Notes: generated by a model from the sequence alone, not told the origin. A DNA stretch of 32,781 nt from a virus (IMGVR_UViG_3300033407_000522:1-32781), one strand, 5' to 3'; shown: positions 1 through 32,781, numbered from the stretch's first letter. Numbers and translations: made by a program.

Positions 1-126
1 CTCCTGCCCGAGAGCCTCGCCAGGCTCGGTGATGCTGAACGTCAGCGCCACCTGCTCCTTGCCCGTGCTGGTCGTGCCGAGGTCTGCTGCGACGCAGACC
101 GCGTTGTACTTGCCGTTGCTGATCAT
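1..126 (-). CDS. Probable ssDNA-binding protein (DUF669-like), N-terminal part; runs off the window edge
   Basis: ATG at 126 overlaps the upstream TGA (ATGA), with SD GAAGGAGG. Reads MISNGKYNAVCVAADLGTTSTGKEQVALTFSITEPGE. Position after a Sak4-type ATPase is typical for this SSB type. Confidence 0.6.
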   Translation of the reverse strand, partial: MISNGKYNAVCVAADLGTTSTGKEQVALTFSITEPGEALGQE

Positions 127-1223
127 CTCTGTCCTCCTTCGAGAGTTGCGGAAAGCTGGCTGCTGAGTTGCGCCAGCCGGCCCGGGTCACCCCGGACCTG
201 GTCGAACACGAACTGCGCCTTCTCCCGGATGTTCTTCGGGAGCGCTTCGATCTTCTCCTCGCAGCGCTTGACGAGGATGTCGTACGGTTCGGGCAGGCCG
301 TCGATCACCGCCTCGATGTAGTCCTCCCAGGAGAGAGGCAGCGGATCGGGCAGTGAGTTGCGGTTCTTCGCCGCGTATGCCGGAGAGGATCGGGTCCGGA
401 TGAACCGGGCATCGCCGGTGTCGATCACCTTGGCCTTGCCCTTGTCGCCCGGCATCTTGGCGGCGCGGATGTCGAACGTCATGTAGAGCACGTCGTCCGC
501 CCACTGGCGCCAGAGGTTCGCGGCGTTGCTGTTCTTCCCGGTCCACATGGACAGGTCGAACGTGTCGTAGTCGTCGCCGAGCGGGTTCGTCACCGTGTAC
601 TGCTTGGCGTGGAACAGCACGATGACGTGCATCCCGCGCTTGTGGCAGGCGTCGAGGGCTGCGATCAAGCGGCGCTGCTCCTGGAGCGACGCCGTGTAGC
701 CCTTCTGCCATCCGCCGCCCACCTGCTCGATGGTCTTGACGCCGGCCTCTCGGCTGAGGTGCTCGAAGAGCAGCCCTTCCGCCCAGTCCATCGTGTCGAG
801 CACGACGGTCTCCCGGTCGTGCTCCTGAGTTGCGACGTTCCAGGCGAGCGCCACGACATCCTCCCAGGTCGAAGGCACCGGGAAGACGAGCAGGTCGAGG
901 TCGGCCCCGTTGCTGGGCATGAGCTTGCGGTTCAGCCCCATCTCGGCGCAGATAAAGCCGGGCTTCTTGGCCATGGCCCCGAACGTGGTCTTGCCGACAC
1001 CGTCCGTGCCGTAGGCCACGATGCGCTGCGCTGGCTCGCCGCTCGCCGTGGTGACCACGGAGATGGGGGTCGAGTTCGACAGGTCCATCCGCTGTGCCGC
1101 GGACCCGCCGTTCGTGGGCTTCTGCGTGGCGGTCACCTCACCCGTGTTCGCCAGAACACAGGGGCTGCACTTCGGCACGAACTGAACGTGCGCGGCGCAG
1201 TGTTTGAGCTGTTCCATTGCCAT
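123..1223 (-). CDS. AAA_24/Sak4-like ATPase (phage single-strand annealing recombinase)
   Basis: Walker A YGTDGVGKTT, Walker B VVLDTMDWAE, GGW.KGY, W.D.V.Y and AKNR motifs; SD GGAGG before ATG 1223. Confidence 0.85.
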   Translation of the reverse strand: MAMEQLKHCAAHVQFVPKCSPCVLANTGEVTATQKPTNGGSAAQRMDLSNSTPISVVTTASGEPAQRIVAYGTDGVGKTTFGAMAKKPGFICAEMGLNRKLMPSNGADLDLLVFPVPSTWEDVVALAWNVATQEHDRETVVLDTMDWAEGLLFEHLSREAGVKTIEQVGGGWQKGYTASLQEQRRLIAALDACHKRGMHVIVLFHAKQYTVTNPLGDDYDTFDLSMWTGKNSNAANLWRQWADDVLYMTFDIRAAKMPGDKGKAKVIDTGDARFIRTRSSPAYAAKNRNSLPDPLPLSWEDYIEAVIDGLPEPYDILVKRCEEKIEALPKNIREKAQFVFDQVRGDPGRLAQLSSQLSATLEGGQR

Positions 1224-2312
1224 CTAAGAGTCCTCCTGTTTCAGTTCACGGTCCGGGTTCTCGAGCTTCTGGTAGAGCAGCGGATCCTCCAGGGTCGCTT
1301 GCTTGGTGCAGACAGGGAAGAACTCGCACATCTTCCGGTAGCGTTCGCACGCTCCGGGTGACATGGGGAACGTCCCCTTTGCGCGGTTGTGCTGGATCTG
1401 AAGGCCCGTCTGCCAGGCCATCTCCTGGAACTCATTCAGTTCTCCCTCCGTGCGCTGGATCTCTCCGCGCACGAAGTACTCGTCGACCTTGTCGCGGATG
1501 TCGTCCTTCAGACGGAGGCGGAACTGCTCCGGCGTCTCGTCCCGCTCGTGCTGTCCGGCGTACAACTCGCCGTCCCGGTGCCCGACGCACTTGTTCTTGC
1601 ACCGCTTGTTGCACTTGTACTTCTTCGACTCCTCCGGGGTCTCCCGGAAGGGCCGAAGCGCGGGCTTCTTCAGCACGTCGTAGATCACCCCCTGGACAGG
1701 CAGCTCACTGACCACCGATCCGCCGAGCCAGTAGCAACTGATCTGCGGATCAAGACCGAGGCCCTGCCAGTAGGTGGAGCCGGGTCCGATGTCCTGGCTC
1801 GAGGTCTTGTGCTCGACCACGAGGTGCCGCCCGTGCTCGTCGAGGACGCCGGCGTCGATCACGCCGGCGAGATCCCAGGTCTGCGACTGCCCGCCCGTCT
1901 CCGGGTTGATGTGGCGGATGCGGAACTGCTTCTCGACGTAGATGATGGTGTACCGCTGATCGCACCAGCGGACGTGGTAGCCGCGCATCAGTTCCTCGGC
2001 GCGCACCAGGTCGAAGGGGTCACACTCGCGGCCCGGGTCGCTCGCCCGCATGCCCTGGATCGCCATGCGCAGGGCGTTCAGCGGGTCCATGCCCCAGGAA
2101 ACAGGCTGTCCGATCTCCCTGTCTTGATGCTGTTCGGCGATGACCTTCATGGCCGACCACCACACCTCGAGGCCCGCATGCAGCAGGGTCCCGAAGCGGA
2201 GCGGGCCGGCGACGTCGGTCGCTCGGTAGCCGAGGTCATACTGGTAGTGGAAGAGCCGGTCGCACCGGTCCTTCACGGCCAGTCTGGTTTTTGTGAGTGG
2301 TTCTCGAGCCAC
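1224..2312 (-). CDS. PD-(D/E)XK exonuclease, Cas4/RecB-like, with probable Fe-S cysteines
   Basis: GTLLHAGLE, GVIDA, VVEHKT and Q..xY motifs; N-terminal Cys (RCDR) plus C-terminal C-x6-C-x5-C; GTG 2312 after GGGAG. Confidence 0.85.
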   Translation of the reverse strand: MAREPLTKTRLAVKDRCDRLFHYQYDLGYRATDVAGPLRFGTLLHAGLEVWWSAMKVIAEQHQDREIGQPVSWGMDPLNALRMAIQGMRASDPGRECDPFDLVRAEELMRGYHVRWCDQRYTIIYVEKQFRIRHINPETGGQSQTWDLAGVIDAGVLDEHGRHLVVEHKTSSQDIGPGSTYWQGLGLDPQISCYWLGGSVVSELPVQGVIYDVLKKPALRPFRETPEESKKYKCNKRCKNKCVGHRDGELYAGQHERDETPEQFRLRLKDDIRDKVDEYFVRGEIQRTEGELNEFQEMAWQTGLQIQHNRAKGTFPMSPGACERYRKMCEFFPVCTKQATLEDPLLYQKLENPDRELKQEDS

Positions 2313-2323
2313 GTCTGTCTCCC

Positions 2324-2438
2324 GTGAAAAAGACCCACCCACCCCCGCCTGGTAGCATGGAGAATGTGGAGAAAACTCGCCGGCAGGGGCGGGTGGGTGG
2401 TGAAGGTTCTGGGGCCATGCTCCCCGCAGTAGATCGAC
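2324..2438 (-). ncRNA. Candidate structured RNA or attenuator with anti-SD loop and U-tract
   Basis: Long imperfect stem (2335-2352 with 2380-2400), loop UUUUCUCCACAUUCUCCAUGCUA, followed by UCUUUUU on the minus strand. Confidence 0.5.
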
Positions 2439-2801
2439 TCAGTTGTCGGAGATCAACGGTCCGGGGTGATCGCCCGCCATGTAGATCTTCAGACAGCGCT
2501 CGCGGATCAGCGGCCAGACGCGCGCCGCCAGCTCGACGTACTCGTCGAACTGCGCGCACAGCTTCGGGCTGATCGTTTTCAGTAGCGGATCGAGATGCGC
2601 CTCGATCTTCGGGTTGAACTCCCGTGCGGTGAGGGCTGCGAGGGAGGCAGCCATGACCTGCTTCAGCGCGGCATCGAGCTTCTGTCTCTGCTCGAGCTGG
2701 CAGGCGTTGCTGAACGCCGAGACCGAGGTCTCCATCTGGAAGAGGGCGATCTGCTTGCGCGCTTCCTCGAACTCTTCCGGTGTCACGTCCTTGAAATTCA
2801 C
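2439..2801 (-). CDS. Hypothetical protein
   Basis: GTG 2801 with SD AAGGAG and GTGA overlap; alpha-helical composition. Confidence 0.7.
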   Translation of the reverse strand: MNFKDVTPEEFEEARKQIALFQMETSVSAFSNACQLEQRQKLDAALKQVMAASLAALTAREFNPKIEAHLDPLLKTISPKLCAQFDEYVELAARVWPLIRERCLKIYMAGDHPGPLISDN

Positions 2802-2911
2802 GTTGACGCTCCTTGCATCCACAACCAGATGATCACGACCCAGACCAGGAGCGCGATCATACTGATTGCCACGTTGTGAAGCGCGTTCTGAGGCGGAGGT
2901 CTCGTACCCAT
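2798..2911 (-). CDS. Small membrane protein (37 aa), not in the ORF track
   Basis: MGTRPPPQNALHNVAISMIALLVWVVIIWLWMQGAST; overlaps both neighbours (TAATG, GTGA). Confidence 0.65.
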   Translation of the reverse strand: MGTRPPPQNALHNVAISMIALLVWVVIIWLWMQGAST

Positions 2912-3072
2912 TATTGCCGGGCCTGCTTCTTGGCGTGCGCCTTGGCGCGCTTCCAGGTGGAGCGGTTGGTCAGGGACCAGCCGGCCTTGAGGCGGGCTTT
3001 GACGGCGGTGTCCTTGACGCGGATCACCTCCAGGCCCTGCCCGTCCTCGAGGTTTCGCTTCATGGTCTTCAT
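2911..3072 (-). CDS. Small basic hypothetical protein
   Basis: MKTMKRNLEDG...AKKQARQ; TGATG-coupled to the upstream gene. Confidence 0.65.
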   Translation of the reverse strand: MKTMKRNLEDGQGLEVIRVKDTAVKARLKAGWSLTNRSTWKRAKAHAKKQARQ

Positions 3073-3410
3073 CAGATGAAGTCTGCCGGGAAGTTGCTCT
3101 CGAAGGCCCGGCACTCCGCCTTCATCAGTGCGTCGGCGTGCTGGTCGAGGATCTGGTCCACGACTTCCTTGGGGAGCTTCGTCAGGGCATCGCCGATGAG
3201 CTGGGCGAGCTGTTTGATGCTCATGTAGGCGTCGGTCGGTCTGTACTCGTTCTCTCCGAGGGACACGCAGCACTCGCGCCCCCCCTTGCTGGTGTCGAGC
3301 AGCAAGACCGAGAGGTCTTCCTTGGGGCCGACCCAGATGGTGCCCCACCCTTCCAGGCGACCGTGTTCCATGGTCCCACGCTCGATGGTGGTGTAAGTTC
3401 CTCTACACAT
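3072..3410 (-). CDS. Hypothetical protein
   Basis: ATG 3410 with SD AAAGGA; tiles the operon. Confidence 0.7.
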   Translation of the reverse strand: MCRGTYTTIERGTMEHGRLEGWGTIWVGPKEDLSVLLLDTSKGGRECCVSLGENEYRPTDAYMSIKQLAQLIGDALTKLPKEVVDQILDQHADALMKAECRAFESNFPADFI

Positions 3411-3426
3411 AAGAGTCCTTTCTGTT

Positions 3427-3810
3427 CTAGTTCTCGTCGTCCTGCATGAGCAGCTCCGCCTCGCGGCGGACCATGCGGTCATCTGCTTGCTCGAAGAACT
3501 GCATGAGAGCCTCGAGCGCCGCTCGAGCGGCAGCTTCCGCGGCCGGCAAGAGCCGGTATGGACGTGGGCGGATCAGCGTCACGAGGTCGCAGCCCGGTGC
3601 AGCGGCCAGGAGTTCAGCCAGACGGTCACGCCTCTCGCTGAGGGTATCCATCCACCACTCGAGGCGACGTGCGACGCTCTCCACGGTGGTCGAGAGCATG
3701 TTCTTCTCAGCCCGCTCCAGGGCCCGCTCGTAGCGGGCATCCTCGGGCCGGTTACCGGGCATGCGAGACTCCTCGCAGCCGGGCGGTAGGTCCCAGCCGA
3801 ATCGTTCCAT
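3427..3810 (-). CDS. Hypothetical phage protein (GWDLPPGC/PGNRPED N-terminus)
   Basis: SD AAGGAG; tiles the operon. Confidence 0.7.
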   Translation of the reverse strand: MERFGWDLPPGCEESRMPGNRPEDARYERALERAEKNMLSTTVESVARRLEWWMDTLSERRDRLAELLAAAPGCDLVTLIRPRPYRLLPAAEAAARAALEALMQFFEQADDRMVRREAELLMQDDEN

Positions 3811-3811
3811 G

Positions 3812-3958
3812 TCAATCTCCTTTCTCGCCGCTGTCGCGGCGGCAGTGTTCTTCGTGGTCGTCGCCGGCCATGAGCCAGATTCCCACCCAGGCGAGAATCA
3901 GGGCGGCGAGCCAGACGAGCGCCAGGCCGAGGATCAGGTAGGCGATGGTGGTGGTCAT
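3812..3958 (-). CDS. Small membrane protein (48 aa), not in the ORF track
   Basis: MTTTIAYLILGLALVWLAALILAWVGIWLMAGDDHEEHCRRDSGEKGD; SD GGAG. Confidence 0.65.
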   Translation of the reverse strand: MTTTIAYLILGLALVWLAALILAWVGIWLMAGDDHEEHCRRDSGEKGD

Positions 3959-3961
3959 CAC

Positions 3962-4480
3962 TCAGTCTCCAGCAGTCCGGTTGCGCAGGTCCTGGAAATA
4001 GTTCAGGGTTCCGCGCAGCTCGATGTCATCTGCAAGAGCATCGGCAGCTGCCTTGACGGCGGCTCGTTCCAGGTCGTCATCGGAGCTGGTAGCGGTGATC
4101 CCATAGTCCGCCGCGACCTCCTGAACGCTCCGGCTGGCGAACCAGTCACCGGCGTCCCACTGCTCTCGCGACGCCTCGACGGTCATCCACGACTCCTGCG
4201 GGTCGCTGTCGTCGCCTGTGGATCGCTCGTCGTCTGCGAGGATCGTGAAGCCGAGCCGGTGCGCCTCCGCCCGGGCATCATCGATGGTCGCGTACTCTCC
4301 GTGCGCGGTCATGCACTCGTCGTTCGTGGTGCCGAGCCATCCATCGGTGCACGGCTCGTGCGACTGGTTCTTGCATCCAGGCTTGGCCCAGATCTCCATC
4401 CGGCGTGTGTCGCCGCGCCAGTTGCCGTGGTTGTCCTTCTTGTCCGGTCCCACGTACTCGGTCTCAATCAGGTACATCAT
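3962..4480 (-). CDS. Hypothetical acidic protein
   Basis: Open frame with SD GGAGGAG; tiles the operon. Confidence 0.75.
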   Translation of the reverse strand: MMYLIETEYVGPDKKDNHGNWRGDTRRMEIWAKPGCKNQSHEPCTDGWLGTTNDECMTAHGEYATIDDARAEAHRLGFTILADDERSTGDDSDPQESWMTVEASREQWDAGDWFASRSVQEVAADYGITATSSDDDLERAAVKAAADALADDIELRGTLNYFQDLRNRTAGD

Positions 4481-4743
4481 CACTCAGTCTCCTCCGGAGC
4501 CAGGCACGCACGCCCCTGGATCTCTAGCTCCGAGATCCACTCGCTGAGTTCCTCCTCGGTCACAAAGAACCAGCCAGAGTCTCCGGTCCCGTGCAGGATG
4601 CCGGAGGGGCACACTGAGACCGCGTCCCAGTTGCCCCACTCGGCCAGCGCCTGCTCCCACGTCTGGCCGCCGTCTTCGTTGGTCTCGCAGGCGTCCCAGT
4701 CCTCCCGGATCTTGAGGGCCTTAGCTGTTGCCGTCATCTTCAT
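4480..4743 (-). CDS. Hypothetical acidic, Trp-rich protein
   Basis: SD GGAGG; TGATG coupling at both ends. Confidence 0.75.
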   Translation of the reverse strand: MKMTATAKALKIREDWDACETNEDGGQTWEQALAEWGNWDAVSVCPSGILHGTGDSGWFFVTEEELSEWISELEIQGRACLAPEETE

Positions 4744-5156
4744 CAGTATTCCTCCTTCAACAAGATCGTCCCGTCAACACACCAGCAAGTGAACGGCAGC
4801 AGCTCCTCGGGAAAGTCGCTGTACCCGATGACCTGTCGCGCAAGCACCGTGGACTTGTTCGGCGTGTCGGACCAGCAGCGAGCAATCCAGCGCTGCCCAT
4901 CGCTGTGGCGCGCCAGCTCCCAGACCTGGAAGTTCCGCGTTCCGGCGAGCTTCCTGCGCACCTTCGGCTGCCAGGAGCCGATGAGGTCGATCAGCCAGTA
5001 AGCGCCGCACGTCTCCGCGACGTAGCGCATGCCCTCGGTGTAGACCACGGGCAGGAAGGTGTGCCGGAAAAACTGCTCCGATCCATTCGTCTGGCGCATG
5101 TACTCAAGCACCAGCTCGGCCTTCTCGGAGCTACTCGTCATCGTGTTTTCACTCAT
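4743..5156 (-). CDS. DUF6876-like protein
   Basis: YTEGMRYVAETCGAYWLIDLIGS, FQVWEL, QxIxYSDFP and terminal LLKEEY match my recollection of this family. Confidence 0.65.
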   Translation of the reverse strand: MSENTMTSSSEKAELVLEYMRQTNGSEQFFRHTFLPVVYTEGMRYVAETCGAYWLIDLIGSWQPKVRRKLAGTRNFQVWELARHSDGQRWIARCWSDTPNKSTVLARQVIGYSDFPEELLPFTCWCVDGTILLKEEY

Positions 5157-5159
5157 CTC

Positions 5160-5357
5160 TCATCTCCATGTCTCCGTTTTCCGAATCTCGATCTCCTCGC
5201 GGAGATCCACGGCGCAGGCCCTCAGCTCGCGCTTCAGGCTCTCGTCCTCCTCGCTCCCGCTGCCCTCCCAGCTCTCGTACTCTTCCGCCGACTCCACTAG
5301 CTCGTCCAGCGAAGTCGAGACGTGCACGCGGGGCTTGCCGCTGCTGTAGGTTCTCAT
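5160..5357 (-). CDS. Hypothetical acidic protein
   Basis: Starts in the junction repeat; tiles the operon. Confidence 0.65.
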   Translation of the reverse strand: MRTYSSGKPRVHVSTSLDELVESAEEYESWEGSGSEEDESLKRELRACAVDLREEIEIRKTETWR

Positions 5358-5554
5358 CACTCAGTCTCCATCATCGGAACAGGTTCGCGCTTGCGCAGCC
5401 GCGCAGCCGTCCTGATGCGGATGTCTCGCCCCGTGGCGAGGTTCGTCGCCCACCAGCCGCCGAGGTGGTGGACGGCGTAGATGCGGACCGTGGTCAGCCT
5501 GCCGCTGACCTTGGCGGTGTAGTCACCACCGAGTTCGATCTCGTGCTTGCGCAT
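5357..5554 (-). CDS. Small beta-rich hypothetical protein
   Basis: MRKHEIELGGDYTAKVSGRLTTVRI...GGWWATNLATGRDIRIRTAARLR; ATG 5554 with SD AGGAG. Confidence 0.75.
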   Translation of the reverse strand: MRKHEIELGGDYTAKVSGRLTTVRIYAVHHLGGWWATNLATGRDIRIRTAARLRKREPVPMMETE

Positions 5555-5580
5555 GCTCAGTCTCCTGTTGCTATCCGGTC

Positions 5581-5681
5581 GCCAATCCGGGTGAGGCGTA
5601 GAGGCGGGCCGGCCAGTGGAGAAATATCGCACGTCAGAGCCGACCCGCCAGGATTGCCTGTTCGGGAACGAAGACGTTCCC
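5581..5681 (-). ncRNA. Candidate structured intergenic RNA with anti-SD loop
   Basis: 11-bp stem 5603-5613/5639-5649 (G.U on the minus strand), outer stem 5583-5588/5651-5656, loop containing UUUCUCCACUG, extra hairpin 5664-5681. Confidence 0.5.
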
Positions 5682-5695
5682 CCGTGCGAACGAAT

Positions 5696-6073
5696 CTACT
5701 TTCCGAAGCTCAGGCGTCGACCACCGTGCACAATCATGCTGTGCGCAAATCGCAGATCCCCCAGCGCCACGGCTTCCTCTAACCTGATCGCGCAGGTTCC
5801 GATCCGCCGGAATTCATCCTCAGCGTAGCAGACGTCAACCATGGGTTGCGCGTTGCCAACGCAAACCCATTCACTCACAACAATTCCACCGTGAGCCGAC
5901 TTCGACCGGTACAGCTTCAGAGTCGTCTCGCCGTAGCCTTCTGGGTCCTTCCAGGTCGCCGTAGCATCGGGGCCCTTGTCCAGGCTGGAAAGCGCGATCA
6001 TGAAGAGGTGCGCTTTCTTCTCAGCGTAGACGACCTTTTCTTCCAACTCAGCCCGGGTCAACTTCGTTTTCAT
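5696..6073 (-). CDS. Hypothetical early protein
   Basis: ORF preceded by the conserved leader motif. Confidence 0.75.
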   Translation of the reverse strand: MKTKLTRAELEEKVVYAEKKAHLFMIALSSLDKGPDATATWKDPEGYGETTLKLYRSKSAHGGIVVSEWVCVGNAQPMVDVCYAEDEFRRIGTCAIRLEEAVALGDLRFAHSMIVHGGRRLSFGK

Positions 6074-6178
6074 TTTTCACTCTCCACTGCTACCAGCAGC
6101 ACAAGCGCTGCTCGTTGTTCGTTTCGCACAGTAGAGAGGGAAGTCGGGGCGCCCCTCGATAGGAGCGCCCCACGACGT

Positions 6179-6772
6179 TCAGTTGACGATCGGCATCAGC
6201 GTAGCCCTTCGGCCCAGCGCATCGTCGACATCCAGCCCGACCGGCTCGATCCCGATCGGCAGACTGTACGGGATCGGCTCGACGATCACCTTGCCGTCCA
6301 CGGCACGCCGCCGCTTGAAGCCGTTCTTCTTCAGCCGCAGCTCCACGCCCTCGACGCCGAAGGCCTGAGAGATGCGCCACAGAAGCGCCGCGTTGATCTG
6401 CAAGACCAGGTCGTCGTCGGCCTTCTCTTGCCAGACCTCGCTGACATGCGGAAACGTGCCCTTGAGCGCGTCGAAGGAGACCTGACCCAGCTTCTTCGTG
6501 AGAACGGAGACGTTCCCGTTCACGGTGATGCTGTGCCCCGTACCCTTCGGCTGAGCCAGAGCCATAGTCACCGCCGCCGCCGGCAGGATTGTCTCCGGCA
6601 GCTCCAGCTCTTCGTCACTCACCGACACAATCGGCACCTCGACGGCAATCCTGCCGTCCGTTGCCCTCAGCATGCCAGCCTTGAAGTCGACCTGGACGCC
6701 ACCAAGGGCGTACCGGCGGCTCGCCTCAGCATCGCAGACCTTTTCGATCTGCATTTCCTTGTAGAGTCGCAT
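6179..6772 (-). CDS. Truncated DNA polymerase III beta-clamp-like protein
   Basis: RYALGGV..., ATDGRIA, GTFPHVSEV, INAALL and terminal LMPI parallel the DnaN motifs R..L.GV, ATDGHRL, G.FPDY..V, FN..YL and MPM. Confidence 0.65.
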   Translation of the reverse strand: MRLYKEMQIEKVCDAEASRRYALGGVQVDFKAGMLRATDGRIAVEVPIVSVSDEELELPETILPAAAVTMALAQPKGTGHSITVNGNVSVLTKKLGQVSFDALKGTFPHVSEVWQEKADDDLVLQINAALLWRISQAFGVEGVELRLKKNGFKRRRAVDGKVIVEPIPYSLPIGIEPVGLDVDDALGRRATLMPIVN

Positions 6773-6885
6773 GATTCACTCTCCACTGCTACGGCAGGTC
6801 CTATTACCTGCTGTTGTTCGTTGTTCAGCTCGTGGAGAGGGATGGGTGCCCGGGCTGCACCTGCAACCCGGACCCCGAAGCATGC

Positions 6886-7155
6886 TCAATCGACGTCGAA
6901 CAGGATCGACCCACGGAACCGGACCGTCTTCCCCATCAGCTCCAAGGTCGTATCCATGCTCGACCAGCCACTGTCGACCAGCAGCGCGTACTTCTTCCCC
7001 GCCCGCTTGCCCTTCGTGCTCGTCCGCACCACCACCGCGTCCAGGTTCACCGGGAACTCGACCGTCAGGACCTTGCCCTTGTCGTCGATCTCGGCGTTCA
7101 GGACCGGGCCGCTCGTCACTCTGTCGACCAGCTTGATCTTCGTGCTCTTGCTCAT
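6886..7155 (-). CDS. Hypothetical early protein (beta-rich)
   Basis: ORF preceded by the leader motif. Confidence 0.75.
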   Translation of the reverse strand: MSKSTKIKLVDRVTSGPVLNAEIDDKGKVLTVEFPVNLDAVVVRTSTKGKRAGKKYALLVDSGWSSMDTTLELMGKTVRFRGSILFDVD

Positions 7156-7279
7156 GATCTACTCTCCACTGCTACCGGTGCGCGAAATTGCACACCATTG
7201 TCTGATCTCTGGAGCATCGGAACAGGCCCGAACCAGCCCTTTTCGGGCCGATTCGAGCCGATTCCACAACGCGTTTCCC

Positions 7280-7531
7280 CTACCCGACCCATCCCCGAAG
7301 GGACGGTCTCCAGTTCTTCGTGCAGTTCCGCAGGCTCACGCGCCGCGGCCGCTGCATCCGGCGAACTGCTTTCTCCAGCCCGGGCCAGTACTCGGTTCCG
7401 GAAACCTCGAACTTGTCGCCGTTCACGAGCTGCACACTTCGGCCCTTCGGCCGCTGCACCAGCTCTGTCTTGCTGACCAGCTCGCTCTCCGTCCTGGAAC
7501 CGTCCCTGCCGTACGTTACGATCGTCGCCAT
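7280..7531 (-). CDS. Hypothetical early protein, first gene of the leftward arm
   Basis: ORF preceded by the leader motif GGTAGCATGGAGA. Confidence 0.7.
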   Translation of the reverse strand: MATIVTYGRDGSRTESELVSKTELVQRPKGRSVQLVNGDKFEVSGTEYWPGLEKAVRRMQRPRRVSLRNCTKNWRPSLRGWVG

Positions 7532-8109
7532 TGTCGTATCTCCATGCTACCATGCCCGTTAGGGCGGAAAAGGTGTGGGATTCCTAGCTGCTACCCTTGC
7601 AGCATCGGATTCAGGGCGTCCCACCGCTACCCCGTAGCAGTAGATTCACTAACAGTAATCCCCAAGCGCCTTTACAGACCCTTGAGCCTTACTGTCGAGC
7701 GCCATTTCCAAGTTACGCTCGCTGCCGCTTCAAGGCGGCTCTCCCAGCCCACTGGTAACCTAGGGCGTGTATTGCCGGGTCTATGTCCTCGCGCCCAACC
7801 AGCACTTGCCGGCCACTCACACCAGAGTGTCATCGGGTCCCGTCTCGGCCAGTGTGCTGGCCACGGCTCGCCCGATCGGTGCGCGATTCTGCATCTGTGG
7901 GGGGAGCCGCTGCGGACCGATCTGGGGGATCGGGAGCGGCTCGACCCTTCCGCCATCCAACAACCGGCGCCGAACGGCCCGCCAAATGCAGCATGGAACA
8001 CGCACGAGGGGGGGGGTCGGTTCTGCACCTGCGCGCGGGCGCCAGGAGTCCCTTAAGTTGCCTGCTCGCAGTGGAGGGAGGGACATCTGGACGGAGGTGC
8101 GGCGGTCCT

Positions 8110-8125
8110 GGTTCCACGTGGAACA
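8110..8125. promoter_or_regulatory. parS: parS-type palindrome
   Basis: GGTTCCACGTGGAACA: perfect 14-bp palindrome, 15/16 match to the chromosomal parS consensus TGTTNCACGTGNAACA. Confidence 0.75.
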
Positions 8126-8215
8126 GGGAGTGATGGGCGGAGGGAGGGGAGCTGGGGAGCTGGTGCAGGGAGGGAGGGGTGCGGAGCTGGTGCAGGGAGG
8201 GGAGCGGAGGTGGGG
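8126..8215 (+). repeat. G-tract region with a 19-bp direct repeat
   Basis: GGAGCTGGTGCAGGGAGGG at 8156-8174 and 8183-8201; five G3+ tracts in 8126-8157. Confidence 0.8.
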
Positions 8216-8337
8216 AGCGGAGTTCGCCGTCCCGGGGGTCAGGTTGATGATAATGAGCGTGTCAAGTCTGAAAGGGAGGGGAGAAATGGAAAATCGTAGG
8301 TGCGACAACAAACCGCAGGTGAGGGAGAGAAAGGTGG

Positions 8338-8505
8338 TGGAAGTCGGACAGGAGGGGGCTGGAACTCGGACAGGTGTGGCGGATTGTCGCAGGGGTGGTT
8401 CAGGAACGGAGGCTGAGAGGGGGTCAGGATGGTACGGTATGGGTGTGGTGATTTGTCGCAGGCAGGAATGGAAGGCGGACAGGTTATTTGTGGAACTCGG
8501 ACAGG
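8338..8505 (+). repeat. Four iteron-like repeats TGGAANNCGGACAGG
   Basis: Starts at 8338, 8360, 8469 and 8491: two pairs, each spaced 22 bp. Confidence 0.85.
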
Positions 8506-8560
8506 TGGGGCTGGTAGGTTGTGGGCAGCTGGCGCGGCGGTTGGAGAGAGGGCTGGCTGA

Positions 8561-8842
8561 ATGACCGACCAGGACGACCGGCGGCTGACGCGGATTGAGG
8601 GGAAATTGGACACGCTGGGGGAGCTGCTGATCAAGACGACAGCGAGCTTGGACAGTCACATGGTGATGGAGGACGAGCGTTTTCGTCCGCTCGTGAGGAG
8701 CCTGGAGCACATCAGCCGAATCGGCACGGACATCGCCCTGCTGAAAGCGGCGGAGGAGCGGCAGACGTGGTGGAACCGGAGCATGGTGCTGGCGATCCTG
8801 GGGATCGTGGCGACGTGGATCGCAAGCAAGCTGAAGGGGTAG
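8561..8842 (+). CDS. Coiled-coil protein with C-terminal TM helix (XhlA/holin-associated type)
   Basis: RLTRIEGKLD... and C-terminal MVLAILGIVATWIA; SD GAGAGAGG. Confidence 0.65.
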   Translation: MTDQDDRRLTRIEGKLDTLGELLIKTTASLDSHMVMEDERFRPLVRSLEHISRIGTDIALLKAAEERQTWWNRSMVLAILGIVATWIASKLKG

Positions 8843-8867
8843 GGGGCGCGCCGTCGGAGTGGGACGA

Positions 8868-9083
8868 TCAGGCGTCTGAGCAGCGCGTATCCATCCAGTA
8901 GCCGCAGCGCTTGCAGATCCAGCGGATCCATTCCTCATCGAGTCCGAGGTCGGGCGGGTTCAGTGGACCGGGCGGCGGGCCGCCGTAGGATGGGAAGACC
9001 GCCTTCGTCAAGAGCTGGCGACGGAGGTCCGTCGAGTCGCACTTCGGACACTGCTCGTTCTGGGGGAAGTTCGGGAGCGTCAT
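8868..9083 (-). CDS. Zinc-ribbon protein
   Basis: CPKC...CKRC; ATGA overlap. Confidence 0.7.
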   Translation of the reverse strand: MTLPNFPQNEQCPKCDSTDLRRQLLTKAVFPSYGGPPPGPLNPPDLGLDEEWIRWICKRCGYWMDTRCSDA

Positions 9084-9370
9084 GGGGTTCCTTTCGGGTT
9101 GTCGATGGCGGTCATCTCCTTCATCACGCGTATGAGCATAGCGTCGATCTCGTGGATCTTCTTGGCGGCGAAGTGCAATTCCGCATCCTTGCGCTCCTCG
9201 AGCTGGCTGATGTACATCCGGAACTCTCCGTAGGTTCCCTCACCGGACCCGTCCATGCAGCTATGCCGGCAGAGGAAGCGAATGCCGGACTGCTGGTCTC
9301 GCTCGAGGTGGGTGGGGTAGGGGTGATCCAGCGGAAAGTAGCACAGGGGGCAGAGTTCCTTGTCGTCCAT
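9080..9370 (-). CDS. Hypothetical Cys-containing protein
   Basis: CPLC...CRHSC; SD GGAGGAG. Confidence 0.7.
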   Translation of the reverse strand: MDDKELCPLCYFPLDHPYPTHLERDQQSGIRFLCRHSCMDGSGEGTYGEFRMYISQLEERKDAELHFAAKKIHEIDAMLIRVMKEMTAIDNPKGTP

Positions 9371-9465
9371 CACTCCTCCTCGACCGGCTCATCCGGCTCC
9401 ACCCACGGGACCTCGCGGAGCGTCGCCCCGCAGTAGCAGCAGAACTTGAAGCTGTCGTCGCTCAT
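9370..9465 (-). CDS. Very small Cys-rich protein (31 aa)
   Basis: MSDDSFKFCCYCGATLREVPWVEPDEPVEEE; SD GGAGG; coupled on both sides. Confidence 0.55.
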   Translation of the reverse strand: MSDDSFKFCCYCGATLREVPWVEPDEPVEEE

Positions 9466-10181
9466 GTTGCCTCCCTCACCGAGCACGCGCTCTTCGGTTT
9501 CCAGACGGCAGCGACGTGCCGCGCCAACGTGAATGGAATGATCGCGATCATGGCCGAGGCGGCCTTGCGCTTGGATGACTTCGACGAACTCGTCCTCGAT
9601 ATGCTCGAGCTTTCGTGAAACCAAGTGCCGCCTTGATTGATCGCTGAATCCCGGAAGCACCCGGAGCCGTTTTCCTTGTAGTCCGGCCGGCCGTACTTGC
9701 TCCAGTCGAGTCCGCCGACCTTGGCGCGCTTTGTGGGTTGCGGCATCAGCGCCGGAACGTCTCCCCACAGGTAATAGCTCCCGTAGTGCCACCGGGCACG
9801 ACCGACCCACTTCTGAGCGCCGCATACGTTCTCGACGACCATCGGGATCTTGCGGCCCGCCGCCCCGCACGCCTCACGCTGGATGCGGAAGCACGCCTCG
9901 AACAGCGAGTTGTCGGGAGGCGGTAGCGCCTTGGCGCGCTTCCACGGCATCGCGCGATAGCTGTACGCCTGGCAGGGCGGGCTTGCGACGATCAGCGCGG
10001 CGTCCTTGAACTGCGCACCGTGGAGCGTGAGCACGTCCTGGAGCACGAGCTGCGCAGGATACTCGTGGTCACCGTACTGGTGCCGTTCGACGTCGAAGCC
10101 GACTACCCGGTAACCTTCTGCGAGGCCACCTTGAGCCCACCCGCCCAGGCCACAGAAGAGGTCTATCATCAGAGGTTTCAC
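9462..10181 (-). CDS. Short DNA cytosine-C5 methyltransferase-like protein
   Basis: Motif I DLFCGLGG, motif IV ASPPCQ, motif VI VENV; SD GGAGG before GTG. Confidence 0.8.
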   Translation of the reverse strand: MKPLMIDLFCGLGGWAQGGLAEGYRVVGFDVERHQYGDHEYPAQLVLQDVLTLHGAQFKDAALIVASPPCQAYSYRAMPWKRAKALPPPDNSLFEACFRIQREACGAAGRKIPMVVENVCGAQKWVGRARWHYGSYYLWGDVPALMPQPTKRAKVGGLDWSKYGRPDYKENGSGCFRDSAINQGGTWFHESSSISRTSSSKSSKRKAASAMIAIIPFTLARHVAAVWKPKSACSVREAT

Positions 10182-10188
10182 GCCTCCC

Positions 10189-11340
10189 TCACGGATTCAT
10201 CCATGTCGATCCGAGCATCAGCCGCCCGCTGATCTCATTCCCGCCACCATCGTGGTACGCCTTGACCGGAAAACGATCTGACGCCATCGACCCATTGTTC
10301 CTCCCGATCGGGTTGAGATCGACCGCAACCGGGTTGCGCCCAGCGGTGTAGGTGCTGCCTTTCGAATAGAGCCGCTCGACGGCGGAGATCTTGACGAGCG
10401 AGCGGTCGCCCTTGTCTGCTGGCATGAGGAACTCGCTGCCAACAACGAGGACGTCCCCGTTCGGCGTGCCGGGCTTGTTGGGGTTGCCCTCCTCGTACTC
10501 GGGCCAGATCACGATCGCCCCGGTGCCCCCGTGAGTCGGGTCGTCAAAACTTACTTTCGTCCGCTCGATGAGCGTGCGGCCCTGCTGCCCGCTAATCGTG
10601 ATGGCCGATCCGCCATCGCCAAGGCAGACGTTCTTGATCTCTGTGTCGAGGAGATGGAGCCTCCCGGTAGACGGCCGCCCGTTGTTCTCGTTGATGCGGG
10701 CGGTGCACTGGACGGCGGTTCGGCCGCAATTCTGAATCAGCGCGCCATGGATCGACACGCCGAGCGAGCCGGAGTTGTGAAGGTAGAAGGCGTGCTCCCA
10801 GCAGATGTTCTCGACGCCGCCGCCGCGCCACAGAAACCCCGATGCGCGGTTGCCGAGGACTCCCCACTTGCTTTGGTAGCCCGTGCGGGCCTGGTGGTCC
10901 CAGCCGCCGTTGATCCAGCAGTTCAGGAAGGTGTGGTTCTCGAAGTCCTCGTCCTGGCCGACGTGTTGGTGAGCGTTCATTAGATACATGATCGCGCTTC
11001 GGTAGCCTGCCTCGATCTGGATCCCCTCGAAGACGATGTCCCTGTGAGTGTCCGGGTACGTGAAGCCGAGCGTATCTCCTCCGCCGGTGCGGTGGATGGT
11101 GACGACGCCGTCCTTGCTGGCTTCGGCCGTGAGCGGGTGGGCGCTGCCGTTGATGCCGCGGAGCAGCGCGGGCCGCATGTTGCGGGTGATCCCTGGAGGC
11201 GGGTAGCGACCGGGCGTCAGGAATGCCTGGCATCCGACGTCGCCCTCTTCGAAGAGCCACTTGATGGGGTTCGGACCCTCGTAGACGACAGAGGTGTCGT
11301 GCTTCACGTCGTTCGGGGTTGCGATGTACTTGGTTGTCAT
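10189..11340 (-). CDS. Right-handed parallel beta-helix (pectin-lyase-like) protein
   Basis: Repeating beta-helix rungs (IVFEGIQIE, TFLNCWIN, WEHAFYLHN, IQNCGRTAVQ); ATG 11340 is TGATG-coupled. Confidence 0.65.
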   Translation of the reverse strand: MTTKYIATPNDVKHDTSVVYEGPNPIKWLFEEGDVGCQAFLTPGRYPPPGITRNMRPALLRGINGSAHPLTAEASKDGVVTIHRTGGGDTLGFTYPDTHRDIVFEGIQIEAGYRSAIMYLMNAHQHVGQDEDFENHTFLNCWINGGWDHQARTGYQSKWGVLGNRASGFLWRGGGVENICWEHAFYLHNSGSLGVSIHGALIQNCGRTAVQCTARINENNGRPSTGRLHLLDTEIKNVCLGDGGSAITISGQQGRTLIERTKVSFDDPTHGGTGAIVIWPEYEEGNPNKPGTPNGDVLVVGSEFLMPADKGDRSLVKISAVERLYSKGSTYTAGRNPVAVDLNPIGRNNGSMASDRFPVKAYHDGGGNEISGRLMLGSTWMNP

Positions 11341-11561
11341 CAGCGGGTCTCCTCGGTGATCTGGTGCGGGAGCTTGAACGTGGTGTATGCGGTGTGGACG
11401 GTGTAGGCGTAGGCGGTGTATGCGGCGGAGGCTGCGGAGGCGCAGGCGGCTTGTGCGGACTCGTGCCACAGGATCCAGTCCATGGAGCCATCGCACGCCC
11501 CGAGGGCGTCAATGCGGGACTTCAGCGCCAGCATCCGCTTGTTGGTCGTGCTAGTCGGCAT
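11340..11561 (-). CDS. Hypothetical protein with LGAC motif and Ala/Tyr-rich tract
   Basis: SD AGGAG; tiles the operon. Confidence 0.65.
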   Translation of the reverse strand: MPTSTTNKRMLALKSRIDALGACDGSMDWILWHESAQAACASAASAAYTAYAYTVHTAYTTFKLPHQITEETR

Positions 11562-11570
11562 TCGGGGCTC

Positions 11571-11870
11571 CTACAGGAGTTTCTTGTTCGGCGGGATCGG
11601 AAGGATCACCTCACGGCCCCGCAGGTCGCGAGGGGTGGCTATGACGATGATGAGCTGCGGCGGCAAACCATTGTGAGGGATGAGCGGTATTGCCTCATAC
11701 TGCCAAGCGCTCATGACTCCGTGGCCGATGATCATCTGGTTAGCCTTGGGTCCCAGCAGTCCTTCGATCATGGTGTTGGTGCGGATCAACATCTCTTGCG
11801 GATCGAGTCCGTGTGACTTGCACCAGTCCGTTGCGAGTCCCAGCACATGCATGGGAAGTCTATCGGTCAT
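11571..11870 (-). CDS. Hypothetical protein
   Basis: SD AAGGAG; ATGA overlap. Confidence 0.7.
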   Translation of the reverse strand: MTDRLPMHVLGLATDWCKSHGLDPQEMLIRTNTMIEGLLGPKANQMIIGHGVMSAWQYEAIPLIPHNGLPPQLIIVIATPRDLRGREVILPIPPNKKLL

Positions 11871-12076
11871 TCGGGGGCTCCTTTCGCAGGCTTGTTCCTC
11901 ATGTCGGACTCCAGCACGTCCAGCAGCCGCGGCCAGAGCGTGAGTTCCACCTGCGCGATCTCGTGGTCCGCCGCTGCCGTGATGTCATGCCGCATGCGCA
12001 TGCGCAGGCGTAACCCGATGACTTCCTCGTGCAGCGCGGTGTAGAGGGCCTCAGTCCTGCGCTTGCTGAGCTTCAT
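11867..12076 (-). CDS. Hypothetical protein
   Basis: SD GGGGGAG; ATGA overlap. Confidence 0.7.
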   Translation of the reverse strand: MKLSKRRTEALYTALHEEVIGLRLRMRMRHDITAAADHEIAQVELTLWPRLLDVLESDMRNKPAKGAPE

Positions 12077-12276
12077 CGCTCCCCCTTCGGCGGGTCAACA
12101 AATGGAAGCCCCAACGCCTCAGAGCAACACCGCTGAGGCTCATCACTCTGGAAAAAACCGTTGATGATACGATGGCACTTGGGACACTCCATGTCCCCAG
12201 GCATGGGACGATTGCGGCGCTCAGCATCGCGTCCCTGAAGAGCATCGCTTAGGTTGTCAATGTCAGTTTGATTCAT
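12073..12276 (-). CDS. Small Cys-containing protein
   Basis: MNQTDID...CPKC...CC; ATGA overlaps at both ends. Confidence 0.6.
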   Translation of the reverse strand: MNQTDIDNLSDALQGRDAERRNRPMPGDMECPKCHRIINGFFQSDEPQRCCSEALGLPFVDPPKGER

Positions 12277-12497
12277 TTCGGCGGGTCCGGCTTGATCTGC
12301 GGCCCCTCGTGTATCTGCATCCAGTGCTGGAGCGGAATGAGAAGCCCACCCGGCGAGCTGCTCGGGACGGGCACGACGATGACCCCCGGGCGGTCCGCCG
12401 GCGACGTGCCGCGGATGAGGAAAATCACCAAGAAGATGCACGCCAGCTCGGCGGCGGCGCGCAGGAGCAGGCGGTTCTCGGATCGGGTCTCGGTCAT
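12273..12497 (-). CDS. Small membrane protein
   Basis: Hydrophobic LACIFLVIFLI; start lies in the junction repeat. Confidence 0.6.
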   Translation of the reverse strand: MTETRSENRLLLRAAAELACIFLVIFLIRGTSPADRPGVIVVPVPSSSPGGLLIPLQHWMQIHEGPQIKPDPPK

Positions 12498-12655
12498 GGC
12501 TTGGGCTCCTTTGGAGTGTCGCGGTCCAGCAATTGAAGGAGCAGCCCCCTCCACGCCTCTTTCTCAGCTAGTTGGTCAGCCTTTATGATGGCCTTTGCTA
12601 TCCCATCCAACACACCCTGTCGGTCGAGGGCGGCAATGTCTTCAGCGGTGGTCAT
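12494..12655 (-). CDS. Hypothetical protein, partial paralog of 12652-12969
   Basis: Shared MTTAED start, ADQLAE..AW..LL.QL core and EPKP end. Confidence 0.6.
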   Translation of the reverse strand: MTTAEDIAALDRQGVLDGIAKAIIKADQLAEKEAWRGLLLQLLDRDTPKEPKP

Positions 12656-12969
12656 GGCTTGGGCTCCAGTAATGCGCGGATGCGCTTTGCGATCTTCCGA
12701 GCCGCCCCTGCGGAGATCACGCGTTGCAGTACATGTGGCATGTTGTGGCCCTTTAGCTGATCGAGCAGATCGCTCCACGCCGCTTCTTCGGCCAGTTGGT
12801 CAGCCTCGACGGCAGCTTCCTCCAGCGTGCGCTTGCGAAGTTTGCGGAGGCGGCCGAGGGCGGTGTAGCCATTGAAAACAGTTATCTGTCCAGGCCGTTT
12901 CGGAGCAGACCACGTGTATGCTAGATCCAACGCCGCCCTGATCGCCTCGAGGTCTTCAGCGGTGGTCAT
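12652..12969 (-). CDS. Hypothetical protein
   Basis: SD GGAG; ATGA overlaps. Confidence 0.7.
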   Translation of the reverse strand: MTTAEDLEAIRAALDLAYTWSAPKRPGQITVFNGYTALGRLRKLRKRTLEEAAVEADQLAEEAAWSDLLDQLKGHNMPHVLQRVISAGAARKIAKRIRALLEPKP

Positions 12970-13229
12970 GCCTTGGGCTCCTTCAACCGCTTCTTCAGCT
13001 TTGTGATGACTCCGCGCAAAGCGGCATTGCTGCGCACCAAGCGATCAGCCCTTTCAAAATTCCAGTTGCTCTGCCTGGCGTAGAGGTCGCGTTCGTGGAT
13101 CAGGTCGGCGTAGCTGCCGGACATCGTTTCAACGGCATCGGCAATCCGTTGGAGCGACCCGGCGTTGATGTGCTCAATCGAGCCGCTGCCGTTCCATGAA
13201 GACTTCGAGCTTTCGCGCAGAGTGGTCAT
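12966..13229 (-). CDS. Hypothetical coiled-coil phage protein
   Basis: GSLQRIADA...ALRGVITKLKK; SD GGAGGAGGG. Confidence 0.75.
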   Translation of the reverse strand: MTTLRESSKSSWNGSGSIEHINAGSLQRIADAVETMSGSYADLIHERDLYARQSNWNFERADRLVRSNAALRGVITKLKKRLKEPKA

Positions 13230-13537
13230 GCCTCGCCCTCCTCCACCAATCCGCGCAGGCGCGTCTTCAGCTCTCCGAGCGGCCCCATCGCTCCGACCAT
13301 GTCCGCCGCAGCATCCATCCACGCAACAGCCGCGCGGAGATCCTCAGCGGGCACCGCCACCTCGCCGGGCGCGAGAGCGCGATACCCGTCATGAAATATC
13401 TCGAGCACCGCCACCTTCGATTTCCGCAGCCGCTCCAGCTCGCCGAGGAGGGTGACAATCATGTCGATCTCCTCGGTCTCGTGTACATAGAACAGGCGGT
13501 GCTTGAGTGCCTTCCGCGCCGCGTCGATGTCGGTCAC
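13226..13537 (-). CDS. Hypothetical protein
   Basis: GTG start, SD GGAGGGAG, overlaps with neighbours. Confidence 0.7.
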   Translation of the reverse strand: MTDIDAARKALKHRLFYVHETEEIDMIVTLLGELERLRKSKVAVLEIFHDGYRALAPGEVAVPAEDLRAAVAWMDAAADMVGAMGPLGELKTRLRGLVEEGEA

Positions 13538-13734
13538 TTGAACTCCCTCCGTTTCCTTTTCTGCCCGATCCTCCGAAGCGTCAGAAGTGCGGCAATCCGA
13601 ATCGCCGCAGCACCCGACCTCGGAATCACCTCAGCCTCATCCGAGGCCATCTCTCTGAGCAGCCTCTCCCACTGCTTTTCAGCCTCGATCACCAGCGTCT
13701 TCGGGAACCGGACCATCGTCTGTGGTGTTTTCAT
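13534..13734 (-). CDS. Possible ribbon-helix-helix regulator
   Basis: N-terminal QTMVRFP strand followed by two helices; first gene after an 80-bp divergent gap. Confidence 0.45.
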   Translation of the reverse strand: MKTPQTMVRFPKTLVIEAEKQWERLLREMASDEAEVIPRSGAAAIRIAALLTLRRIGQKRKRREFK

Positions 13735-13814
13735 GCCACTACTCTACAGCATACCGCTGAGCAACGCCAGACGAAAATCTCGATTTCACGATCCGCCGCG
13801 GTAGGATCTCCGGC

Positions 13815-14141
13815 ATGAAAGACTACTGCACGCTCGCGCCCGACTTCGACATCGGCTGGGCCTGACGTCTTCACGACGAAGGGTATCTGCTCGACGTCTC
13901 CGGATGGTCCATCTGGCTGAAGGTATGGGAAGACATCAAGCTGGGCTGGAGGATCGCAACCAGCCCGGCGCCCATCGTGTTGCCACCCATTACCAGGCTG
14001 GTCAACCGGCTTGAGCACATCCTCATCGGGATCATCTACTTCTACGGGGTGAGCGTCTTCGGCTGGCCGTTCTGGTGGAACTGCCGACCATACCTCAGCT
14101 CGAGGTCCAGGAAGCGACGACTCAGGAAATCGAGAACATGA
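13815..14141 (+). CDS. Phospholipase-A2-like protein with in-frame TGA at codon 17 (possible Sec, readthrough or pseudogene); not in the ORF track
   Basis: MKDYCTLAPDFDIGWA*RLHDEGY...KVWEDIKL...YFYGVSVFGWPFW...; the final TGA overlaps the next ATG (ATGA). Confidence 0.7.
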
Positions 14142-14428
14142 AGACCTTGGTGCTGCTCTTCACGCTGGTCGGGTGCGTGTCGCCCGGGACGGAGATCGAG
14201 ATTGAACGCGATCCCACTACCGGAGCAATCGCGGCGCACCTCGAGCGCGGCTGGCTCGCCGGGCCCGTGGACATCACCGCGGACTACACGGCGCCGGATG
14301 GAACGAAGATCAGCTTCCGCTGGCTGGCGGACGTGAATCTCGACGCTGCCGCGCGCGCTCGAACGCGTGATCAGGAGATTCTTCAGAAGGCTCTGGAGCT
14401 GGCCGCGACCCTCGGGGCTCGGCCATGA
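14138..14428 (+). CDS. Small lipoprotein
   Basis: MKTLVLLFTLVGC: signal peptide II with lipobox LVG|C. Confidence 0.7.
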   Translation: MKTLVLLFTLVGCVSPGTEIEIERDPTTGAIAAHLERGWLAGPVDITADYTAPDGTKISFRWLADVNLDAAARARTRDQEILQKALELAATLGARP

Positions 14429-14633
14429 GGAGTTCCAGCCTCCCGACCTTCTCGTAGAGAAGCTGGATCTGCTGTTGAACTTGCAGCTCGATCCGCTTGC
14501 GGTCCGCAACGTCGAGCACCCGGACCAGGTCATCGACGGGAATGGTTTCTTCACCACCCTGCTTGGCTCGCTGAACCAGAGACATCATCCCGATGAAGAG
14601 CGGATCGACGGTACCCTGCTGTTTCTCGTTCAT
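14310..14633 (-). CDS. Hypothetical protein
   Basis: ATGA-coupled to the upstream gene; 3' end overlaps the lipoprotein gene convergently. Confidence 0.6.
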   Translation of the reverse strand: MNEKQQGTVDPLFIGMMSLVQRAKQGGEETIPVDDLVRVLDVADRKRIELQVQQQIQLLYEKVGRLELLMAEPRGSRPAPEPSEESPDHAFERARQRRDSRPPASGS

Positions 14634-15127
14634 TGCATGCCTTCCATCTTGGGGATGTGCGTCTCTCTCTGAACACCTGACGAAGTCACCTGATCCCACA
14701 CATGGCCGCCCCCGCCAGGAGTTGCTGAAACCATCCGAGGCTGGATCTCCTGGCTCGGAACCGAGACGTCACGCACGCCGATGATCGCCCCGGTCTCCGG
14801 GTGATGTACCTCTCCGCTCTGCGTGTTCAGGATCGTTCCGTCGTTGAGATACCGGAACCCGGCAGCGAGTGCCGGCCTGTTGTCCTGCTGCTGCTGTTGC
14901 GGCGGCGCTACCTGCTGCGGGCGCTCGCTGTAGTTCACGCTCTGCCCCGCGTCCATCCCGCAGAACTGCGCGTAGCCGTGTGCTCGGTTGCCGAGTTCGC
15001 GCATCTCCGACTGGGTCGGAATGGCGCCCCCGTCCATGCACTCATCGAACCCTTTCGTGATGGCGAGGAGTTCACGAACGCAACCTCGCAAGTAGACGAG
15101 CCGTTCGTGGTTGTTCTCGAACTGCAT
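14630..15127 (-). CDS. Hypothetical protein with Gln-rich linker
   Basis: SD GGGAGGT. Confidence 0.75.
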   Translation of the reverse strand: MQFENNHERLVYLRGCVRELLAITKGFDECMDGGAIPTQSEMRELGNRAHGYAQFCGMDAGQSVNYSERPQQVAPPQQQQQDNRPALAAGFRYLNDGTILNTQSGEVHHPETGAIIGVRDVSVPSQEIQPRMVSATPGGGGHVWDQVTSSGVQRETHIPKMEGMQ

Positions 15128-15149
15128 GCTAAACCTCCCTGACTATTTC

Positions 15150-15231
15150 AAAAGGCGGGGCCGGCCTGGCGCGACCAGCCCCGCGGAAAGGCCCGGCGCC
15201 CTCCCAGGATCGTGAGACCCTGACGGAGAGC
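15150..15231 (-). terminator. Terminator-like hairpin preceded by a second long hairpin
   Basis: 12-bp stem 15155-15166/15173-15184 followed by CUUUU; bulged 14-bp stem 15198-15231; mismatches are G.U on the minus strand. Confidence 0.6.
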
Positions 15232-15240
15232 ATGTCGGCG

Positions 15241-15687
15241 TTACTTGAGCTTTTCAATCGTCGATCCACGGATTTTCGAGAGCGTCTCCTGGAAGTGCGT
15301 GAGGCTCTTCCCGATCACGGAGGGGTCGCTCGTCGCAGACATCGTGTCCTTCTGGAGGAGCAGCGCTCGAGCCGTCTCTGCCTCTTCGCCTGACACCTTG
15401 CCTTCTCGAATGGCTTGGGAGCCATGCTGTGCGAGCATCTTCTCAAGGGCCAGCTCCTCGAGGAAGCTCGACCCTCTCGGGATCCTCTCCCTCACGGCCG
15501 CCATGACCTCCGAGATCGAGGGGAACCACTTGTGCGTGAGAGGCAGTTGCAGAATTGCCTTCTTCACGAGTTCGTAATCGAGGGCGAGGATGTAGACCGA
15601 GTACGCGTGCAACGTGCTCGGCTGCACTTCCTTGTCGTAAGCCCCCATGAGCATCGTGATGAGTTCCATTGCCTGGTCTGGTTTCAC
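15241..15687 (-). CDS. Replicative helicase loader/inhibitor (G39P-like)
   Basis: L..AY...Y...L..LDYE.V..AI......KWFPSISEV; GTGA-coupled to the initiator. Confidence 0.7.
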   Translation of the reverse strand: MKPDQAMELITMLMGAYDKEVQPSTLHAYSVYILALDYELVKKAILQLPLTHKWFPSISEVMAAVRERIPRGSSFLEELALEKMLAQHGSQAIREGKVSGEEAETARALLLQKDTMSATSDPSVIGKSLTHFQETLSKIRGSTIEKLK

Positions 15688-16505
15688 AGTCGTTCCTCCG
15701 CTTGCCGTACGAGTTCCGTCAGGCGCGCCGCATCGCTCGCCGTCATCTTGCCGTTCTTCCCATGGCTCCCGTTCTTCCGGTTGCCCGTGACCGCGCACTG
15801 GTCGTGGTGTCGCGAGAAGGTCAGGAAGTCCGGCGCCCCGTCCGACATCCAGCCCGGCGGGTCCAGGCAGCAGTTCTCCCACCGGCGGGCCACCTCCTCG
15901 ACCCCGAGCGCCGAGGCGAGCCGCTTCGCCTGGGCGGAGTGCCCGGCCGACCAGACCATCTTCTGACCGTTGGTCACCCGCTCGAAGAGGGCCTCGACCT
16001 GGAGGCGGAGCAGGTGGCCGGGGGTTGGTACAGGCTCTGAGTTCTTCGGTTTTCGGGGCGGCTTCTGACGGACCAGCTCCGACGTAGTCGGAGAGGAGAT
16101 ACCAGTCTTCTGGTATCTCTTAGTACGGGCCGGGCCGGGAGCAGCGTTACAAGGAGTGTCTGTAACGGCGTTACAACGGAGTTTCTTGACGCGCAGATTG
16201 GTTGCCTGGCGTCGTCGTAAGACGCTGTCTTTGCTCTGGATGTGTTCTTGCCAGCGAGGAATGAACCATCCTCCATCTCGCGCCAAAATGGCACCACAAG
16301 CCAGTAACCTTTTGACGCCTCTTTGTCGCGATCGTGTCGCGATCGTGTCGCATGCGTGTCGCATCGCGCCGGTCGAAATGACCCCGTTCGTGAGGTGGTA
16401 CGAGGAGTAGGCGAGGAGGGCTTGGTAGAGGATGATGGCGCTGGGCGTCATCTCAAGAACCATCGGGTCCTTGAGGAATTGGTCGTCGTACTTGACCCAG
16501 GTCAT
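15684..16505 (-). CDS. Phage replication initiator/replisome organizer
   Basis: MTWVKYDDQF..DP...A..LY...LAYS...LT.G.I N-terminus and R....RV.K.R basic linker with CNAV repeats; followed by a helicase loader. Confidence 0.75.
   Translation of the reverse strand: MTWVKYDDQFLKDPMVLEMTPSAIILYQALLAYSSYHLTNGVISTGAMRHACDTIATRSRQRGVKRLLACGAILARDGGWFIPRWQEHIQSKDSVLRRRQATNLRVKKLRCNAVTDTPCNAAPGPARTKRYQKTGISSPTTSELVRQKPPRKPKNSEPVPTPGHLLRLQVEALFERVTNGQKMVWSAGHSAQAKRLASALGVEEVARRWENCCLDPPGWMSDGAPDFLTFSRHHDQCAVTGNRKNGSHGKNGKMTASDAARLTELVRQAEERL
16324..16367. repeat. Four 11-bp tandem repeats inside the initiator gene (candidate ori iterons)
   Basis: TGTCGCGATCG TGTCGCGATCG TGTCGCATGCG TGTCGCATCGC. Confidence 0.7.
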
Positions 16506-16643
16506 GCCCCCACTCCCCGGTTCGATCGAATGCGGTTGACGGGCGCTTTTTTCAAGCTAGTCTTCATCTTCTCGAGTCCTTCTGTGGGCGGGTCCGGAAC
16601 TGTTGACGAAGCCCGGGCCCGCCCTTTTTTCGGGGTTGACCGA

Positions 16644-16677
16644 AGCCTACCATCGGTTCGTGGCAGATCAACCGATG
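16644..16677. promoter_or_regulatory. Candidate leftward promoter overlapped by an inverted repeat
   Basis: Minus strand TTGATC-N16-TAGGCT with extended TG; inverted repeat CATCGGTT (16651-16658)/AACCGATG (16670-16677). Confidence 0.4.
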
Positions 16678-18345
16678 ACGTTGCCGGATTCTCTAAAGCG
16701 CCTGTCACCGAAGGTGCTACAGGCGCTGACTTCGCCCGGCGTTCTGGAAGCTCTCACCGCGCCCGCTTCCGCCAAGAAGTTCGCGGCCATGTACAAGGGG
16801 CGGACGCAGAGCGAAGACGGGAAGGTTCTCGACTTCTACAGCTTCACACCGCGCCCGAAGCTCCACTACCAGAACTACATATTCCGATCAAAGGCCCGGC
16901 TTATGGCGCTTGTCGGCGGAAATCAAATTGGCAAGACTTTGTCGGGAAAGCGCTTCGTCGTTGCGCACTTGCTTGGCTCCGATCCGGTGATGAATCCTGG
17001 TGTGCAGTACCGGACGCCCTCCAAGGTCTGGGCCTTCACGAAGGGACACTTGGTCGAGGGGCTCTTCGAGGAAATCCTTGAGATGATCCCGCCGCAGGAG
17101 ATCGTTCCGAACGGAATTCGGCGCACGCTCGGCAAGCAGCGGATCAAGTTGAACAACGGATCCCTGCTTGAGATGAAGTCGCACGACCTGGACCGAGAGG
17201 CGGTGCAGCAGGCGAAGTGCGACATCGTGTGGTGGGATGAAGAGGGACCGAAGGACCACTGGCTCGAGTTGTGGGTGCGCCTTGCTGCGCGCGGTGGTGT
17301 CTTCCTGCTGACCTTGACGCCCGTCCGTGGCACGATCTGGTTGCACGACAAGCTCTACAAACTCGAGGAGAAGTACAGGAACGCACTGAGCGGAAAGTTC
17401 GCTTGGTTCAGCGCGGCGATGACCGACAACGACACGCTCGACCAGGATGTCGTGAAGACGATCATCCAGGAATGCGCGGACGATCCTGACCAGCTCGACA
17501 TCCGCGTTAAGGGCATCTACCGGGTGCTCTCCGGATCGGCGCTCTACCCGCAGGAGTCGCTCGAGTACCAGCACGAGGTCTACAAGCGCGCGGAGCTGAA
17601 GCGGATCAACTTCGATTCCTCCGGGAACTTCTTCCTGGACCCGGACTCGAGGAACCACTGGAAGATCTGGGAGGACCCGGTCCCTGGCTGTGGCTACGCA
17701 ATCGGCGCCGACATTGCCGAGGGCGGCGAGAAGAGCGACTACTCTTCGGCGCACACCGTCAAGGTCTCGAACAACCAGGTCGTCGCGACCTGGCACGGGC
17801 ACGAACAGCCGGACGTTTTCGGGTGGGAGTGCCTGTTCGCCGGCCGCCTCTACAACAACTCGATCATCGCCCCCGAGGTGAATAAGCAGGGGGGGGCTTT
17901 CCTGGCGGTCTTGAAGGAGGCGGCCTACCCGGCGATCTACCAGCGCACCGTTCTGTCGGGCAAGATGGCTCACTTCCTTGGAACCTATGGGTGGTCGACC
18001 GACAAGTTCAGCAAGCCGAAGGCGGCGCTCGAGCTGCGCCAGCTCCTGCTCAAGCGGCAGATCGCCATCCCGGACGGGGGGACCCTGGAGGAGCTGGCGA
18101 ACTTCCAACGGGAGCGGAAGGAGCGGCCGCGGTCGTTTGGGTACTCGGCTGTGACCGGGCACGACGACCGGGTCATGTCCCTGATCATCGCTATCCAGGC
18201 CACAAAACAGGGAATCATTGGCTCGCATCCACAGAGGGGGTTGGTGTATGGTGAGGCCGGACAAGATCCTGCGGAGCGCTGGCGCGCCGAGTTGGAGGAG
18301 TCGTACGAGAACCCGAAGCCGAGCAAGCGGTACGCGCACTTGTAG
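16675..18345 (+). CDS. terL: Terminase large subunit
   Basis: Walker A GGNQIGKT, Walker B WWDEE, motif III TLTP, nuclease GADIAEG and HDDRVMS; start position uncertain. Confidence 0.93.
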   Translation: MTLPDSLKRLSPKVLQALTSPGVLEALTAPASAKKFAAMYKGRTQSEDGKVLDFYSFTPRPKLHYQNYIFRSKARLMALVGGNQIGKTLSGKRFVVAHLLGSDPVMNPGVQYRTPSKVWAFTKGHLVEGLFEEILEMIPPQEIVPNGIRRTLGKQRIKLNNGSLLEMKSHDLDREAVQQAKCDIVWWDEEGPKDHWLELWVRLAARGGVFLLTLTPVRGTIWLHDKLYKLEEKYRNALSGKFAWFSAAMTDNDTLDQDVVKTIIQECADDPDQLDIRVKGIYRVLSGSALYPQESLEYQHEVYKRAELKRINFDSSGNFFLDPDSRNHWKIWEDPVPGCGYAIGADIAEGGEKSDYSSAHTVKVSNNQVVATWHGHEQPDVFGWECLFAGRLYNNSIIAPEVNKQGGAFLAVLKEAAYPAIYQRTVLSGKMAHFLGTYGWSTDKFSKPKAALELRQLLLKRQIAIPDGGTLEELANFQRERKERPRSFGYSAVTGHDDRVMSLIIAIQATKQGIIGSHPQRGLVYGEAGQDPAERWRAELEESYENPKPSKRYAHL

Positions 18346-18354
18346 GAGACGGAC

Positions 18355-18795
18355 ATGCCGCGGGCGAACCAGGTACGGATCCACCACCACGATCAGAACG
18401 ACGGGTTTGTAGGTGAGCTTGATGCTTTAGGCACAGCCTCGGCTGTTGCGCACACCCATGGCGAACGGGACGGCGGAGCTGGGGTTCTCGCAGCCAGAAC
18501 ATTCAGTTCAACCGCAAAGGTGTTCGGACCTCTTCAGCCCGGCGAGTGGGAGGCGGTTATCACGCTGAGTACCACGCCAGGAAATGCGATGAGTGGGATC
18601 GTGAAGTTCTGCCAAACGGCAGTGGCGTCATCAGCCCTTGCCGCACACGATGCTTTTGTTCCAGGGAGCACCAGTGGTGCTTTGGGCGTGTTGCGACTGC
18701 CTTTTTCTGTGATTCCAGGGAAGCAATTCATTTCGTTTGTTTCGTCAGGAGTCAATACCATGAAGGTGACACTCAGGAGGCTGAAGACCCGCTGA
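18355..18795 (+). CDS. Probable virion protein, paralog 1
   Basis: SD AGGAG; clearly similar to the next gene. Confidence 0.75.
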   Translation: MPRANQVRIHHHDQNDGFVGELDALGTASAVAHTHGERDGGAGVLAARTFSSTAKVFGPLQPGEWEAVITLSTTPGNAMSGIVKFCQTAVASSALAAHDAFVPGSTSGALGVLRLPFSVIPGKQFISFVSSGVNTMKVTLRRLKTR

Positions 18796-19241
18796 TGCCA
18801 AGAGCGAACCAGCTACTCATTTACCACCACGATCGGAACGATGGGTTCGATGACGAACTCGCAGTCACCGGAGCGGCATCCATCGAGACCCACACGCACG
18901 GGCAAGTGGACTCGGACGGGATTGGCGGTGGGCTGACAACCCGCTTATTCAGCAACACTGCCGTCATCGTCGGCCCGCTTCAGCCTGGTGAATGGGAGGC
19001 CGTGTTTGCCGATGACGGCGGCCTGGGTGGGGCGATGGGAGCGGTCATCAGCTTCTGTCAGACGAGTACCCGCGTCGCTGCGGACGCTACGGATGATGCT
19101 CTGATCGGGGCCGATCTCGGGATCAACCCATCGCTGCGGACGCTTTTGTTCTCTGTGACCCCGGACAAGCGATACATCTCCTTCGTTGCGTCTGCTGCGG
19201 TCAACATCCTCTACACGCTCAGGAGGCTGAAGACCGCCTGA
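18795..19241 (+). CDS. Probable virion protein, paralog 2
   Basis: TGATG-coupled; shares MPRANQ, NDGF, HTHG, GPLQPGEWEAV and LRRLKT. Confidence 0.75.
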   Translation: MPRANQLLIYHHDRNDGFDDELAVTGAASIETHTHGQVDSDGIGGGLTTRLFSNTAVIVGPLQPGEWEAVFADDGGLGGAMGAVISFCQTSTRVAADATDDALIGADLGINPSLRTLLFSVTPDKRYISFVASAAVNILYTLRRLKTA

Positions 19242-19630
19242 TGGAAGTTCTCGTCATGGCTTGTGTCTACACCGCTGTGCTCACCGGGATCTTCGTGTTC
19301 CTGGTGATCTCGATGCAGCGGTCGTGGGCTGAGCGCGTGAGGCTTCAGGACGAGCTTCGTGCGGCCGAGGTCGCTCGGATTCAGCGTGCGTTCGAGAAGT
19401 CCCAGGAGCAGTGCCATACGGCGTACGCTGCTCTCCTCGCATCAGGGGCCCGTGGCGTGGCTCCCTGGAGCGTTCCCCTTCCCCACCAACCGGTTCCCGG
19501 CGGACCGCCTCAGAAGTTCCCGATGGGGAACGGCAACCTGGCCTACTCGGCGCGCAAGCCGACGGGTGCAGGAATGCCGTCCCACTTCGCGAACGAAGAA
19601 GGCACCGGGTTCCGCTATGCCTCTGGGTAG
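19241..19630 (+). CDS. Membrane-anchored hypothetical protein
   Basis: N-terminal TM helix followed by coiled coil; TGATG-coupled. Confidence 0.7.
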   Translation: MEVLVMACVYTAVLTGIFVFLVISMQRSWAERVRLQDELRAAEVARIQRAFEKSQEQCHTAYAALLASGARGVAPWSVPLPHQPVPGGPPQKFPMGNGNLAYSARKPTGAGMPSHFANEEGTGFRYASG

Positions 19631-21149
19631 ACCGAGCTTCAAGATCCACCCGACCGGGTACTACGGGAACATCGACGTCGGGGATTCCCCGCTCAACGAG
19701 AGAGGGGACGGTCAGCCTCCCGACATGGGGGGGATGGGCGGCGGCCGCGGCGGCAGCGGTCCGGGGGCCGTGTACGGGGAGGGTGGGTCGGACATCATGT
19801 CCCAGCTCGGACAGAAGCTGGGGGACATGATGTTCGACGAGCTGAAGACCGGGAAGGGAACGAAGTACCTCTTGGACGAGCTGTTCCCGAAGGGTGACCG
19901 CGGGTTGGAGCCGTTCAATTTCGAGGCGGAGATGGGGCCGGATGTTGCGGGGGGGCTGCGTGAGACCCGGCTCGGGATGGGCGACACGTTTCCGAGTATC
20001 GAGGGGCCGCTCACGGAGGGGCAACAGGCGATCTACGATGCGGGGATCCTGGGTCCCGAGGGGCCGACGCTTGGGCCGCTGGGATCTACCTCGACCTCGG
20101 CATCTCCTGCATCGACGCTCGGCGCTGCGGTTCCTGACGCAACGATCGCCGGACTCTACGATGCGACTGGCAGCCTGTCGTCCATTGGTGCGGCAGGGGC
20201 GCCGGCGACCTCGGCGGCCGCGCCGGCGCTTGCTGAGCTGGGTGCGAGTGCTGGTGCGGGAACTGCTGGCGCCCTTGGGGCGACGGGGGCTACTGGGGCC
20301 ATGGGCGCAACGAGCGCCTTGGGCGCCACTGGGGCTGGAGCTGCTGAGGTTCTTGGTGCAACGGGAGCTGGGGCGGCTGGGACTCTTGGGGCTACGGGAG
20401 CGGGGGCAGCCGGAGCAGCAGGAGCTGCTGGAGTCGGAGCTGGTGCAGCTGGTGCAGCTGGTGCTGGCGCTGGCCTAGCTGCCGGCGCGGTTGGTGGAGC
20501 GGCTACGGGTGGTCTTGCTCTTGCTGCCATGCTTGCCTCAAATGCAGTTATGGGAGAGGGGAAGCTTGGGAATGAGTCCAACAGGATGTCTTCTGGGCAG
20601 CTTCCGGCATTCATGCTCAAGCCGGGCACGAACGAGCTTGCCCCTCGATCTCAAATGGCCTACCAGGTGGCGGATACCTTTGAAGACAAAGGTCACATGT
20701 TTGGACTCTTCGAGAATTCTGGCATTGGCGAGCCCTTCCGCGCCTTAGGGAAGCACTCGGAGCTTGCAAACCAAGTTCTTCCAAGTCCCACCCGCATGGG
20801 TGGTCTCATGCTTGGACCAAAGTACCAGCGCACCGTTGAGTCACTTCCACAGTCGAAACTGTTCCAGTATGGCCCTCCGGAACAAGCTGGTGGTGAAAGC
20901 GGACTCGGCGCGATCACGCCTATCTCTGGTGGCGCTTTTGGTAAAGCCCCACCCATTCGGGACACAAGTGGCCTCAACGTCGGTAGCGCTCTTGGCGGTG
21001 CTCCTGGTAGTGCCACTGGTGATCTCGGTATGTTCGGTGGTGGAAGTGCCATGAGCATGGGTCCTGTCGGCGGTGCCGGCATGTTCGGTGGTGCCGGCGG
21101 TGCTGCTGGCGGCGGCGGCTTCTTGAGCGAACTCTTCTCGAGCCTGTGA
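19617..21149 (+). CDS. Gly/Ala-rich protein, possible ejection/pilot protein
   Basis: Long open frame with LGATGAG repeats; start uncertain. Confidence 0.6.
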   Translation: MPLGRPSFKIHPTGYYGNIDVGDSPLNERGDGQPPDMGGMGGGRGGSGPGAVYGEGGSDIMSQLGQKLGDMMFDELKTGKGTKYLLDELFPKGDRGLEPFNFEAEMGPDVAGGLRETRLGMGDTFPSIEGPLTEGQQAIYDAGILGPEGPTLGPLGSTSTSASPASTLGAAVPDATIAGLYDATGSLSSIGAAGAPATSAAAPALAELGASAGAGTAGALGATGATGAMGATSALGATGAGAAEVLGATGAGAAGTLGATGAGAAGAAGAAGVGAGAAGAAGAGAGLAAGAVGGAATGGLALAAMLASNAVMGEGKLGNESNRMSSGQLPAFMLKPGTNELAPRSQMAYQVADTFEDKGHMFGLFENSGIGEPFRALGKHSELANQVLPSPTRMGGLMLGPKYQRTVESLPQSKLFQYGPPEQAGGESGLGAITPISGGAFGKAPPIRDTSGLNVGSALGGAPGSATGDLGMFGGGSAMSMGPVGGAGMFGGAGGAAGGGGFLSELFSSL

Positions 21150-21358
21150 TGGTGAACCTCCGCGAGATCCAGGTCCGTTGCCCGCGCTGCGGCGGGGGAC
21201 TCTCTCACCGCGGAGAAGGCTCGTCCTCTCACTCGTGCGGAACACGGCTCGCCGTGACCCGCATCGGGGATCTCGGTTTCTGCGTGCAGCTCAAGGGCGC
21301 CTCTCGCTCACGGGCCGCCTTCGTCTACAAGGACGGTGAACTCAGGAGGTCCACATGA
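21149..21358 (+). CDS. Small zinc-ribbon protein
   Basis: EIQVRCPRC...HSCG; coupled at both ends. Confidence 0.6.
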   Translation: MVNLREIQVRCPRCGGGLSHRGEGSSSHSCGTRLAVTRIGDLGFCVQLKGASRSRAAFVYKDGELRRST

Positions 21359-21633
21359 CCCAGGTTCGTACGGGCTTCTTCAACAAGCGGTGGTACTACG
21401 AGAAGTCCACGGTCGTCGTGGCCTCCGGGGCTGGCACGCTCGCGATCCTTTTCGCCGAGGCGTTCGGTGGGGTTCCTCACGTCCACGTCCTAGCGCCACG
21501 CGGATCGGATGGAACGTACACTGCGGCCAGTGTGACGAAGACGGGCTTCACCCTGACCGTCGCTTCAGTCACCGATGCGGACTACGACGACCAGGATGTC
21601 GAGGTTCTCTGGTTCGCGCACGAGGAATACTGA
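21355..21633 (+). CDS. Small virion protein, H-type-lectin/fibre-tip-like fold
   Basis: F..AF...P.V, VTKTGFT and V.WFA pattern; SD AGGAGGT. Confidence 0.6.
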   Translation: MTQVRTGFFNKRWYYEKSTVVVASGAGTLAILFAEAFGGVPHVHVLAPRGSDGTYTAASVTKTGFTLTVASVTDADYDDQDVEVLWFAHEEY

Positions 21634-23792
21634 TGCCGGTCTCCCTCGATTACATGCCGACGAGCAAGGGGCGCTCTCCAGGGCGACCTTCGAAGAAGGG
21701 TGCCGAGGAGCGCGGCATGAAGCTCCTGCGCGACGTGATCCGGACCCAGGAAGACGGGCTCTACGACATCCACGCCGAGTGGTATGAGCAGATCCAGTTC
21801 GTGAGCGGTCTTCAGCACATGTTCTTCCACAAGGGGATCGGGCGCACCGTGCCCTACCCCCAGGCGGACGACCACCGCGTGCGGATCGTCTACAACGAGG
21901 TCCTCCCCATCGTCGAGGGCCAGCAGGCCCTGCTCCTCTCCCGCGACCCGAAGCGCAAGGTGGTGCCGTTGACCGACAACGAGGACCTGATCGACGCCGC
22001 GGAGTTCGCCAACGGTTTGCTCGACTGGGCGGTCGAGTACCACACGATCGAGGAGGTCGCGATGGACGTGGCGAGCTGGTTGGCCGAGACCGGCAATGCC
22101 TTCATCCACGTCGGCTGGGATCCGACCAGCGGCAGAGAGATGCAGCTTTCCGACGGGTCCTCGTTCTTCGAGGGCAATCCGATCCTCGAGGCCGTTCCTC
22201 CCTTTCAGATCGGAATCCATCCGCACGCCAAGAAGTTCGAGGACTCGCCTTACTGCACGCGCCAGTCGCTCATGCCCAAGGAATGGCTCGAGGCCTTCAA
22301 CAAGAAGGCGGCCGACCAGCTCGGCGAGCAGAACCAGGTGACGGGCGGCCCGGGTTCCTACGAGCTGGAGCTTCTGAACTATCAGCCGCGCAGCCGAAAC
22401 GGCGTCGGCTACGGCTCCATCGGCGCGATGGTGGGGGACGTCAAGTCGTTCTTCACGCTCTGGCAGCTCTACCTGGTGCCGACCGTCGAGTACCCGGACG
22501 GTCTGTTCATCATGGCGGCCGGCATCGGGAACCAGCCAGAGGTCCTCGTGCACTACGGTCCGAACCCGTACAAGCGCCTGCCCTTCGTCCACTTCAAGAT
22601 GCTGAACCGGCCGGGGCGCATGCTCGGGGATTGCTACGTTCCGCACCTGATGCCGGCGAACCGGGCGTTCAACCGGTTCAACGGGCAGCTCATCGAGAAC
22701 GGGAACTTCATCGCGAACCCGATGCTGTTCGTCCCTCACTCGATCCCCGGCGAGCTGGTGACGAACATCCCCGGCGAGAAGATCCCCTTCCGGGACGGCT
22801 TGCAGACCCCTCCGTTCTACCTGACCTCGCCGCCCCTGCCGCCCTATGTGATCGACGCCAGGAACACGGCGCGGGAGTACATGGCCTCGCTGGCCTCACC
22901 GGTCGGGCCGGACTCGGACGACATGGCGTCCCGGGCGACCTCCGGGATTCAGCTTTCCCTGATCGAGGAGATGCGCAGCCGCAAGGTGGCGCCCATGATC
23001 CGGCGCTGGGAGCTGGCCTGGGAGAAGGTCTGGAAGCATTACCTGCTCACCTGGGCTCAGTTCCAGAGGGTTCCCCGGGAGATCAATGCGCCGACCGCGG
23101 CCGGCGACTACCGGGCGGCGGTGTTCCTCGAGACGATGAACCTCTCCCAGATCCAGGTCAAGGTCGAGCGGTATTCGGCCATGCCGACATCGCGCGTCGC
23201 GACCTTTGCCGAGTGGGTGGAACTCGTCAAATCGGGTGCTGCGGACGTGCAGACCGACATGGAAATGCGCCGGCAGATGTTCGACGACATCGGCAAGGGG
23301 CACATGGTCCGGGGCTGGAAGAACTTCAATGCCGACATGGAGAAGGCCAGGCGGAATCTCCACGCCATCCGGTCCGGTCAGCAGGGCAAGGGGCCTGAGC
23401 AGTTCGACGACCTGGACGCCCACCTGTCGGTGTACTCGGCCTTCCAGAAGACGGCCCAGTTTGACGAGTGGATCCGGCAGAATCCGGCGGGTGAGCAGGA
23501 GTTCTGGACGATTGTAAATGCATTTCAGTCCTTGAAAGACCGGCAGGAACGCGCCAGACTCATGCAGGCGATGATGCTGCAAGGCGGCGGCTCCGGAGGC
23601 GGCTTCCCATTCGAGGGGGGTCCGGAGGGCGCAGCGGCGGGGCCCATGGGGGTCCAGGCGGCGGCAGAGACGTTCCAGCCCGGCGCACCCCAGGGTGGTG
23701 CAAACCCCACGACAACTCAGGGATTCGGTAATGCGCCGAATCCGTACGTTCCTTCGGGACAGGCGTCGCCCGATGCGGGCTTGATGGCGTAG
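21633..23792 (+). CDS. Portal protein (P22-like, large)
   Basis: About 720 aa; N.V.PIVE, G.AFI.V.WD, LPFVHF and SGIQL motifs; Gly/Pro/Gln tail; lies between TerL and scaffold/capsid. Confidence 0.85.
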   Translation: MPVSLDYMPTSKGRSPGRPSKKGAEERGMKLLRDVIRTQEDGLYDIHAEWYEQIQFVSGLQHMFFHKGIGRTVPYPQADDHRVRIVYNEVLPIVEGQQALLLSRDPKRKVVPLTDNEDLIDAAEFANGLLDWAVEYHTIEEVAMDVASWLAETGNAFIHVGWDPTSGREMQLSDGSSFFEGNPILEAVPPFQIGIHPHAKKFEDSPYCTRQSLMPKEWLEAFNKKAADQLGEQNQVTGGPGSYELELLNYQPRSRNGVGYGSIGAMVGDVKSFFTLWQLYLVPTVEYPDGLFIMAAGIGNQPEVLVHYGPNPYKRLPFVHFKMLNRPGRMLGDCYVPHLMPANRAFNRFNGQLIENGNFIANPMLFVPHSIPGELVTNIPGEKIPFRDGLQTPPFYLTSPPLPPYVIDARNTAREYMASLASPVGPDSDDMASRATSGIQLSLIEEMRSRKVAPMIRRWELAWEKVWKHYLLTWAQFQRVPREINAPTAAGDYRAAVFLETMNLSQIQVKVERYSAMPTSRVATFAEWVELVKSGAADVQTDMEMRRQMFDDIGKGHMVRGWKNFNADMEKARRNLHAIRSGQQGKGPEQFDDLDAHLSVYSAFQKTAQFDEWIRQNPAGEQEFWTIVNAFQSLKDRQERARLMQAMMLQGGGSGGGFPFEGGPEGAAAGPMGVQAAAETFQPGAPQGGANPTTTQGFGNAPNPYVPSGQASPDAGLMA

Positions 23793-23804
23793 GAGGTTTT
23801 GAAC

Positions 23805-24398
23805 ATGTCGCTCGGGATCACTGTCACGAAGAAGATCAAAGAGGGGTACCAGCACTTCGGGCAATTCAGGGCGGTGCTGTGCGACATCAACATCAGCACG
23901 TCCGCCTACTATATCCTGCACACCGGCTTCATCGTGAAGCCGATCGACTTCGGGCTGAAGAGCATCGTGGGGATCCACATCCTGAATGCCGTGTACGACT
24001 TGGCGAGCACGCCGCTCGGCTACAAGGTCAACGGGAACTCGCCGATCACGTCGGATGCTCAGACGGACGGAGCACCGACCACGCTCCGGATTGCCCTGTC
24101 CGATCTTTCCGGTCTAGCTGCGACGGACTACCCGAACGGGTATGTCGGGCAGGACATCAATGCCTACGACGCGGCGGACCCGTTCGTCGCGTCGTACGCG
24201 AAGATCATCTCGGACGACTCGGCTGCGCCTTCGATCTGCGTCCCGGACCGCGTGTTCACTTTCACGCCGGCGGCGGGCGACCGGGTCGTTCTTCCGAACA
24301 TGCACGCCATCCGTTGTTTCGAGCCGGGCGGAACGGAAGAGGCTCTTGGTACCCCTGGCGCGGCTTACGACATTCGAGCGCTCGTGCTCGGGAACTGA
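23805..24398 (+). CDS. Probable minor capsid/decoration protein
   Basis: SD AGGAGGT; head-module context; beta-rich. Confidence 0.6.
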   Translation: MSLGITVTKKIKEGYQHFGQFRAVLCDINISTSAYYILHTGFIVKPIDFGLKSIVGIHILNAVYDLASTPLGYKVNGNSPITSDAQTDGAPTTLRIALSDLSGLAATDYPNGYVGQDINAYDAADPFVASYAKIISDDSAAPSICVPDRVFTFTPAAGDRVVLPNMHAIRCFEPGGTEEALGTPGAAYDIRALVLGN

Positions 24399-24412
24399 CA
24401 GGAGACTGAATC

Positions 24413-24895
24413 ATGGCCGATATCGGTGCAAGCGACGTCACGATCAACATCACCGGAGCGGGTGAGCTTCGGACTCCCATCAACCAGTACGTCCCGGTGG
24501 GCGAAAACCTGCGGTTCGCGTACGGGGTTCTGCACATCGACACGAACACGAACCCGACCTATGCAACCGGTGGGATCCCGCTGAGCGCTGTCTTCACCGA
24601 CGCGATTCTCGGGCTCGACATCTCGCGGGCGCACTTCGTGTTCTTCTCGAGCAATGGCCTGCACGAGGCAGTGGCTGCAACCGGAGTTCCGGTGCTGACC
24701 TACATCCTGACGCCGGTCTACGACAAGGCGAACAACAAGCTCATGGCGATGATGGCGAACGCCGACGCAGCCGCTCAGGGCGAACTCGAGGAGGCTGCCA
24801 ACGCCACCAACTTCGACACCGTTTTCTCGATCGGCGCCGCCGATGAGGTGCGCTGTGAGTTCTTCATCGTCGGTCCCGAGCCGTACCCGACCTAA
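24413..24895 (+). CDS. Probable capsid decoration/cement protein
   Basis: YATGGIPL and YD....KL patterns; SD AGGAG. Confidence 0.6.
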   Translation: MADIGASDVTINITGAGELRTPINQYVPVGENLRFAYGVLHIDTNTNPTYATGGIPLSAVFTDAILGLDISRAHFVFFSSNGLHEAVAATGVPVLTYILTPVYDKANNKLMAMMANADAAAQGELEEAANATNFDTVFSIGAADEVRCEFFIVGPEPYPT

Positions 24896-24929
24896 CCAAG
24901 ACTGACCGTCACCCGGCAACGGAGGCATC

Positions 24930-26207
24930 ATGCCAAGTCCTTTCGCACAACCAGGAAGTCAGCAGGGCGCGCCGACGGGCGCCCCTGCGGCGCACAAGAC
25001 GTCCTTGCAGTACTCCGACCCTCGGATCCTGAGCGGTGACCCGCTCGCTCACGAGACCGAGGAGCAGAGCCGGAACGCCCTCTTGGCCGCCATGAACGCG
25101 GCCGAGCAGGGCGCCTCGCCGGAACAGATCGCCCAGCTTTCCGGGACCTATGCTCCGTCCGACCCGGGTCCCGGTCAGTTCTACGCTCAGGCCCCCGCCG
25201 CCCCGGCACCGAGTTCCTCGCAAGATCCCGCTGGTTCTCCCTCCAGTGACGCGCCGGGGCCGCTGGGGGCCCCTTTGTTCAGTGGCCCTATCCCGGGTGT
25301 TCCGGCCCCTGGCCAGCCCGGGTACACGCCCGGGCAGGGTGAGTCGGCTTCCAAGATCAAGGTCGGCGAGAAGGAGTACACCCCGGAGCAGATCCAGCAG
25401 ATGGCGGACTTCAACGCCAGGCGTGAGGAGATCCAGTCCGGGCTCTACGCTCGCCTGAACGAGATGAAGACCATGGCGACGAACGTCGAGAACGCTCAGC
25501 GCCAGGCCGAGGAGGCCACCTACCAGGCCCAGCTCCAGATGCAGCAGTCCCAGCAGATGCAGGCCTGGGCGGCTCAGAACCCGGAGCAGTTCGCGGAGTG
25601 GGCGGCCACTCAGACTCAGGCCCCCATGGGTGGGCCGGCATACGCCGGCATGACCCCGCAGCCGTTTTCCCAGGCGAAGCCCCAGATCCACGAGAACTTC
25701 GACCCGAACACCTTCAAGTCGGAGCTGCTGGGCGAGGTGAAGAACCTGCTGTCCACCGAGGGCAAGACCCGGGTCCGCGCGTCCGCTGAGAACTTCGTCT
25801 CGGATCTCGTGCGGAAGGAGCCGATCTTCAACGGCCGCGAGAAGGAAGTGCAGCTCTGGATCGCTGACGAGCTGCGCCGGGAAGCGGCGGCTGGCGCGAT
25901 CACCCCTCAAACAGAAGGCTGGGAGCTTCACCAGAAGATCAACAGCCTGGTGCAGAAGAAGTCGTTGCAGGACAAGACCCTGTTCGATGCCTACACGGCG
26001 CACCAGCGGGCCGCGCATCAACAGGCATCCGCGGGTCTCACCCCGCCGGTCGGGAACGTCGCCGCGACGGCCGTTCCGCAGCGCCCGGCGTCTCAGGAGG
26101 ACGAGGAGAACTTCTACAGAAACGCATCCGATGCTGACTTCAACCGACTGGTGACGAGCCAGTGGGAGGAGTTTGACAGGGCGGTTGCAGGTTTGGCAGC
26201 AGGCTAA
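24930..26207 (+). CDS. Capsid scaffolding protein
   Basis: Disordered P/Q-rich N-terminus, KIKVGEKEYT, coiled coils; directly upstream of the capsid gene. Confidence 0.75.
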   Translation: MPSPFAQPGSQQGAPTGAPAAHKTSLQYSDPRILSGDPLAHETEEQSRNALLAAMNAAEQGASPEQIAQLSGTYAPSDPGPGQFYAQAPAAPAPSSSQDPAGSPSSDAPGPLGAPLFSGPIPGVPAPGQPGYTPGQGESASKIKVGEKEYTPEQIQQMADFNARREEIQSGLYARLNEMKTMATNVENAQRQAEEATYQAQLQMQQSQQMQAWAAQNPEQFAEWAATQTQAPMGGPAYAGMTPQPFSQAKPQIHENFDPNTFKSELLGEVKNLLSTEGKTRVRASAENFVSDLVRKEPIFNGREKEVQLWIADELRREAAAGAITPQTEGWELHQKINSLVQKKSLQDKTLFDAYTAHQRAAHQQASAGLTPPVGNVAATAVPQRPASQEDEENFYRNASDADFNRLVTSQWEEFDRAVAGLAAG

Positions 26208-26224
26208 GTTAGGAGGCAAGATCC

Positions 26225-27607
26225 ATGTCACCGGTTGCGCAGGGCGCTACGCTCGACAACTCTCTGAACGTCCTTCAGATTCACTACGGGAAGCGTCTGC
26301 ACATTCAGACGAACGACCGGGTGAACATCTGGAACATGATCCCGAAACACCCGGATCAGCACACTGGCAGGTTCCGTCAAGAGAACCTGACCACGGGCTA
26401 TCCGGCGACCGGTGGTGCATTCGGTCCGGGGGCCTCGCTCCCGACGGCAGGCAACACGTCAGATGCTCTCACGAACATCTACCACTGCTACCTGTACTAC
26501 CCGATCAGCGTGGACTGGGATGCCTACCACCAGTCGAGCGGGAAGGCGTCCTTCGTGGACGTGATGACCCGCGAGATGAACCGGGTCAAGGCGTACATGT
26601 TCCTCGACCTCGAGCGCATGGTGCTCGGCAACGGGTCGGGCCTCCTGTCCGCGATCTCGGTCGTGACGGTGGGTGCCACCTCCCTGACCTTCGAGGTTCC
26701 GAACGAGTTCTCTCCGCGCTTCATCGAAGGACAGCGCATCGTGTTCTTCGCGCTGACCTCGGGTGAGGTGACCGAGACGTCCGCGGTTCGCGGGGTCCCG
26801 GCCGGCCAGTACCCCTACTACACGATCAGCAGCTCGGTCGAGGATGGGGCGACGACCACGAACTTCGCTCTCATCACCTGCACCGGGTCGGCGCCGGCCG
26901 GCCATGGCATCGCCGCGGGTGACGGGGCCTTCAAGTACGGCGCGATCCAGCCCTACGCGATCTCCGGCACGAACCACGCCGGGACCGAGCTGATGGGCCT
27001 GAAGGGCATCTGTTCGCAGGGTGCCCCTCCGCTTCGCACAGCGACCAAGGCGACCTACCCGGCCGTGGACACCTTCCAGGCGATCGACCCGTCCTCGGCC
27101 GGCTACTGGAAGACCCCGACGATCAACCTGTCGGGGGCCGAGCTGGACCAGACCTGGTTCGACAAGCTCGGCGTCCGCATGATCCGGCAGGGATCGACCC
27201 CTCCGGAAGATGTGCGGATGTGGGTGCTGAACCCGGTCCAGGAGGAGATCTACAAGCGGAACCTCTACGGAGGGGAGCGCTACCCGATCACGAGTTCGCC
27301 GCCCAGCTTCCCGACGGGTTCGGCCGACTCGATGAACGAGAAGCGGTACCTCCACTACGCGGGGCGCCCGCTCGTCTGCTCTCGGTTCTGCGACACCACG
27401 GAGATCTACGGCGTCGGCCCGGACATCTACCGGTACGACTGCAAGCCGTGGGGCTTCCACAAGCCGGGCTTCGGTTCGGGCGGGTCGATCTGGCACCAGG
27501 ACTTCGACCGTCGTGCGGCCGACCAGGCCGAGGCGTATGCCATCATGCAGTTTGGAACCACCGCGAGAAACCGGCATGCCCGTCTGACGGGAGCCGCTTC
27601 GAGCTAA
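26225..27607 (+). CDS. Major capsid protein
   Basis: 460 aa after the scaffold; DLERMVLGNGSGLL, ELMGLKGI and terminal RNRHARLTG; strong SD. Confidence 0.85.
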   Translation: MSPVAQGATLDNSLNVLQIHYGKRLHIQTNDRVNIWNMIPKHPDQHTGRFRQENLTTGYPATGGAFGPGASLPTAGNTSDALTNIYHCYLYYPISVDWDAYHQSSGKASFVDVMTREMNRVKAYMFLDLERMVLGNGSGLLSAISVVTVGATSLTFEVPNEFSPRFIEGQRIVFFALTSGEVTETSAVRGVPAGQYPYYTISSSVEDGATTTNFALITCTGSAPAGHGIAAGDGAFKYGAIQPYAISGTNHAGTELMGLKGICSQGAPPLRTATKATYPAVDTFQAIDPSSAGYWKTPTINLSGAELDQTWFDKLGVRMIRQGSTPPEDVRMWVLNPVQEEIYKRNLYGGERYPITSSPPSFPTGSADSMNEKRYLHYAGRPLVCSRFCDTTEIYGVGPDIYRYDCKPWGFHKPGFGSGGSIWHQDFDRRAADQAEAYAIMQFGTTARNRHARLTGAASS

Positions 27608-27624
27608 CCGACAAGGAGGGGGCG

Positions 27625-28158
27625 ATGAGCGGGCTTCGGATCAAAGAGGGGCCCGGCCCCCTCGAGTTCACCCAGCAGATTCGTGAGCTGATCACGAGGT
27701 TGCAGGTGTCCTTCGATCCCTCGATCTCCTTGATGCCAAACATGCGGCGGAGGTGCTGGATGATTGTCCAGGACCTCCGCCGCGTCTGCCCCAGGATTCC
27801 TCCTGACAAGGTCTACCGGGCGGACGTCATGCTGATCGGCGGGCAGCCGCAGGACTTCCCGTACATCGAGCCGGGCAGGATGGTTCCCTACAAGCACCTG
27901 TTCGACTTCATCCTGGATGGGCAGGCATTCGCTCCGAGCTATGAGTACATCCTCATGGCGATCGACGATGCGAACCCGAGGGGGGATGATCCGGAACTCG
28001 AACGCAAGCTGAAGGTCTCGAAGGATCTGTTCGATGCCCGGGTCGAGAAGGAAGACCATGAGGACACGGCGGAGCTTCGGGAGGAGTTGGACAAGTACCT
28101 GACGATTGATGGGGTCGCTGCCGGCCGCGGGTTGCGGCACTTCACGTTCTCGAAATAG
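27625..28158 (+). CDS. Hypothetical protein
   Basis: SD AAGGAGG; ATG 27625. Confidence 0.75.
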   Translation: MSGLRIKEGPGPLEFTQQIRELITRLQVSFDPSISLMPNMRRRCWMIVQDLRRVCPRIPPDKVYRADVMLIGGQPQDFPYIEPGRMVPYKHLFDFILDGQAFAPSYEYILMAIDDANPRGDDPELERKLKVSKDLFDARVEKEDHEDTAELREELDKYLTIDGVAAGRGLRHFTFSK

Positions 28159-28167
28159 GTGGTCTCC

Positions 28168-29556
28168 ATGGCCGAGCAGATCCAAACAAGTGACATGGTC
28201 ATCTTGGTTCGGAGGCGCCTCGGCGTCGGCGACACCACCACCGGGGACTACTCTTCGGCGCGCGTGATCAGTGCGCTGAACCTCGCGCAGGCGTGGGCCA
28301 GGAGGAAGCTGTTCCGCTACAAGCTCTACTGGCTGAGCCGCAAGACCGACCCGATCATCCTGACCGCGACCGACACGAGGATCTATTTCCCCGACGACTT
28401 CTGGTGGGAGCGGCGCCTGCTGAAGCGGGTACAGGCCTCGCCCGAGAAGCTCGAGGTGTGCGGGGTCAGCCGCCCGGAGAACGTCGAGGGGTATCCGAAC
28501 CTGGGGGACGGGCGGGAGTGGTGGACGGTGCAGGACGGCTACTTCGCCTACGAGGGGCAGCCGGAGATGTTCGAGGGTGGGACCTACATCCTGGACTACT
28601 ACTGGCTCACGAAGGACCTGGTCGATTCCGTCGGCGACCTCTGCGAGCTGCCTGCCGAGTCGCACCAGTACGTCGTGCTGCGGGCGGCGTACCTGCTCGG
28701 CCGAGATGCCGGGATGTTCGACCGGGTCAAGGTCCTCCAGGAGGAACTTGCCGAGTGGGAGTCCGACCTCGAGATCGAGTCCGGTCGGCTGCTTTCGCTC
28801 AGGCCGCAGATCTTGCAGCCGAAGAAGATCCGCTTCGGCTCGCTCGGCTGGGCAATGGATCGGGTCCAGCAGACGTTCATGTCCCGTTCGACCTCGAAGA
28901 CGCCCGACTTCTGGACGGAGGCCAGGATCCGACCGGAGATCCAGAACGCGGTCTGGTGGTTCCAGCTCGAGGCGATCCGCTTCTTCCAGGACCTCTACAC
29001 GCAGAGGGTGACGCAGGTCCCGAACGAGAACGTCTTCCCCTTGCCGTCGAACTTCATTCGGGAGAAGCAGTTCTACAGGATCGTGAACAACACCGCGGGG
29101 AGCCGCGTGCCGGTCGACATCGTCCCCTTGTCGGAGGCCCGGGTGTCGGGGATCTCGGCCTTGGGCTACGCGACCTACCCGTCTTCGTTCGCCGCGCCGA
29201 AGGAGACCTGGTCGATCAACGGGCGCGCGCTCGTGGCGAACACGGAGTACACCCTGAGCGAGTCCTACGAGCTGGTCTACTCCGCGCTCCTGGAGGAGAT
29301 GGAGCACTCCGACGATTCGATCCAGGTTCCGACCGAGCATCTCGAGATCGTGACCGATCGAGCGATCGAGACGACGGGGCAGAGGTACGGTGAGACGCCG
29401 ATTGCCCTGGAGTACGGAGAGAAGTACCGGGCGACGCTCCGCGAGAAGGCCCAGGACGCGCTCGCGATCCGAGCGGTGTCTCAGCGGCGGACGGTGCGGG
29501 ATGCGATGGGGTACGAACTCGACAACTTCGGCTCTTCTGGGGGTTGGCCGTGGTAG
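28168..29556 (+). CDS. Head-tail adaptor/tail tubular protein A-like, internally duplicated
   Basis: Two units with the pattern VR..L / I...LN.A / P.DF / LP...H..V...A. Confidence 0.65.
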   Translation: MAEQIQTSDMVILVRRRLGVGDTTTGDYSSARVISALNLAQAWARRKLFRYKLYWLSRKTDPIILTATDTRIYFPDDFWWERRLLKRVQASPEKLEVCGVSRPENVEGYPNLGDGREWWTVQDGYFAYEGQPEMFEGGTYILDYYWLTKDLVDSVGDLCELPAESHQYVVLRAAYLLGRDAGMFDRVKVLQEELAEWESDLEIESGRLLSLRPQILQPKKIRFGSLGWAMDRVQQTFMSRSTSKTPDFWTEARIRPEIQNAVWWFQLEAIRFFQDLYTQRVTQVPNENVFPLPSNFIREKQFYRIVNNTAGSRVPVDIVPLSEARVSGISALGYATYPSSFAAPKETWSINGRALVANTEYTLSESYELVYSALLEEMEHSDDSIQVPTEHLEIVTDRAIETTGQRYGETPIALEYGEKYRATLREKAQDALAIRAVSQRRTVRDAMGYELDNFGSSGGWPW

Positions 29557-32500
29557 AGCAGGTCATCCCACTTTCCGACCTGGCGCTCGGGCTGAACACC
29601 AAGCACCGCGTGCTGGCGCCGGGCTTCGCTCAGCGGGCCGAGAACATTCGGTACTACCCGAGGTCGGTCCGACGGGCGCTCGGATGCAAGCGGATCATCA
29701 ACACGCTGGAGCGGGAGCCGGCCGTCCTTCTGAACGGGAAGAACCACTTCTTCGTGTCAAGAGGTGCGGATTCCGTTTCTGGGTTGCTGCTCACGAGTGC
29801 GGCATACACGGTGGAGTTCTTCTTCAAGACCGTCGCGCTGTTCGAGCGGCAGACGCTCGTGTTCAAGGGGGTCGGAGAGGCGCTTGATGCAACGGAGACC
29901 GTCACCGGAACCGACTACAACTGCATCCTCTACAACAACGGCGGGGTGTGGACGATTCGGTGGACCCTGTCGGACGGATCGGTTCTCAAGCAGATCTCCA
30001 AGACCACGGATTCAGACGGAGATTTGATCGTTCCGAATCAGTCGTATGTGGTCGCGCTTGCGGATGATGGGACAAACTGGAAGCTCTACCTGTTCAAGCA
30101 GGGGGCGTCCAGTGCCGGAAGCGCGGCCACTCTTTCATCGGCAGGGTTCGTACAACAGAACACGGCAGGGTCTCACTTCTACGTCGGAGCGCAGCCGACC
30201 ACTGACGGAACGCTGGTCGTGGACCGGGCGCAGTACTTCACGGCCGGGATCATTCAGGAGGTTCGCTTCTGGTCTGACGAGCGTACGACTGGTGAACTTG
30301 TCGGGAGCGACGAGACGCAGGTGTCTGGAATGGAGGCGGGTCTTGCGGTTGCGTTTCGCCTGACTGGTGACGGCCCGTATGAGTGGACGGATCTGGTGGC
30401 GAACGCTCAACCTCTCGCGATCGAACCGAGGGATGCGAGCTGGACCACGGGACTGTTCGGTTCTGGTGCTCTTTCGTTCGACGGCTTCAACGATGGGTTG
30501 CGCATTCCTCGATCCTACATCTACCGCAACCAGGAAGTGAACGACGAAGGAGAGTTCGAGGTCCATAACACATGGGCCTGGTACGCCGCGTTTCAGGCCG
30601 GAGTCGTGAAGGATCACTCGGTGATCTTTCACTGGACCCACATGGTCGAAGAACTCGCCTACACGAACAACGCTCTGGCGTTGCCCGTTGCTGCCAACGA
30701 CCTGAACGGGCTCGTGACCGCTACGAATTCGAGCAAGGCACAGGCGGTGCTGGACATCGTCAAGAACCCGGCGAGTTCAAATCGTCACTTCCGGTTTGCT
30801 GTCTGGCTGCACAACGAAACGGACAGCACGCACGAGATCTGGGCGGTGTGCGACACGAGCGTCAATGTCGTTGCCGGAACAGCGTACGACCTGGCCGTTG
30901 CGTACGACGCCGTCAACCAGACGATCACGTTGTTCGTGGACAAGGTGTCCACCTCGCAGAGCACGGCGACCGCTGGCAAGACCAAGCGCATGTACCGCTC
31001 GGACAACAACAACCCGACGTACTCGTCATCGCAGTACGCGATGGAGCTGATGCGGGCGATCAAGAAGAGTCGCAAGGGGCGCACGTCTCCGGGCGACTCG
31101 GAGGACGTGGACGTCCAGTACGACTTTGCGCTCTGCACGGACGGTATTCTCGATCAGGTGTGCTTTGCCATCAGCCCGAACTCCTCGAAGTTCCTGGCGA
31201 ACTACCTGGCCGACAACGAGATTGTCCGCCGCAACGTGGACAGCCTTGGATCCGAGCTGGTCCAGTGCCTGCCGATGGAGGAGACGACGGGGGACGAACT
31301 CGAGGACATCGGAACTCACGCGAACCATTTGAACTTCATGGCCGACTCCGGCCACGGTCGCGGGCGATCGCTGATTCCGACGCGGAACTCGTCGAGGATC
31401 ACTGGGTTGTTCGACCGGCGCTTTCGGTCTTCGGTGGGTGAGCAGCGCCAGTCGATCGCGGTCCAGGGCGGATCGGTTTTTACCGTGCTTGGTGGGTTGG
31501 ATCATAACGTCACGGCGTTGTCCCACCTTGCCGACGGCATGCGCAACGACGACGACAACAACGTCACCGCGATGAGTCACCTGGACGGGCTGATCCTTGC
31601 GACTGGGTCGGGCATGTACCACCTCTGGAAGGACCAGCTCTGGAATCTTGCGATCGACCCACCGGAGGGATTCCTCGGCGTGGGCCTGGTGGACCAGGTG
31701 CAGGATTCGGCCGCGCTCAAGCCCGGGCTCTACCGGTACGCCTTCACCTACCTGAACGAGCGGACGGGCAAGCGCTCGCCGGTCGGGCAGCTCATCCAGG
31801 TGGAGTGGTTCAGGAAGAGCGCAAATGTCGGATTTGGGTCCGGGATCGAGATCAACCAGACGTACCCCAGGACGGGCTATTCCGAGCAGTCGTCTCCTTG
31901 GGACATGAAGAATTCCAAGCAGAAGGCCTGGGTCAAGATTCGGGCCTGGTATGGACGGTCGACGACGCTTGTCGCTGGCGATCCGGATGAGTGGCAGACT
32001 GGTCCTGGAACGTCAGGACCGAACACAAACAAGGCTCCGTATGCCAAAGTGAGGTTCAACCTCGAGAACTCGAACAAGGAGATGCCGTACGTTGAGGACC
32101 TAGAAGACGTACAAGCCGAGGAATTTCAGCATGCCGTTGAGAGGAAGACTCGTGCAAAGTCCTGGGTTAGAATTTCTGGTGACGACAAAGTTGAGGTCAT
32201 CTCAGCGTTCCTTGGTGCCAACGCATTTATGAAGGTTGGGACCAACGCCGGTCAGGATTTGCCTGGGACTGGCGGGATCATCGGTTGGCCTGATGTACCG
32301 GCCGGCGGTGAACACGAGTATCAGGGAACTGGGGCAACGAACGGACCAGCTTTGCCGTTCTCTCCAGATCCGCAGGTGACGCACCTCGAGATCTGGAGGA
32401 CGTTCGCGAACGGGTCCGACTTCTTCCGGGTGGTGAAGCTCCCGAACGGGACGGTGTCCTACGTCGACACCCTCCCGGACAGTCTGCTCGGTTCCGGCCC

Positions 32501-32781
32501 GCCGCTCGACGTGAACAACGGCGCGCCGCCGCCCTGCAAGTACGTCGTCGAGTTCGACGGACGGGCGCTCTACTTCGGCAACAAGTACCACCCTCAGCGG
32601 ATCTGGTTCAGTGAGCGAGGCGAGCCATGGAACGTGGCAGGCCAGAACATCGTCGACCTGGTGACGGGCGACTCGTACGAGATCCGACTGGCGGCTCAGA
32701 CGCAGGGAATACTGATCGTTGCGAACCAGGACACGTTCTTCGTGTTCACGCCTTCGGACAACCCGGACTTCCCGTTCGACA
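29550..32781 (+). CDS. Tail nozzle/tubular protein B-like (P22 gp10/T7 gp12 type) with inserted LamG-like domains; runs off the window
   Basis: GTG 29550; MVEQVIPLSDLALGLN...AENIRY, YTVEFFFK, IQEVRFWS, ALSFDG, YRYAFTY, IWRT and RIWFSERGEPWN; no stop in the stretches I translated; its absence from the ORF track fits a frame with no stop in the window. Confidence 0.8.
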   Translation, partial: MVEQVIPLSDLALGLNTKHRVLAPGFAQRAENIRYYPRSVRRALGCKRIINTLEREPAVLLNGKNHFFVSRGADSVSGLLLTSAAYTVEFFFKTVALFERQTLVFKGVGEALDATETVTGTDYNCILYNNGGVWTIRWTLSDGSVLKQISKTTDSDGDLIVPNQSYVVALADDGTNWKLYLFKQGASSAGSAATLSSAGFVQQNTAGSHFYVGAQPTTDGTLVVDRAQYFTAGIIQEVRFWSDERTTGELVGSDETQVSGMEAGLAVAFRLTGDGPYEWTDLVANAQPLAIEPRDASWTTGLFGSGALSFDGFNDGLRIPRSYIYRNQEVNDEGEFEVHNTWAWYAAFQAGVVKDHSVIFHWTHMVEELAYTNNALALPVAANDLNGLVTATNSSKAQAVLDIVKNPASSNRHFRFAVWLHNETDSTHEIWAVCDTSVNVVAGTAYDLAVAYDAVNQTITLFVDKVSTSQSTATAGKTKRMYRSDNNNPTYSSSQYAMELMRAIKKSRKGRTSPGDSEDVDVQYDFALCTDGILDQVCFAISPNSSKFLANYLADNEIVRRNVDSLGSELVQCLPMEETTGDELEDIGTHANHLNFMADSGHGRGRSLIPTRNSSRITGLFDRRFRSSVGEQRQSIAVQGGSVFTVLGGLDHNVTALSHLADGMRNDDDNNVTAMSHLDGLILATGSGMYHLWKDQLWNLAIDPPEGFLGVGLVDQVQDSAALKPGLYRYAFTYLNERTGKRSPVGQLIQVEWFRKSANVGFGSGIEINQTYPRTGYSEQSSPWDMKNSKQKAWVKIRAWYGRSTTLVAGDPDEWQTGPGTSGPNTNKAPYAKVRFNLENSNKEMPYVEDLEDVQAEEFQHAVERKTRAKSWVRISGDDKVEVISAFLGANAFMKVGTNAGQDLPGTGGIIGWPDVPAGGEHEYQGTGATNGPALPFSPDPQVTHLEIWRTFANGSDFFRVVKLPNGTVSYVDTLPDSLLGSGPPLDVNNGAPPPCKYVVEFDGRALYFGNKYHPQRIWFSERGEPWNVAGQNIVDLVTGDSYEIRLAAQTQGILIVANQDTFFVFTPSDNPDFPFD

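What the first reader, a model, noticed from the sequence alone, without database searches (positions are those of the whole stretch)
2324..7644. Candidate antisense network: one RBS motif on four early genes, with complementary seeds on the same strand
Seen: the target (G)GUAGCA(G)UGGAGA is the SD region of the genes starting at 7531, 7155, 6772 and 6073. Its complement recurs on the same (minus) strand, and every copy I found is intergenic: UCUACUGCUAC (7634-7644), CUCUCCAC (6832-6839), CUCUCUACUG (6129-6138), UCUCCACUG (5614-5622), UCUACUGC (2426-2433), UCUCCAC (2366-2372) and UCUCCAUGCUACC (2351-2363). The last is a perfect 13-nt complement of 7539-7551. Known analogies are P1 C4 and P4 CI RNAs, which come from the transcript they regulate, and start-associated sequences of cluster K mycobacteriophages; the sequence here resembles neither. 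Inference: promoter-distal RNA elements fold back on, or act in trans at, the first early genes and silence them as a timer or immunity switch. Alternative: DNA-protein sites used in both orientations.
Basis: partly seen in the sequence, partly recalled or inferred. Interest (0 to 1): 0.8.

Follow-up and report, generated by a model that had tools for sequence, protein, structure and literature searches.

The report
Self-locking phage leaders plus antisense hairpin
An uncultured soil phage puts one private ribosome-binding motif before its first four early genes; two of these leaders are predicted to fold back and hide it, and a terminator-like hairpin 5 kb downstream carries the motif's complement in its loop, so it likely acts as an RNA feedback brake on those genes, though no transcript or conserved relative was found.

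Summary
All four targets and seven 'seeds' are present verbatim and are enriched beyond chance. They are not one class. Three (6832-6839, 6129-6138, 7634-7644) are predicted local anti-SD arms of their own leaders. The 6772 and 6073 leaders share one fold (8-11-bp lock on the SD, 12-nt A/C bulge, 6-bp hairpin). The 7531 leader is predicted bistable, open first and locked later. Two seeds (2351-2372) lie in the open loop of a 17-bp hairpin with a U-tract that ends the early gene block. That loop pairs 13-16 bp with all four ribosome-binding sites; one bulged G explains both motif variants. Those four starts rank top among 183 candidate starts, and the loop is the best non-self match among 16,378 25-mers. 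The 5614-5622 seed is a weaker paralogue; 2426-2433 is chance-level. Best reading: RNA-level translational control, with cis locks plus delayed antisense feedback from the operon's own 3' end, like OppZ/CarZ or C4 but not a member of either. No orthologue, covariation across genomes or RNA data were found. Similar motif-plus-antisense-loop pairs were noted in other phages in this scan.

The parts
7280..7531 (-). early gene 1, 83 aa, no family
7539..7551 (-). RBS motif, variant without the extra G (segment D of the gene 1 leader)
7564..7580 (-). segment C: predicted partner of the decoy in the locked fold
7619..7630 (-). segment B: degenerate motif copy, predicted decoy that captures the anti-RBS arm co-transcriptionally
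7634..7644 (-). segment A: anti-RBS arm, pairs with B (open state) or D (locked state)
7652..7695 (-). upstream hairpin of leader 1
6886..7155 (-). early gene 2, 89 aa, no family
7163..7196 (-). leader 2: 7-bp hairpin then RBS motif; SD largely open (185 of 200 shuffles lock it at least as well)
7219..7265 (-). 20-bp G-U-rich hairpin behind the gene 1 stop (stabiliser, processing site or terminator; undetermined)
6179..6772 (-). early gene 3, 197 aa; weak PHROG matches (phrog_3007 E 2.8e-8, phrog_947 processivity factor E 1.7e-4)
6770..6839 (-). leader 3: anti-SD arm 6832-6839, A/C bulge 6815-6826, inner hairpin 6794-6811, RBS motif 6780-6792; predicted locked
6844..6876 (-). GC hairpin behind the gene 2 stop
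5696..6073 (-). early gene 4, 125 aa, no family
6071..6138 (-). leader 4: anti-SD arm 6128-6138, A/C bulge 6116-6127, inner hairpin 6095-6112, RBS motif 6081-6093; predicted locked
6143..6173 (-). GC hairpin behind the gene 3 stop
5603..5649 (-). element E1: 11-bp GC stem enclosing the 5614-5623 complement; 5616-5630 is 13/15 identical to 2366-2380 of E2; weaker antisense candidate
5561..5575 (-). degenerate fifth RBS motif before the 65-aa gene starting at 5554
2326..2398 (-). element E2: 17-bp stem (2382-2398 with 2333-2349, two G-U pairs), open loop, U-tract 2326-2332; candidate terminator and antisense RNA
2351..2366 (-). E2 seed, 16 nt, pairs 13-16 bp with all four RBS motifs
1224..2312 (-). 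PD-(D/E)XK exonuclease directly behind E2 (its SD follows the U-tract)
123..1223 (-). Sak4-like ssDNA annealing protein

Best explanation
The first four early genes of this soil phage share a private extended Shine-Dalgarno motif that is likely a handle for RNA-RNA control of translation, at two levels: predicted cis locks in the leaders, and a predicted antisense loop in the terminator-like hairpin (E2) at the far end of the same gene block that would shut these genes down after a delay. Shown: the motif, its fixed spacing to ATG, the complements, their enrichment. Predicted by folding: leaders 3 and 4 hide their own SD behind an 8-11-bp stem with a 12-nt A/C bulge, preceded by a strong hairpin; leader 1 first folds open (arm A caught by decoy B) and relaxes to a locked state; leader 2 is open; E2 displays a 16-nt seed in an unpaired loop. 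Inferred: the early transcript is translated at once from leaders 1 and 2, and at a low, ribosome-standby-limited rate from leaders 3 and 4. When polymerase has travelled about 5.2 kb and made E2 (roughly two minutes at typical elongation rates, recalled), the stem-protected 3' piece accumulates and pairs over the SD of genes 1-4, most effectively 1 and 2. This gives a short pulse of the first proteins, while read-through past E2 feeds the exonuclease and Sak4 genes.
For: Specificity: among 183 mechanically called SD-bearing starts on both strands, the E2 loop's best partners after its own opposite strand are exactly 6073, 7531, 6772 and 7155 (-25.1 to -22.5 kcal/mol; next -21.5). Reciprocally, among 16,378 25-mers scored against the four RBS windows, E2 ranks first after the four targets' own antisense (mean -28.9; next -24.6; background -12.3 +/- 2.9). 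One seed accommodates both motif variants by a single bulged G. The seed is predicted unpaired (opening cost 3.1 kcal/mol); E2 folds at z -5.5, 0 of 200 shuffles as good. Net pairing after opening costs: 7155 -15.6, 7531 -12.3, 6073 -6.2, 6772 -3.0. Cis locks: SD opening 13.5 and 12.0 kcal/mol for 6772 and 6073, reached by 1 and 4 of 200 upstream shuffles; the -16..+6 window costs 15.0 and 14.5 against 2.8-9.9 for nine other starts. These two leaders have the same 31-nt anchor-to-anchor length and fold, with 5 of 6 inner pairs changed on both sides in that register and a C-G to U-G change in the lock. The minus strand folds better than the plus strand, by energy and z-score, in 6 of 6 spacers. 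Leader 1: open state -35.4, locked -44.2, heuristic barrier about 9 kcal/mol, open hairpin forms first.
Against: No orthologue, so no cross-genome covariation: none in IMG/VR patterns or proteins, in 80 exonuclease loci, 44 DUF6876 loci, 30 metagenome motif hits, or by covariance model in 100 of 175 loci held. L120, which shares two early genes, lacks the motif. The lock of leader 1 is not beyond shuffles (27 of 200) and leader 2 is not locked (185 of 200). E2 barely out-competes the cis locks of leaders 3 and 4, so its value there is unclear. The 5-of-6 compensatory count rests on two sequences and falls to 1-2 if a shared AGCAG is aligned with a one-base slide. No promoter was found for the operon or for E2, so the transcript boundaries are assumed. 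What opens the locks is not identified: no trigger RNA for the bulges stands out. The record is about 38% complete.
Confidence: 0.5

Rival explanations
1. E2 is an immunity or lysogeny repressor RNA like P1 C4 or P4 CI: made from its own promoter or by processing in the prophage state, it keeps the first early genes off and blocks superinfection.
For: Same pairing evidence as the best explanation. A single stable loop silencing the head of a lytic operon is what C4 does (PMC5320573, passages). No repressor family was hit among the ORFs scanned, which were a subset of the window's ORFs.
Against: No integrase or other sign of lysogeny among the ORFs scanned in this fragment. No promoter found near E2. 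No C4/CI fold or Rfam match. E2 lies 5.2 kb downstream of its first target, whereas C4 and CI lie in the leader of the operon they control (recalled).
Confidence: 0.15
2. Only the cis folds matter. The leaders are duplicated expression cassettes that dampen translation of toxic early genes, and E2 is an ordinary terminator whose loop is an inverted relic of an RBS cassette with no trans function.
For: Leaders 2-4 are clearly paralogous. The opposite strand of the E2 loop reads as two tandem RBS-like words. No conservation evidence for E2.
Against: A relic would copy one target. The E2 seed instead matches leader 1 exactly over 13 nt and extends further on leaders 2-4 through a G-U pair, is unpaired, and has a paralogue in E1.
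Confidence: 0.15
3. The motif is a DNA site for a phage protein (operator or stoperator type), used in both orientations.
For: A 13-bp asymmetric repeat with one full reversed copy, as for cluster K SAS, whose ligand is unknown (PMC3203893, passages).
Against: All forward copies overlap the SD at identical spacing. Reversed copies are partial and sit where they close RNA stems or in loops. Their deviations are C to U opposite G, tolerated in RNA pairing, although seeds were selected allowing G-U. Folding favours the transcribed strand in 6 of 6 spacers.
Confidence: 0.08
4. A phage RNA-binding protein recognises the ACAAY-hairpin-GUAGCA element, or a nuclease cuts in the bulge, and opens the locked leaders. 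The system is then an activation switch, and E1/E2 are secondary.
For: ACAAY, one base, a 6-7-bp hairpin with a 6-nt loop, one base, GUAGCA is kept in leaders 2, 3 and 4 although the stem sequence differs. Locks of 12-15 kcal/mol need an opener.
Against: No candidate protein identified. It does not explain the E2 seed. Standby loading on a hairpin plus single strand can open such locks without a phage factor (PMC6690012, abstract).
Confidence: 0.12

Closest known systems
3' UTR-derived autoregulatory sRNAs OppZ and CarZ of Vibrio cholerae (Hoyos et al. 2020, PMC7398697; passages read)
   Same: RNA from the terminator end of an operon pairs with translation-initiation regions of its own transcript as negative feedback without a transcription factor.
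   Different: Here a phage early block; four targets standardised by a shared RBS motif; seed displayed inside the loop of the terminator hairpin; targets carry their own cis locks; RNase E/Hfq dependence unknown.
C4 antisense RNA of phages P1/P7 and CI RNA of P4 (PMC5320573 passages; PMC3632133 passages; Rfam RF01695 listed in PMC2864571)
   Same: Phage RNA from the same strand as its targets; loop sequence occludes ribosome-binding sites at more than one site.
   Different: No three-stem-loop C4 fold, no Rfam match, one long hairpin, located 5 kb downstream, targets are four unrelated early genes rather than an antirepressor operon.
Start-associated sequences (SAS) of cluster K mycobacteriophages (Pope et al. 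2011, PMC3203893 passages; PMC11373665 and PMC12699233 passages)
   Same: 13-bp asymmetric motif in the RBS position, containing the SD core, a few bases before ATG of non-structural genes; four K1 phages also have a single reversed copy away from any start; function still unknown.
   Different: Different sequence; 4-5 copies here (fragment) against 11-19; upstream inverted repeats here support RNA pairing and differ between copies, whereas ESAS repeats do not and contain promoters; cis anti-SD arms are not described for SAS in the passages read.
5' leader of the MS2 maturation gene (PMC4615214 passages)
   Same: A metastable hairpin captures the upstream complementary sequence so that the SD is free until a long-distance interaction forms; this is the predicted behaviour of leader 1.
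   Different: RNA phage, unrelated sequence, experimentally proven; here prediction only, and the decoy is itself a copy of the shared motif.
Ribosome standby on tisB mRNA (PMC6690012, abstract and outline)
   Same: 5' stem-loop plus single-stranded stretch upstream of a sequestered RBS, as predicted in leaders 3 and 4.
   Different: There the antisense RNA binds the standby site; here the candidate binds the SD motif itself, and the single strand is a bulge inside the locking stem.

Membership tests
C4/CI antisense RNAs | three-stem-loop structure of about 77 nt; match to the Rfam C4 model | tested here: not met
   cmscan of the whole window to E 1 gave two weak unrelated hits, none in the elements; E2 folds as one hairpin
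C4/CI antisense RNAs | loop sequence complementary to RBS-overlapping targets on the same strand | tested here: met
   (prediction)
C4/CI antisense RNAs | target is an antirepressor/immunity operon | tested here: inconclusive
   genes 1, 2 and 4 have no Pfam, PHROG or PADLOC family; gene 3 has weak unrelated matches
C4/CI antisense RNAs | maturation by RNase P | not testable with these tools
   needs RNA ends
3' UTR-derived autoregulatory sRNA (OppZ/CarZ type) | lies behind the last gene of a block and ends in an intrinsic terminator | tested here: inconclusive
   17-bp stem plus U-tract behind the 2439 stop, but the loop is long, the consensus scan did not list it and the next gene follows at once
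3' UTR-derived autoregulatory sRNA (OppZ/CarZ type) | base-pairs with initiation regions of its own transcript | tested here: met
   (prediction; co-transcription assumed from collinear, tightly packed genes)
3' UTR-derived autoregulatory sRNA (OppZ/CarZ type) | released by RNase E, Hfq-dependent, stable in vivo | not testable with these tools
   needs infection RNA data
Cluster K SAS/ESAS | asymmetric 13-bp motif in RBS position, one orientation, close to ATG | tested here: met
Cluster K SAS/ESAS | SAS consensus sequence and 11-19 copies; conserved 17-bp inverted repeats (ESAS) | tested here: not met
   motif differs from the consensus quoted; 4-5 copies; inner repeats differ between copies
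MS2-type delayed-folding leader | metastable hairpin sequesters the anti-SD before the final long-range pairing | tested here: inconclusive
   predicted by prefix folding and barrier estimate; lock strength not beyond shuffles; kinetics not measured

The most novel reading that the evidence does not exclude
A protein-free timing circuit: the phage standardises the ribosome-binding sites of its first genes so that one sequence can be gated three ways, by a folding-delay switch (gene 1), by standby-limited cis locks (genes 3, 4) and by an antisense loop made only after 5 kb of transcription. Gene position then sets the length of the first-protein pulse. If so, start-associated sequences in phages generally, including the unexplained cluster K SAS with its lone reversed copy, are antisense address tags.
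Probability: 0.3. Interest if true: 0.8.

Novelty: new variant of a known kind. Interest (0 to 1): 0.5.

Why it matters
How phages switch off their first genes without a repressor, and what start-associated sequences do, are open questions (PMC11373665 and PMC12699233 call the SAS role unknown). This locus offers a compact, testable case: a 73-nt hairpin and four leaders of about 70-120 nt that can be assayed with reporters and compensatory mutations without the phage or host. The natural toehold-switch-like leaders, and one seed serving two motif variants, are also of interest for RNA design. Interest is capped by the lack of relatives and expression data, and because the motif-plus-antisense-loop pattern has turned up repeatedly in this scan.

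Tried and rejected
Orthologue searches were all negative: IMG/VR patterns (0; 1 hit, unrelated by inspection; 12 hits, none homologous); single-protein scans (0 of 21; 0 of 3); exonuclease-anchored loci (80 of 224 kept; no motif cluster; shared-RBS-plus-antisense test positive on 6 strands including this window against 8 for the reversed control, of 168); DUF6876 loci (44); GTDB genomes (3 loci); metagenomes (30 motif hits, none similar to the window); covariance model R1 (only its three training leaders in the window; 0 hits in 100 loci). Sequencing runs: no RNA holder listed. Contigs of three other DNA runs cover pieces of the region; those over leaders 3 and 4 are identical, so uninformative; a variant with a 21-base gap in 7164-7293 and one with 11 differences over 7323-7555 exist, but the tables were cut and their letters at the motif remain unseen. 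RNAcofold cannot model loop-loop pairing and was set aside. The pair count used a mis-registered structure string and is void; one search replaces it (its 7155 row ignores a bulge and is not used). A trigger RNA for the A/C bulges: none stands out. An internal promoter that would omit the anti-SD arm, T4 style: no sigma-70 site found and no shared upstream element by inspection; other promoter types not covered. A plus-strand E2 RNA acting as activator: disfavoured, since both wobble pairs of the stem and the U-tract work only on the minus strand. The 736-codon plus-strand ORF 5846-8056 has no Pfam match and is taken as a shadow frame. The ACAACGAACAAC match in L007 follows a promoter-like site and has no lock. 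A deeper protein search for gene 3 could not be run. Literature searches for a phage sRNA against a shared early-gene RBS motif listed no such paper; the library lacks most subscription journals, and no supplements were read (Pope 2011 Fig. S3 on the reversed SAS copies may bear on novelty).


Full report
Setting. The window is a whole IMG/VR linear virus record of 32,781 bases, estimated 38% complete. The best holder is a soil metagenome that may be its source. It is a tailed phage: terminase, SU10-like portal and adaptor on the plus strand; replication initiator, methylase, exonuclease and Sak4 on the minus strand. The finding covers a leftward block of about 15 small, tightly packed genes from 7531 to 2439, followed by exonuclease (2312) and Sak4 (1223). 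The host is unknown; one named exonuclease homologue is from a Myxococcales bin, and a parS-like palindrome at 8111-8124 matches the consensus given for Myxococcus xanthus, but that consensus is widespread.

Observation. The motif occurs four times forward, each with GGAGA seven bases before ATG, and once reversed. Exact complements of 8 nt or more number 4 in 794 intergenic bases against 0.15 in shuffles (0 of 2000 reach 4) and 0 in 6783 coding bases. With one G-U allowed the counts are 7 and 6 at 8 nt, and 4 and 0 at 10 nt. The long copies are therefore real; the shortest are not distinguishable from chance. The motif was defined after the fact, which inflates these figures somewhat.

The seeds fall into three classes. 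First, local arms. 6832-6839 and 6129-6138 pair with the SD of the gene about 45 bases downstream. The two leaders have one architecture: strong GC hairpin, anti-SD arm, 12-nt A/C bulge, two pairs, a 1x1 loop, a 6-bp hairpin with a 6-nt loop, then the motif. Between anchors both are 31 nt; 5 of 6 inner pairs differ on both sides in that register, and the lock has a C-G to U-G change. This is two sequences only, and a one-base slide of a shared AGCAG would cut the count to 1-2. Opening the SD costs 13.5 and 12.0 kcal/mol, reached by 1 and 4 of 200 upstream shuffles. Leader 2 (7155) keeps the inner hairpin but is open (185 of 200). In leader 1 the arm 7634-7644 has two partners: a degenerate motif copy at 7619-7630, which it captures first in prefix folding and which leaves the RBS free (-35.4), and the RBS itself in the minimum-energy fold (-44.2), where the decoy pairs with 7564-7580; the heuristic barrier is about 9 kcal/mol. 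That lock is not beyond shuffles (27 of 200), so the switch is a lead, not a result.

Second, the distal hairpin E2 (2326-2398): a 17-bp stem with two G-U pairs, an open loop and a U-tract, z -5.5. Its 16-nt seed pairs 13 bp perfectly with leader 1 and 15-16 bp with leaders 2-4 by bulging the extra G. Of 183 mechanically called SD-bearing starts, the four genes rank directly after E2's own opposite strand. Of 16,378 25-mers, E2 is the best partner of the four RBS windows after their own antisense. After opening costs the net gain is -15.6 (7155), -12.3 (7531), -6.2 (6073) and -3.0 (6772) kcal/mol, so E2 would act mainly on the two open leaders. E1 (5603-5649) shares 13 of 15 bases with the 5' part of the E2 loop and has a similar stem-enclosed position, but its pairing score (-23.6) is within the upper background. 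Third, 2426-2433, 8068-8076 and 7988-7998 are background-level.

RNA or DNA. In all six spacers the minus strand folds better than the plus strand in energy and z-score. Deviations in the arms are G-U compatible, and the forward copies sit on the SD. A DNA site used in both orientations explains none of this well, but is not excluded.

Mechanism. I commit to delayed negative feedback (0.5): a pulse of the first proteins from the nascent transcript, damped by cis locks, ended when the operon's own 3' hairpin appears and accumulates. Sequence, spacing and enrichment are shown; folds and duplexes are predicted; transcription units, processing, timing and any effect on translation are inferred. 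An immunity role (0.15), cis-only control with a functionless loop (0.15), a protein or nuclease opener (0.12) and DNA sites (0.08) remain.

Relatives. None carries the system in what could be searched. The nearest exonuclease relatives with DNA on hand are 33-48% identical. L120 shares gene 3 (30%) and the DUF6876 gene (51%) but has other leaders. The absence reflects distance: this neither supports nor refutes function.

Comparison. It works most like OppZ/CarZ (PMC7398697, passages) and C4/CI (PMC5320573, PMC3632133, passages) but matches no Rfam family. It looks like cluster K SAS, including the lone reversed copy (PMC3203893, passages), with another sequence. Leader 1 resembles the MS2 maturation leader (PMC4615214, passages), and leaders 3 and 4 the tisB standby arrangement (PMC6690012, abstract). 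PMC5415839 (one passage), PMC11373665, PMC12699233, PMC2864571 and PMC3899335 were seen as passages; other papers only as search listings. Three searches listed no paper on a phage sRNA against a shared early-gene RBS motif. Eight earlier notes of this scan describe such motif-plus-loop pairs in other phages; they are unchecked AI notes and not independent support, but they make this one more case of a recurring pattern. What is particular here is the cis locks and the position of the antisense loop at the 3' end of the targets' own gene block.

Verdict. Real, RNA-level and probably regulatory; a new variant of known antisense control; unproven for lack of relatives and transcripts. Interest 0.5.

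Noticed in passing
window 8111-8124: Perfect parS-like palindrome in the non-coding region before the early block (0.11 expected by chance); also one copy each in exonuclease relatives L030, L032 and L078. May let these phage genomes use the host ParB.
   Followed up: partly
window 5556-5565, 5360-5369, 4483-4492, 3961-3970 (minus): A second repeated start motif, GGAGACTGAG, mostly with overlapping stop and start codons, before four later early genes; no antisense copy of 8 nt or more on the same strand. Probably a translational-coupling cassette.
   Followed up: partly
window 7700-8560: Non-coding region with a sharp GC-skew flip, pyrimidine tracts and three 21-nt direct repeats at 8338, 8360, 8491; candidate origin, genome end or promoter region.
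   Followed up: no
L120 4816-4829 and 6486-6499: A phage with homologues of gene 3 and the DUF6876 gene ahead of an integrase-like and an RNA-polymerase-like ORF (read by eye) repeats its own 14-nt A/C-rich motif behind hairpins in two leaders.
   Followed up: no
window 26479-26491: An 11-nt exact complement of the motif on the plus strand inside the late ORF 26225-27607; probably chance, but it would be on late mRNA.
   Followed up: partly
window 8561-8842 (plus): Isolated holin-like gene (phrog_689, E 1.1e-4) between two leftward blocks, far from the late genes.
   Followed up: no
window 7164-7293: A contig from run X2 shows a 21-base gap against this spacer: a natural variant of leader 2 or its upstream hairpin, letters unseen.
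   Followed up: no
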